NCBI RefSeq assembly: GCF_947568905.1
Contig: NC_079167.1
Coordinates: forward strand, 22,630,001 to 22,694,000
Length of the DNA: 64,000 bases
Direction of reading: 5' to 3'
Source: Ostrea edulis
Lineage: Eukaryota
Part shown: in pieces, positions 1 to 64,000 of the stretch
Layout of the letters: the number at the start of each line of letters is the position of its first letter
How positions within the stretch are numbered: position 1 is the first letter of the stretch
Notes under the pieces: generated by a model
The model's database searches: none
Seen by the model: only the letters and a program-made list of their open reading frames with translations
What the model was told of the DNA's origin: nothing
Position numbers and translations under genes: made by a program

Positions 1-1
1 C

Positions 2-2709
2 CAGCGTCAGAGGTATCTCAGTGGAGCCGGTGTCGTCGGCGTCGGTATTTTGACTTGTGTTGTCATCAACAGGTTCCGCTGTTTCCTGACTATTGTCATC
101 GACTAGTTTGTCTTCTTGACTTGTCTCGTCGTTAGTTGGTTCAACATCCTCTTCTTGACTTTTGTCGTCATAGAATCGTTCTGATTCATCATTTTGACTT
201 GTATTATCGTCTGCTGGTTCTACATCTTGGCTGTTGTTGTCTTCAGTTACATCTGTATTATCGTCTGTTGTCTCAGTGTCTGTATCGCGACTCGTGGTGT
301 CCTCTGGCTCTGCACTTGTATTATCGTCTGCTGGTTCGACATCAGTGTCTTGGCTCACATCAATATCTGCGTCCTGACTATTATTATCGTCTGTTGCATC
401 TGCATCGATGTCCTGACTTGTGTTATTATCTGGCTCAGCATCATCGTCTTGACTTGCATTGTCGTCTGCAAATTCAACATCAGTGTCATGACTTGTGTTA
501 TCGTCAGATTGTTCCTTACTCGTTTTATCCTCTGTTGAATCAGCATCTATTTCTTGACTTGTGTTGTCCTCTGGTTCGGCGTCAGCGTCTTGGCTTGTAT
601 CATCGTCGGTTTGTTTGGAGTCTACTCCTTGACTTGTGTTGTCCTCTGGTTCGGCGTCAGCGTCTTGGCTTGTATCATCGTCGGTTTGTTTGGAGTCTAC
701 TCCTTGACTTGTGTTGTCCTCTGGTTCGGCGTCAGCGTCTTGGCTTGTATCATCGTCGGTTTGTTTGGAGTCTACTCCTTGACTCGTGTTGTCCTCTGGT
801 TCGGCATCAGCGTCTTGGCTTGTATCATCGTCGGTTTGTTTGGAGTCTACTCCTTGACTCGTGTTGTCCTCTGGTTCGGCGTCAGCGTCTTGGCTTGTAT
901 TATCGTATGTTGAGTCGATTGCAGTTTCTTGACTTTTGTTGTCACTTGTTTCCACATCAGTTTCTTGACTTTTGTAGTCGTCGTTTTCAGGCTCACTTTC
1001 TGCTGACATATCCTCTTTTGATGATTCGATTTCTGCATCGTCAACATCAACAGAATTAATTACTTCACTTTCTTTTCGTGAATCATATGAATCGTCATCA
1101 TCCGCGTCTTTCTCTTTACTATCTATATCGTCTGCGTCATCTATTTTCTCAGAACTTTTTTCATCAGTGCTGTCATCGAATTCGTCATACGAAGCCGAAT
1201 TATCTTCCTCAGCAGTATATTCTGCGGAGGAAACTTCATTGGAATCATCTTTTCCATCATCATCATGATTATCGTATTCTATATCGTCCGAAAAGTTGTC
1301 TTCATCATACGAAGATTCCTTGTTTTCGTCTTTTTCAGATGACGAATTTTCTTGATTTTCAGATGACGACTTTTCCTGATTTTCAGATGACTTTTCCTGA
1401 TTTTCAGACGACGACTTTTCCTGATTTTCGGATGATGACTTTTCCTGATTTTCGGACGACGAATTTTCCTCTTTCGTTTTATCATTGCTAGTATTATCAT
1501 CTGCTTTACTGTCTTGATTCTCATCCTCGGATGAGAAATAATCATCGTAATTTTCCGATGATGTAATTTCTGATCCCTCATCTTCGTCTCTGTTTTCGTC
1601 TGAATCATTGTTATCATGTGAAGCAGTTGTGTCATCTCCCGACTTGTTCCAATCATTTTCCGTTGAAGTCGTTGTCTCATCAACATCAGATATATTCTTT
1701 TCATTTGAAGTTTCTACGTTTTCATCTGATTGATCATCTACATAATTGCTTGAGAACTTATAAGCGGTACCACTGTACAGCTCCTTTGAATTGTCGTCTT
1801 CATCGTCATTTTCATTCGAATTAGCCTCTTGTATCTCTCGACTGATCACTTTATTGATCTTATTGATTTTTTTGGAATAGTCATCTTCCTCAGTACTATC
1901 TCCATTGTCGTCGTCATCATCATCATCGTCGCCTCTTTTTAATCCCATTAATAAAAATTTGATTAAATCATCATTGTTGAAAAATTTGACAAGAGAATTA
2001 GCATTTTGACGTCTGGCTGCAAATTCTGACATCTGGATGACGTCATTTGTGTTTGGGTTGACCACAACTTTTCGTCCGGTGTTTACAGGAGCTGCTTTTT
2101 GATGAAAGAATCTTTTTTTCAGTAAATCTCCATTTGTCCCCGCCACTTTTCCCGCGATTCTCTCTTTGTAGATGTCTTCGTTGTCATCCAAATCATCCCA
2201 GTCATCATGAATTCCGCTTCTGTCGTCGTCATCGTCTTCGCTCTCCTTCTTTGGGATGGTTTTTGACAACTGAAATCCGAGAGGCAAAGGAATACCTGTT
2301 AGTCCTGTTTTTGGAGAGGTCGGCTTTTTTCTGAGGGTTTTACCTTTGCCAGACGCGGTTATGTCGACTCCGAGGGCAGCAGCGTTCGGCAGAACTATTT
2401 TTGGTTTCCACGCAGGCCGCTGCTGGACTTGCTGTCGTCTCTTGTAGACAGGCATCCATTTGCGATTTTTTTGGAATTGACGAAGCAAGGGGGCTATAAC
2501 TGTGGGCGATATCGTGCGCCGAAGGGTATATTTGGGGTTTTTGGAATTCGGTTTTCCTTTAGTTAGTTTGGTCTGGATTGAATACTGAGGTGCTTTTGGG
2601 ACTACTTTGGACGGTTTTGAAATTCTGGCCCCTAACGACGCCTTGCTCAAAGCTGATACGAGTTGGTTCCATTTTAATCTTTGGTCCACCTGTCTTCCGG
2701 CTGGTAGCC
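2..2709 (-). CDS. Large coding exon of a secreted acidic low-complexity protein (candidate shell-matrix / DSPP-like phosphoprotein); 3' end outside window
   Basis: Acceptor tttccttttTAG (AG at 2710-2711), then GG plus 902 stop-free codons (2707 to 2). LPAGRQVDQRLKWNQLVSAL... is K/R/P-rich for ~150 aa, followed by D/E/S/N/T-rich sequence (SSSENQEK repeats, SQDADAEPEDNTSQGVDSKQTDDDT repeats). The + strand ORFs in the track here are antisense shadows. Confidence 0.9.
554..905 (-). repeat. Coding 75-nt (25-aa) tandem repeat, ~4.7 near-identical copies
   Basis: ttgacttgtgttgtcctctggttcggcgtcagc... recurs with period 75 (554, 629, 704, 779, 854). Confidence 0.95.
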
Positions 2710-5128
2710 CTAAAAAGGAAAACAATACTTGTAAACGATCATAGTTAAAGCGAATGCACATGTAAAAGATTGAAATGAAAGTTATTCAAAATTGCAATAA
2801 TCTAATCTGGAACTTTACGAGTTATTAGCAATCTGATTACCAGTAATTAGCATAAGCAAAATCAAATTCAATGTATTTATATCGATATACGACACAATAG
2901 CATTGTCGATAATCACTTGTGGTTTATTTTAGAATTCCGTAAAATTATGAAGTAAGAAAGGACAAGTGGGACTCCATGATGAATTAGACTGTGAATGGGT
3001 GTGATGTATATCAATAAAACTAAATCAAAATACATCACAGCTGAAGATATCAAGACTTACTAGTTATCAATTCAGAAATAGTCGCGCGGTTTTTTATATT
3101 GATGGATTACACAATAGATCGATACATTTCTCTTTTCATTGTTTTTTTTTTTTCACAGAAAATATGACGGATGTCTCCATGTCATCAAATATTAATTGGA
3201 TTCGATTTGGTCAAATAAGAAAAAATCGACACAAGAAAATGCATGATTTAAGTTTTTTTTGGGGGAGTTGGTAGTTTTTCGTTTCATCGCGAATCACCCG
3301 CATACAAAGTAAAATTGTTTATAAGTGACAAAACCACAACTAATATTTTAAGTTTAAAATAAAAAAGATGACAAAATTTAACGAACAAATCAAAATAGAA
3401 CGAAATAGTATGAGAAATACAAGAGTTAAGAAATACCTAAATTCCAACCAAAAAAAATATAAATTGTATTATTTAAGCATTTTCACCAAAATGTCTGGAA
3501 GTGACGCACTAATTAATAAATGAATATCATATCAAAAGCTGTCAAATAGATAAAATTTGAATTGTTAATAAAATTTTATTAATTAGTTTCAATCATGAAA
3601 TCATTTGTAAGGTCATAATCCCTAGAAAATGTCACGAGAGTGTTCCGACAGTGCTGTCTGTACTCGGCACAACGTAGAATTCTCTTGTGTCACGTGATGG
3701 GATCCAAATATTATTTACATAACATTTGAAGATCAGTGAAGTTATAATTTTTTATTTAAAAAATTCCCAGCAATAAATATCCTTATGGGTACTTATACAT
3801 ATGCAGCTTATTACGTCTGATAGGTGTACATGTATTTTGCAAATCATAAATTTTGTTCGTCGAAAAGCATAACATACAGTGAAATAGAAAGTACCACATG
3901 AAAATTACATTTTGTGTACTTTTCACACACTGTTCTATTGTAGTATCAGAGATTGATATCTAATAATCAATCTCTATTTCGATGAATTTATTATCGACAA
4001 AATTATAGTTTTGATTAGGAGAAACGCGCACATCATTCATTCATTACATTCATGACAGGTTCCTACATTTAGTTTAACTCACCAATCTACTTTCAATACT
4101 ACATATATATATCTATAACATCTAAACTTTTTTAAGAGTCAGAATTCAGGTTATAATTAGTTTTTAAGAACTATTTGATTAATTAACCTTTTTAACTAGA
4201 ATCCGTGGTTGGGCAATAAATTATTTCTGTTAAGGCGACCTTTTCCATGAAGTGAAGTTTTTCTATTATCTCATTGTGAATAATGAAATAAAACCACGAT
4301 CTGAAGGTCCTAGAGCGACTTGGTTTTTATTAGATACATCATTATTAAATTTTAAAGTTTCTTTGAATGAATTTCAGCTAAACATTCTAGTTTTACTATG
4401 CAAATTGACTCATTTTATAAAGGAATTCATTTCAAGGTTGATGTAGCAATTTCTTCAACAATAATTAAATCTATCTAAACTAAAAACATTATGTAGTATA
4501 TGCTTATATTACCAAATGCAAGTATGCACAAATCTAAACTACATCATCGGGTATTTGTAGCGAAATACACAATGAATCCATTCAAATTCAAAATGTAGTC
4601 AAGCAGATTTGGATAACATTTGATGAATTGATGTATAGTAGTTTTGTTTTATCTGGACATTTCATATCATTTTAAGACACTCTTGACCCGTATCCACGTT
4701 TTCAAGTTGACACCGCATGTTTTTGATATCAATATACTTGTACAATACAAAAACTTCACAGCAGAATAAAGGGCACCTGCTGGGCTCAGCAGAATAAAGG
4801 ACACCTGCTGGGCTCATTTGACTAAGCAGTTTTTTCTGGATATCATTTCTGTGTTGCTGATGGCGAAATATATTTTGTGAATCTTTAGTAAAGTAAGATA
4901 TTTTGTATTGATTTCGTAGAATTACGAGTTTCTAAACAAATACAACTTTGGAAAAAAGAAAACATGAGAAAAGTAAAAATACAAGAAAAGTAGAAATACG
5001 ACAATAGTGAAAATATGAGACATCTTTATCTTAAATTGAGAATCTTCTCACCAGTCCCATAGTCGTGCTGTGTAAAAAAAAAATAAAGTATCAAAGGAAC
5101 ACACACATGCTAGCACGCACAATACACT

Positions 5129-5136
<8 letters not shown>

Positions 5137-5192
<56 letters not shown>
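5137..5192. repeat. Compound (CA)n(GA)n microsatellite
   Basis: Seen directly. Confidence 0.95.
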
Positions 5193-5193
<1 letters not shown>

Positions 5194-6311
5194 ACTCGAT
5201 CACAGATCAGCGTCTTTGAATTGGTGAAATGTGATGAGTGGGAGAAAAGAACTATATGACTGTGATAAGTCTGCTATGTGTGGTTATCGGTGCCAGTGTG
5301 GATCAGATGTTGGGTTCAGGACACCACCACCCACCCCCCCCCCCACCCCACCCCAATAATTTTCAAAAAGCTCTTTTAAAAAATACCCTCACTGGTTATT
5401 ATAACAGAAATGAACCTAAGAACCTGTGTCTCAAAAGTGTAACATATGTACATATTTAGACCAAATATTTATCAGATGTTGTAACGATTTATAATCTGTA
5501 TCAAACGCATCACCGAGAAAAGGCATGAATTTAGCAGCTACTTTCCAATCAGTCAAAAAATCTTGGGTACAGAATGGAATCCGATTGAAAATCTCATCTA
5601 CAATTCTCTGGCATCACCACAGCAACAGAATGTCAATAATTTACGATAACTCAATAGACCAGGAAAATGACGGAAATATAGTTTTCCTGTTCTTGGGTAT
5701 GTATGATTTATATATCACATCCCTGTCGACATATCAATCGGTGAGAGGAGAGACTAACACTAAGGACAGGGTATTAACATTGATGTGTGGTGAAACACCG
5801 GGCGTCCTCTTAATGTCAAGGACACCTAATACAAGCCTTAAAAAAAAAAAAATTAAAAATGGATACATTATTTGATATATATGTTTGGATTAGTTTGGTT
5901 GTCATAAGTATAAATATAAAATTTCTATTTTTATGAAAAATAAGGAACGTATTCATTTTCATGATTTTTGGGAGAAAATAATTGTACCAAGTGTCGTTTA
6001 ACTTCGGTAGCTAACAGTGACCTATCACCTCTACTGACCAGAAACACCCCGGCTCCAGGGCGGGTTTTGAAGCATATCATGTATACATTTTGCTCATGAA
6101 ATGCTGCTAAGATCCATCCGGAATTCACCGAAAATATCCCTGTATCCGCTTGAATACTACACCACTGCGGTATACTCAGCAGCGGGAAGTACTCTTCATA
6201 TGATATCCTCCAAGTAATTAAGATTTCACTCAATAGCACACGTGCAAAAATTAATTTTTAAAATCCTGCAACACAATGAGAATAAGGCAAAAAAAGGCAA
6301 GCCATAATTAC

Positions 6312-6372
6312 CTTCTATTGTAGAGTATTGGCCGAGCACCACCAACGCAACAACGGCAAATACGGCAATCAT
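6312..6372 (-). CDS. Signal-peptide exon of the acidic secreted protein (MIAVFAVVALVVLGQYSTIE-G)
   Basis: Acceptor attttgttgcgtttcAG (6383-6384), 10-nt UTR, ATG at 6372, hydrophobic h-region, donor G|GTAATT (6310-6311). The phase-1 donor matches the 2-nt start of the 2709 exon (G+GG=Gly). Confidence 0.8.
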
Positions 6373-8604
6373 AGTGAACACGCTGAAACGCAACAAAATG
6401 AATATTACATTCAAGGGTGTTTAACTAACTGTAATAAACTACTAAACAATGTATAAAAACCGAATACTGAATTTATAGGGAACATAAAATCTGGAAGATA
6501 TCACAAAGCATCATAAGTTTGCGCGTGTTCACTGTGCAGCAGAGACTGCACGTGAATGGGTCAAGAGAAAATGAAACTTACAAACGCTCGTTCGCCGTTG
6601 TCTTCAATTGTTTGACAATAATATGCGAATCTCGCAGTTATAACACCCATCTTTGAATTTTAATTAACGGTTCGAGGCACTGATGGGAGAATTAACAAAA
6701 AAGAAAAGTTAGGTGAATTGCTCAACCATGAACCATGCTGTTAAGTGACATTTTAATAATCTTCTGAATTATTACAGCAAATTAACTTATGAATATAAGA
6801 CAATCGCATATTGAATATTGAATTAGCATCTATTTCCTACACACGACTGACACATTCAATATCGCAATCACGCGTCCATTAGTATTCCCCGTGCATTCTA
6901 GTGATTGTAAGGCTGTCAATACAGGTTTCAAACGATCATTGACATTCTATTTCTTGGTATGTAGAAATTAAACGATTAAGAATATATTTGGTGAACATTC
7001 ATCGTGAGGGCAATCCATCAGTGTATTCAGTGAACAGTACACGATTTTCAGGTTGAAATTCGGTATTTATGCAAAATTGTATGTGCACAAATGATGCAGT
7101 TAATAATTCGTCACATAAATATTAATATAAAATTCTTTTGTTTAAAGAACATAAATAGGTATAGAAATAATTCAGATAAGATTTTTACCTTTATTCAACA
7201 ATTATAGAAATTATTTAGATCGGGTTTGACCTCTGTTTGGCAGGTGCGCGAATTGCATTTCGACACTCCTTAAAGAGATAACTACTTTTGGGGTATGTCT
7301 TTGCAGATTTTTTAAAAAGTTTTTACGCAACTACACAAACCCAACAAATTAACACGGAAGTAGAAAATAAAACAGCACAAAAAGAAGGAAATGTGTTGTC
7401 CGACATTGCACACCTACATGCTCGTTTACAGGATACCCTCCTTCACTGTGCCCATGTTTGCATAACCCTTAGCGAACTGTATAAAGTTAATAACATTGTG
7501 CAAAGTTCATAAAAAAGCTATTACTTTAAAAACAACTTTCATTAAGTAATGAACCACACACACACATCCTTACATCGAATTCCTCCTAGGGGAAACGCTA
7601 TTAGAATATAGTGCACACCAAATGAAGACACAATTGTATACTTAATTACGACCTATAACACAGGAACATATCGCACAACAGTTTCTCCCAATTGTTTTTG
7701 TGTGGTCAAACTGAAAAGGTATATTATTCCTGTTTTGCATGTAAAAACATGAACGCCCAAAATGATTTAGCAAACTTAACCAGCTGACTATCATTGACAC
7801 TGGTCTTTTATTTTGGTGAAATAAACATCCTTTTACCAACGTGAATAATAATATTTTTGTAGTGTGCAAAAATACATATCGAGACGTAGGTTAATTTTGT
7901 GATTTATATGCTTGTAAATTGTATATATCACAAAGAAAATATTCACTCAGTTAAAAGAATTCGCGTCCAATCCTTTTGTACACACGACACAATATTTACA
8001 TTTCCAATCGTTTTGCCATTAATATATCAGCAAACTGTACCAATAGCCATTTCTTCATGAATGCGTTGCTGTTGTAAACAATGCGTGCATAAATGCAGAT
8101 ATATATAGCACGTCTATTCTGACGCCCGGGAAATCCGACGGCATTATTTCAAAGTAGGATGTAGAATTCCTTGAACAATTTCACATCTTTTGTGATAGGT
8201 AAGCTTCGCAATAATTCTGTTTTCCTTTTTCCGGGTACCTTGACAACGAACGCTTTCACAAGATTAGTCATTGTTTTAATATTGTTTCCATAAATTCAAT
8301 AAGCATCTATTTTGTGTCTTTTGGTGTCTCATTCTAGCCAAATCTGTTTTATATTTTTTAAGGGGTGGGTTGGGTGTTTGGCTGTTTGCTCTCCACCCCC
8401 CTCTCCCCATTTTTCTACATTCAGAACGCTGTCCGCCTTTCAATACATTTTCTAATAAGCGATTCCCAGTAATCTACATACATGTTTGAGAATTAGTCTT
8501 ACTGTGTGTTTAATCTCATTAGAATTTCATAAAGACAACTTACTTTTGATTGGCTGTATAACAGACTAGCCAATGCTGGTTTAATGGTGTTAACAGCGAG
8601 GCCA

Positions 8605-11600
8605 GGAGACTGTATCATTATGTAATAGGACGGGGGACTGTATCGTTATCTTGAAGGTCGGGGGACTGTATCATTATTTAGGAGGACGGGGGACTGTATC
8701 ATTATCTAGGAGGACGGGGGACTGTATCATTATCTAGGAGGACGGGGGACTGTATCATTATCTAGGAGGACGGAGGGACTGTATCATTATCTAGAAGGTC
8801 GGGGGACTGTATCATTATCTAGGAGGACGGGGGACTGTATCATTATCTAGGAAGACGGAGGGACTGTATCATTATCTAGAAGGTCGGGGGACTGTATCAT
8901 TATCTAGGAGGACGGGGGACTGTATCATTATCTAGAAGGTCGGGGGACTGTATCATTATCTAGAAGGTCGGGGGACTGTATCATTATCTAGGAGGACGGG
9001 GGACTGTATCATTATCTAGGAGGACGGAGGGACTGTATCATTATCTAGAAGGTCGGGGGACTGTATCATTATCTAGGAGGACGGGGGACTGTATCATTAT
9101 CTAGAAGGTCGGGGGACTGTATCATTATCTAGGAGGACGGGGGACTGTATCATTATCTAGGAGGACGGGGGACTGTATCATTATCTAGGAGGACGGGGGA
9201 CTGAATCATTATCTAGGAGGACGGGGGACTGTATCATTATCTAGGAGGACGGGGTGGGTGGGTGGGTGGACTGTATCATTATCTAGGAGGACGGGGGACT
9301 GTATCATTATCTAGGAGGACGGGGGGGGGGGGGCTGTATCATTATCTAGAAGGACGGGGGACTGTATCATTATCTAGAAGGACGGGGGACTGTATTATTA
9401 TCTAGAAGGACGGGGGACTGTATCATTATCTAGGAGGTCGGGGGACTGTATTATTATCTAGGAGGACGGGGGGGGGGGGGGGCTGTATCATTATCTAGGA
9501 GGACGGGGGACTGTATCATTATCTAGAAGGACGGGGGACTGTATTATTATCTAGAAGGACGGGGGACTGTATCATTATCTAGGAGGTCGGGGGACTGTAT
9601 TATTATCTAGGAGGACGGGGGGGGGGGGGGGCTGTATCATTATCAAGGAGGACGGGGGGGGGGGGCTGTATCATTATCAAGGAGGACTGGGGGGGGGGAG
9701 AGGACTGTATCATTATCTAGGAGGACAGAGGACTGTATCATTATCAAGAAGGACGGGGGGGGGGGGGCTGTATCATTATTTAGGAGGACGGGGGACTGTA
9801 ACATTATTTAGGAGGACGGGGGACTGTATCATTATCTAGAAGGTCGGGGAACTGAATCATTATCTAGGAGGACGGGGGACTGTATCATTATCTAGAAGGT
9901 CGGGAAACTGAATCATTATCTAGGAGGACGAGGGGGCCTGCATCATTATCTAGGAGGACGGGGGACTGTATCATTATCTAGAAGGACGGGGGAGGGGGGG
10001 GACTGTATCATTATCTAGGAGAATGGGAGACTATCATTATCTAATAGGACGGGGACTGTATCATTATCTAGGAGGACGAGGGACTGAATCATTATCTAGA
10101 AGGTCGGGGGACTGAATCATTATCTAGGAGGACGAGGGACTGAATCATTATCTAGAAGGTCGGGGGACTGTATCATTATCTAGGAGGACGGGGGACTGTA
10201 TCATTATCTAGGAGGACGGGGGACTGTATCATTATCTAGAAGGTCGGGGGACTGTATCATTATCTAGAAGGACGGGAGATTGTATCATTATCTAGAAGGA
10301 CGGGGGACTGTATCATTATCTAGGAGGACGGGGGTGTGTGTATCACTATCTAGGAGGACGGGGGACTGACGGGGGACTGTATTATTATCTAGGAGGACGG
10401 GGGACTGTATCATTATCTAGAAGGTCGGGGGACTGTATCATTATCTAGAAGGTCGGGGGACTGTATCATTATCTAGGAGGACGGGGGACTGTATCATTAT
10501 CTAGGAGGACGGGGGACTGTATCATTATCTAGGAGGACGGGGGACTGTATCATTATCTAGGAGGACGGGGGGGGGGGGGCTGTATCATTATCTAGAAGGA
10601 CGGGGGATTGTATCATTATCTAGGAGGACGGGGGACTGTATCATTATCTAGGAGGACGGGGGCGGGGGGGGGGGGGCTGTATCATTATCTAGAAGGACGG
10701 GGGACTGTATCATTATCTAGGAGGACGGGGGACTGTATCATTATCTAGGAGGACGGGGTGGGTGGGTGGGTGGACTGTATCATTATCTAGGAGGACGGGG
10801 GACTGTATCATTATCTAAGAGGACGGGGGGGGGGGCTGTATCATTATCTAGAAGGACGGGGGACTGTATCATTATCTAGAAGGACGGGGGACTGTATTAT
10901 TATCTAGAAGGACGGGGGACTGTATCATTATCTAGGAGGACGGGGGACTGTATCATTATCGAGGAGGACGGGGGGGGGGGCTGTATAATTATCTAGAAGG
11001 ACGGGGGACTGTATCATTATCTAGGAGGTCGGGGGACTGTATTATTATCTAGGAGGACGGGGGGGGGGGGGGCTGTATCATTATCAAGGAGGACTTGGGG
11101 GGGGGGGAGAGGACTGTATCATTATCTAGGAGGACGGAGGACTGTATCATTATCAAGGAGGACGGGGGGGGGGGGGAACTGTAACATTATTTAGGAGGAC
11201 GGGGGACTGTATCATTATCTAGGAGGTCGGGGAACTGAATCATTATCTAGGAGGACGAGGGGGCCTGCATCATTATCTAGGAGGACGGGGGACTGTATCA
11301 TTATCTAGAAGGACGGGGGAGGGGGGACTGTATCATTATCTAGGAGAATGGGAGACTATCATTATCTAATAGGACGGGGACTGTATCATTATCTAGGAGG
11401 ACGAGGGACTGAATCATTATCTAGAAGGTCGGGGGACTGAATCATTATCTAGGAGGACGAGGGACTGAATCATTATCTAGAAGGTCGGGGGACTGTATCA
11501 TTATTTAGGAGGACGGGGGACTGTATCATTATCTAGGAGGACGGGGGACTGTATCATTATCTAGAAGGTCGGGGGACTGTATCATTATCTAGAAGGACGG

Positions 11601-11918
11601 GAGATTGTATCATTATCTAGAAGGACGGGGGACTGTATCATTATCTAGGAGGACGGGGGACTGTATCATTATCTAGGAGGACGGGGGGGGGGGGGTATCA
11701 TTATCTAGGAGAACGGGGGACTATCATTATCTAGGAGGACGGGGGTGTGTGTATCACTATCTAGGAGGACGGGGGGACTGACGGGGGACTGTATTATTAT
11801 CTAGGAGGACGGGGGACTGTATCATTATCTAGGAGGAGGGGGGGGGTATCATTATCAAGGAGGATGGGGGACTATCATTATCAAGGAGGAGGGGGGCTGT
11901 ATCATTATCTAGGAGGAC
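8605..11918 (+). repeat. G-rich 28-bp minisatellite, ~3.3 kb (GGGGGACTGTATCATTATCTAGGAGGAC)
   Basis: Over 100 tandem units; variants AGAAGGTC and expanded G tracts. Confidence 0.97.
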
Positions 11919-11919
11919 T

Positions 11920-11964
11920 TTTTGAAAACTTTAACCCTGCTAATAACTTTTGAACAGTAAGTGA

Positions 11965-11998
<34 letters not shown>

Positions 11999-12188
11999 TA
12001 CAAGATCTTTCCGTTGGTATTGAACCTTTTGACCTTGATATTTGACCTACTTTAATTTTTTTTTTTTACATTGGTCATAACTTCTAAATGGTAAATATTA
12101 GAGCTTTCATATTGTGCATGAGCATTTCTTTTGACAAGATCTTTCTACTGGTATCAAGATATTTGCCCTTGTGACCTTGGCCATCTTC

Positions 12189-12232
<44 letters not shown>

Positions 12233-12240
12233 GTGTTCTC
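11920..12240 (-). mobile_element. Helentron-type non-autonomous element fragment
   Basis: Terminal stem-loop tgtgtttcacaaacaca and a ...cttgtt-like end typical of oyster Helitron-N/HINE families. Confidence 0.6.
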
Positions 12241-12282
12241 ATCTTGAAATATTAAGCCGCTTATTGAAAAGGTGACCTACAT

Positions 12283-12553
12283 GTATCATTGGGTCAAATG
12301 CTGTCTGACGTGTTTTATACCAATTGTTGAACCGTTCTTCGCACACTGATTTTGACTATGTATAACTCCGTAAACCTGATCAAGATATAGGGCTCACAGT
12401 GGGTGTGACTGGTCGACAGGAGATGTTTATTTCTCCTAGGGACACCTGATCCCACCCATGGTGTGTCCAGGGGTCCGTGTTTGTCCAACTATCTATTTTG
12501 TATTGCTTATAGGAGTTATGGGATTGATCACTGTTCGCTATCTTCACTTTTCA
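12283..12553 (+). mobile_element. Penelope-like (Naiad-type) retroelement 3' end
   Basis: ORF end (GQMLSDVF..) plus 3' UTR shared with the copies at 19.6k, 23.1k, 50.3k and 61.7k. Confidence 0.7.
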
Positions 12554-12916
12554 TGTACATTTCTCGCCTAAAGAAAATCATTGTGTACTAAGTACCATGT
12601 ATGATTACATAAAAATTCTCTGTATTTTAAAAATTTCCTCAACGGCTTTAAATAGAAGCATCTCAAAATATGCACTATTCTATAAGAGTTTTAAGGATGT
12701 TGATTAGCACGACATGGATGGCGAGCGGATGTCTGTGTACCGGTATATGACGAGCTGGTAGTAAATGAAAAGGGTGTAAGTTTGAAAGTTATGAATTGAA
12801 CCCATTTACCCCCCCCCCCCCCCCCCCCTCTTAGCTGCAATGATGTAGACCTTTCTGATCTTTTTTTTTTATTCTGACGTATATATTAGTTTTTTACCTC
12901 TCCCAAAACAAAAATA

Positions 12917-13573
12917 AACAAGAGGTTCATGGGCCACATCGCTCACCTGAGTCACCTTGGTCCATGTCAAAGACTTTCCATATATATTTGTATGTAAAAC
13001 CGAAGTCCCTATTATGGCCCCAAACTACCCCTGGAGGACATGACTTGAACAAACTTGAATCTGCACTATGTCAGAAAGCTTTCATGTAAATATCAGCTTT
13101 TCTGGCTCAGCGGTTCTTGAGAAGATGATTTTTAAATATTTTTCCCATATATTTGTATGTAAAACTTTGAATCTGCACTATATCAGGAAGCTTTCATATA
13201 AATCTCAGCTTTTCTGGCTCAATGGTTTTTGAGAAGAAGATTTTTAAAGATTTTTCATATATATGTATTTGTATGTAAAACTTTCATCCACCTTGTGGCC
13301 CCATCCAACCCCCGGGGCCATGATTTTAACAATTTAGAATCTGCACTACCTAATAAAGCTTATCTATAAATTTCATCTTTTCTGGCCCAGTGGTTCTTGA
13401 GAAGAAGATGCAACCAAAATTTCACATATTCTTAATTATCTCCCCTTGAAAAAGGGCATGACCCTTCATTTGAACAAATCTGAATCCCCTTCACCCAAAG
13501 ATGCTTTGTGGCAAGTTTGGTTGAATTTGGCCCAGTGGTTCTGGAGAGAAGTCAGGTTCAGGTGAGCTAAAAA
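12917..13573 (+). mobile_element. Helentron-type non-autonomous element with Cg170-like ~166-bp satellite units
   Basis: aacaagag...gctcacctgag 5' end, tcaggtgagctaa 3' subterminal inverted repeat, internal cttgaatctgcacta...ttcttgagaagaagat units. Confidence 0.8.
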
Positions 13574-14546
13574 GGAGAAAAGTCGGAGATGGCTACATTA
13601 TTGCAGCTACTACTACTACTACTACTACACACACACACACACACACCCCATTATAAGAAATGGAGGGATTTTCTCCGCCTGCCCCCCCCCTTCCCCCACC
13701 CCCTTTGAATAACGATACTACTTGCCCGACGCTCACTCATTTTAACCTGCTTGATTTCATGTTTACATTTTTTATACACTAGGAAGTGACAACATGGGGA
13801 AACAGGTGCGTACTTTTATTCTATAAATTAATTCTTGCGATGCATGATGTGAATTATGCAACTCTAAATTGTATAGAAGATGAATTTCATTTTGTTACTG
13901 ATTGCCCATTCTATGTTGAAGAGAGAAATATGGTTTTTCCCCCATGATATACGATATCCAAGCTCAATTTTTATGTATTTAACATACTAGGATAAATTTA
14001 AAGACAAACCATTAATTTTCAAATTGAGTGAATATCTAGTCAAAACTTTAAGAAAAAGATTTGATGCTATAAAACTGCAAAATTATTATTCATACTTTGG
14101 TATAGCACTGATATTATCCATTTACTTTTGTATATATCCGATTTGCAAATCATATATGTACTTATTCCCCTCATATGCTGTATCCACATGTAGTTTATAG
14201 TTAATGCTGTAATCCTTTCTGAATTTTTTTTCTTTATCTTATGCGCTCTGAGCCCAAAATTGGAATAAACTTATCTTGCGCAGAAAAAAATTGCGCCATA
14301 AATTGAAGGTTTTTACAAGGGGTGGATCTAGCTTTCTGATATATTTCAATTCCCCCCAGAGAGTTAGAGACCTGCAGCTACTTTTAAAATTAGTAAAGAT
14401 ACTTGTGCTGTAGTAAACATTTAGGTTATAGGACTATATCAATACATTCGGTGTTGGGGTGAGGAGGCTGGACACATTCTTACAAAAGAGAGATGGATTA
14501 TGTTTCATGTACTTTTTGTGATTAGAGTGATCTCCCTTATTAACAT

Positions 14547-15140
14547 TTTTAGCTCACCTGAGCCGGACTCGTCGTAAACTTTTTACATTTTCATCATTTC
14601 CAGAACCACTGGACCAATTTCAACGACACTTGGCACAAAGCATACTTGGGTGAAAGGAAATTCATGTTTGTTCAAATGAAGCGTCATGCCCCCTCCAAGG
14701 GGGAGATAATCATAAAAATGCAAAAGGGGGGGGGTATTTAAAAATCTTCTCAAGAACTACAGGGCCAGAAAAGCTGAAATTTACAAGAAAACTTTCTGAC
14801 AAAGTGGAAATTCAAGTTTTTTTTAAATCATGACCCCTGGGTAGGGTGGAACCACAATAGGGGATCAAAGTTTTACATGCGAATGTATAGGGAACCAAAC
14901 TTGGCACAAAGCATCCTTAGATATGAAAAGTCATACTCGTCTTCATGGGCATATGATAATTTTAAATGAATTTGTAGTCAAGTTTAATAATTAAATTCGA
15001 TATTTAATGAATTTTTAGTCGTAATTTTTGAAAAGTTTTTTCCTAAACCAAACTGCGTGTATAATGATAATTTTGCTCAAGCTTGTTTCTTGCTAGGAAC
15101 TAATGCTTAGATGAGCGATGTGGACCATGGACCTCTTGTT
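14547..15140 (-). mobile_element. Helentron-type / Cg170-like element
   Basis: Reverse complement of the 12917-13573 family with both termini (ttagctcacctgag ... cctcttgtt). Confidence 0.8.
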
Positions 15141-16099
15141 AAAGACTTACTCTCATAGACTAATGCATGAATTTTTCTGAAAAGTTGTACTCTTTACTCA
15201 CCATATCAAGATGTACATGTACATTTCACATTGACATTTTGATTTGACAGAGTCCCCCCTTCTTTTGACAGGTGTTTCTTCAGCTGAATGAACTTTTGTA
15301 ATGACCTGTTCTCTCACTGAGACAACAAAATAAGTTTAGGATAGAGTATAATGGAATAAGTGTGTCAGTTTGTCTGTCTGTGAATATGATTACATCGGAT
15401 TATCCCTTGCAAACGAATTTGGGGTGGGGTGGGGGTGGGGTGGGGTAAATTAGAATCCCCTTGTCCGTAGGTCATATTCAACAAGTTCAAGGTCAGATTT
15501 TATTTATGACAATACTGGATTATTTCCATTTCTTTGATATCCCCAAACAAACAGGCAGCTTATACATGTGTATACTCATTACTGCATTGGTCAATTGTGT
15601 TAGACAATTATATATTGTATTAAATTCTGAAATCTTACGTAGATCATTCACAAGTTTAAAATGGTCTTTATAAAATGTAACATCGATTAGACATTTTTAT
15701 TCTCTCCTACAAAAATGAATTTATTCAATTGTGGTATTTGCTTTATATCCAGGCGAAGAACTTCTGGTTTTTAAAGTTCTGGTTAGGTAAACATTTCAAT
15801 TTCGTTTTCCAATTTCTTGGGTTCCAGTCAGCAAAAACTACCCAGAAGATGCGACGCTTGGCGATGTAAACAGTTAAATTATACATTCAAATCCCTCTTC
15901 GGAGGTTGTGGTAGAATTGGGGTCCAAAACTGCCGCAATTAAGAATTTTGAAAATCAGTATGAAATTATGACATACCAGAAATAAACGATCCGAGCAATC
16001 ACAGGAAAAACATTAAAAGTACATTGATATTTATTCTTTTATTTAAAAAAAAATACTGAAAAAAATATTCTGACGATGAATTTAACTAAATATTAAATA

Positions 16100-16255
16100 A
16101 GAGTCCAGATCTATCAAAACAAGAGTCCAGATCCATCAAAACAAGAGTTCAGATCCATCAAAACAAGAGTCCAGATCCATCAAAACAAGAGTCCAGATCC
16201 ATCAAAACAAGAGTCCAGATCCATCAGATTAAGAGTCTAGATCCATCAAAACAAA
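16100..16255 (+). repeat. 22-bp tandem repeat (AAGAGTCCAGATCCATCAAAAC) x~7, in the 3' UTR of the 156-aa gene
   Basis: Period 22 seen directly; starts ~10 nt after the TGA on the minus strand. Confidence 0.9.
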
Positions 16256-16263
16256 AGTCATCC

Positions 16264-16395
16264 TCAGGGTTTTAGTGTTATCCTAGAAAATCGAAGGACA
16301 AGCTCATCCACTAGGTTAGAACGAGTGTTGCATTCAGATTTTGTCCTCTTCGATGTCTCAACTGGGTCGGTGAATCTTTGTCTTTTACGAGATTT
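16264..16395 (-). CDS. 156-aa basic protein, coding exon 7 (KSRKRQRF...LVDELVLRFSRITLKP*)
   Basis: ttatctcttCAG acceptor, 132 nt, TGA at 16264-16266. Confidence 0.8.
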   Translation of the reverse strand, partial: KSRKRQRFTDPVETSKRTKSECNTRSNLVDELVLRFSRITLKP

Positions 16396-16494
16396 CTGAA
16401 GAGATAAATTTAATTAATAAACACGGTCTTTTACGTACATTTGAAAAGTTTGCGTCATGTTAAACCTTTTTCTTATCATAATACATGTACTTAC

Positions 16495-16557
16495 TTTTTC
16501 TGACTTTGTTTCCTTATGAGACTGAGCTCCCGCTGATTTACTCCCCTTCTTGGACAT
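16495..16557 (-). CDS. 156-aa basic protein, coding exon 6 (MSKKGSKSAGAQSHKETKSEK)
   Basis: CAG acceptor, 63 nt, GTAAGT donor, phase 0. Confidence 0.8.
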
Positions 16558-17030
16558 CTGTTTATAACAGATATATACATGTATATAAAGCCATTGTTAA
16601 TGTAATCATTTTCATTGAAATTTAATAGTATATAAATTATGTGATAAACTTCAAAGTGTACTTAGTGATTTGAAAATAAACGTAAAAACCGAGCATGACA
16701 TTTTGCACAACTTTAAGTGTACTTTTCTTAATTTACTGGGGCTAGAGACACAAAACTAGATAATATGAATTTCATTGATAGATGACATCATGTATATTGT
16801 CGAGCCTGTTAAAAACAGCAGATGATTCTCTACAATGAAGCTGAAGGTAATAACTCAAGCGTCCCTAACATGCCACAGAATTAATTCCCCATAATTCATC
16901 ACTCCTAACCCCCTCCCAAACCCAATGTTTTCTGGGAACTTCCTACCCATATAGTCAGTCCAATTGGCAAAGGAGACAATTTTGCAAATTCTCTGATTCG
17001 CTTTTTAATTGACTTCATTTACATGAATTC

Positions 17031-17109
17031 TAGCTGCAGAACTGTAGCTTTCTGAGAAACTATTGGCACTGTCCCAATATTTTGTCACAGAGCTACAGTT
17101 CTGCAGCTA
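17031..17109. mobile_element. 79-bp hairpin mini-MITE (TA ends)
   Basis: Perfect 19-bp TIR tagctgcagaactgtagct / agctacagttctgcagcta; related copies at ~42000, ~54185 and partials at ~14360 and ~63885. Confidence 0.75.
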
Positions 17110-17528
17110 TATGAATTCATGCTATGTATAAGATATACAGCACATATGCGTATAAAACCTTCTGGTAATATTCTATACAGTTGGGGGAAATGTTCACTAT
17201 ACATATGTAGAGAATCTTTATAGAAATTGTTCCAATGGATTCTATGTAGTAAACCTTTCAGAGAGGATTTCCTAGTTTCGGGGGGGGGGGGGGGGGGGGG
17301 GAGGGGGGGGGGCTCACCGGTATAAACTTTGAATACCTAGATTAAATAAGAGTATATATGTAATCCTGAAGACATGGTCCAGGTAAAACAAAAACACGTT
17401 CATATTCTACGTACATGTATCTGCTCCACATGGAGGAATATAGTTTGGCGAAAATGTCACGGGGAGACTTGTTTTCTTAGGAGAGGGTTGTATCAATAAC
17501 TGTAGTATTGCATGCAGTAGTTACTTAC

Positions 17529-17594
17529 GGACTCTCGTATAGACGTCAGCATTGCTGATACATTTTGCTCTATACTGGTCCACAAAGACAGATC
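17529..17594 (-). CDS. 156-aa basic protein, coding exon 5 (DLSLWTSIEQNVSAMLTSIRES)
   Basis: tctttTAG acceptor, 66 nt, GTAAGT donor, phase 0. Confidence 0.8.
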
Positions 17595-17696
17595 CTAAAA
17601 GATTAAACCATCTGTGACTTAACATGTATATATGCATAAAACTAGGATATATCAAATCATCAAAATAAAAGAAAAAAGAATTAGAAAACAACAGAC

Positions 17697-17759
17697 CTTT
17701 GGATGACTTTTGTGATGCTCTCCACTAGAGGAGCCTCGCCGGCGAATCTGAGACTGCGT
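17697..17759 (-). CDS. 156-aa basic protein, coding exon 4 (TQSQIRRRGSSSGEHHKSHPK)
   Basis: TAG acceptor, 63 nt, GTCTGT donor, phase 0. Confidence 0.75.
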
Positions 17760-17946
17760 CTATGAGTGTATAAATCGAGTAGTTAAATCGGATCATACTT
17801 CCTATCGACATATCTTTAGGCAGTTTTTGGTTCGTTCCGATTTCCATAATTACCATGATCCACCCCCCCCCCCCAACTAATTATCTTACAGCATACACAA
17901 ATGTACATTCACATTCCTGTATTGTACATGAATTTATATGTTTTAC

Positions 17947-18000
17947 CTTTGTTTGTCGGGATCTAGTTTTGTTACTTCTTTTATAATTCTGTGTGGCAAC
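17947..18000 (-). CDS. 156-aa basic protein, coding exon 3 (VATQNYKRSNKTRSRQTK)
   Basis: ttctttctatatcatgTAG acceptor, 54 nt, GTAAAA donor, phase 0. Confidence 0.75.
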
Positions 18001-18103
18001 CTACATGATATAGAAAGAACATGAAATTTCAATATTTTATGAAATTCTATAAAAATTTTGAACCTGCTTCAACATAATTATTGTAGTAATTAAATGATCG
18101 AAC

Positions 18104-18172
18104 CTTGTTTGACGACAGAGAGAGGTTCCGAAGAGCTGATGTGGCATCTTCGATATCTGCTTCATCAAATTT
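18104..18172 (-). CDS. 156-aa basic protein, coding exon 2 (KFDEADIEDATSALRNLSLSSNK)
   Basis: gttttcccttttCAG acceptor, 69 nt, GTTCGA donor (weaker), phase 0. Confidence 0.75.
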
Positions 18173-18490
18173 CTGAAAAGGGAAAACATTCTTCAGTACA
18201 CATTACTGTGTTTAAATCGTGGACTCGGAAATAGGTCCTGATCAAAACCGAGACTTCCGATAGTGAGAGAAAACAGGAGTAAAACTTTACTTTGGGGTGT
18301 GTGATGCTCTAAAGATATCTCATTAAGAATTTTATCACGAAAGTGAACTGTTACAGACATTTTATGAATTAAGACTGGTTAATAATTGTCTACAGATATT
18401 TCAAAGACGATTAACCTAGAGTATTTTGGTTAAAACATAACAAAAGGAAATTCTTAGCGATATATATCGTTCACATCGTGGAATATTTAC

Positions 18491-18514
18491 CCTCTTGTTT
18501 CGTGAATTTTTCAT
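18491..18514 (-). CDS. 156-aa basic protein, coding exon 1 (MKNSRNKR)
   Basis: ATG at 18514, 24 nt, AGG|GTAAAT donor, phase 0, ~100 nt downstream of the CRE/CCAAT cluster. Confidence 0.6.
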
Positions 18515-18611
18515 CTCAGTAGAAATTTTCTTCCCTAATATATACTAGTATTGCACAGCTTAAAAACGTGCCTGTTTCCTCCGTAAGAATGCGTTGGAAA
18601 CAAGCTGTAAC

Positions 18612-18680
18612 TCTGCAACGTCATAATTGATAACGTCATAATCCATAACGTCATAATCCATTATAGGAGCCAATAGGAAA
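18612..18680 (-). promoter_or_regulatory. Candidate promoter: three ATGACGT (CRE/ATF-like) motifs plus CCAAT box
   Basis: acgtcataat x3 and agccaatagg immediately upstream of the first coding exon. Confidence 0.45.
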
Positions 18681-18984
18681 TGTTTACCCGTGGGTGATCA
18701 TACATTGTACTTCGTTCTACAAAACTCCGACGATGGCCAACAGGTGTATGTCATAAAATATTTTTCTGATTAATAGATAAACAAAATTTAATCTATCGCC
18801 CTTCATGAAAATTATAACTGTGTGGAAGGTTTCGCCATTCTTGCACTGTTCTTGAACACATCTTATTGTATAAATACACAAAAGAATATACATCTTGAAT
18901 GCGAGTTCTCCCTCTATAAAGTTACCCACTAAATAAATCTGATAGGACTAAATCAAATTAAATTATCCACCGAACAGATTATTC

Positions 18985-19841
18985 AAAATCTGTTACATTT
19001 ATTAAGACACCACAGAGTCATCCACTTCTGCTTCATACTTAGATATTTTATTGAAAGTAGATATTAACGGCAAATTAAAAACTCAACTTTATGACAAACG
19101 GAATGATTTCTGCTTCTCCATCGTCAACTTCCCCTATTTATGTAGCAATATTCCATTATCACCTGCATATGGTGTTTATATCTATAAACTGATTCGATAC
19201 GCAAGAGCTTGTTCTGCGTATTGTCAGTTTTTAAATCAAATGATTAATCATATTTTGTTGAATTAGCGTGCCACACCTACTGTGACACGGGACATCCGTT
19301 TTTGAGGTCATCTCCGAGGACCCGTGACATTTACACCTGATGCCGAGCGTTTGGCGATGGAATTGTCACTACCTATTTTAACGATTAAAGTTTGTTGCGG
19401 CGAGATTCGAGCCCCGGCCTTCCGCATGCAGGGTGAACACTCTAACCACTACACTACCGCGGTGGTTTAAAATCGAGACAGGCTGCTAACAAACAAAGTG
19501 ATGGTACAGGGGTTTCAACAGTCTCGTTTGAAGTCAGCAGTTATCGTTATAACGATCTAGTTTGCCATTACAACTTATCATTGGGTCAAATGATGTCTGG
19601 TGTGTTTCATACCGAGTGCTAGGTCGTTCTTGGCACACTGGTTTTGACTACGAATAACTCCGTTTACCTGATCAAGTTATAGGACTCACGGCGAGTGTGA
19701 CCGGTCGACAGGGGGTGCTTACTCGTCATAGGCACCTGATCCCATCCCTGGTGTGTCCAGGGGTCCGTGTTTGCCCAATTCTCTATTTTGTATTGCTTAT
19801 GAGAGTTAAGAGATTGATCACTGTTCGTTATCTTCACCTCT
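18985..19841 (+). mobile_element. Penelope-like (Naiad-type) RT C-terminus and 3' UTR, interrupted by a SINE
   Basis: IKDTTESSTSASYLDILL..QLYDKRNDF.FSIVNFPYLCSNIPLSPAYGVYI..LIRYARACS ... LLTNK.MVQGFQQSRLKS; the ORF ends soon after RT with no C-terminal GIY-YIG, consistent with permuted (N-terminal EN) PLEs. Confidence 0.75.
19237..19466 (-). mobile_element. tRNA-derived SINE (Meta-type central domain), 3'-truncated
   Basis: Head accgcggtagtgtagtggttagag (A box) ... ggctcgaatc (B box); core gtcccgtgtcacagtaggtgtggcacg; TTTAAATC-like duplication on both sides. Confidence 0.7.
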
Positions 19842-19990
19842 CATTAATGGAGTTGTGTTATACATGTGTAATATATATTTACTTTGATTCTGTAAAAATA
19901 AAAAAATTAAAGACAAAAAGAAAATGTATTTACTATTATCATTATTATAAATTTTGGGTGTTTTAAAAGTTTATATTTCTGATTGCCGTT

Positions 19991-20750
19991 TCAGCTCACC
20001 TGAGCCGGAGGCTAAAGTGAGCATTTTTGATCGAAATTTGTCTGTTGTCTGTCTGTCGTAAACTTTTCACATTTTCATCTTCGTACAAGTGTATTATAGA
20101 TTTACTTTAATTATGTAAAAATAAAAATTTGAAGACAAAAAAAAACACTATTTTCTATGATCATTATTTATCTTAAATTTTGAGTTTTCAAAATGTTTCA
20201 TTTCTGGTTGCCGTTTTAGCTGCTCAAGTGGGCTTTTTTGATCTTTTGTCCGTTGTCTGTCGTCATCGTCGTCGTAAACATTTTATATATTTTCATCATC
20301 TCCAGAACCACTGGGCCAATATCAACCCAACATGGTACAAAGCATCCTTGGATAAAGGGATTCTTCAAATGAAGGGCCATGTATCCTTCAAAAGGGAGAT
20401 AAACACAAAATAGGGCCGGGTTATTTAAAAATCTTGTTCTCAAAAACCACTGGGCCAGAAAATCCTGAAATTTCCATGAAAGCTTCCTGTCATAGTGGAG
20501 ATTCAAGTATAATAAAATCATGACCCATAGGTGGAGGTAGGGACCACAATAGGGGTTCAAAATTTTGCATGCGAATATATAAAGAAAATCTTTAAAACTC
20601 TTCATCTCAAGAACCACCTGGCCATAAATAAGACTGGAGATTTAAGTGAAAGCTTCCTGACAAAGTGGAAATTCAAGTTTGTAAAAATAATGACCCCTGG
20701 TGTAATGGTAGGGCCACAGTAGGGGATCAAAGTTTTGCATGCGAATTATC
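19991..20750 (-). mobile_element. Helentron-type / Cg170-like element, partly duplicated end
   Basis: cagctcacctgagcc terminus at ~19992, again degraded at ~20216, followed by Cg170-like units. Confidence 0.7.
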
Positions 20751-20826
20751 ACGTTATTACGAGAAAAGATCAGGAAATTACAAGTTAATTACCCCGAAAT
20801 TGCAATAAAAAGATTTTTTTAAAAAT

Positions 20827-21045
20827 GGGGCCTCCGTGGCCGAGTGGTTAGAGCATCGCGCTCGAATCCCTCTCGCGCCGGTAAGTGAGGAAGTTTCCCA
20901 GTTTACTTTCGGAAGGTCGGTGGTCTCTTCCCAGGTACATTGTATCTTGGTTCTCTCTTCCACCAATAAAAAAAAAACTGGGCGCCACCATAAACATGTA
21001 ACTGAAAAATTGTTGAGAGTGGCGGAAAACATCAATCAACAATAA
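20827..21045 (+). mobile_element. tRNA-derived SINE (V-domain-like)
   Basis: ggggcctccgtggccgagtggttagag head, gctcgaatccc B box, ggtggtctcttcccaggtac...ccaccaataaaa core, (caat)n tail. Confidence 0.75.
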
Positions 21046-21589
21046 AGAAAAATGTAATGATTACAACTTTATTGTTTTTTTCATCAAGACAGCTAAGTGG
21101 TAGAGTGTGTGGTGTTTTGTGTAAATCGTCGAAATGCGGAAACAATAGATATGATTACTTACCACCACCACCACCACCACCACCCTCTCTCACCCCTTTC
21201 TAGTCCCTATTCTTCATCACCGATTATATTCGGCTTTTGTTGTTGGTAAAATTTAAAGTGCATATTAAAGTTTATTTCACACGGGAAAAGTCCCCCCCCC
21301 CCTCAATCCTTGATCCACCCACTGAGCTATTTGATTCAGATTTGCCTTCCTTTCCATTTTTAGAATACACTTTATAAGTTTCGGACGTAGTGGAGATGGG
21401 GGACGGGTACTGTTGTTGTTATTGACATGTATGATCGAAATTGTGGCATCTTAATTCGACTTATATATAACAGCTTTTTGTCAGGATTTCAAATGTTGAA
21501 TTATAACAGCAGATATTGGCAGACAATAGGAAGATGAACCATTCGGATATTAACATTATTTATTTTAATAATATTATTCATCATTAATT

Positions 21590-21745
21590 ATATTTGCACA
21601 TTATTTATAACTAAGGCTATTTGCACATTATTTATGGCTAATAATATTTGTACATCATTTATAACTAATAATATTTGCACATTATCCATAACTAATAATA
21701 TTTGTGCATTGCTTATCACTAATAATATTTGCTCATAATCTACCA
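21590..21745 (+). repeat. Degenerate ~22-bp tandem repeat (atatttgcacattatttataactaata-like)
   Basis: Seen directly, ~7 diverged copies. Confidence 0.75.
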
Positions 21746-21798
21746 CTAATGACATTATTCAAAAAGGGCATTAGAGTACTAGGTTGGTTTTTTTTTTA

Positions 21799-22458
21799 AA
21801 CTCACCTGAGCTGAAAAACTACTGGTCCCGGAAAGTGGAAATTTAGATGAAAGCTTCCTAACATAGTGCAGATTCAAGTTTGTACAAATTTTTACATACA
21901 AATATATAGGGAAAATCTTTAAAAATCTTCTTCTAAAAATCTACTGGACCAGGAAATTTACATGAAAGCTTCCTGACAGAGTACAGATTCAAGTTAGTTT
22001 GTTAAAATCATGGCCCCGGGGGTAAGATGAGGAGACAATAGGGGGTCAAAATTTCACATACAAATATATAAGGAAAATCTTTAAAAAATCTTCTCAAAAA
22101 CTACTGAGCCAGGAAAGTTGAAATTTACTTGAAACATTCCTGACATAGTGAAGATTTAAGTTTATTAAAATCATGGCTCCCGGGGGTAAGATGAGGCAAT
22201 AATAGAGGATTAAAGTTTTATATACAAATATATAGGGAAAATCATTAGAATTCTTCTGATGAAATCACTGGGCCAGAAAAGTTTACATTTACATGAAAGC
22301 TTCCTGACATAGTCCAGATTCAATTTTGGAAAAAAAACCCATGGCCCCCGGGAGTAGTTTGGGGGCACAATAAGTTTTACATGCGAATATATTGGAAAAT
22401 TCTTTAAATGTGAGCCAAGGTGACTCAGGTGAGCGATGTGGCCCATAGGGCTTTTGTT
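21799..22458 (-). mobile_element. Helentron-type / Cg170-like element, ~3.5 satellite units
   Basis: ctcacctgagctg ... caggtgagcgatgtggcccat termini. Confidence 0.8.
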
Positions 22459-22778
22459 TGAATTTCATTTAGTCAGTTGAGGTGAAGATTGCTCGGGAGA
22501 ATAAATGGTACGAAATCATGGTACGTGCTGCAGGGCGATTCTTGTTTTTAAAAAAAATATGAAGCATTTTTGTCTACATTATGAAATGATACAACTTAAT
22601 GTGCATGCGTTGATTTTTTATTCGAATTGTGACAGAATTAATGTAGTCCATTGTCTCGGAATTTCAAGAAAATCAATTGTATAATTTCGATATCTTTTCT
22701 CGTAATAACGAACAATAATTTTTTTTTACCCAAATTACTAATCGACTTTCGTTGATATATTTTTCTGTATCAGTGTCC

Positions 22779-22926
22779 NNNNNNNNNNNNNNNNNNNNNN
22801 NNNNNNNNNNNNNNNNNNNNNNNNNNNNNNNNNNNNNNNNNNNNNNNNNNNNNNNNNNNNNNNNNNNNNNNNNNNNNNNNNNNNNNNNNNNNNNNNNNNN
22901 NNNNNNNNNNNNNNNNNNNNNNNNNN
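22779..22926. other. Assembly gap (148 N)
   Basis: Run of N. Confidence 1.
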
Positions 22927-23100
22927 ACCCAGATTAAATTGTAATCATTAGATTTGTAAACCAAAAATAGTAGACATTACATGTAAAACTTTGACAAAGT
23001 CAACATCCCTCAAGTGATTGTAAAAAAAAACCAATTATTTTTATAATCCCCCATGTAATAAGATATCTTTATTTTTTACTATACAGAAATGTACATGCAA

Positions 23101-23672
23101 TGAACAAGTGAAGATAACGAACAGTGTCCAATCTCATAAATCGTATAAAGAAGACAAAATATAGGAGCAAACATGGACATCTGGACATACGAGATGTGGG
23201 ATTAGGTGACGAGATATCGTAAGACTCTCCAGTCAACCTGTCACACCCGCCGTGAGCCCTATGTCTTGATCTGATAAACGGGGTAATCCGTAGTCAAAAT
23301 CAGTGTGCCAATAGCGGCCGAACAATCGGTATGAAACGTGTCAGACAGCATTTGACCCAATAGCATGTTGTACTGTTGTACTGGCAAATAAACTAGATCA
23401 TTACAACGACCACAGAATTAGCAAAATGCTGACTTTAAACCCCTGTATCATCAACTGCTTTCTTTCCCGTGGGGATCCGAGTTAGAATTGGTCCTCAGTA
23501 CCGCTTGCTTGTCATCAGAGGAAACCAAATGGGACCAAATGGGGCGGTCTTTCGGATGAAACTGCAAAAACCGAGGTCCCGTGTCACAGCAGGTGTGGCA
23601 CGATAAAAATCCCTTCCTGCTCAAACGCCGTAAGCGCCGGACATAGGCCTAAATTCTGCAGCATTTCACCGA

Positions 23673-23710
<38 letters not shown>

Positions 23711-23820
23711 AGGGACATTAAACAATATTCAATCAATTCAATTAACTTGTTTGTCAGTAGAACAAGCTCTTGTGCGTATCGAATAAACACCATATGCAGG
23801 TAATAATGGAATATCATTAT
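23101..23820 (-). mobile_element. Penelope-like (Naiad-type) 3' fragment interrupted by a SINE
   Basis: Reverse complement of the 19.2-19.8k copy (NIP..PAYGVY..RACS..LTNK | LMIQGF..3' UTR). Confidence 0.7.
23457..23743 (+). mobile_element. 5'-truncated Meta-type SINE with (caat)n tail
   Basis: gtcccgtgtcacagcaggtgtggcacgataaa core; tail caatattcaatcaattcaat; short AACT duplication at both junctions. Confidence 0.7.
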
Positions 23821-26800
23821 CAAATTTCGCAGATTTTTCAGTCACTCAAAAAAAATCGTGTTAATAAGCTATGTAAATGGGGAAAACATTTAAAGAAGAG
23901 AATTGACCCCAATCTACGGAAATTGGCGTTTTGAGGCTGTCAATAAATCCCGATCTTCTCTTTCAGGTACAATACCATAATTAATTTCATATTTCATTTT
24001 AAAAATAAACTTTCACCATATAATAGTGTGCTTTCTATTGAAATTTTTCGTGAAATCATTATTCTGAACTTTTGACAAAATATCACGAGAAGGTTAAATA
24101 TTCATATGCAAAAATTTTTGATAAGTGGTGTAACAGAGATGTAAAATCTAAAAATACATTGGGAAATTGATATCAAATTGATGTGTGAATACCCCCTGTC
24201 ATTAGTGACATCACTTCCTGTAACCAAAAAACAATGCTTGAAACAGTGTGATTTGTGATCGTGAAATATTTTAAATTTTGGTAAGTTTGGTTTAATGAGT
24301 ACAGTTTAAAACAGTCAATGGTGTAACACTGATTTCACAGATAATTTTCAAAATAGAAGCATGGGATGTTCATCCATAGTTCCTATTATAGATCTAATTT
24401 AGATGCAGCTTGCTGCTATCTGTATTTAATGACCTCCTAAGGCTACATCGACATATTTAACCTCAATACATCATTGGTGTAACTGTCAGTTGTGTAACAA
24501 AGAATAATGTTACACAACTGAGGAAAATTGTAACACCACTGACATATTTGTATTATATGGTAAAATTCTAAATTACCAACAATGATAACTTAATTGATTT
24601 AGCTTATTTAGTCACAATTAACATTATTATCTGCAGGTAGATAATTTTGGTCAAATTAAAGCCATCATATGATTATATTAGATATCAGATATTTCAAGTG
24701 TTACACTATTGACTAAATTTGTTATACCACTGATATTACAATTTTCTCAAGAAAAGACAATGGATAAATGCTTAATGTTATAACTTTCTACAATTTTTCT
24801 TTTGTTTTTCATAGAAATTGCGACCGTTGGGATCATTGCAATGTATATTCCATTTGACAATTGTCTTAGACTATTGAAATTAGCTGTATATTTTATGTAA
24901 CACCAATGACGAAATTGTGTTTCCATTGACAAAATAACAAGTTATGGAGTTTATTAGAAAATGGTATTACAAATTCTAACTAAGGTCTAGTTTCTTCGAT
25001 TTTACTAAGAACACTTTTTAGAATATACCTTTCATCAAATTGAAGAGAAGGGAAAAGGGGGTTGGGGTGTTATAGACCATTTGTCCAGGTTATAATACAA
25101 TTAATACCAAAACTTTCATGAGTAATATGTAAAAATATAATAACAGACACCTGGAAACAATTTCTATAACAATTCCTCATAAGAAATGGTAATTTTTCTA
25201 TATATTCCTTATAATGATGCAATCGTTTGAGGACCTCAACGTGCTGTACGCCCTTTGTATTGGGGGGATAACTCGTGCTTTATGTGAAAAATGGATTCCA
25301 TTGGAAAGGTAGTTATTAAAAAGAAGACACACTTAAACAATGTCCATTTGCAAACATACACATGCAATCACTATGACCATTTGATCCCACCCTGATACCA
25401 CACCCCTACCCCATTTCAAATTTTGGTAAAAGACAGACCTGCTCCTTATAAGTATCCAATTACTTTAAAGTTAGTATCAAAAGCATTAAGGAAAATGTTA
25501 CTTAAATGATTTACACATACACACTATATGCTAAGTTTGGTCCCCACCCTGGAGCCACTAAGTGATACTGCGACCTTGGCCTTTGACCTATAACCTTGAT
25601 AAACAATAGGTATCTTTCTCTAATTATAGTAATCGAATGTACCAAGTTGCAATTTGGAATGGTAGTTATCAAGAAGTTAAAATTGTTCAATTGTTAATGT
25701 ACAACGCATGACAATAGACACAGACCAGATGGGAAAGGGGGGAGGTCAGACCAATTCAGATTTCCACGAGCATCATGATAATATTTCATTTATGAGGATC
25801 CGGGTTAGAATAGGTTCCAAATTATCATCAACAAATACATGGTACGCTGTGTAAAAAAGAAAAGTTCACATTTTGCTGCTCCAGTGACCACAAATATCGT
25901 AGTTGTGTTCGCTGCTACAATGTTACTGATATTGACACAAGCTTCAAAGATCAGCTGCAAATAATTTGTTTCATTTCACCGACCGTCATGAATTTGTCAT
26001 TTTTTTCCTCATCATCTCTCCTTTTTCAAAATTATTGGGGCGGTATCTATTACTCCCTTATTGAGATTGCATCTACTTAGACCGGTGTAAGTGGTGTACG
26101 TGTACATGTGCATACATCCAATTTATGTACATGTAAATGATTTTATGACCTGTAGAGATTCATATAAAACTTTGTCCTAGGATATAAGATATATCACACA
26201 TTACACGTATACATTAATCATATAAGCAAAATCATCAAAATTCAGTTTGTTACTTTCGTTTTACATTTACATTGTGCAAAGCCTCTCTAGATTTTTTTTT
26301 CAGATAAAATGTAAAATTTAATTGTAAACCACATGTATCTTATAATAGTTATAGTTTAGCATAGTTCAAATTATCATTCAAGGTTGTAAATATACTCAAA
26401 CTTCACATGTCTTACGAAAATGTGATAATGTATAATTTTTCAAGATTTTAAGGGGGGTGTATTTGTTGTAGATCTGATAGCTTCTAAAATAATACGTCAA
26501 CATATGATTTTCATGCTCAAATCCTTATTCTAAGATAATAATCTGTAAATCAAAAACAATTTATTGAAGGTTTAGTCCATCAAAATTAGGGAAAAGACCA
26601 ATATTGACGTGAAATGGTATCTCCTACAGTATTTCCTTTCACATGTTTGGGCTCATAAAGTATACATTGTGAAAATATTTATTCCAATTTATTAGAATAA
26701 ATGATTACATACCATTAAATAAAGGGTATATAGTATATGTTCCTTATTACAGCCCATTTGTTTGGGGAAATAATAATTAATAAGAAAAATAAAGAAGGAG

Positions 26801-27789
26801 GAGTGCATTTTCTTTAATGTCGATGGGGTGCTTACTTTTGAGAAACAATAACAACGAAAATAGCATGTCAACATATATATTTTTCAATGTCTATCTATTA
26901 CTGGAATGTATGTTTATCTTGTAAAGGCAATTTTTTCATGATTGAGTCCATTTAAGGCCGAGTATAGATCTACCTTAAGTATGTTGACACTTTTAGTGAT
27001 TACCTTTGACATCATTTATTACTGCATATGTAACTTACACAAACACTATCATCAGTGGAGTAACGACAATATAAGTGGTGTAACACACACCTTCATCATT
27101 TGTACGTACAAGCAAAACTATTCTTGTTCGATTTCTTTTTCATTGAAAGGAAATGTATGAAATTATTCAAAGGAGTGGTGTGATTAGTTTTTAGCTTTAC
27201 TGTTAAAGTGTTTGGGTCCACTTCTGTTATGTTTATGTCAGTGGTGTAATTTACTTGTCAGTGGTCAAACACATTTTGTCTTTGGTGTTACAATTTTCTT
27301 GATCGCAGACAAAGATGGTCATATATCAGTATCAAACTTTTCTTAAAATAAGATTTAAATGAATCTATTTAATCTGTAATAATATTTTTGTGTCATTTTG
27401 TAATAATGCAGGTATCATGTTAAAAAGAGAGGAAGGATTTAAAAATAGTGTCTCAGATATACCATTTTGTGTCAGTTTAATTATAGAATTACTATTTTAA
27501 ACATCAGACCAAAATATATCAATTTTAATGTGTGTGTTTTTTTGTTGCAATTATTTATACCATTTTCAAAGTATTATTACTTATCCTTTTCCCCCGTTAT
27601 TATATATTTGTTACACCATTGATAGATTTGTTCTACCTATTCACCTTTGACCCCATTTTTGGCAATGGGGCACATTTCATGTTTGCAAAATTTAATATGT
27701 TTTATCCTAATGTTTGATAAACATGTTATGCTAAAAAAAATTTGGAATTTAGAGCTATACATTTCTTGTCATTTCTTATCCTGAAAAAT

Positions 27790-28110
27790 CTGCGAAATTT
27801 GATAATGACCCAATATTGCTACATAAATATTGGAAGTTGACGATGGAGAAGCTGAAATCATCCCGTTTGTCATAAAGTTGAGTTGTTAGTTTGCCGTTAA
27901 TATTCATTTTCAATAAAATATATTGAAGTACGAAGCAGACAGGGAGGGTTTTCTGTGATGTCTTTATTTCGAGTTCACAGGGATATACCGAATCGATACA
28001 GAAATGAAAATAATTATTGTTAATAGATAAAACGTCTTCGGTATATCTACAGCTAAATGTCGAGTTGAAGGCCACAGGAAGAGATTGTCTTCTCACGTAG
28101 AAGTTGTAGA
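27790..28110 (-). pseudogene. Degenerate Penelope-like (Naiad-type) RT fragment
   Basis: FNSTF..RYTEDVLSINN (decayed YIDD motif) ... QLYDKRDDFSFSIVNF.YLCSNI. Confidence 0.75.
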
Positions 28111-30163
28111 ATGTATACATTTGTCAACTGCTCATTCAGTGTGTGTAAATACATTCACATGTTGACCTTTGACCTTTCTAATCTGCGTCATTCAGTATGT
28201 AGCCTTGATCAGTCACGAACTGGACATAGATAGTAAAAACAGAGATGTCGTCTTTAATCTCCAAATTCAATAAACATTGTTCTTATTCAGTGCAGATTTG
28301 TCAATCATGAAGGCTTCTATTAGTTTGAGTTAAGCAGACGGACAATTATTATGGCAGGCGAAAATAAAACTCTGTCCATTCCTTGATCATCATTTATCAA
28401 TTTACATAATTCATAAGTCTTTGTTTGAACGGATGAATACACAGCACGAAAAGTTTGACGTCTTCGTACCACTACGGTTGTTGTGAACAGTAATGAATTT
28501 TTTTTTAAAAAATCAAGCACTTTACGAATCATTACTTTGAGAATAGGTTGAGTCTGCACTACATGAGGATACTTTCATATTAATCAAATAATGTTAATTC
28601 TCCAATTTACTTTAAATCTATCTTGTGGCCCTATCTTAAACCCGGGATCTTAGTACAGAAAAATCTACAATAGAAGTATTTGTTTGTGTATTCATTTGAC
28701 GTCTAGTGCCCTATAACCTAACTCAAATCACCATGTCGGGTTCATTTTGACAAGGGTTGAACAGAAAGTCTTCAGTACATAATGAACTGGAATCCTCCCG
28801 GTAGATTACCTGGGTAGGGAGGGTAGAATCCCCATTTCTTATCCTGTCCTTTTGTCAAAGACTCGGGGATAAAAAAAGAGAAACATATGAAAAATAAATC
28901 CAATCACAAAATATGTGAGATTTTATATATACATTCCTTAACTGCATCTATCAATATTTTGTATGAGAAATGTTTTCCATGTTTACTAATTAGCAGATGG
29001 AAGAACAGGGGGTCAAAAGAAATCTTACATGTATATCAAATTTCAATACCGGATCATAATAAAGTAATGGTTTTCTAGTGGTTTATTCAAGAACAAAACC
29101 CTGTTTTTAAAAAAAAGATGGAAAAACACTTATTTTCTTTCTTTTAAAGATTCTCTTACATGTATTTAGTCAGCATGATGATTTGATATTCAACCATTAT
29201 TATCTTTTGTGAAATTAAGTACATTTGATAACGGTAGAAAAGAAAAAAAATTAACACACCCTCCAATTTGGTTTGATTTGGCCCAATCCGGTTTTTTGGA
29301 TTGTGTATTGACCTTGGCAGAAGAGCAGTCTAACATTTAACATTATTTGTAACAACATTAGTCCAATGCGGCGAACGTATTTATCTTATTTATACAATTT
29401 TCATTGCAAACCAACCAATAGTGACGTGAAAAATGTCAAATGCCTTTGGAATAAAACTTATCCAAATTATGTTATTGAAAGTTCAACCAAACGAGTTTTA
29501 AAGGTCACAATTCTCATGCATCACAAAAGTGCAAAGACTAGAGAAAACAATTCATGAAATCGTCCAAAAATAGTCGATATATGAATTATATTCTCGAAGC
29601 AATTAATGTTATGTGTAACCTTTCTCCATAGCATTCCCATGAAAGCAGAAATATGCTTTTCATCATTTATAGATCTAGGTTAAAGTCTAGCAACCCGAAA
29701 CAGAATTTAAAAAAAAACTAATGACCTTCGTTTTCAAATGTTAAAGATCTAGATTAAAATTAAGCTCATCCCCTACCCAAAGCAATGACCTTCGTTTGAT
29801 TAGATTTGTAAAATCATGATCTATCCTAAAAGTTTGACAAGTTTAATCAATAAATAAATGACTCATTGAATAACAGCCAGGTACAGAAAAGGACATCGAT
29901 ATAATTATGGAAATTGATATAATTATACAATCAATTTACTCGGCGCTATCCCCAGTAGTTTTTCAATCCTCGAGTCTAAATTTTTAGAAACCAATTGATG
30001 TTATACGGCGATGATCCAATGCGACGTGTACAAAGAATGAGAACGCATTTAGCAGACCGCTTAAAAGAGGATACTTAGAACACCGCATCCAAATGAAAGC
30101 AATTTTTGAAAATCGTGTTAGTATACCGACACTTTCTAAAAAAAACCAGTTCGGGTATTTTGT

Positions 30164-33100
30164 CTATTGTGACTTCTTTGCTAGTTTTGTATGTTATGTG
30201 GTAACTATTGTGACTTCTTTGTTAGTTATGTGGTAACTATTGTGACTTCTTTGTTAGTTTTGTATGTTATATGGTAACTATTGTGACGTCTTTGTTAGTT
30301 TGGTATGTTATGTGGTAACTATTGTGATTTCTTTGTTAGTTTTGTATGTTATGTGGTAACTATTGTGACTTCTTTGCTAGTTTTGTGTGTAATGTGGTAA
30401 TTATTGTGACTTCTTTGTTAGTTTTGTATGTTATGTGGTAACTATTGTGACTTCTTTGTTAGTTTTGTATGTTATGTGGTAACTATTGTGACTTCTTTGT
30501 TAGTTTTGTATGTTATGTGGTAATTATTGTGACTTCTTTGTTAGTTTTGTATGTTATGTGGTAACTATTGTTTGTTTGATATTCGTAGGATTGGTTAACT
30601 ATATATCGTTAACCGAATGGTGACTGTATTATCTGCCATAATACTATCCATCTCATTGCGATCCAGCCTCACCCTCCAACACCTCCCAAATGCACCAACA
30701 TAGTGAAGTTGAAGTGTGTTGTAGTAACATACATATGCTCCGTATGGGACGTATGGGTTGTCCCATGGTTTAAAAATTAAATAAATATAAATAAATAAGG
30801 ACCATCGTGTACCAACACGTCTAATGACTGTGGTTCTGTCTTTTGATGGCCGGACACATACATGTGGTCATATGTCATAAATCATAATGAAATAAAGAAG
30901 TAACTTATAAATGATTCATAAAATTGATAAAGAAAATTTAATATAATAATTTTTATTTGATTTGATTTATTTAATAATTTTAATAATAATTTATTTATTT
31001 AATAATTTTAATAATAATTTCTGTTTAATATATTATAATTTTTTATAAATAACAGAATATTTAATATTTATTTGGATTTGGATTTTAATAGAAGGTAATA
31101 ATTAGTAATATTAGTAACAGGTAAAAGTAATAGGGATGTACATGTATGTATGTAGGTATGTATATACATGTGAAATAACTAAAATATATACAGAAAAGAA
31201 TTAGGGTAGGGTCGCCAAAGAAAATTTTGAAAATAGAGTGCTACTAGTTATTAGTTATTAATTATAAATTATGCCATACAACAATTTTGAGATCGTCATT
31301 AGGCAAGAATTTTGAGGTCGTCATCAGGTGCTACACCTCATACCCTGTACCATGTTTCTGTAGCTAGATCCAGCTTATAGCACGACATGGCTCCCTAACT
31401 CTTATTCGATAGTATTTATTATGTATGTAAACTAAAGATGTATATCGTAATAAAATAATAAAGTAAAAAAGGTTAGTGAGTTAGTTCATATAACAAATTA
31501 GTATGACATAGATTAAATTAATGACTATATCAATGGCTATAATAATTGATTTTAAAATAATATATAACCGTGATATTACAGCATAATAATTTACATATAA
31601 ACACATAAACATACATTTACATATGCACAGATATATACATATAATATAACCATTGTGACTTCTTTGTTAGTTTTGTATGTTATGTGGTAACTATTGTGAC
31701 GTCTTTGTTAGTTTTGTATGTAATGTGGTAACTATTGTGACGTCTTTGTTAGTTTTGTATGTTATATGGTAACTATTGTGACTTCTTTGTTAGTTTTGTA
31801 TGTTATGTGGTAACTATTGTGACTTCTTTGCTAGTTTTGTATGTTATGTGGTAACTATTGTGACTTCTTTGCTAGTTTTGTGTGTAATGTGGTAACTATT
31901 GTGACTTCTTTGTTAGTTTTGTATGTTATGTGGTAACTATTGTGACGTCTTTGTTAGTTATGTGGTAACTATTGTGACTTCTTTGCTAATTTTGTATGTT
32001 ATGTGGTAACTATTGTGACTTCTTTGTTAGTTATGTGGTAACTATTGTGACTTCTTTGTTAGTTTTGTATGTTATGTGGTAACTATTGTGACGTCTTTGT
32101 TAGTTTTGTATGTTATGTGGTAACTATTGTGACTTCTTTGTTAGTTTTGTATGCTATGTGGTAACTATTGTGACTTCTTTGTTAGTTTTGTATGTTATGT
32201 GGTAACTATTGTGACTTCTTTGCTAGTTTTGTATGTAATGTGGTAACTATTGTGACTTCTTTGTTAGTTTGGTATGTTATGTGGTAACTATTGTGACTTC
32301 TTTGTTAGTTTTGTATGTAATGTGGTAACTATTGTGACTTCTTTGTTAGTTTTGTATGTTATGTGGTAACTATTGTGACTTCTTTGCTAGTTTTGTATGT
32401 AATGTGGTAACTATTGTGACTTCTTTGTTAGTTATGTGGTAACTATGTGACTTCTTTGCTAGTTTTGTATGTTATGTGGTAATTATTGTGACTTCTTTGT
32501 TAGTTTTGTATGTTATGTGGTAACTATTGTGACTTCTTTGTTAGTTTTGTATGTTATGTGGTAACTATTGTGACTTCTTTGTTAGTTTTGTATGTTCTGT
32601 GGTAACTATTGTGACTTCTTTGCTAGTTTTGTGTGTAATGTGGTAATTATTGTGACTTCTTTGTTAGTTTTGTATGTTATATGGTAACTATTGTGACTTC
32701 TTTGCTAGTTTTGTATGTAATGTGGTAACTATTGTGACTTCTTTGTTAGTTATGTGGTAACTATGTGACTTCTTTGCTAGTTTTGTATGTTATGTGGTAA
32801 CTATTGTGACTTCTTTGTTAGTTTTGTATGTTATGTGGTAACTATTGTGACTTCTTTGTTAGTTTTGTATGTTATGTGGTAACTATTGTGACTTCTTTGT
32901 TAGTTTTGTGTGTAATGTGGTAATTATTGTGACTTCTTTGCTAGTTTTGTATGTTATGTGGTAACTATTGTGACTTCTTTGTTAGTTTTGTATGTTATGT
33001 GGTAACTATTGTGACTTCTTTGTTAGTTTGGTATGTTATGTGGTAACTATTGTGACTTCTTTGTTAGTTTTGTGTGTAATGTGGTAATTATTGTGACTTC

Positions 33101-33920
33101 TTTGTTAGTTTTGTATGTTATGTGGTAACTATTGTGACTTCTTTGCTAGTTTTGTATGTTATGTGGTAACTATTGTGACTTCTTTGTTAGTTTTGTATGT
33201 TATGTGGTATCTATTGTGACTTCTTTGTTAGTTTTGTATGTTATGTGGTAATTATTGTGACTTCTTTGCTAGTTTTGTATGTTATGTGGTAACTATTGTG
33301 ACTTCTTTGTTAGTTTTGTATGTTATGTGGTATCTATTGTGACTTCTTTGTTAGTTTTGTATGTTATGTGGTAACTATTGTGACTTCTTTGTTAGTTTTG
33401 TATGTTATGTGGTAACTATTGTGACTTCTTTGTTAGTTATGTGGTAACTATGTGACTTCTTTGCTAGTTTTGTATGTTATGTGGTAACTATGTGACTTCT
33501 TTGTTAGTTTTGTATGTTATGTGGTAACTATTGTGACTTCTTTGCTAGTTTTGTATGTTATGTGGTAACTATTGTGACTTCTTTGTTAGTTATGTGGTAA
33601 CTATTGTGACTTCTTTGTTAGTTTTGTATGTTATGTGGTAACTATTGTGACTTCTTTGTTAGTTTTGTATGTTATGTGGTAACTATTGTGACTTCTTTAT
33701 TAGTTTTGTATGTTATGTGGTAACTATTGTGACTTCTTTGTTAGTTTTGTGTGTAATGTGGTAATTATTGTGACTTCTTTGCTAGTTTTGTATGTTATGT
33801 GGTAACTATGTGACTTCTTTGTTAGTTTGGTATGTTATGTGGTAACTATTGTGACTTCTTTGCTAGTTTTGTATGTTATGTGGTACATGTAATTATTTTG
33901 GCTTCTTTGCTAGTCTTGTA
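30164..33920 (+). repeat. 41-bp satellite (AACTATTGTGACTTCTTTGTTAGTTTTGTATGTTATGTGGT) with 30-bp deletion variants, split by a 1.08-kb insert
   Basis: Arrays at 30164-30570 and 31652-33920; period 41 measured. Confidence 0.97.
30571..31646. mobile_element. Unclassified AT-rich insertion in the satellite
   Basis: Flanked by TAACTATTG (30562-30570) and TAACCATTG (31647-31655); no TIR or ORF seen. Confidence 0.55.
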
Positions 33921-34271
33921 TGAAAATGTGCCACAGTTTTCTTCCTCATCATGTACAATATAAAATGTATTTTAATAGAGTGACAAACGGATATATGGAC
34001 TTTGATTTCTCAGGGAAGTTAACATTACTTAGTGCATGTCACAATAAATCGATCTTCCTAAACTGAATCCTGAGGTATAAATATAACTCATAAAATTGAT
34101 ACCGTGGGATAGTACATGTACGTGAGATTTGTCACAGACTAATCCAAAAAAAAAGTCAACTTAAAATGAATAGTACATGCACGCGCTATTTCTTATCCAA
34201 CTAATCCAAAAATCCAAAATAAACGTCCACTGAAAATTTACTTATATAATGTCAAAATCAACTGCACAAGA

Positions 34272-34742
34272 GATGCACCAATCGGAAGCCTTGCAGTGTA
34301 CGGCAGTTCCAGGTTATGCACCAATCGGAAGCCTCGCAGTATACGGCAGTTCTAGGTGATACACCAATCGGAAGCCTCGCAGTATACGGCAGTTCCAGGT
34401 GATGCACCAATCGGAAGCCTCGCAGTATACTGCAGTTCTAGGTGATACACCAATCGGGAATCTCGCAGAATACGACAGTTCCATGAGATGCACCTGTCGG
34501 AAGCATCACTGTATATGACATTTCCAGGTGCTGCACCAGTCGGAATCATCACAGTATACGGCAGTTCCAGGTGCTGCACCAGTCGGAATCATCACAGTAT
34601 ACGGCAGTTCCAGGTGATGCACCAGTCGGAAGCATCACAGTATACGGCAGTTCCAGGTGCTGCACCAATCGGAAGCATCACAGTATACGGCAGTTCCAGG
34701 TGCTGCACCAGTCGGAAGCATCATAGTATATGGCAGTTCCAC
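34272..34742 (+). repeat. 43-bp GC-balanced minisatellite, ~11 copies, two sub-types
   Basis: ccaggtgatgcaccaatcggaagcctcgcagtatacggcagtt; period 43. Confidence 0.95.
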
Positions 34743-35286
34743 GTGACCCCCACCAATAAATGAAGTTCTCCTTCGCGAGCACAGGTAATAAATCCATGGC
34801 CATATGCCTCGTCAAATATAATTTTTTCTCGGGATATAGATTTCTCAAATAACCTTCTGACACATTAGGCCAAGACAAAATTTTCATTTTGATATATACA
34901 CATTCTTACACTTTCCTCGCGTTAGTTTACTGACAATCAATTCTCAATTCTCTGTCTGTACGTCTACCACCAAGTCCCGGTGCGCTTCTACCAAACTTGC
35001 TTTGAAATGATCCCATTTAATTAAAGAAAATATAACGTATTTCTAACTAAACCGGTAACTTCTTAAATATATGCTTATATTGCACAAGTTAGCAAATCGC
35101 ACTGCAACTTTGACTATTAAGCTTCTTATCGACCACAGGAGCAGTGCGTATTGGGAAATGAGAAATCATCTTGCATTTTTTCGGAAGTTTTTACAAATAC
35201 TCCCCGGAATGGCAGTGTGTAAAATATAGAAGCAACTCATTATGAGTTTCCAGTATAGATAAAAGTTATGTTGTTTAAATATAGTA

Positions 35287-35288
<2 letters not shown>

Positions 35289-35352
<64 letters not shown>
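35289..35352. repeat. (CT)n microsatellite
   Basis: Seen directly. Confidence 0.95.
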
Positions 35353-35357
<5 letters not shown>

Positions 35358-36869
35358 ATGTGTGCGTGCGTGCGTGTGTTGTTTCGTTTAAAATCCGCGA
35401 CGTACACATCAGATATCCACAGACTAGCCAGTTCAACAAATCCGGGGTATGCCTTGGCATTGGATTCTATTTATAAGCTAAATAACACATTAAAAGGACT
35501 GCTTCACATTTCTTGATAAAAATATTTTTGATTTTTCAAAATATAACTCATTTAATGCTGACAACCAAAATTTTGACCTTCTGAATGCAAAATTAAAAGC
35601 AATAGGATAGACATAATAAACTTAGATCGACATCCATTTCTTTTGAAAATTTCGTAAACAATTACATACCGCAATTTTTGTTTAGAAAACAAACGATAAA
35701 CATCTGTGATGATGTACCCTTAATTTTTTTGTGAAAGCATTACACAGGAAATTTTGATCAAACATTTTGGGGGAAATAGTGAATTGTCCCTCTGATCATT
35801 TCGGAAGCATGTTGCAATCTATTGAAACTATAATAATTTGCATACCATCTTAATGGTACTTACATTTTCTGACAAATCAACATCTTCAATGTAAATTACG
35901 TTATAAGCTAAGCATGAGCGGATTTAGGATTTCAATTTAATTTAAACAGTACATGTATTTATGACAAATCATAGCAGGGTCGGACAGCAGGCACTGTGTA
36001 TATAAGCCCCCCCCCCCCCCCCCCCTAGAAGGTACAAGGTCATACAAGCATTAGAAGAAAAAAAAGAATATAAACACACACAAAGGATACGATAATTTAA
36101 ACGTTTCAATTTAGAGGGGCGTGGGAAATAGTCCCGAGATTGTCATGGAGGGGTTGGGGGAACCAGTCCCCGGAACGTCCCGTCTTTAACCACGGGTTTT
36201 TGTTTCATTCTATTTGTGAAACAGAATAAAACAATAACTGGTTTGCGATGATGTAATGAAATCACTTGTAACACTAACAGAATTTTCAAGTATGCATGTT
36301 TCAATTTTTAAACTTCATCTAATTATGTTTGATAATCAGACTTGGGTGACATCCGTATTTATTTTATACGCTTTCTCTGAACTTCCTCGATAAACCTGTT
36401 GCAGCACTTGTTAGTTTAAGATCTTTTGAGGTACACCTGCTGATATCTAAGTTCTGCTGGAATTCTAACCGGACACGTCCAATATTGAAACCTAAAATTA
36501 TGGATAATTCATAAATTTATAACTAAAAATCAAATCCTCTTGTAAGTGCTCTTACATAAATGATAACACATGTATCAATGCCCCCCTCCTTTTTTTTAAG
36601 TAAGTGTTTCCTGATTTTGTTTCCAATTTCAAATAAAATATTTCATATTACACTCTCCGTGTGTTTCTTTGGAATATTCAAAAGTCTAGCGGCCAATTAT
36701 GGCGTGTAAAACTTTGTAATATATAGATACAAGTCTTGATTTACATTCAATGATCTTGTTATTCATATGCGAAAATCTTGATATACATGTGTATATTCGA
36801 CACAGGTAATTGTATCACTTGGGTTCGAATTTACTCTTTAATAGTAAATTCGAACCCAAGCGATATAAT

Positions 36870-37230
36870 TGCCGTGGTATTCGATAATTTTGATATTTAT
36901 ATGCAAACATTTTTATTTATATGCGATAAATCTTGACTTATATTTGATAATCGTGTTATCTACATTCGATAAATTTTGATTTATATACGATAAACATTGA
37001 TTTAGATTCAATAAATCTTGATTTTTATTAGATTATCTTGTTATTGATATTCGATTATCTTGTTACATATGTATTTACTTTCGATGATTTTGTTATTCAT
37101 ATTTGATAAATCTTGATTTATATTAGATAATCTTGTAATTTATATTCCATAAATCTTGATTTATATTAGATAATCTTGTTATTCCTATTCGAAAAAAAAA
37201 TAATGTAACTTATATTCGATAATGCTGATT
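36870..37230 (+). repeat. Degenerate ~21-bp tandem repeat (gataatcttg..ttatatattc)
   Basis: Seen directly, highly diverged. Confidence 0.65.
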
Positions 37231-37381
37231 TGCACGCGCTAGATGTAATAAACAGAGTTCTTTGTAAAGGCATTCAAATTTTTACTGACCATTAGCAATA
37301 CCCTACTGAAGCATTCTAAACATTAAATGGAAAAATGAAATTTGAAAATTTTCATCTCAAACCGTGTCCATGCCCCTTTAA

Positions 37382-37906
37382 AGGGACTGATTCACGATTT
37401 CCACCAACATTTTCTTTTTCACTTTTAATGATCAAAATCTACTGTCTAATGTGTTTAAAAGAGTTCACATAAAAATTAAGGTTATACATTATCACAGAAG
37501 CTCATTTTAGAGAGTTCATTATTTGTTTTGTAAACAAAGATATCGATTGCGTTATGTTATTGTTTACGAAATGTTCAAAAGAAATGGATATCGATCCAAG
37601 TTTATTATATATTTCATATTTCAAGCATTTTGGGGGTAAATGTGTCAGCTAGAGGTTAAAAGTTGTGACTATTCAAAATTAAGATGCTTTATATTTCAAA
37701 ATCAATATTTCACTTGTTATTTTGTATACATAAATAGACTCGAGTCTTTGTTTACATAACACAGATTTAAGGCTAAAATATTGCTTTAATTCTTGCATTC
37801 AAAAGGTCAAAATTTTGGCTGTCAACATTAAATGAGTTATATTTTTAATGTTTACCATCAAATATGAATTTATTTATTTTTTATCAAAAATCGTGAACCA
37901 GTCCCT
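37382..37906. mobile_element. TTAA-flanked TIR MITE (Kolobok-like)
   Basis: TTAA|agggactgattcacgattt ... aaatcgtgaaccagtccct|TTAA. Confidence 0.8.
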
Positions 37907-39189
37907 TTAAGGTGACTCCATACTCGCAGTTTTATCTGATACAAGTTTGAAAAGTGTATTTGACTTAAAAATATATCGCATAATAGACTTGATAAATAAA
38001 TCAATAGAAACAGAGTTATTGCCCTTGGATTCAATATTTTGACATGTATCATTGATTATTCCTCTATAACTTAGACTTTTGAAATAGTTTATTTCTAACA
38101 AGATTTTTTACATTAAGTATCGGAAAATACTCCAACAAAATTTATGTTCCTATCATGCATAAATCTAAAGAAATAATTGATTTGGCAAAATCTGATGACA
38201 TCACCGGAGGGTGGAATTACTTTAAAGACCCAACTTTAAGTTAACGCCCCCAAATTTTACCTGCGTCGCGATCAATGATAAGCCGCTGGTCAATCAAACT
38301 TTTAACAATAGAGCTTAGATTGATTGACGTTTGCAGAGACCGTGGTCTACAGCTACCTGAGAAAGATGTTTTGATAACAATCATGGCTAATGATGATCGG
38401 TAGTCTTCAGATCTCGAGGAAAGCCCCAGTATACCTGAGTTTTGATAGCATTGACTCGCACCTAGAATATTTTAATTTCTAACGTCCCCTATACAATGCA
38501 ATTTATCATCGTATTTTCTCTCCATCTTTATACATGTATTATAGATTAAACAATCAGAAATCAAACAATAATAATAATAATAAAAAAAAACACCCAAACA
38601 AACATAAGTTATTGGAATATTTTCTATTAATGATTTATTGTGGCTTTATATTTATAAAAACATGAACAATTCTTTATTGGCGCAGCCCATCAACATGTAT
38701 AATGGTTATATTGCCCATGCGTAAAACTGTTACAGTAGTTTAAAAAATGCTTCTGTTTGAGATACCACATGGATTATAAATTACACAATCAGAAATCAAA
38801 CAACAGTGATAAAGCATAAATAAGTTATTGAGATATTTCTATTTATAATTTATCACGGCTTTATATTGAGAGAGAGAGAGAGTGTGAGAGAGAGAGTTAC
38901 TGAGATATTTCTATTTATAATTTATCACGGCTTTATATTTATATATAGAGAGAGAGTTATTTCTATTTATAATTTATCACGGTTTTATATCTATAAAGAT
39001 AAAGAGAGAGAGAGAGAGAGAGAGTTAGTTGTTGAGCTATTTATAATTTATCACGGTTTTATGTTTATAAAGAGAGAGAGAGAGAGAGAGATGTGTAAAA
39101 CTGTAGCAATAATATAGATGAAATAATATGGCATGGCAATAGTGTTGCATACGTATGACAATAATTACTCATTTAGTCAATGATTGAGA

Positions 39190-39385
39190 GTAAGGGAGAA
39201 AGAGAGAGAGAGAGAGAAAGGGGGGGGTAGACTAGCTACGTGTCAGCTTTTGTTTGGGATACCATCGTTACACAAACACTACGTCCACAGAAACCCTAAA
39301 GAGAGAGAGAGGAGGGGGTGTATACTTCGTGTCAGCTTCTGTTTGGGATGCCATCGTTACACAAACACTACGTCCACAGAACCCC

Positions 39386-39467
<82 letters not shown>

Positions 39468-39545
39468 GGGGGGGAGACTTCGTGTCAGCTTCTCTGTTTG
39501 GGATACCACCATTACGCAAACACTACAGCTACAGAAACCCTACAG
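39190..39545 (+). repeat. Three ~85-bp units separated by (GA)n tracts
   Basis: cgtgtcagctt..tgtttgggat.ccatcgttacacaaacactac..cacagaaaccct x3. Confidence 0.85.
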
Positions 39546-42500
39546 ACAGCCCATATTTAGGGGTATCTTGACCATTCTTCATTTGGTTGTACATGTACAC
39601 AGATCTACTTGGATTTATTCATTCTCTCGAAACATGGATATTTTACGTACTACACCCACGACACCGCGAACTCCCAGGACACGCCGGGTAATATTATATT
39701 TAGGAAATTATTTATATACGATATATAACAATTTAATTAGAAGTTTTAAAAAGCAAATGTTTAGAAATGGGTTAAACCTGTCATTTGCAATGCATAAATA
39801 TGACCAAGTTTGAAGGTTTACGGGAAATAGAAATGCGGTATGCATGTAGGTAGAACTTTTAATTATTTTTTTTGCACAAATCAAGACACTAAGCATAATT
39901 TGTAATAACCTGAGAAATTTCCTGTGTATATCATAAAAATATACACAACAACTGATCTCTTGGCCAGGTAAATTCCAGGTAAATAACATTGACCATGGAT
40001 AAGCTCCGCCCACATTCAGTCATCCGTGGAGCAACCGTACGGTGGTTTTTTTTGGGTCTTTAAAGGCAAAATCAACTTTTCTAGGCATCGAATGGTCGAG
40101 GTGCATGAATTTACGTTGTCCGAGACGAGAAGCTTCGTTTTCATTCTGCAACACGTGGAGCCGAGATACAGACGCCATGCTCGAGAGTGCATGTTCATAC
40201 CGTGATGCGTCTAACAGTTTCAGTGGTTCGGTTTTTACAGTTATTAGCTTTGAAACTTTCTAAATAATGCTTTTTAAATATATTCGATCAGTGCATACTA
40301 TCTATTCAAGATATATTACTGGATTCAGGTACTCTTCACACAATTGCTCTGAAAAAAATATAGTTCCATTCATGATCAGCAGACAAATGTATAGAATATC
40401 GATGTGTATGTAATACGTGGGAGAAAACAAAATTAAAGTCAAATGTTATTAAGAAAAATCACTTTCCCCCCAGAAATGTATATAAGAAGTGTTCATATTC
40501 CTACGCTAGCTGCCTCCTCAGTGTATTGCACGAAAATATATAGGTCATTCTTCGATTGAAAATCTTTTCACGATTGATTATACTATTGCAACAATTATAT
40601 TACTTTGATGAATATTGTTCGTTAAATATCATACAATTTCTTCTGAGAGAGACTGTTAATCAGTAATTTATGTGGGGTTTTCCCGTTGTTTAATGACGGA
40701 ATGCGTATACAACACTCAACACCTGGATTCGGACCACGATTAAAAGGTGAAGGTCACCAGTCTGAAGATATTTGCAATGTATTCAGTGTGACATATGCAT
40801 GTATATTTATTTTTTAAGGGTTTCTTTGCTGTTAAGGTTATACCATACACAAAATTTGGAGAAAGTGTAGATTACATCAATCCTTCTTGTTTTTGTCATT
40901 CTAAAGTTCACATTAATTTGTTACATGGTAAAAATTAGAGTACAATTGTATTTATTCCGAGAGATTTCAATTTTTTCATGTCTTTGCTTTGAATTTCCAT
41001 ACAGATATTAAAGGAAAAATTTGGGAAGAATGATGAAATAAGACTGGTTTGATAGGGAAATTTTGTGATAAAAATTATAATTTTTAGCAAAAATTAAGCC
41101 TGCACAAAGTATATGCCCCAATAAGTTGAATTAATAGGTATACACATTCTCATGTAGTATTTTTAAAGCTATACTTTTCTGCTGTATTTTAATAAATTTG
41201 CTAATCCCCAACTTCCTTGATTTCCTTCTTTATCATTCGACAAAAAAGCATAAATATCTTTGTACCGTATTTGTGCCATCTATCCATTTTTTCATATGTC
41301 TTGCAAGCACCGGTGTATGCACTGTTTGCTAGTGACAAAAGACTGGTGACGGTATTTGCTACGGACATGAAGGACTATACACCAGTTTCATAACAAGTGC
41401 AGTCTTTTCTTAGAGATCAGCTGAGCATAATGAAAATTCAAGTAAATTAAAAGTCGAATATCTTGGATATGGGGTAACCCATATCTATTCTTGTTATTAA
41501 AGGATTAAAAGTAAATTTAAATATTTGCATATGAATAACGAGAATATCGAATATAAATCAAGATTTTCGTGTATAAATCAAGATTTGTATAATGTTGCAA
41601 CGTTGTACACGCCATAGCCGATTTAAATAATGTATCCAAAGGCACCTGAAGTGTGGACACTATTACTACCCCCCCCTTCTGATTTTTTTTTTTTGCAGCG
41701 AACATTTCTCCGAAATATGTGGATTCTCTGTCTATCTCATCCCAATTTCGATTTATGTAATCGGTTTTATGCTTTTTGTAAGCTTTAGAGATTGGCCTTC
41801 TACTGGTATTTATAAAATAAACCGATAGAAGGCCATGACTGTTCAAATTATAGGAGAATTAAAAAGTCTTAGAAAAGGGGATAAAAAGTCGTAATAAAAT
41901 ATAAACAGTCGTAATAAAATATAAACAGTCTTAATACATGTAAAACAGTTTAATTAAACATACATATTGAGTAGATTCCGAGGACCACAGGTCCACCCCT
42001 GTCAGCTGCAGATCTACGTCTCTCTGAGAAAATATTAAGACATATCAGAGTCTCTGGTCTGTCTCATTATTTCCCCCTGAGAGCTACAGATCTGCAGATA
42101 CAATAGTATAAGAGAGTGCAACACATTAAACGGGGCACGGTTCACCGAACGATATTGTGCGTGGAATATTAAACGGCACTTTTCAGTACGCATCTGTCTC
42201 GAAATAAGTTTAAAAATAAATTTTCCTCATTGCGGTTAAAAATAATTTTAACGGAAATAATTGTCTGTGACATCAATAGATCTGTGATAACAATGAGATA
42301 CGTATATCATCACCGTGTTAAAGAAGATTCTATATAATATTGAAATGAAACCAGCTGGTTTTTGGCCCATCCCCCGTCCTAAGGACCCTTACACTGCAAT
42401 TCCTATATCCCTACCTAAATATTTGGACGTCTGTTGTTGCTTTTACGAGAAATTTAAAGGAGCGAATCTACATTTTACATTTGACAAATTGTAGTTTTGA

Positions 42501-42863
42501 TGTTCTTGATGAGAATTGAAGAATGTTTTAGATTTTCCCTGTATATACACATACACGTATTACGTAATATAATGCTTTGTACTTTTGTTAAGTCTTAAAG
42601 ATATTCTGGGGTCATGATTTGGAGAGAAAAACAACAAAACAATTTCAACGATTGAATAATGTTTGTGCATTGTTTTTCTACAATTTGTTGTGACTAATAT
42701 TGCTCTTGGTAAGATTTTGAAAGACTTTTTCAATTCAAATTCATGAAAAATATCAACAACTTGGAGGTCCTGTTGTAACCCCATTTCCCGTAAAGACGTG
42801 AATAAATTTGTATCTCCTCTATCTAAGAAGCTGGGACACACGAGTAGTTCTTAACGAATTTAA

Positions 42864-43310
42864 ACGGTCATGGACACGAATCTGAATGTCAGTAGTCAAG
42901 GTACATGGGAGATAGGGAGGTCACAAGTCCTTGTTATGTAAACAAGGATCGTACCATGTTTTTGTTTACATGTACATAGGTTAAATAAACTAATAAAAGT
43001 TTCAATTAAAGCAGATTTTTTCAATTTATAAGTGTATTCTTAACACAATTAAATAGTTTCTAGTGTTTGGCTCATCTCATTTTGTTTTAAACACTCTATT
43101 TTCTATTAAACAGACTAATGTAAACGAAAACACGGCACGAGCCTTGTTTACATCACAAAGAATTGTGAGTGCTGCATCTCACTTATAACAACTGATATTC
43201 AAAGTTTGGTTGACCATTCTAGAAATACTTTAATTAAGCATTGTAATGGAACAATAAAAATGGAAAAATAAAATTTGAAAAATTTCAGCTCAAATCGTGT
43301 CCATGCCCCT
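42864..43310. mobile_element. TTAA-flanked TIR MITE (Kolobok-like)
   Basis: TTAA|acggtcatggacacga ... tcgtgtccatgcccct|TTAA; the same right end occurs at 37377. Confidence 0.75.
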
Positions 43311-43454
43311 TTAAGGTTTCCAATTTGGTCCTGCCTTGTTTTACTACTTCCTAATTATCTCCCTTTGACGATGACGGACAAATTTTTCTTTATCCTCCAT
43401 GTACCTACGACTCAGATGAGCTAAACAAGCTAAAACCAAATCAAACCAACAAAA

Positions 43455-44690
43455 ACAAAAAAGGGCGGTAACCTAAAAAAGACAGACAACAACATATATA
43501 GAGGGCGGTGACTTCAAAACAGACAACAAAAAACAAAATATAGAGGGCGATAACCTAAAAAACACAGACAACAAAAACAAAATATAGAGGGCGATAACCT
43601 AAAAACACAGACAACAAAAACAAAATATAGAGGGCGATAACCCACAAAACCACAGGCAATCAAAACAAAATATAGAGGGCGGTAACACCCAGAAACACAG
43701 ACAACAAAAACTAAATATAGAGGGCGATAACCTAAAAAACACAGACAACAAAAACAAAATATAGAGGGCGATAACCTAAAAACACAGACAACAAAAACAA
43801 AACATAGAGGGCGATAACCCACAAAACCACAGGCAATCAAAACAAAATATAGAGGGCGGTAACTTCAAACAGACGACAAAAACTAAATATAGAGGGCGAT
43901 AACCTAAAAACACAGACAACAAAAACAAAACATAGAGGGCGATAACCTAAAAAACACAGACAACAAAAACAAAATATATATAGAGGGCGGTAACCCAGAA
44001 AAACACAGACAACAAAAACAAAATATAGAGGGCGGTAACCCAAAAAAACCACAGGCAATCAAAACAAAATATAGAGGGCGGTAACCCACAAAAACACAGG
44101 CAACAAAAACAAAATATAGAGGGCGGTAACCCATAAAACACAGGCAACAAAAACAAAATGTAGATGGTTGTAAATCCAAAACAGACAACATAAACGAAAC
44201 ATTATGGAGGGTTGTAACTTCACAACAAACAACAAAAACAAAATATTATAGAGGTTTGTAACCTCAAAACATAGACAGATAAAACAACAAAATGCAGAGG
44301 GTGGTAACCCAAAACACAATCAACAAAACCTAAATAAAGACGGTGATAACCTTAAAACAGACAACAAAAATCAATATACAGGGCGGTCTCCTCCAAAACA
44401 CAGACAACAAAAACCAATATACAGGGCGGTCTCCTCCAAAACACAGACAACAAAAACCAATATACAGAGCGGTCTCCTCCAAAACACAGACAACAAAAAC
44501 CAATATACAGAGCGGTCTCCTCCAAAACACAGACAACAAAAACCAATATACAGGGCGGTCTCCTCCAATACACAGACAACAAAAACCAATATACAGGGCG
44601 GTCTCCTCCAATACACAGACAACAAAAACCAATATACAGGGCGGTCCCCTCCAATACACAGACAACAAAAACCAATATACAGGGCGGTGT
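43455..44690 (+). repeat. A/C-rich 40-43-bp minisatellite with two sub-arrays
   Basis: Left unit tagagggcgataacctaaaaaacacagacaacaaaaacaaaata; homogeneous right unit tacagggcggtctcctccaaaacacagacaacaaaaaccaata (period 43). ORFs in the track here are repeat artefacts. Confidence 0.95.
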
Positions 44691-45854
44691 ATGGAGAATG
44701 GTAACCCAAACAAAAAACTTTTTGCGACAATTATAGTACAATTTCATAAGAAAACACATGTACGTGGTATCAATCATTGAAAGTTTACCATATTCTCTAA
44801 CAAAGTGTGTTTACAGTGGTAAAAGTACTGGTAATAATATTAGATGTTTTTGTAGTTAATTTTCAAAGGCCACACAGGAAAAGGGGATTTGCAAGGAACA
44901 TGGTAGAAACCAAACTTCTACCATCCGGTAATTCAGCTGATTAAAAATCACCAAAATGTATAAGATTTACTTAGAAAACTTTTGCAATCCCAATTCATAA
45001 CGAAATTATAATATTGTCATTGTCTGGTCAAGTCATCATTTACAAGCTCCAATATAGAACAACAACAGACATCAGAATTCCTGATATGACAAGCATGCAT
45101 TTTATTCATTTAAAAAAAATGGTGTCAGAATATCATCTTGAAAAGTGCACTAGTTGCATTTTTGAAATGTTTTCTTCTGTTAGCAGTAAACTCTTGAGAG
45201 CACAGCCTACACTCCCGCGAACGTAGGTACCTCTCGTAACTGTCATGTGTTTGACAGGACTTAATTAATTCCTTACAGATGGTAATTACAAGTAATAATC
45301 ACTTCTTTTGAACAAGCGAGAAAATACGTCGTCCCACAAGATGTATACAGGAAACGACGGTTTACTGGAAATACATCAGCGCTCACGTAGAGGCGACCCC
45401 TCACCAAAATTAATACACAGATTGACATTGTAGACACGAAATGATCTCCTAATTAATAATTATTCAATGAAAAAGCGTGCGTCTTGTTTTTGATCAGATT
45501 GGACACTAATCAATGTATGCACTTTGTCAACATATTAATAATCAGTTGTGTATTATCAATCAATTATTGCAGACGGTATGCACATTGTGTGTTTTCAGCT
45601 CCGGTTCTGCAAACAATTTCTTTTTACCAAAAAAAAAAATCGCCTGTTTGCTCTCAATATATTTAAATGATCTGGAACACTTTTTTTTGGATATCAAATG
45701 TTTAGAAAGTATCTAAGACACTGGATAAATATGTTTCTTAAATTCTGTCGTACGCTGGTGATACTGTGCGTGCAAACCTCAGAATCAGAATTTGATCTTC
45801 AGAAAACAGCTGTCCGTCTTGTGCATGGTTAAACCAGACTGTATAAACGTAATC

Positions 45855-47659
45855 GGTACTGACTAAAACCCGGTCTCGGTCCCGGTCTTCGGTCTCGGTC
45901 CCGTGACTAAAACCCGGTCTTCGGTCCCGGTCCCATCTACTTTTATTCAATAAAAATAGAATATATCAGGATATTTGAGCCCCATTTCTCAATAACTTAG
46001 GTATGACATCTCATGCCTGCATTCTGATAGTAAATTGATCATATTATTTTCTTCTTTTGTAAAATAATATGTGAAAACTCCGGGACCGGTGGGACCGAGA
46101 AATAAAAACAATGCTAAAAGCCGGTCCCGGTCTCGACATTTTTCCTCAATAGCCGCTTTAATCTACCTTTTCATAAAAAATATAAGGACGTGATACTCAA
46201 TGGCATCCCTTTGTATACATATATTTCTGATTTATTGTGTGTGTAGGTTTTTTATTCCAATATTCTCTATACATGTATTTATGTCAGAATCGAACTCCAC
46301 TACATGTACGTGGCATTTTCTCCCAAATGATCGCGTTACACTACCTTTTCATTAGAAGATAAGGATGCAGAAGGAAATAATATATATGTACTTATCCTGG
46401 TGTATTTGTTTGTAATTTACAGTTAGTTTATTTGTTCATTTATTTTATTTCTTCCATTCCTGTCAAAAGATTCATGTTTGGTATTCCGAACCCGATCTAT
46501 TCATATGGGTATAGTTGTATATAACCAATAAATAATAACTATAAAATATTTCTTCCTTTCTTATTTCATACTTAGTTTTCTTTTTTTCAGTTGTGGTTCT
46601 TTTAGATACAATGCTTTAAAAAAAAGTCCACCTAATATATTTATAGTATCTATAAAAGTGTGTCATACATAGAGCACATGCTCACCAAAAATTCTCAGAT
46701 TATGTATACTTATACAGAAGATACCCTCTGACTTTAGATGATCTTCAAATAACCTATGGTATGTTTTACTGTAATATTATGTTGTAACTATATTTATTGT
46801 GAATAGTTATATACGTATATGTGCAAACACATGTATTAATTATGCTGCACAAAAACTGTTGGTTTCCTATTTTCAAAATATCTTATATTTCAAAGTGCAT
46901 AAATTTGACATAAACTGATAAATTTACAAACAATGAAATCTACATTTATAAATATGCAAGACATACATGTAAATTTATTTAAGAAATAAATTTCAGTTTT
47001 GAAAATACAAATAGGCCTACGGTACTGTTAGCGCTTCATGAAAAGTATACCTGCGTGAAGCATTTTAAATACCCTCGTGTAATTTTACTAACCATTCAAG
47101 ATTTATGGCTAAAGTTAAATATTTTCAAAAGTAGGTCAAATTTGAAAGGTGAAGAACTGCATGTAAAGAAAGGTCTTGTCACAAGGAGTACACATGTGAA
47201 ATATGAAAACCCTATCAACATGCATTCAAAAGTTATGCCGAAGGTTCAAGTTTTTGCTGACAAACAGACGGATGGACCAAAAACTATATAAAGGCGCCCC
47301 GAATATCCGATTACGGGGTATAACATTTGCTTTTCAAAAGCATCATTCTTGTATTCAGAATCTTTCTGGAAAGGGGCGGGCGAGAGGTTGTTGACTAGAG
47401 TGCACATTAATTTTGTTTCGCTATCAACAACAATTATTCATCATGTTTTGATAATCATAATAAAATTTAAGGACATTTTTTTTTTTTTCCATTTCACTAA
47501 TGAACATAATTTTTTAAAGTACTTCATACATCGTACATTCTGGACTCATATTTTGCACGTATTATTCTAATATTTACATAAAGGTTTTTCTTCCCTGATT
47601 AAAACAACTAATATTACATCATAATTTAACAAATTAATGCGATTCTCACGATACACTCG

Positions 47660-47719
<60 letters not shown>

Positions 47720-48419
47720 AGTAACCCGCGTATACATGTACATATACAGAGACCCGGTTCGGAATATACCAACATTGAATTTGAAAATTTTATCAATCGT
47801 GTGGTCAGGTGTTTGACCTAAATGAAATATAAAAAAGACTTAATTTTGTAAATACTACATCCAACAGTAAATTACAAACAAATACACTAGGATAAATGCA
47901 TATATATTATTTCTCTTCTACATCCTTATCTTTTTATGAAAATGTATTGTAATGCGTTCATTTGGGAGAGAAAAAATCACGTAGTTGAGTTCGATTTTGA
48001 CATTAAAAAGGAAAATTGGAATAAAACACAAACATACAATAAATCAGAAACATACATGTGCATACAAAGGAATGTCATTGAATATAACACTCTTATCTTT
48101 TTCTCATAAAAAAGTAGATTAAAGCGGCTATTTAGAAATATAAAAAAACATCGAGACCGGGACCGGCTTTTAGCACTGTTTTTACTTCTCGGTCCCACCG
48201 GTCCCGGAGTTTTCACATATTATTTTACAAAAGAAGAAAATAATATGATCAATTTACTATCAGAATGCAGGCATGAGATGTCATACCTAAGTTATTGAGA
48301 AATGGGGCTCAAATATCCTGATATATTCTATTTTTATTGAATAAAAGTATATGGGACCGGGACCGAAGACCGGGTTTTAGTCACGGGACCGAGACCGAGA
48401 CCGGGTTTTAGTCAGTACC
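45855..48419. mobile_element. Non-autonomous long-TIR (Mutator/foldback-like) DNA transposon, 2565 bp
   Basis: Termini GGTACTGACTAAAA / TTTTAGTCAGTACC; exact 9-bp TSD AACGTAATC (45846-45854, 48420-48428); ~560-bp inverted arms; no transposase ORF. Confidence 0.9.
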
Positions 48420-48584
48420 AACGTAATCGATTCAACTCTTTGTTAAAGATATGCTTTTGGATCAGTTTAAGCAAAAATGGCATTCTTAAATGATTCCTGT
48501 CATAGGATAAATTGCATAATGTTTATAAGCTCTTCAGAATTTGATAAATCAGATGATAGTTTTCAAACACCTGTAGATTTCGTA

Positions 48585-48768
48585 CAACTAATCACCTTCC
48601 CGTTATAGATTTCGTACAACTAATCACCTCCCCGTTACAGATTTCGTACAACTAATCACCGTCTCCCCGTTATAGATTTCGTACAACTAATCACCTTCCC
48701 GTTACAGATTTTGTACAACTAATCACCTCCCCGTTACAGATTTTGTACAACTAATCACCTCCCCGTTA
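48585..48768 (+). repeat. ~33-bp tandem repeat x5-6 (gatttcgtacaactaatcacctccccgttaca)
   Basis: Seen directly. Confidence 0.9.
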
Positions 48769-50290
48769 AAATTGGAAGGTGGGAAATCATTGAGAGATTT
48801 GAACGTTATGCAGAGATACTCTTCGCCAATATCCGCAAACCTGAAACGTTGCTTTTAAAATATTTAGAAATATCACATGTAACAAAGTCTTAAATGAATT
48901 ATTTCCTTTCATTCGCATTATATAGATAAAGTTCTGTTCTACTAAGGTACACTGTATATACAGTACAATACATGTACGTAGGTAGGTATGTATATAGTAC
49001 GTGTACTGTGTTAACCATTGGTTTGTAGTTTTAAGCTATTACTGTCATCACTTCATTATCATCTATCCATCATATCTCTGTACTAATGTTTGTGTTAATA
49101 AACATACACCGTTCTTAGAAGGACTGTGGTAAAATAATTAAACTTTGGATCAATTTACAGCGCGAAACTGATCAGCCTTCGAACCACGTGTGAAAATTTG
49201 ACCCTCGGTAAAAGCTGATCAATTACCGTAGCTGGGTCGAGACTCATTAGATAATGCCACTCCTGCTTATTACCTGAAAATCCTACAGAACAGATTTCTC
49301 CCCATGTTAACACCCCCGTTATAATGCCATATGCCACTCGTTTTTAAACAAATGGTCAAATTTTATGGGTTTTACCCTCGATAATAATACCAATATCCCA
49401 ACACCCACCAATAATCACACCTTTACTTTGAGAACAGTGCAGTAAAGTGTGGCAGTCAGGACAAGGTAGTCAGGTGTTAAGGTTAATTACAAATAATTGC
49501 TGAATCAAACTAAAGATTATCTAAATGTTTATACAGATTGGAGCCCAAATTTTACAGAATCGAATTTCTTTTGACTGCTAAGTAAATCATCTGTAACGGT
49601 AAATTCGTTATATTGCCACCCCCGCTTTATTGCCAAAATTGGTCTTGAACAAAAGTTGGCAATATATCGAGGGAGTACTGTATGATCATTTTACTCTCGT
49701 TTACTAGTAATCTAAAGTCTGCCATTTTTTTCAGCACCATTCTGTATTGTTCTTTTATAATGTTACAAGCATTAGAAACAAAGCATTTTCAATTTATGAA
49801 CAATAAAGTCCTGTCTTATCACCATAACCGACACAGGGGCATGGCTCAACGCTTCAAGCTCCTTGGGTGCAGCGACCATGAAATTTAATTTTTTTTAGTT
49901 TCCCTTACCCAAATATGCATACCAAAAATTGGCCATTTTAAAAGTTAATAATGCTCACATATACTAACACAGGTCAACGGACAACCAATTGCAATAGGTC
50001 ACTTTAGTGACTCAGATGACATACAAAAAAGATGGAAAGGTGGTGATAATCTTCCTATTTCGATAATCTACCTAGAGGAATGTTTAACCGGACACAAGGG
50101 TTTGATTTCCATCCGACTCCCTCTTAGTGGTGGGGCCATCAGACACAACTGCATTTAAAACCTTAATTCAATCACACAGATTTCCAGTAATCATATTATA
50201 GAGTACATTGAAATAGAATAAAAGGGGCCCAACTGCTATATAATATAATCAAAGAAATCCAGGCAATGCAACATATGCTATATAACATCT

Positions 50291-50466
50291 CTGATCAAGA
50301 TATAGGGCTCACGGCGGGTGTGACAGGTCGACAAGGGATGCTTGCTCCTCCTAAGCACCTGATTCCACCTCTGGTATGTCCAGGAGTCTGTGTTTACAAA
50401 ACTCTTAATTTTGTTATCTTGTAGGAGTTAAGTGATTGATCACTGTTCGTTATCTTCACCTTTTCA
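50291..50466 (+). mobile_element. Penelope-like (Naiad-type) 3' UTR fragment
   Basis: ctgatcaagatatagggctcacggcgggtgtgacaggtcgac...ttatcttcaccttt matches the other copies. Confidence 0.7.
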
Positions 50467-51904
50467 TCCAAGTTCCTTACAGTGACAGACGTCCAGGTAT
50501 GCCATTTTACCGTTTTATTAACAATATACGAAGTAATGAATACACACAGTTTATGTGAAGTAAGATATACAGAATTCATGTGAAATAATGACTACATACA
50601 TTTAGGACTGAGTTTGTGTTTTCATTTCAGCCTCCTATTTACTTTTTACATAAATGACCCTTCACATAACTGACCTTTCACATAAATGACCTTTTAGATG
50701 ACTGACCTTTAAATGATCACCAATATGCAGTTCAGTGCAGTAGTTGGTGCCTTACAGTGTACAACATAGTACATATAGATCTGTACACAGTAGTATACTT
50801 GTATATAGGTCATCACAAATACGTACACAACATGTGTATAACGAAGTTTAACATTGCAACAACACAACAATGAAATGGGACTAGAAATGTCAGAACAAGC
50901 AGCATTACTTTTAAAAATGTCTCCATTTCATATGTACACTCTCATCATCAATTGCTTTCTGCAATTATACACCCAAGAATTCCTGACTGAGGTTTCTACA
51001 GACCTGTAGCTCTACTGGCCAAATCACATGTGCTGTTGCCTATTCAAAATATAATAATAAAGTGATATTGAACACATAGATACAAATCAACATCTTTCAA
51101 AGGTTTAAAAGACGTATGTATGTATTTGCCAAATGTCATTTAGAAACAGGTATTGATACACGGCAAATTAAAATGTTTGATCCAACTTTAACGAGTGTTG
51201 TCCTTTACAAGAATAAGTCAGATGAGACATATGAAACAAAGACATAAAAGGACAAAGAGTTATATCATGTATACTTCAATAGCAACACTGTCATAATTAT
51301 TACACATATGCATTTAATTATCTAATTAAAAATGAAAACACGATGGACAACATTAACAGTTAACAAATGACATCCCAACCATAAATCTTTGATAAAACAC
51401 TAAAAAAAAAAAACCTCTCAACTCTTTCACCAAACATTCCAAGCAAGACTTATAAACATACAGGTAATGAAATAAATATGTCTGATGATTTAACATTTAC
51501 AAACACCCAATTACTAGATAACTCTGGATTTACTTTACAATGCAAGGCAAATATAAGGAATAAGTAGTGGAAGACAGCAAATTAATCACAAGGGACAGTT
51601 TCAAAAGTGCGTATCAGGATTCAACATTATAATTTCAGCAAAATATAGTGTTAATTTTCTTACTTATTGCATGGATTAACTTGAAATACACGTATATGCA
51701 TTGGGGTTTTTTTTTGAGCTTAGAAAAATGCATTTCAAGTGAAACTGCAGAATCATACTTACATTTATTTTGACATATTTGTGTGCAGTGTGTGTGTGTG
51801 TGAGTACAGTGTGTTTGATTCATCATCAGTAGTTTAGAGATTATCATCTGGGGAATCATAGACTGTAAAGCTTCACAAGTTTTCTTTGTTCTGTGATGAT
51901 CTTC

Positions 51905-52215
51905 TTTTGATGATCGGTATTTTTCTGTGTTTTGAGATGGCCTTCATCTGATGATTGATATTTTTCTGTATTTTGAGATGGCTTTCATTTGATGATCGAT
52001 ATTTTTCTATGTTTTGAGATGGCCTTCATCTGATGATTGATATTTTTTTGTGTTTTGAGATGGCCTTCATCTGATGATCAATATTTTTCTACGTTTTGAG
52101 ATGGCCTTCATCAGATGATGAAAAACTGCAAAGCTTTATGTGGTTTCCTTTGTTTTGAGAGGACCTTCCTCTAGTGATTGATATTTTTCTGTCTTTCGAG
52201 ATGACCTTCATCTAA
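51905..52215 (+). repeat. Degenerate ~41-bp tandem repeat in the probable WIPI2 3' UTR
   Basis: gatatttttctgtgttttgagatggccttcatctgatgatt x~7. Confidence 0.85.
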
Positions 52216-52829
52216 TGATTGGAGGTGGTAAAGTTTTTAATGTGTTTTTATTAAAAAAAAATTCTTGCAAAAATAATGGATAAGCCAGGCTATTCTCTAC
52301 AACACATTAATCCTGATGTTCTGGGTATTTTACATAAACATTTTTTTTTTTGTGTTTATTTTTTCTTCACAACCAGATGGCTCTATGATAAGAATTATAA
52401 TACATAATGAGAGACTATTCCTCGACCCAATGACGTTTCCTATAATTTGATAGTGTAAGATGATGTGACAGTGTTTCCCAATGAGTAGGGGGTAATACAT
52501 ATTATGTTGAACACACTCCTGCACCAATATTACATTTTATCACTACAAGAGCATACTTATTGGTTCTAAAAACTTCTCCAAAGAAGTCAGGAGGATTCAA
52601 AGACTAAAATTATGCTTAATAATAAAATAACTTTCTTAAAATTACTGATTAGGAAGTGAAAATGCAAATATTGGTTGTAATTATTTTCATTAAATTCATC
52701 ACAGATTTCCAAAATACAATACATAAAGTGTCACCGTGTAGGTAAAAAAAAAAAGTCAATAAGATAAAGTATTTTCACTTCATCTTATCTCAATTCAATG
52801 ATTTACATCTACCAGGTACATAAACTTCT

Positions 52830-52954
52830 TTAATCACTCTTGTGTGTCATAGGGGGAAATTCATTATCATCGTCCAGTCGTAAATGACCGAGTCCTGATC
52901 CATTCCCCTCCTGATCTGTAGTTCCTTGCTCAAGTTCTTGGTATGGTTGTGATT
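52830..52954 (-). CDS. WIPI2: WIPI2/Atg18 last coding exon (..LRLDDDNEFPPMTHKSD*)
   Basis: tttttctctttCAG acceptor, phase 1, TAA at 52830-52832; resembles the vertebrate WIPI2 C-terminus LRLDEDSEHPPM. Confidence 0.85.
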
Positions 52955-55480
52955 CTGAAAGAGAAAAATATTGATAGTTAATCTGGAATGTTCAAAGATC
53001 CACACCATGTATCTTAAATCTGAATTGTCAAAAAATCCACACAATGTTTATATTCTTCATATTGTCCTTTTCTGCACTGGCAAAACAAAAAGTCTTCTCT
53101 TTTAAAAGTCTAACTTTGAATAATATTGACTAAAATTTTGGAGTAAAGAAATTACAAATTTTTAGGTGAATGTTTTTTGGGGATCGTTCTTCATATACCG
53201 GGTCGATGATCTCCGAGGGTAGGTCAAATTGGCATCTGGTGACATGACTGCAATAAACAGATTCCACAAAGGTCACCTTTAACATAGTTTAGTTAGTACT
53301 GTATTGATCAAGGTCATATTAAAAAAAATATCACTAATGACAAACCATTTGGATGCTTACTTAATGATAAACCATTTGGATGCTTCCTTCAATTTGTAGG
53401 AAAATTAACTTCCATTAAATTTAACACATTTCATACATTCACTATCTAGAAGATGACAACTCTCCTGGTACCATACTGTCCTTCATTCAAGATCCTAAAA
53501 TGTCCTCTTTCCGGTACTAAATTCTTTATCATCAATTGATATAATGTAAGTATTGATAATGAAAATGCTCTCCTTACAGTACTAAATTCTTTATCATCAG
53601 TGTTAATAATCAAAATGCCCTCATTCTGTACTAATGTTTTTATTATTGTTATAATGTAAACATTGATAATTAAAATAAAAATTTACAGGCAGCGCATACA
53701 TGTATACATGTATATGTATGTTAATTTATAATAATTATATTATAGAAAAGATATACACGATTTACAATCTTTAATCACTGTTAGTTTCCATATAATGTGT
53801 GAATTAGACTGAATAAATACAAATTACTTTCACTGACACTTTTATTAGCATTTATAGGTCAATGTATGGCTAAAATTCCACAAACTTCCAAACTTTTGAA
53901 AATATTTTGTACATGACAAGAATTACATAACACACAAAAAAAACACCCCATGCTGAATGAAAATGTGTGATGCATGACTATCTTCCACTTTGAACCATGA
54001 AGCGTGAAATGTAATTAGTTTTTCTGTGGATAGAAATGGGAACACTTCATCATTTCTTTTGATTTAGGTTATAACAATCATTGTGAAAAAAACCCCATTA
54101 TCTTAAAAATCTGTCTGCATGTCAGTGAAGTCTGCTGACTTATTTAGGTGTACATACTCTAGAGGATAATGGCTGTGCAGTCAACTGCAGAACTGAGCTC
54201 TCTGTTGCCAAGAAAATATTGGGACAGATCAGGGATTTTTCTCAGAGAGTACAGTTCTGCAGCTACACATCTACTGCATTGCAAGAAAGATGAAGATTTT
54301 TAAATATAAATTGTAATAGTCTATCATATACTGTGGAGAAAAATCACTGTATGCAAATTATTGCATTGCTAAAGGCTGTTGTACTGAAATATGATTTGAA
54401 AATATCTAAATTGATGAGTAAAAAAAAAAACACCCTACATGCAATGAACATTAAAAAAGTTATTTTCCATTACATTGTGTGGTAAACAATAAATAGAAAT
54501 ATATTCTTGACATCTTTAGATACTACTAAATATTTATCTTTGCAACCATATACTTTAAATTTAGTCCATTTATGGTCACTTTATCATCTATAGAAATAAT
54601 GTTTAAATTATACTTCTTTTTGTTAACAATGCCTTCCGGGGCCCTTCATTGGTCAGTAAAATATCTTGTATCTTGTATATGTATCACAATTTTAGTGAAA
54701 TAAATCAGGTTTGTTGTCCATAAAATGATAAAATTTAAAGCATATCATTAATTTTATCAATATTTCTTTCCTTAAGACATTTTCCCTCTAACATTTACAT
54801 ACCTGGTATTTATTCTTCAAGTAAATGGTTTTTAAAAAACATTCATAATTTTGATGTGCATAAAATGATACATGCAAAAATTAGCCTCAGAATTCTGAAT
54901 GTCAATGATGCTGTACAGTGTATAGCTTAAGGGAAAAAAAATCTGAAGCAGTAACTCAAGGAGACTTCTTACAAAAGTTGATACCATGGAACTGATTCCC
55001 CCACCGGTGCTGTTACCATTAGCTGTTATTCCAGAGATATGACATGGTCCCTATGTATCATATAAGTTTGTTTGCGAGTATATGAATTTGGTAACATTTA
55101 TAAAATACATTTGTTTTGTACTATGTGTTGTACTTTTCATGAATATTCATCAAATTAGAACAGTCAGAATCTCGGTAAAATTTTCTATATAAAGTTACAT
55201 GCACTAAACCGCTGTTATATTTTAAACTTTACATATCAAGCTTTTATCATCAACATGTCTAAAACCTTAAAATTTCAAAATAAGCATTGTATTGACCTCA
55301 AAAATGTCAGTAATTGTTTAATATTGCCTCTCTACTGTAAACATCACACATATGATACATATATCCATGCCTCTCTATGCAGGAAGGTTCCGAAGGCTAA
55401 TGTTGTCTACAAGATGCAGGTGTAAAACTCTGGTATTCTCTTTAGCGGACATAAAAAAAATCGCACAAAAAAATCATTAC

Positions 55481-55782
55481 CTGGGTCATACAATATCGCA
55501 TCAATTTCACAAGAGGGGCTGAGTGGCTCACTGACTTCCTGTGGGCCCCCTTTCCTCTTCAACACCGCCGCATAGCTCCCAATCACATGACCTGGGGCCA
55601 CACAGACGGGGGAAGGTGGTGCCCCCTGGTTGCTGGACTCCCAAGCCTTACCTGGTGGTACAACTGAAGACTCAGGCTTCTTGACTGATGAGGCATAACT
55701 GGGGCCGGTTGAGGGATGGGTCAAAGGTCGATCATGGGAAGTGACGTCTGGTACAGGGCTGTCTCCTGCTCTGCCGTCTAGC
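55481..55782 (-). CDS. WIPI2: WIPI2 exon (LDGRAGDSPVPD...); alternative donor at 55652
   Basis: CAG acceptor; LDG follows QHR as in WIPI2; two CCAG|GTAA donors, both phase 1. Confidence 0.8.
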
Positions 55783-56300
55783 CTGAATGCAACATGAACA
55801 CAAATACATGTACATGTATTTACATCTAGCCTGAATGTAACATCAACACAAATACATGTATTTACATGTATATCAAATAAAGCTAAACAAAATATAATCC
55901 GATCACCAACGTATCAACACAAATACATGTACACCCTGCATATCTATATCAGATAAAGCTAGACAAAAAATAAATAAACCGATCACTAACAAATCGCAAG
56001 AATGCACAAAAAACATTTATCAACAAAATAGATTTACTTGGTGCGTTATAACAATGCGTGGTAATCTGTTTATATGTTTTAGTTTACAACTTTAGATCCA
56101 GACCCTATTGAATACCACCTGGTATCCACTCGTGAGAATCTACGAAATGTTTAACCTTAAGGTGCTGGTTTCCAGCTAAGACTTTGCAAAATATCAATAC
56201 TCAAATTATGGAATTAAACACATTTATTTCAGCAAATGAAAGAAAAGAAAAAGAGAGACAACTCTAACAAGATTGGCTGGTGTAACCCAAATGATTTTAC

Positions 56301-56408
56301 CTGTGTTGTCTTAATAGCATGCACTCTCCCCCTTCATTTGGATCCAAGTTATAGATGTACAGGTAACCATCTTCAGAAACAACCAGCTGTCTTGGTACTT
56401 TCTGTATC
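56301..56408 (-). CDS. WIPI2: WIPI2 exon ([35 protein letters not shown])
   Basis: 108 nt, GT-AG, phase-compatible; recognisable WIPI2 blade 7. Absent from the ORF track. Confidence 0.95.
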
Positions 56409-56619
56409 CTGTAAATTTCAAGTTCATTTTCTGCTCAACCTCGACTAGTCAAGTTGAAAACCGATATTCAAAAGATCTGACAACTCATCAATCATAATAA
56501 TATGTGCATTACTTTGTTTTGATGAAAGATTATTTTCATGAGATGTACAAAAAAGCTTGCAAAATCATTATATCTTATCTTGATGCCACAAGAAAGGAGA
56601 AGATAAAATCTGTATATTA

Positions 56620-56740
56620 TAACCTGTAAATGATAATCTGTAAACAATAATCTGTTAATGATAATCTGTAAATGATAATCTGAAAACGATAATCTGAAAA
56701 CGATAATCTGAAAATGATAATCTGTAAATAATAATCTGAC
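56620..56740 (+). repeat. ~14-bp tandem repeat (ataatctgtaaatg) abutting a WIPI2 donor
   Basis: ~9 copies seen directly. Confidence 0.85.
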
Positions 56741-56744
56741 TTAC

Positions 56745-56912
56745 GTGGCTAGAGCACAGACGTTGTGCATTCCTGAGTTTGGTAAGCGGGCAGTGGCAAA
56801 AGCTCGGCCCTGGTTGAACATCTCGGTCATCTGACTAGGTAAGTAAGTGGCAGAGGACTTCAGAGCTTGACCGAAGTAGCCCATCCAGCCCTGAGGTTCC
56901 TGTTCAGCAGGC
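56745..56912 (-). CDS. WIPI2: WIPI2 exon ([14 protein letters not shown]...[15 protein letters not shown])
   Basis: 168 nt, GT-AG; the amphipathic loop region and MFNQGRAFA motif. Confidence 0.95.
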
Positions 56913-57415
56913 CTAAGGAGGTAAAATATGTATACTATCATGAAAAAGAAAAATTCCCCAACTCTGGAACTCTAGTAATAATTTATATCTGGGATGCCAC
57001 CCCAAAAAAAGCAACACAAAATAATGCTCATTTAAAAATGACAGCAAATTACAACTACTGTGAGAGACTTCACTGGATTTAGCAGACTGAGCAATTGAAT
57101 TCAAGCCAAATTTACACAAATATTGGATTTCTTCATTATATATGGAAACGATTATTCACAAAAGCTTATGTTCATAACAAGTTTTCCCGTGAAATTTCGC
57201 GAAAATAAAGTTCTTGTGAATAGAGTGATTTATAGTCTCACATTTCCGATGATAATCAATTTGTAACACAGAAAGTTGTGAAGATTTAAATTGTATGCAG
57301 AGCTGGTGAATCATTTTGTGCATGATTGTCTGAAACAATAATCAAAGCATCTGTCACACATCAATTTCATTACATTTTATTTCTGAATCTGAAAGAGAAC
57401 TGCAGTGTGTCGTAC

Positions 57416-57523
57416 CTGTCTTTGGGGACCTCTAATTTAAATATGTGAACAGTCTCTGTATTACTGGAGGCAGAGAGGAAGAGGGAGTCCGTACTGAAGG
57501 CCAGGGAATAAATACTTGCACAC
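57416..57523 (-). CDS. WIPI2: WIPI2 exon ([10 protein letters not shown]...[13 protein letters not shown])
   Basis: 108 nt, GT-AG; conserved PROPPIN motif. Confidence 0.97.
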
Positions 57524-58196
57524 CTACAGACAAAAATCAAATGTTTTACACATATTATAAAGACAGCAAACACACAACTTGTATAAAAACAACAGTTCAC
57601 ACTGTCCAATGCACCCAATAGTAGTAATCAAAGAAAAGGATTAACATTCAAATAAACCATTATTTAGTCACAAAATGACTCTAGAAGTGTTCTCTCAACA
57701 CTTTTGCTGATATTGGAGAATAATAATAAAATGATAGTTCTTAGACAGCTTTGTTAAACATCAAATTGAAAAATTATTTCAGTTTAATAAAATATGAGGC
57801 AAGAAGCAAAATGATTACATTTCGATATACATGTATATCACACACAACGGAGAACATGTACTACAAATCTGATGAGTCTTTTTAGTACTGTTATCCATGA
57901 AAGTATGACCTTGAGAAATATCACCATGGAAACATCATCGCAAGCCACGTCTATTGTTTCTGTTTACGCGCACTACTGGACTCAGTAACCGTGACTAGCG
58001 ATGATGGGAAAAAGTGTGTAGCAGCTATGTTTATCTTTGCCTTATCAGCATTGTTTTTTACCTCCCACATTGTGCTGAAGAACAAGACAACAAACAGATA
58101 CACAGACAACTGAAGCATATCTGACCCACACCCACTTATGATTGATGAATATGTATATCAATTATTATCATTTTTGCCTTAGTAGTACTGTTTCTA

Positions 58197-58349
58197 CAGT
58201 CAAACCTTGTTCTTTTGATCTCAATGGGACCGAGAAAGATATCCAAGTGTTTGAGATATTGAGGTTAAAATACATAAAGAAAATGTAGTTGGGACTTCCA
58301 ACTCACTCAGACATATCCATGTTATTCGAGATATCAAAGTTCCACTGTA
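58197..58349. mobile_element. Tc1/mariner-like MITE
   Basis: TAcagtcaaacct ... aagttccactgTA termini. Confidence 0.55.
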
Positions 58350-58655
58350 TCTTGTTTTGAGACTATAAAATTATTCATATAAATTTATCCTTGACCTTCG
58401 ATTTATGACCTTTTTTCTCTTATCATAAGGAACATTATACCAAGTTTGAAGATCCTGGTTGTATTAAGTCTTGTTTTGTTTGGCCAACAATGAGCTGAGA
58501 GACGGACAGATGCACTGTGCTATAATATAATACGACCTACCTACGACAGGAATAAAAAAAAGTCTTGTTGAATTACTTGCAAATCAATTCTGATTTGACA
58601 AAAAGATAAAAAGGAAAAAGTTTTTGATGTACTAAGTTTGCATGTCCATACTTAC

Positions 58656-58726
58656 CTTTTCACGCCCCTTCTGAACTCAAAGAGTTTCTGTCCATCGGGG
58701 ATTGAAAATACCCTTATCACTGTACC
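58656..58726 (-). CDS. WIPI2: WIPI2 exon (GTVIRVFSIPDGQKLFEFRRGVK)
   Basis: 71 nt, GTAAGT donor; intact FRRG phosphoinositide-binding motif. Confidence 0.97.
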
Positions 58727-58849
58727 CTACAATCAAGGTAAAACAAAGTTTGATACAAAGTCTCATCAAATGCTCTTCAATATTCAGAACAAAGTCAACA
58801 AAAGTAATGATCTGATGTAAATTTTAGAGGATGAATTCCTGTGACTGAC

Positions 58850-58942
58850 CTTTTCTGAAGCAGTGGCTAGTTTGGTTCCTTGAGCATTGAAAGCGAGTGA
58901 TGCCAGAGGGTTATCATGTGCTGGTATCATGGTCACCGCCCT
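58850..58942 (-). CDS. WIPI2: WIPI2 exon ([31 protein letters not shown])
   Basis: 93 nt, phase 0, GT-AG. Confidence 0.97.
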
Positions 58943-59154
58943 CTGAAAAGAAATTCAAGGACATCCTTCACTAAAATGTCAAAACAATAAAATCTTATGT
59001 AATTCTATTATACAGCTGTAATTACAATCCATATAAATAGATTTTGTTTCCCACACCTAATATCATAATTTGTACTTCTGCACACTGAAAAGATTATCAT
59101 TCAATTCAAACAGCTAACTAACTGAATATAATATATACAAAAATATTTAGAAAA

Positions 59155-61135
59155 AAAGAGACCCATGGGCACAATGCTGACCTGAGCCCTGGTGTTTTTC
59201 AGATGAAAATTATTTTCCATGTACAATTTTGACCCCATATTATGAACCTAAAGCTAGCCCATGATGTCATGATTTATCCGAACTTGAATCCACACAACAT
59301 CGAGATGCTTCAATATCAATACTAGTGACACAGCTTTCCTGGTCTGAAGAATATTTTTGAATTCCTACATTCACATATTATGTGTAGGGTCCACACAGCT
59401 TTGAAATGTTTACATATCAATAAGATTTGATGTCACTCTTGTGAAGATTTTTTTTTTGATTTCCTGTATATTGCTATGTAATACTTTAGCCCCACCCTAG
59501 CCCCAGACTAGAGGCCATGATTTGATTAAATATGAATCTGCACTACTTTGGAATTCTTGCATGTTGATATGGCTAATCATGACCAGTGATTCATAAGGAG
59601 GTTTTTTAAGTACTGATCAACAGTCCATGTAAAATTTTGGCCCCACCCTACCTCCCAGAACCATGATTCAAAAAACTTGAATCTACACTATCTTAATCTT
59701 GGTTCAGATTCATCTCGGCTGGATACCAGTATTTGGATTGAAACCGTCAGGCCCCAAGTCCAAATATCCAGCTGAGCCAAATCTCACTCAAGATTAGCAC
59801 TACCTGAGAATGATTGCAAGACTAATCAAGACCCTGTTCTTCAAGAGAAGGTTTTTTATTTTTCTTCCCATAAACTTCGAATCCATATTATGGCCCATAC
59901 CCACCCCTGGGGCATTGATTTGAACAAACTTGAATCACGATCCTGCTGTTCTATGTTTTATGCAAAACTTTGATCCTTTATGGCCCCACCTTGCCCCCCC
60001 CCCCTCCCCCCCCCCCCCCCCCTCCTGAGTAACAACATGAATAGACCTGCACTATCTGAGGTCGCTTGCATATTAATATGACTAATCATAGCCCTGCTAT
60101 TTTTGAGAGGGTTTTTCCAACAAAATACCATGTAAAACTTTGATCATCTATTGAGACCCAATCTTACCCCCAAGCCATGGTTTGACAATCTTGAATCTGC
60201 ACTACCTAGAAATGCTTACATATTATGTTGACTAGTCATGTTCCTGCTGTTCTTAAGAAGATATTTAATGATTATTCCCTAGGCCTCACCCTAACACTCT
60301 GGGGTCATGATTTGAAGAAACTTGAATCTGCACTACCCGAGAATGCTTGCATATCTAATAGACTAATTATGGGCTGGCTGTTGTCGAGAATATGACTTTG
60401 AAAATTATTTTCTGTATATTTTATGAAAAAATTTGACCCCCTATCATGGCCCCATCCTTTCCCCTGTGCCATCATTTGAACAATTATATATGTATCAAGG
60501 TCTTTTATGAGTTTCATATTTTCTAGCCCAGTGGTTCTTCAGGGCTTGAAACTAACTTTTTATGTCACCAGTCCAGCCGGACTGATGGAGTATAATTTCA
60601 ACCAGTCTGCAGAAAAAATTACCAGTCCAACAGAGTTTTCCAGAAATAATTAAACATATTTCGTTAATGTTATCAAAATGAAATTTAACTCAATATGCCT
60701 CAGACAATATCGTAACACTAATGTTGGATTTATAATTTACGAATCAAATTTGTCTGATATCTACAGATCGAAGCATGTCAAATGTGTGTATAAGATTTCA
60801 TAAGTATATTTTCCAAAATGATGCTTTAGAAAATTAACCAGTCCTATCAGACTAACAAAAACAAATGTCACTCAGTTTGCCAGACTTTTGACCAGTCACA
60901 GACTGACGGGCATATACTACTTGCGAGCCTTGTTCTTGTGAGCAAGATGCACTCTATTTTTTTTTCTTGATCATCTTCTTTTAGAAGGGGACATGACTCT
61001 TCATTTGAACAATTTTGAATCGCCTTTACCCAGGGAAGTTCTGTACAAAATTTGGAAACCCAGTGGTTTTAGAGAAGAATGTAAGAATTTACAAATATCA
61101 AGTAATCAGAAAAACTCACTTGAACTTTGAGCTAA
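59155..61135 (+). mobile_element. Decayed Helentron-type / Cg170-like array in a WIPI2 intron, with a nested hAT-like insert (60540-60932)
   Basis: Repeated ttgaatctgcactac units; insert ends cagggcttgaaa / ttgcgagccttg interrupt a cagtggttctt..gag motif. Confidence 0.65.
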
Positions 61136-61154
61136 AAACAATGAAATATCTTAC

Positions 61155-61349
61155 CAGGTTGATTGTGTCAAATATCTGCACTTCCCCTATCTGGTTACTA
61201 CCGGGGTAGGCCAAGAAGCAGTTGTCATTGTTGATGGACAGTGCACACAAACCATGGTGGTTAGGAGGCGTGTCTCGGATCGTGTGAAGGACCTTCATGT
61301 CTCGTATATTGTGGATGTATAAACTCTCTTCTAAACATACTATCAGCCG
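61155..61349 (-). CDS. WIPI2: WIPI2 exon ([30 protein letters not shown]...FDTINL); upstream exons not found in window
   Basis: 195 nt, phase 0, GT-AG; closely matches my recollection of WIPI2. Confidence 0.97.
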
Positions 61350-61444
61350 CTGTAATAAGACAAATGGATTCTTATAGTCTACACAATGTCACTGTGAAAG
61401 TATAATAAGTGCCTTTGATTTCTCTACAAATTGTAATGATAACC

Positions 61445-61544
61445 CACAGTGGCTAACCCCGTTTTGGGCCCAAACTCTGTGATACCAAAAATCTATATTA
61501 ATGGTATCACAGAGTTAGGGCCCAAAACAGGCTTAGCCCCTGTG
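61445..61544. mobile_element. 100-bp fold-back MITE with 8-bp TSD
   Basis: TGATAACC|cacagtggctaa...ttagcccctgtg|TGATAACC; ~43-bp near-perfect arms. Confidence 0.85.
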
Positions 61545-61710
61545 TGATAACCATTTTCTCATGAATGCATAGCTGCAATAATGTAACCCTATCCATTTTT
61601 TTTATTCTGATGTTTTCACTGAAAAAAAATATCTGAGAGGGCTACATTATTGCAGCTAATGAATGCATTGCAGTTGTAAGCAACGTGAGTGTGAATACAT
61701 ATAAATATAG

Positions 61711-61862
61711 TACACGAAAGGTGAAGATAACAAACAGTGATCAATCTCATAACTCCTATAAGGAATACAAACTAAAGAGTTAAGCAAGCACGGACGTCTG
61801 GACATACCGCCAGGTGCCTAGTAGGAGTAAGCATCCCCTGTCGACCAGTCACACCCGCCGTG
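61711..61862 (-). mobile_element. Penelope-like (Naiad-type) 3' UTR fragment
   Basis: Reverse complement of the shared 3' UTR. Confidence 0.7.
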
Positions 61863-62081
61863 ACTATTTTAATGGCTGGGAATTCCAACAGCAATGAAAG
61901 AATGTAATTATAAGAAACAAACTTCTGTTTTGAAAATACATGAGGGTATGAACTGTGACGCTTCATGCCAGCATACTTTTCATGAAGCGTTAATACATCA
62001 CAGTTTGTACCATCTTGTTCTTTTCAAAATGAAATTGATCTCTTCAATAACAAACAGAATACAGACAAAACAATTCTTGCA

Positions 62082-62177
62082 TGCTTTACTCTGCACTAAA
62101 CTCGATCTCGGATTGCTTTACTCTGCACTAAACTCGATCTCGGATTGCTTTACTCTGCACTAAACTCGATCTCGGAT
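62082..62177 (+). repeat. 32-bp exact tandem repeat x3
   Basis: tgctttactctgcactaaactcgatctcggat x3. Confidence 0.95.
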
Positions 62178-64000
62178 GCATTTGCAGATTACGTAAATGT
62201 ATTGATATTTGTGTTTGCTGCCTGATTGGTTATCAGCTGATCTTTAGAAATCGTAGTGTGAGCTAAAGACAAATTAACAACATTCTTTCAGTATTACAAC
62301 ACTGTTATTTTCACATCTGATCTATTGCTGACATTGTTGAAAAATATTGATTGTAGTCTGGTGCATTATAATTAATGATGAGTGAGCTTTCATTTACAAG
62401 GACAAATCAAGCTGCCAAACTTTGCACATGTTGCTATTTTCTATGCATATAGAGAAACTTATCAAGCAATATTCTATAGACATTTTTGTAAGAGAATAAA
62501 ACTCCCAAGGTTGTGGAATACTCATAATCATCATCATCCATTTTTATTAATTATCCATGCCTTTTATCAATCCTTGCAAGGGTGAGGTTATATGCATTCA
62601 TCTACATTAATACAGACACACAGTTATGCAGGTAACAATAAAAAAATATTTTCCCTAACAATGCAACCATTATGTAAACTGTAGGAAATATACAAGACCA
62701 CTATCAAGCCCATTCAATACATTTTCTCGATATTTCAATTGCAAGTGTTTCTGACATGTCTAATGCAGCAAAAGAATTAAGCAATATGTTTTTAATTGAA
62801 TCTTGGTGAATAAATTTCAGCAGCGCTTCAGTAAAGAATTTTTAAATTATCTGTCTGTATATGGAGTGATGTTTATCACACATATTGCTTCTATTTTATA
62901 CTTTAAATGTCTGCATGTATTAATTCACACTAGCTCACACACACACACACTGCTCATATCAATATTTGAAACCATTCAATATTATCAACATACATGTTCC
63001 TTGTGTTTCAACATTATCATAAGTACATATTGCCTTAACAAAGCTGGCTCACTGCATATGATATCATTTGATCGTCTTGGTTACTGGGAGTACAAGACCA
63101 ACAGTCTGGTACCATAATTTATTACCAGACTGTTAACAGGCACTGTCCCTTGGTGCCCCTGTAATCAAGTCAACAATTCATACTTTCTTTAACACTTCGT
63201 ACAATTGTTTTCATTTATATGATTATTTTATTCTAACCTCCCTGCTTTAGTATAACGCATTCAGAACAACTGGATCCTGCATGTACATGTGTTTTATACT
63301 TGCATACTGTACTTACTATAGTATAATTATACCGATTTGATTACAATTTTATATATATTCACACAACATTATCATTATCCGCTGTCTCTGAAACTGGCAC
63401 TGTCCTTAGATGTGTGAAGCAGTTGGGTTATTTTATTGTATATATCATGTTGTTGATTTAAATGTTGTCTGCAATCAGTATTTCGTATATAATTATAAAT
63501 GTGTGCAGTGCAGAAATATGAACTCTGACAGTATTAGTACTTCTGAATGATTGTTATTTTCATTGTTATAATTAATTGCTTGTTAACCTGCACATGCTCC
63601 CTGAGGGCCCTTGATTGGTGAATAAACAATAAACATGTTATTTATTGCTCCCTGGGGTATCAGTTTAAATTCAGACCTTACTTTCACATTGTTTTGTCAA
63701 AAGTGAAAGTAGTATCTAAATTTAATGTGAAAGGGAGGATTTAAATTTAATTAGTTTGTCAAGAGTATTTACTGGTCTCTAAATATATTGGTCCTTTTTT
63801 TCACCAGAAGAGGAAAACTTTTAAGGACCACTGAATAAACATATACAAACCAACCTTAATTTAAATGGCCTTTATCATGATGTAGCTGCAGCACAGTAGC
63901 TTTCTTGGAAAAATTGCATTGACCCAAAGAACTACATCTAATTATAAAAACAATTGCAACTTTTATGCCCATGATTTAGGCATTATATATATAAATCTGT

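What the first reader, a model, noticed from the sequence alone, without database searches (positions are those of the whole stretch)
2..6384. Hidden secreted basic-then-acidic protein of at least 923 aa: candidate molluscan shell-matrix protein convergent on SIBLING/DSPP
Seen: a signal-peptide exon splices in phase (G+GG) to a 2.7-kb stop-free exon absent from the ORF track. The product has ~150 aa of K/R/P-rich sequence with almost no acidic residues, then over 600 aa of D/E/S/N/T-rich disorder, with many S-x-E/D motifs (SQE, SSE, SNE, SQD) and N-x-S/T sequons (NTS, NKS). Established: mollusc shell matrices contain secreted acidic low-complexity proteins, and the kinase Fam20C phosphorylates S-x-E in secreted biomineralisation proteins. 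Inference: this is a Ca-binding phosphoglycoprotein whose basic head could anchor to chitin or anionic matrix.
Basis: partly seen in the sequence, partly recalled or inferred. Interest (0 to 1): 0.75.

Follow-up and report, generated by a model that had tools for sequence, protein, structure and literature searches.

The report
Hidden oyster gene for acidic secreted protein
A real, transcribed but poorly annotated oyster gene encodes a protein of at least 923 residues with a secretion signal, a strongly basic head and a very long acidic, floppy, repeat-rich tail; it looks like a calcium-binding matrix protein such as those in shells, but where it is made and what it does are still untested.

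Summary
On the minus strand, an exon with an ATG and a hydrophobic signal-like segment (6382-6312) joins in phase to a stop-free exon (2709 to the window edge, 902 further codons). Spliced contigs from two runs with no depth across most of the intron show exactly this junction.

Coding is supported by pN/pS of 0.31 against a roughly 2% divergent relative, in-frame indels only, and a collinear open frame in Magallana gigas. There the gene exists only as two fragmentary, unnamed UniProt models.

The first 155 residues of the product are net +32. The rest is about -203 (calculated pI 3.6), has no Cys and is predicted disordered. It ends in about 25 degenerate 12-13-residue repeats built on D-D-N-T-S-Q-D/E. 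No Pfam, PDB or other relatives were found outside oysters.

It is not folian-cv1, not a SIBLING and not a detectable relative of MSP-1 or Aspein. The shell-matrix and phosphoglycoprotein reading is plausible (about 0.45) but rests on composition and analogy. Tissue, secretion, phosphorylation and any chitin anchoring are untested.

The parts
6582..6596 (-). 3' end of non-coding exon 1 (5'UTR). The true start is unknown, probably about 6612, downstream of TATAAC at 6642-6637.
   Evidence: The 15 loose letters beyond 6382 in the X1 contig match only this place in the window. They are followed by the donor GTAAGT. TATAAC position.
6383..6581 (-). Intron 1 (199 nt, GT..AG)
6312..6382 (-). Exon 2: 10 nt of 5'UTR, the ATG at 6372, 20 codons of signal-like peptide (a 13-residue hydrophobic core, then GQYSTIE) and the first base of a split Gly codon
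   Evidence: Mean Kyte-Doolittle hydropathy of the core is 3.15. The same segment opens the M. gigas model P0002.
2710..6311 (-). Intron 2 (3602 nt, phase 1). It holds a high-copy repeat at about 5320-5519 and an (AC)n(AG)n microsatellite.
   Evidence: Joint 2708/6311 in runs X1 and X2. Those runs have no depth across most of the intron apart from repeat bins. Microsatellite.
2..2709 (-). Exon 3: 902 codons with no stop, still open at the window's left edge
   Evidence: RNA contigs cover 869-2708 with no internal joints.
2246..2709 (-). Basic head, residues 1-155 of exon 3: 34 K/R, 2 D/E, 17 P, net +32
   Evidence: Collinear with M. gigas.
1721..2245 (-). Mixed-charge middle, residues 156-330. 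It holds the best-conserved islands: the poly-Asp/Trp block near residues 157-180 and residues 196-258.
   Evidence: Matches P0001 at 53% identity (E 1.3e-18) and P0003 at 63%. Alignment, conservation profile. AF2 gives only weak helices (mean pLDDT 47.5).
2..1720 (-). Acidic tail, residues 331-903 and beyond: D 23%, S 15%, E 14%, T 10%, N 8%, calculated pI 3.1
1332..1470 (-). About 6 copies of the octapeptide repeat S-S-S-E-N-Q-E-K (24-nt unit)
   Evidence: One Ser is deleted in the organism A transcript.
2..988 (-). About 25 degenerate 12-13-residue repeats, D-D-N-T-S-Q-D/E-x-D-x-E-P-x. They include a young 75-nt x 4.8 tandem array at 546-906 (97% identical copies).
   Evidence: The DNTSQE motif also occurs in M. 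gigas P0001.

Best explanation
This is a genuine, transcribed oyster gene with at least three exons: a non-coding exon, a signal-peptide exon and one giant exon. Gene-level confidence is about 0.95.

Shown here: the exon structure, transcription and splicing, purifying selection, orthology with a fragmentary pair of Magallana gigas models, and the composition. The product is a block polyampholyte. It has a 13-residue hydrophobic N-terminal signal, a head of about 155 residues at net +32, a middle of about 175 residues with conserved short islands, and at least 570 residues of Cys-free, disordered, Asp/Ser/Glu/Thr/Asn-rich repeats.

Inferred mechanism: the signal takes the protein into the secretory pathway. 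There the many N-T-S sequons could be glycosylated, and the S-x-E/D sites could be phosphorylated by a Golgi Fam20C-type kinase. The secreted polyanion would bind Ca2+ with low affinity and high capacity in an extracellular matrix, most likely the shell-forming compartment. The cationic head would hold it electrostatically to anionic partners or to its own tail.
For: Spliced contigs in two runs show the junction, and those runs have no depth across most of the intron. The frame is 903-928 stop-free codons against at most 168 elsewhere in the window.

pN/pS is 0.31 (16 synonymous, 20 non-synonymous) against a relative about 2% divergent. That relative carries only in-frame +30 and -3 nt indels and no stop.

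M. gigas proteins P0001 and P0002 match at 53-54% identity. P0002 has a near-identical signal segment. M. gigas contigs L001-L006 carry one collinear frame across residues 8-647.

S-x-E is enriched at z 6.9 and N-x-S/T in the tail at z 4.1. The D-D-N-T-S-Q-D/E motif is shared between the two genera. AF2 finds no fold.

Literature: few very acidic shell proteins are known from pteriomorph bivalves (PMC8217771). Fam20C is mantle-enriched and needed for normal shell in Pinctada (PMC5824888). About a third of Lottia shell phosphosites fit S-x-E-like motifs (PMC4094399). The dominant acidic phosphoproteins of C. gigas shell gave no peptide matching the NCBI database (PMC9456362).
Against: There is no tissue information: the RNA runs are coded and their source is unknown. 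No signal-peptide predictor was available, so only hydropathy and conservation support secretion. The n-region carries no basic residue.

The tail has 1.4% Gly and much Glu, Thr and Asn. From my own knowledge, bulk oyster soluble shell matrix is Asp/Ser/Gly-rich.

Tryptic peptides of the protein were not found in the supplements held for two shell studies or in any paper's main text. This is weak evidence because the gene is mis-annotated.

Motif enrichment is partly an effect of young tandem repeats. D at +2 is a poor Fam20C determinant. The C-terminus lies outside the window, so an ER-retention or anchor signal cannot be excluded.
Confidence: 0.45

Rival explanations
1. The protein is secreted and acidic as described, but it works outside shell mineralisation. 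Candidates are a polyanionic component of mucus or oyster cement, a reproductive or egg-coat protein, or a granin-like low-affinity Ca2+ and cargo-condensing protein of regulated secretory granules that is cut at its dibasic sites.
For: The composition is rich in Glu, Thr and Asn and poor in Gly, unlike folian-type shell phosphoproteins. There are eleven dibasic sites, eight of them in the first 260 residues. No shell proteome evidence was found.
Against: There is no Granin or mucin domain in Pfam. The tail is poor in Pro. Lineage-restricted, repeat-rich acidic secreted proteins are a typical class of shell matrix proteins (PMC8217771). No evidence places it in any of these other tissues either.
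Confidence: 0.4
2. The N-terminal hydrophobic segment is not a cleaved signal. Either translation starts further upstream, as the M. gigas model P0002 assumes, and the segment acts as a membrane anchor, or the protein stays intracellular as an acidic nuclear or cytosolic protein.
For: P0002 carries 34 residues ahead of the hydrophobic segment. The window's 5'UTR, translated in that frame, resembles the last 18 of them or so. The n-region has no positive charge.
Against: The window has an in-frame TAA at 6640-6638 and no ATG between it and 6372. The hydrophobic core is only 13 residues, too short for a membrane span. It is followed by small residues (LG|Q, EG|) in both genera.
Confidence: 0.08
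3. It is not a functional coding gene: either a transcribed low-complexity repeat region or a pseudogene with an accidental open frame.
For: Low-complexity repeats also keep several other frames open for 100-300 codons on both strands.
Against: The frame runs 928 codons without a stop and includes 330 non-repetitive residues. pN/pS is 0.31 and indels are in frame. The splice is canonical and in phase with a signal exon. The frame is open and collinear in another genus.
Confidence: 0.02

Closest known systems
MSP-1 of the scallop Mizuhopecten (Patinopecten) yessoensis, an acidic glycoprotein of foliated calcite
   Same: It is a secreted, very acidic, repeat-built shell protein of a pteriomorph bivalve with foliated calcite. 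From my own knowledge (Sarashina and Endo 2001, cited in PMC8217771), it has a basic domain near the N-terminus ahead of the acidic repeats. Both have D+E above 20% and a low pI.
   Different: No sequence similarity was detected in the exhaustive head search or the tail word search. MSP-1 is Ser/Gly/Asp-rich, whereas this tail is Asp/Ser/Glu/Thr/Asn-rich with 1.4% Gly.
Folian-cv1 (Crassostrea virginica) and its C. gigas homologue CGDSP, 'dentin sialophosphoprotein-like'
   Same: Both are oyster proteins that are secreted, intrinsically disordered, highly acidic and candidates for phosphorylation (PMC9456362).
   Different: Folian and CGDSP start with a different, mutually conserved signal and N-terminus. 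They are built of Asp/Ser/Gly blocks and lack a long basic head. They did not appear in the homology searches.
Vertebrate SIBLING/SCPP proteins (DSPP, DMP1, osteopontin)
   Same: Both have a non-coding exon 1, a signal peptide on its own small exon, a long acidic disordered body on one large exon, and many S-x-E motifs of the kind Fam20C phosphorylates.
   Different: There is no Pfam match. The intron is phase 1, whereas SCPP introns are phase 0 (my own knowledge). The RGD at residues 259-261 is absent from M. gigas. The gene is found only in oysters. The resemblance is analogy, not membership.
Aspein and Asprich (pterioid bivalves)
   Same: Both are lineage-restricted, extremely acidic, secreted shell proteins with fast-evolving repeats (PMC8217771).
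   Different: Those are much shorter, poly-Asp dominated and lack a basic head. No similarity was detected.

Membership tests
SIBLING/SCPP (DSPP, DMP1, OPN, BSP) | Sequence match to the family models (DMP1, Osteopontin, BSP_II) | tested here: not met
   Pfam scan at E up to 1 found no such family for the whole exon-3 product or its parts
SIBLING/SCPP (DSPP, DMP1, OPN, BSP) | Acidic, disordered, secreted protein enriched in S-x-E | tested here: met
   pI 3.6 and S-x-E 32 against 10.9 in shuffles. AF2 mean pLDDT is 47.5 for the first 330 residues. The signal was judged by hydropathy and conservation only.
SIBLING/SCPP (DSPP, DMP1, OPN, BSP) | Conserved integrin-binding RGD | tested here: not met
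   R-G-D is present at residues 259-261 of the window's product. The aligned M. gigas sequence has no RGD.
SIBLING/SCPP (DSPP, DMP1, OPN, BSP) | All introns phase 0, within the vertebrate SCPP gene cluster | tested here: not met
   Intron 2 is phase 1, G|GG, and the genome is an oyster's
Folian-cv1 / CGDSP class of oyster shell phosphoproteins | Shared N-terminus and Asp/Ser/Gly block composition | tested here: not met
   The published alignment shows a different signal and N-terminus. The tail here has 1.4% Gly.
Highly acidic pteriomorph shell proteins (MSP-1, Aspein, Asprich) | Compositional criterion used in the literature: Asp+Glu above 20% and pI below 3.5 | tested here: inconclusive
   D+E is 29% overall and 37% in the tail. 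pI is 3.1 for the tail but 3.6 for the known 903 residues. The criterion is quoted from PMC8217771. The C-terminus is unknown.
Highly acidic pteriomorph shell proteins (MSP-1, Aspein, Asprich) | Detectable sequence homology | tested here: not met
   Exhaustive phmmer with the first 330 residues found only 3 clusters: two M. gigas models and M. gigas-like Logan contigs. The tail word search found none.
Shell matrix protein (operational definition) | Recovered from cleaned shell by proteomics and expressed in the mantle outer epithelium | not testable with these tools
   The tissue of the RNA runs is coded. Peptide strings were absent from the text and supplements held, but the gene is missing or split in the databases those studies searched.
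Chitin-binding proteins (CBM14 peritrophin-A, Rebers-Riddiford) | Recognisable chitin-binding domain in the basic head | tested here: not met
   No Pfam hit and zero Cys in 902 residues
Granins (chromogranin/secretogranin) | Granin family signature | tested here: not met
   No Pfam hit

The most novel reading that the evidence does not exclude
This hidden gene is split into two unnamed fragments in the M. gigas annotation, and no full-length model was returned by the protein collections searched. It could encode one of the long-unidentified Stains-all-positive acidic phosphoproteins of oyster shell. Those proteins are implicated as part of the conspecific larval-settlement cue, and their peptides matched nothing in the NCBI oyster database. 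Its +32 head and roughly -200 tail would then let it self-associate or coacervate as a mineral-precursor-stabilising phase.
Probability: 0.1. Interest if true: 0.7.

Novelty: new member of a known kind. Interest (0 to 1): 0.42.

Why it matters
Acidic, disordered shell proteins are thought to control calcium carbonate nucleation. They are badly under-represented in catalogues because they are repetitive, mis-annotated and resist proteomics.

A corrected full-length model for an oyster-only protein of at least 923 residues gives proteomics and expression studies a concrete target. The M. gigas orthologue exists only as two fragmentary models, so database searches with shell peptides could not have found it whole. 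Re-searching existing mass-spectrometry data is cheap and could settle the question.

If the protein is not shell-related, it is still an unusual natural block polyampholyte, useful for studying charge-patterned disordered proteins.

Tried and rejected
Searches that found nothing:
- Pfam on the whole product and its parts: nothing significant.
- PDB sequence and profile searches: only chance-level hits.
- Word-index homology search, head region, candidates of 497-1580 residues: none.
- Word-index homology search, tail, candidates of 315-1000 residues: none.
- AF2 on the first 330 residues with a 4-row alignment gave mean pLDDT 47.5, so no fold search was run.
- Genomic context of the M. gigas models: neither P0001 nor P0002 is on record.
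- Literature: UniProt accessions and tryptic peptides in full text gave 0 papers. PMC6231486 has no supplements held. Peptide searches in the supplements of PMC10543319 and PMC6542584 gave nothing.

Readings rejected:
- Identity with folian-cv1/CGDSP: the N-termini differ.
- A chitin-binding head: no domain and no Cys.
- A conserved RGD: absent from M. gigas.
- The TATAAA near 6478 as promoter: it lies inside intron 1.

Limits:
- The joined (spliced) protein was never submitted to a search.
- The collections did not return the window's own product or the organism A transcript product. 'Oyster-only' therefore means no annotated relative in the proteomes they hold.
Full report
**1. The observation**

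Reading the minus strand from 2710 to 2 gives 903 codons without a stop. Read back into the intron, the open stretch is 928 codons. Outside this locus the longest stop-free stretch in all six frames of the 64-kb window is 168 codons, so chance is excluded. The ORF listing omits it because the frame runs off the window's left edge.

The proposed signal exon reads ATG (6372) plus 20 codons plus G, followed by GTAATT. The big exon is preceded by ttttag, and its first two bases, GG, complete a Gly codon.

**2. Transcript evidence**

One search for sequencing runs found two small runs from one study (X1 and X2, 'organism A'). They cover the exons but have no depth across most of the intron apart from repeat bins. 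It also found DNA runs of 'organism B' that cover everything.

In both X1 and X2 a contig joins 2708 to 6311 and skips 3602 bases. The ends read CT..AC on the plus strand, which is GT..AG on the minus strand.

The contigs cover 869-2708 without further joints. The run type is only guessed to be RNA, but the missing intron and the canonical splice show these are cDNA.

Beyond 6382 the X1 contig continues with 15 letters that do not follow in the genome. They occur once in the window, at 6582-6596, directly before GTAAGT. At 6385-6383 the genome reads cag. The gene therefore has an extra non-coding exon, a 199-nt intron 1, and an exon 2 spanning 6382-6312.

A TATAAC lies at 6642-6637. The TATAAA near 6478 sits inside intron 1.

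**3. Coding constraint**

The organism A transcripts differ from the window at about 2% of positions. Of the 36 listed differences I scored, 16 are synonymous and 20 are not, giving pN/pS of 0.31. The only indels are +30 nt and -3 nt. Both stay in frame and create no stop: ten residues are added, and one Ser is lost from a repeat.

**4. Relatives**

Pfam and PDB gave nothing. The word-index search found nothing for the head or the tail.

The exhaustive phmmer search with the first 330 residues of exon 3 found three clusters only. Two are 'uncharacterized' UniProt proteins of Magallana gigas:
- P0002 (157 residues) has a near-identical signal segment plus the head.
- P0001 (186 residues) has the conserved middle.

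Both match at 53-54% identity. The third cluster is a 52-residue ORF from Logan contigs.

Those contigs (L001-L006) contain no C at all over 1.5-1.8 kb. Their translations show Q read as stop, A as V, P as L/F and T as I. They are bisulfite-converted DNA. Their translation, with the conversion allowed for, matches M. gigas P0001 closely.

After converting the window's exon the same way, the two align collinearly across residues 8-647. Coverage is almost gapless over the first 330 residues and more gapped in the tail. The M. gigas orthologue is therefore also one long exon, and the two UniProt models are fragments with spurious introns.

The window thus comes from an oyster of another genus. 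Earlier notes of this scan call it the flat oyster, which I did not test.

One caveat applies. The collections returned neither the window's own product nor the organism A product. 'Oyster-only' therefore means no annotated relative in the proteomes they hold.

**5. The product**

*Signal.* M plus a 13-residue hydrophobic core with mean hydropathy 3.15, then GQYSTIEG. In M. gigas the segment ends LGQLSPAEG. No predictor was available.

*Head.* Residues 1-155 of exon 3 have 34 K/R, 2 D/E and 17 P, for a net charge of +32.

*Middle.* Residues 156-330 are of mixed charge and hold the best-conserved islands: the SEDDDDD-x-SGI-x-DDWDD block and residues 196-258. AF2 predicts only weak helices, with mean pLDDT 47.5.

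*Tail.* From residue 331 on, D is 23%, S 15%, E 14%, T 10%, N 8% and G 1.4%, with pI 3.1.

*Whole known part.* pI 3.6, net charge about -171, no Cys. Charge segregation exceeds shuffles (z 5.8).

*Repeats.* The tail contains about six S-S-S-E-N-Q-E-K octapeptides. From about residue 575 it holds about 25 degenerate 12-13-residue units, D-D-N-T-S-Q-D/E-x-D-x-E-P-x. These include a young 75-nt x 4.8 array with 97% identical copies. The DNTSQE motif recurs in M. gigas, so the motif is kept across genera, not only the composition. It overlaps an N-glycosylation sequon (N-T-S) and an S-x-E/D site.

*Motif counts.* S-x-E occurs 32 times against 10.9 expected, and N-x-S/T 23 times against 13.9. Because repeat copies are not independent, these z-scores overstate the case.

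**6. Mechanism**

Shown: the gene structure, expression, selection, orthology and composition.

Inferred: entry into the ER and cleavage of the signal; N-glycosylation; phosphorylation by a Golgi Fam20C-type kinase; secretion; and low-affinity, high-capacity Ca2+ binding by the polyanionic tail in an extracellular matrix. The cationic head would bind anionic partners or the protein's own tail.

The kinase is plausible in bivalves. Fam20C is mantle-enriched and needed for normal nacre in Pinctada (PMC5824888). About a third of Lottia shell phosphosites fit S-x-E-like motifs (PMC4094399).

A shell role fits the class. Lineage-restricted, repeat-rich acidic secreted proteins are typical shell matrix proteins, and few have been identified in pteriomorphs (PMC8217771).

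The unmethylated M. gigas exon fits a tissue-restricted gene. The methylation-expression link in oysters is my own knowledge, and this evidence is weak.

Against a major shell role, the composition is unlike the Asp/Ser/Gly-rich bulk matrix and folian-cv1 (and my own knowledge). Nothing here shows tissue, secretion or modification. I put the shell-related reading at about 0.45, another secreted role at about 0.40, a non-secreted protein at about 0.08 and a non-gene at about 0.02.

**7. Comparison with known families**

The gene is not folian-cv1/CGDSP, which have a different N-terminus.

It is not a SIBLING. There is no family match, the intron is phase 1, and the RGD at residues 259-261 is not conserved.

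It is not detectably related to MSP-1, Aspein or Asprich. It does share MSP-1's layout of a basic domain ahead of acidic repeats (my own knowledge). The head has no chitin-binding domain and no Cys.

**8. Novelty and value**

This is a new, oyster-restricted member of the known kind 'secreted acidic low-complexity protein'. It is effectively unannotated.

Its practical interest comes from one published observation. The dominant Stains-all acidic phosphoproteins of C. gigas shell yielded no peptides matching the NCBI database (PMC9456362), and a split gene like this could not have been matched whole. That link is speculative (about 0.1). Those bands are 38-55 kDa and protease-resistant, whereas this protein is over 100 kDa and contains K/R.

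**9. Limits**

- The 3' end and stop codon lie left of the window.
- The joined protein was not searched, only the exons by reference.
- The N run at 22779-22926 was left untouched.

Noticed in passing
window 5320-5519 (inside intron 2): Very high-copy repeat. Word depth is about 4667 in DNA run X3 against about 15 around it. Many loose ends with A-rich tails sit at 5368-5379 and 5409, so it looks like a SINE- or MITE-like element. It is also present in the RNA-like runs.
   Followed up: no
L001-L006 (Logan contigs ERR10960xxx; they match the M. gigas model P0001): The contigs contain no C at all over 1.5-1.8 kb. They are bisulfite-converted, and the orthologous exon appears wholly unmethylated in these samples. 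The 52-residue ORF from them occurs on about 200 contigs.
   Followed up: partly
window 6582-6642 and 6373-6382: Translated in frame with the ATG, the 5'UTR reads ..IIVKQLKTTANERFVFT-M. This is close to the supposed N-terminal extension of M. gigas model P0002 (..LVIRRLKTTVKERFVFK-M). The window has an in-frame TAA at 6640-6638 and no ATG, so this looks like a conserved 5'UTR or core promoter rather than coding sequence.
   Followed up: partly
window 61119-61388, minus strand: A stop-free stretch matches the PROPPIN (WIPI autophagy beta-propeller) family, PF21032, E 6.6e-24. It is probably an exon of a neighbouring gene.
   Followed up: partly
window 5131-5193: Compound microsatellite, (AC)19.5 followed by (AG)12.5, in intron 2.
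   Followed up: no
window 43517-44810: A block of tandem repeats keeps several frames open on both strands for 110-150 codons, for example the unit ..NKNQYTGRSPPKHRQQKPIYRAVSSKTQTTKTNIQ... It was not examined.
   Followed up: no
window 1025 and 1431: Against the organism A transcripts, the window lacks 30 nt (ten residues, DENSKNAGVE) and has one extra Ser codon in the SSSENQEK repeat. The acidic tail therefore changes length between close relatives.
   Followed up: yes

What the first reader, a model, noticed from the sequence alone, without database searches (positions are those of the whole stretch)
16264..18514. Unannotated-looking 7-exon, all-phase-0 gene for a 156-aa basic protein with paired NLS/NES-like modules
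Seen: exons of 24, 69, 54, 63, 66, 63 and 132 nt, all multiples of 3 and all GT-AG, with no stop until the last exon. None appears in the ORF track. Protein: MKNSRNKRKFDEADIEDATSALRNLSLSSNKVATQNYKRSNKTRSRQTKTQSQIRRRGSSSGEHHKSHPKDLSLWTSIEQNVSAMLTSIRESMSKKGSKSAGAQSHKETKSEKKSRKRQRFTDPVETSKRTKSECNTRSNLVDELVLRFSRITLKP (37 K+R, 16 D+E by my count). Both ends show a basic cluster (RNKRKF; RKRQRF) followed by a CRM1-type hydrophobic pattern (ATSALRNLSL; LVLRFSRITL), with a central PKA consensus RRGS. Inference: a lineage-specific nucleocytoplasmic shuttling or chromatin-binding protein; symmetric exons allow free exon skipping. I recognise no family.
Basis: partly seen in the sequence, partly recalled or inferred. 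Interest (0 to 1): 0.8.

Follow-up and report, generated by a model that had tools for sequence, protein, structure and literature searches.

The report
Fast-evolving orphan oyster basic-protein gene family
The seven small exons are real and belong to a flat-oyster gene family of about nine copies, half of them decayed, that encodes a short, floppy, positively charged protein with nuclear-import and export-like motifs; nothing like it was found in the protein databases, and whether it is transcribed could not be tested.

Summary
That pattern alone is not beyond chance: 95% of shuffled sequences allow an equally long chain.

What makes it a gene is a paralogous family in the same genome, with 8 loci plus one fragment on 5 chromosomes:
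- Four copies are intact, one has a frameshift in the last exon, and three are pseudogenes.
- Intact copies keep all splice sites and have only in-frame exon indels.
- dN/dS is 0.31-0.45, against about 0.8 for a permutation null.
- Third codon positions change more than first, and first more than second.
- A CCAAT box plus three TGACGT motifs upstream and an AATAAA downstream are conserved.

The conserved protein features are a bipartite NLS-type cluster, a C-terminal helix fitting the class-1a export-signal consensus, and a central hydrophobic helix. The RRGS "PKA site" is not conserved.

Pfam, PDB sequences, a 1.84-billion-protein search (last exon) and a word search (exons 6-7) found no relative.

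No RNA run was available, so transcription and the splice junctions are untested. Shuttling is inference.

The window's own lineage shows no purifying selection. Exons diverge faster than all non-coding parts of the unit, and this is unexplained.

The exons were never joined for any search.

The parts
18491..18514 (-). Exon 1 (start codon, 8 codons: MKNSRNKR), donor GTAAAT
   Evidence: ATG and donor are conserved in 6 paralogs; C9a has TTG. There is no conserved acceptor upstream, so this is the first coding exon.
18104..18172 (-). Exon 2 (23 codons): acidic stretch plus the conserved IE[DE]A[TI]SA[LF][RQ][NK]LSLS hydrophobic motif
   Evidence: AG/GT is kept in all copies. The exon is 69 nt in all intact copies.
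17947..18000 (-). Exon 3 (18 codons): basic cluster, KRRRKTRSRRTK in paralogs and KRSNKTRSRQTK here
17697..17759 (-). Exon 4 (21 codons): conserved QSQIRR, then a variable Gly/Ser stretch that holds the non-conserved RRGS, then GEHHKSH
   Evidence: There is an in-frame +3 nt in C2a.
17529..17594 (-). Exon 5 (22 codons): the best-conserved block, DLxxWxxIEQNVSAMLxSIRES, a probable short helix
   Evidence: alignment A2: 10 invariant columns in 7 copies. One search finds it at exactly 8 loci in the genome.
16495..16557 (-). Exon 6 (21 codons): Lys/Ser-rich linker
16264..16395 (-). Exon 7 (43 codons plus TGA): bipartite NLS-type SRKRQRF-x-KRTK, then the C-terminal helix SNLVDELVLRFSRITL
   Evidence: alignment A1: 28 invariant columns. 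(AlphaFold2 helix at residues 28-41, pLDDT about 80). Searches give the genomic copies.
18570..18690 (-). Core promoter / 5' UTR: inverted CCAAT box (+ strand 18670-18674), three TGACGT half-CRE motifs 15 nt apart (18653-18648, 18638-18633, 18623-18618), and a GTTTCC...GGAAAC inverted pair (18601-18574)
   Evidence: The block aligns in all 7 copies that keep exon 1, pseudogene C9a included; it diverges about as much as other non-coding parts. TF binding and the transcription start are inferred, not shown.
16030..16043 (-). Two AATAAA polyadenylation signals; the one at 16043-16038 aligns with the AATAAA of all paralogs
16095..16259 (-). 22-nt tandem array (7.5 copies) in the presumed 3' UTR, starting just after the stop codon. 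It is a single unit in the older paralogs and has expanded in the window lineage.
19004..19470 (-). Very high-copy SINE-like repeat with a tRNA-like head, immediately upstream of the duplicated unit. Its 3' part is shared in the same position by copies C6 and C2b.
   Evidence: word depth about 1e5, loose ends at 19003-19006. ARAGORN calls no tRNA here.

Best explanation
This is one intact member of a taxonomically restricted, fast-evolving gene family of the flat oyster. Each unit is about 3.3 kb. It has a CCAAT plus TGACGT promoter, seven tiny phase-0 exons, a stop codon and an AATAAA signal.

The product is a 156-160-aa, mostly disordered, basic, Ser/Thr-rich protein with three short hydrophobic islands. 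I infer that it enters the nucleus through the conserved bipartite basic cluster of exon 7 (and, in paralogs, the KRRRK cluster of exon 3). I infer that it uses the conserved exon-5 helix and the C-terminal amphipathic helix as docking motifs. The C-terminal helix fits the CRM1 class-1a export consensus, so shuttling is possible.

The family evolves by birth and death: four old lineages, each duplicated again, with half the copies decayed.

Shown: exon structure, family, coding constraint, motif conservation.
Inferred: transcription, nuclear import, export, any partner.
For: - Exon model.
- Family of 8 loci plus a fragment. The tree shows four pairs.
- Four copies are fully intact. All AG/GT sites are kept, and exon indels are only 3 or 6 nt. 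Decayed copies carry 1-nt indels, stops, a lost ATG or lost donors.
- dN/dS is 0.35-0.45 among old lineages. Off-frames give 0.68-2.0 and non-coding pseudo-frames 0.56-1.02.
- The permutation null has median 0.73-0.84. P(omega<=observed) is 0.0017-0.05, and P(no new stop) is 0.03-0.24.
- Codon positions diverge in the order 3 > 1 > 2.
- Between old lineages the short introns show about 2-4 gap events per 100 bp, whereas exons of the intact copies differ in length only by whole codons.
- Promoter motifs and AATAAA are conserved.
- The NLS-type cluster and C-terminal motif are invariant in alignment A1, and the motif is predicted helical.
Against: - There is no transcript evidence. No RNA run holds the stretch, and the laid runs are DNA contigs without splice joints.
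- In the window's own lineage, codon positions 1+2 changed as much as or more than position 3 and more than introns. Window versus C4b differs by 6 non-synonymous to 1 synonymous change. This copy may therefore be unconstrained.
- Nonsynonymous divergence is about equal to non-coding divergence. Constraint is visible only relative to synonymous sites.
- NLS and NES assignments are consensus matches only. Hydrophobic moments are not significant against shuffles.
- Orthologues in other bivalves could not be examined.
Confidence: 0.55

Rival explanations
1. The family was once coding, but the window copy (and perhaps the whole family) is now silent or decaying. On this reading it is an intact-looking relic rather than a working gene.
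For: Half of the loci are pseudogenes or fragments. The window lineage has position 1 at 0.141, position 2 at 0.076 and position 3 at 0.087, against 0.061 for introns. Recent pairs show 6:1 and 12:2 non-synonymous to synonymous changes. No RNA holder was found.
Against: The window copy and C4b both keep all 7 exons, all splice sites, the ATG, the stop, the promoter motifs and AATAAA. The C6 and C2a lineages show clear purifying selection.
Confidence: 0.22
2. The unit is cargo or part of an uncharacterised mobile or repeatedly copied DNA segment. The ORF would serve that element, or nothing, rather than the host.
For: Intron-containing copies with their promoter lie on five chromosomes. The unit abuts a very high-copy SINE whose 3' part is shared in place by several copies. 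The surroundings are repeat-rich.
Against: There are only about 9 copies. The 5' ends are ragged, at about -330, about -450 and beyond -600. The 3' extensions differ between copies. I saw no terminal inverted or long terminal repeats at the unit ends; target-site duplications were not looked for. Flanking ORFs have no Pfam transposase or RT domain. Exon-7 and exon-5 searches found no intron-less copy, so there is no retrocopy.
Confidence: 0.12
3. The model is a chance chain of open segments with GT/AG borders, and no gene was ever there.
For: Such chains of at least 471 nt exist in 95% of shuffled sequences. No protein database match was found.
Against: Exactly these seven segments and their borders are kept open in three other copies that are 14-19% diverged. 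They show a codon-position substitution pattern and an omega below the null.
Confidence: 0.03

Closest known systems
Small NLS+NES shuttling adaptors and inhibitors (PKI, HIV-1 Rev-type proteins); comparison from my own knowledge of these proteins
   Same: It is a short, largely disordered protein. It has Arg/Lys clusters and a Leu-rich motif of the form phi-xxx-phi-xx-phi-x-phi at the C-terminus (LVLRFSRITL). The ending FSR[IL]TL resembles Rev's LERLTL. The motif is predicted helical.
   Different: There is no sequence homology and no Pfam match, exon by exon. The PKA-type RRGS is not conserved. It is a cellular, intron-rich, multi-copy gene. CRM1 and importin binding are untested.
Taxonomically restricted (orphan) gene families with birth-and-death evolution
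   Same: No detectable relatives outside the genome. It is small and disordered, shows elevated dN/dS, and has many pseudogenised copies and recent local duplications.
   Different: The structure is unusually regular: seven tiny exons, all in phase 0. Exons diverge more than introns and flanks between the old lineages.
Paralog sets whose non-coding DNA is more alike than their exons (primate red/green opsins and MHC class I, explained by gene conversion opposed by selection in exons); from my own knowledge, not tested
   Same: Exon divergence is 1.2-1.5 times non-coding divergence between old lineages. Third codon positions diverge about 2 times as much.
   Different: The copies lie on different chromosomes. 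The exons are tiny and interleaved with 100-nt introns, which makes intron-only conversion tracts implausible. No conversion tracts were demonstrated.

Membership tests
Protein-coding gene (as opposed to a chance ORF chain) | Reading frame and splice sites preserved in diverged copies | tested here: met
   Three other copies keep all 7 exons open with AG/GT borders, and exon indels are only 3 or 6 nt. P(no new stop) is 0.03-0.24 per comparison.
Protein-coding gene (as opposed to a chance ORF chain) | Fewer nonsynonymous than synonymous changes, in the proposed frame only | tested here: met
   Omega is 0.31-0.45 in frame 0, against 0.68-2.0 in off-frames and a null median of 0.73-0.84. This is not met in the window's own terminal lineage.
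Protein-coding gene (as opposed to a chance ORF chain) | Spliced, polyadenylated transcript | not testable with these tools
   No RNA run was offered. The four laid runs are DNA contigs covering the introns, and none shows a splice joint.
Classical bipartite NLS (importin-alpha cargo) | (K/R)(K/R)-x10-12-(K/R) in 3 of 5 positions, conserved | tested here: met
   KR-QRFTDPVETS-KRTKS in exon 7. Paralogs keep it with an 11-residue spacer. Binding and import were not tested.
CRM1-dependent leucine-rich NES, class 1a | phi1-xxx-phi2-xx-phi3-x-phi4 in an accessible, helix-forming segment | tested here: met
   L-VLR-F-SR-I-T-L lies at the C-terminus. The hydrophobic positions are kept in all intact copies, and residues 28-41 are predicted helical. 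The pattern is common in proteins generally, and function was not tested.
PKI (cAMP-dependent protein kinase inhibitor) family | Sequence match to the family profile and a conserved pseudosubstrate/PKA motif | tested here: not met
   No Pfam hit for any exon. RRRGS is RRPGG or RRRTGA in paralogs.
Transposable element | Defined termini (TIR/LTR), target-site duplication, element-encoded enzyme, high copy number | tested here: not met
   The ends are ragged. I saw no terminal repeats at the unit ends; target-site duplications were not looked for. There are about 9 copies. Flanking ORFs have no transposase or RT domain.

The most novel reading that the evidence does not exclude
The family is a conflict-driven set of nuclear-transport adaptors or decoys whose paralogs are kept different by selection. 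Exons, synonymous sites included, are 1.2-1.5 times more diverged than introns, promoter and 3' flank. This would mean either that the non-coding parts have been homogenised between chromosomes while exons were protected, or that the exons underwent a burst of exon-limited mutation.
Probability: 0.08. Interest if true: 0.6.

Novelty: new member of a known kind. Interest (0 to 1): 0.3.

Why it matters
The finding adds a protein family that my searches did not find in the protein collections (last exon, and exons 6-7). It gives its full census in one oyster genome: 4 intact copies, 1 nearly intact, 3 dead and 1 fragment. It also shows that the tiny-exon model is real coding sequence and not a chance construct.

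It is useful for oyster genome annotation and as a case of orphan-gene birth and death. It does not by itself open a major question. The functional label (nuclear, possibly shuttling) is only a testable guess.

The one odd point is that exons diverge faster than all non-coding parts of the unit. It would deserve attention if it holds up with orthologues.

Tried and rejected
- RNA evidence: the look-up of sequencing runs on 16200-18800 returned only four runs of unknown kind that hold the introns. Laying them gave DNA contigs and no splice joints. The only joints lie in repeats (17109/19136 and inside the SINE). Every exonic 'variant' except 16323 equals a difference to paralogs C4b or C4c, so they cannot be read as polymorphism.
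- In hindsight the query was mostly intron, which hides a small mRNA.
- Exhaustive HMMER search of exon 7 (43 aa) against 1.84e9 representatives: 0 hits.
- Word search with a 99-aa uninterrupted open frame of fragment C4c (exon 6, an open intron and exon 7; L007:1501-1797:-), so that 54-173-aa proteins were eligible: 0 hits. That database evidently lacks ORFs from this species' raw contigs, so the blank mainly says the protein is not in annotated sets.
- Pfam on exons 2 and 4-7 (exons 1 and 3 not scanned): only sub-threshold noise (DEP at E 0.15, Csa5, DUF3490), rejected.
- PDB sequence profiles: designed helical repeats at E 0.02-0.4, rejected.
- ESM Atlas: no usable hit.
- Rfam and ARAGORN around the gene: only weak hairpin hits to a palindromic MITE at 17024-17119, and no tRNA.
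- A divergent plus-strand gene starting at about 18725 was considered and dropped. That segment is a 43-nt insertion specific to the window lineage.
- CpG decay and transition bias were tested as causes of fast exon divergence and do not explain it.
- General exon hypermutability is not supported. The recent pairs window-C4b and C6-C1 have exon to non-coding ratios of 0.66 and 0.81.
- Retrocopies were sought through exon hits without introns. None was found.
All searches were exon by exon, by reference, and dN/dS was summed over per-exon counts.
Full report
**Where and what.** Earlier notes of this scan identify the genome as the flat oyster. The window is G000:C4:22630001-22694000. The finding lies on the minus strand.

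**Observation.**
- Every internal border is AG|exon|GT.
- The composition counts are right: 37 K+R, 16 D+E, 40 S+T and only 27 L/I/V/M/F/W.

**Is the pattern beyond chance?** Not by itself. A dynamic-programming search for the longest ATG...stop chain used minimal GT/AG borders, all exons in phase 0, at most 7 exons, exons of at least 21 nt and introns of at least 70 nt. It reaches 471 nt or more in 95% of shuffles of this stretch and in 94% of other stretches of the window. The case has to rest on other evidence.

**A family.**
- DNA and exon searches of the window's own genome find the same unit at eight loci plus one fragment:
  - the window copy;
  - C4b, 75 kb away, inverted, 95-98% identical;
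  - C4c, exons 6-7 only;
  - C1 and C6;
  - C2a and C2b, in tandem;
  - C9a and C9b.
- A tree of the promoter-to-exon-5 segment gives four well-supported pairs: (win, C4b), (C1, C6), (C2a, C2b) and (C9a, C9b).
- Introns are present in all copies. No intron-less copy exists.

**State of the copies.**
- The window copy, C4b, C6 and C2a keep all seven exons open and all AG/GT sites.
- Between them, exon length differences are only +3 or +6 nt.
- C1 is intact through exon 6 (with a GC donor) but is frameshifted in exon 7.
- C2b has 1-nt insertions in exons 2 and 4 and a stop in exon 7.
- C9a has lost the ATG, carries a stop in exon 5, and has lost that exon's donor.
- C9b has lost the exon-5 donor, carries a stop in exon 6, and is degraded in exon 7.

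**Coding constraint.**
- I summed Nei-Gojobori counts exon by exon, without joining exons.
- Between the three old lineages with intact copies (C9 left out), dN/dS is 0.35-0.45, with pS 0.28-0.33 and pN 0.11-0.155.
- The same measure in the two wrong frames of the exons is 0.68-2.0. In pseudo-frames of aligned non-coding DNA it is 0.56-1.02.
- I re-dealt the observed substitutions to sites with the same base. This gives a null median of 0.73-0.84. P(omega<=observed) is 0.0017-0.05, and the probability of creating no stop is 0.03-0.24.
- Differences fall in the order position 3 > 1 > 2 in all three comparisons.
- Between old lineages the short introns carry about 2-4 gap events per 100 bp, whereas exons of the intact copies differ in length only by whole codons.

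Together these results show that this frame was read as protein during the divergence of the family.

**Caveats on constraint.**
- On a three-taxon comparison, the window's own lineage changed at position 1 0.141, position 2 0.076 and position 3 0.087, against 0.061 in introns. That is no sign of purifying selection.
- C6 (0.065/0.054/0.152 against 0.080) and C2a (0.043/0.022/0.120 against 0.041) do show it.
- The recent pairs differ by 6 nonsynonymous to 1 synonymous change (win-C4b) and 12 to 2 (C6-C1).
- The window copy is intact, but it may be relaxed or adaptively changing.

**An unexplained pattern.**
- Between old lineages the exons differ at 14-19% of sites.
- Non-coding parts differ less: short introns 9.6-12.8%, the post-poly(A) flank 9-12%, distal upstream 9-16%, and the core promoter 8-12%.
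- Third positions differ at 22-27%. Restricting to sites outside CpG still gives 18-25%.
- Recent pairs do not show the excess: ratios are 0.66 and 0.81, and 1.69 for the pair that contains pseudogene C2b.
- General exon hypermutability is therefore unlikely.
- Two possibilities remain untested: homogenisation of the non-coding parts, or an early exon-limited burst.
- Statistical support is moderate (Fisher p from 0.002 to 0.2 per pair).

**Gene anatomy outside the exons.**
- Upstream of the ATG, all copies that keep exon 1 share a block with an inverted CCAAT box (+ strand 18670-18674).
- They also share two to three TGACGT half-CRE motifs. The window has three, 15 nt apart, at 18653-18618; TRF sees this as a 15-nt repeat.
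- A GTTTCC/GGAAAC inverted pair follows at 18601-18574.
- The ATG exon has no conserved acceptor in front of it, so it is the first coding exon.
- Downstream, an AATAAA (16043-16038) is conserved in all copies.
- In the old paralogs the stop codon is followed by one 22-nt unit. In the window lineage this unit has grown into a tandem array: 7.5 copies at 16095-16259, with fewer in C4b and C4c.
- The duplicated unit runs from about 15860 to about 19000-19150. Its ends are ragged and differ among copies.
- It abuts a SINE-like repeat with a tRNA-like head (19470-19004). That repeat has enormous copy number (word depth about 1e5), and C6 and C2b share its 3' part in place.
- I saw no terminal repeats at the unit ends; target-site duplications were not looked for. 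No element-type ORFs were found nearby.

**The protein (exon by exon).** The conserved blocks are:
- NK[RK]K across the exon 1/2 junction;
- IE[DE]A[TI]SA[LF][RQ][NK]LSLS in exon 2;
- a basic cluster in exon 3, KRRRKTRSRRTK in paralogs and weakened to KRSNKTRSRQTK here;
- QSQIRR in exon 4;
- DLxxWxxIEQNVSAMLxSIRES in exon 5, with 10 invariant columns;
- in exon 7, SRKR[QR]RF...KRTK followed by SNLVDExVLxFSxxTLxP, with 28 of 43 columns invariant.

What these blocks suggest:
- The exon-7 basic residues fit the bipartite NLS consensus.
- The C-terminal motif fits phi-xxx-phi-xx-phi-x-phi. AlphaFold2 on the exon-7 alignment predicts a helix at residues 28-41 with pLDDT about 80.
- Helical hydrophobic moments are above the shuffle means but not significantly so.
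- A nuclear, possibly shuttling, disordered adaptor is the best mechanistic guess. It rests on motif consensus only.

**Relatives.**
- Exon 7 against 1.84 billion cluster representatives: no hit.
- A 99-aa uninterrupted open frame of the C4c fragment covers exons 6 and 7. I used it so that full-length proteins were within the length window. No hit.
- Pfam (exons 2 and 4-7), PDB sequences (exon 5 and 7 profiles) and the ESM Atlas (exon 7): nothing credible.
- No tool here holds other mollusc genomes, so orthology is untested.
That step is left out.

**Transcription.**
- The four runs laid are DNA contigs that cover the introns, and they show no splice joints.
- All but one of their exonic differences equal the C4b/C4c paralog bases.
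- Whether any copy is expressed, and where, is open.

**Verdict.** This is a real coding gene family without detectable relatives, and it shows fast birth-and-death evolution. The window copy is intact but not demonstrably constrained. The functional reading is plausible but untested. It is ordinary in kind, with one odd substitution pattern worth a follow-up.

Noticed in passing
window 19004-19470 (minus strand): SINE-like element with a tRNA-like head (around 19462-19390). Its word depth is about 1e5 in four DNA runs, and its end at 19004 is marked by many loose ends. It sits directly upstream of the gene unit and is shared in place by paralogs C6 and C2b. It might have mediated the duplications.
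   Followed up: partly
window 16095-16259: A 22-nt tandem array starts just after the stop codon. It is a single unit in the old paralogs, about 4 copies in C4b, about 6 in C4c and 7.5 here. This is a growing minisatellite in the presumed 3' UTR.
   Followed up: partly
window 17024-17119: A near-perfect 39+39-nt palindrome (MITE-like) lies inside intron 5 and has dozens of copies genome-wide. It gives only sub-threshold miRNA-hairpin matches in Rfam.
   Followed up: partly
window 8608-11918: A 3.3-kb G-rich minisatellite with a 28-nt unit (GACTGTATCATTATCTAGGAGGACGGGG, about 114 copies) and strong GC skew.
   Followed up: no
window 31647-33885 and 30164-30571: A 41-nt satellite (56 and 10 copies) with strong GC and AT skew. 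Further 43-nt arrays lie at 34272-34746 and 43447-44688.
   Followed up: no
window 12949-13552, 14569-14894, 20222-20746, 21885-22458; also inside intron 5 of paralogs C1, C6, C2a, C2b: A repeat family with a period of about 164 nt occurs around the gene in the window. It is inserted in intron 5 of the other paralogs and accounts for their longer introns.
   Followed up: no
G000:C4:22720000-22725000 (L017) and C4:23593700-23594230 (L010): An inverted segmental duplicate of window 14569-19466 lies 75 kb away at 92-95% identity (gaps counted; about 98% in the gene segment). A truncated third copy (14569-16696) lies 0.95 Mb away. Contigs of four individuals carry the paralog-type bases, so assemblies and read mapping will confuse these copies.
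   Followed up: partly
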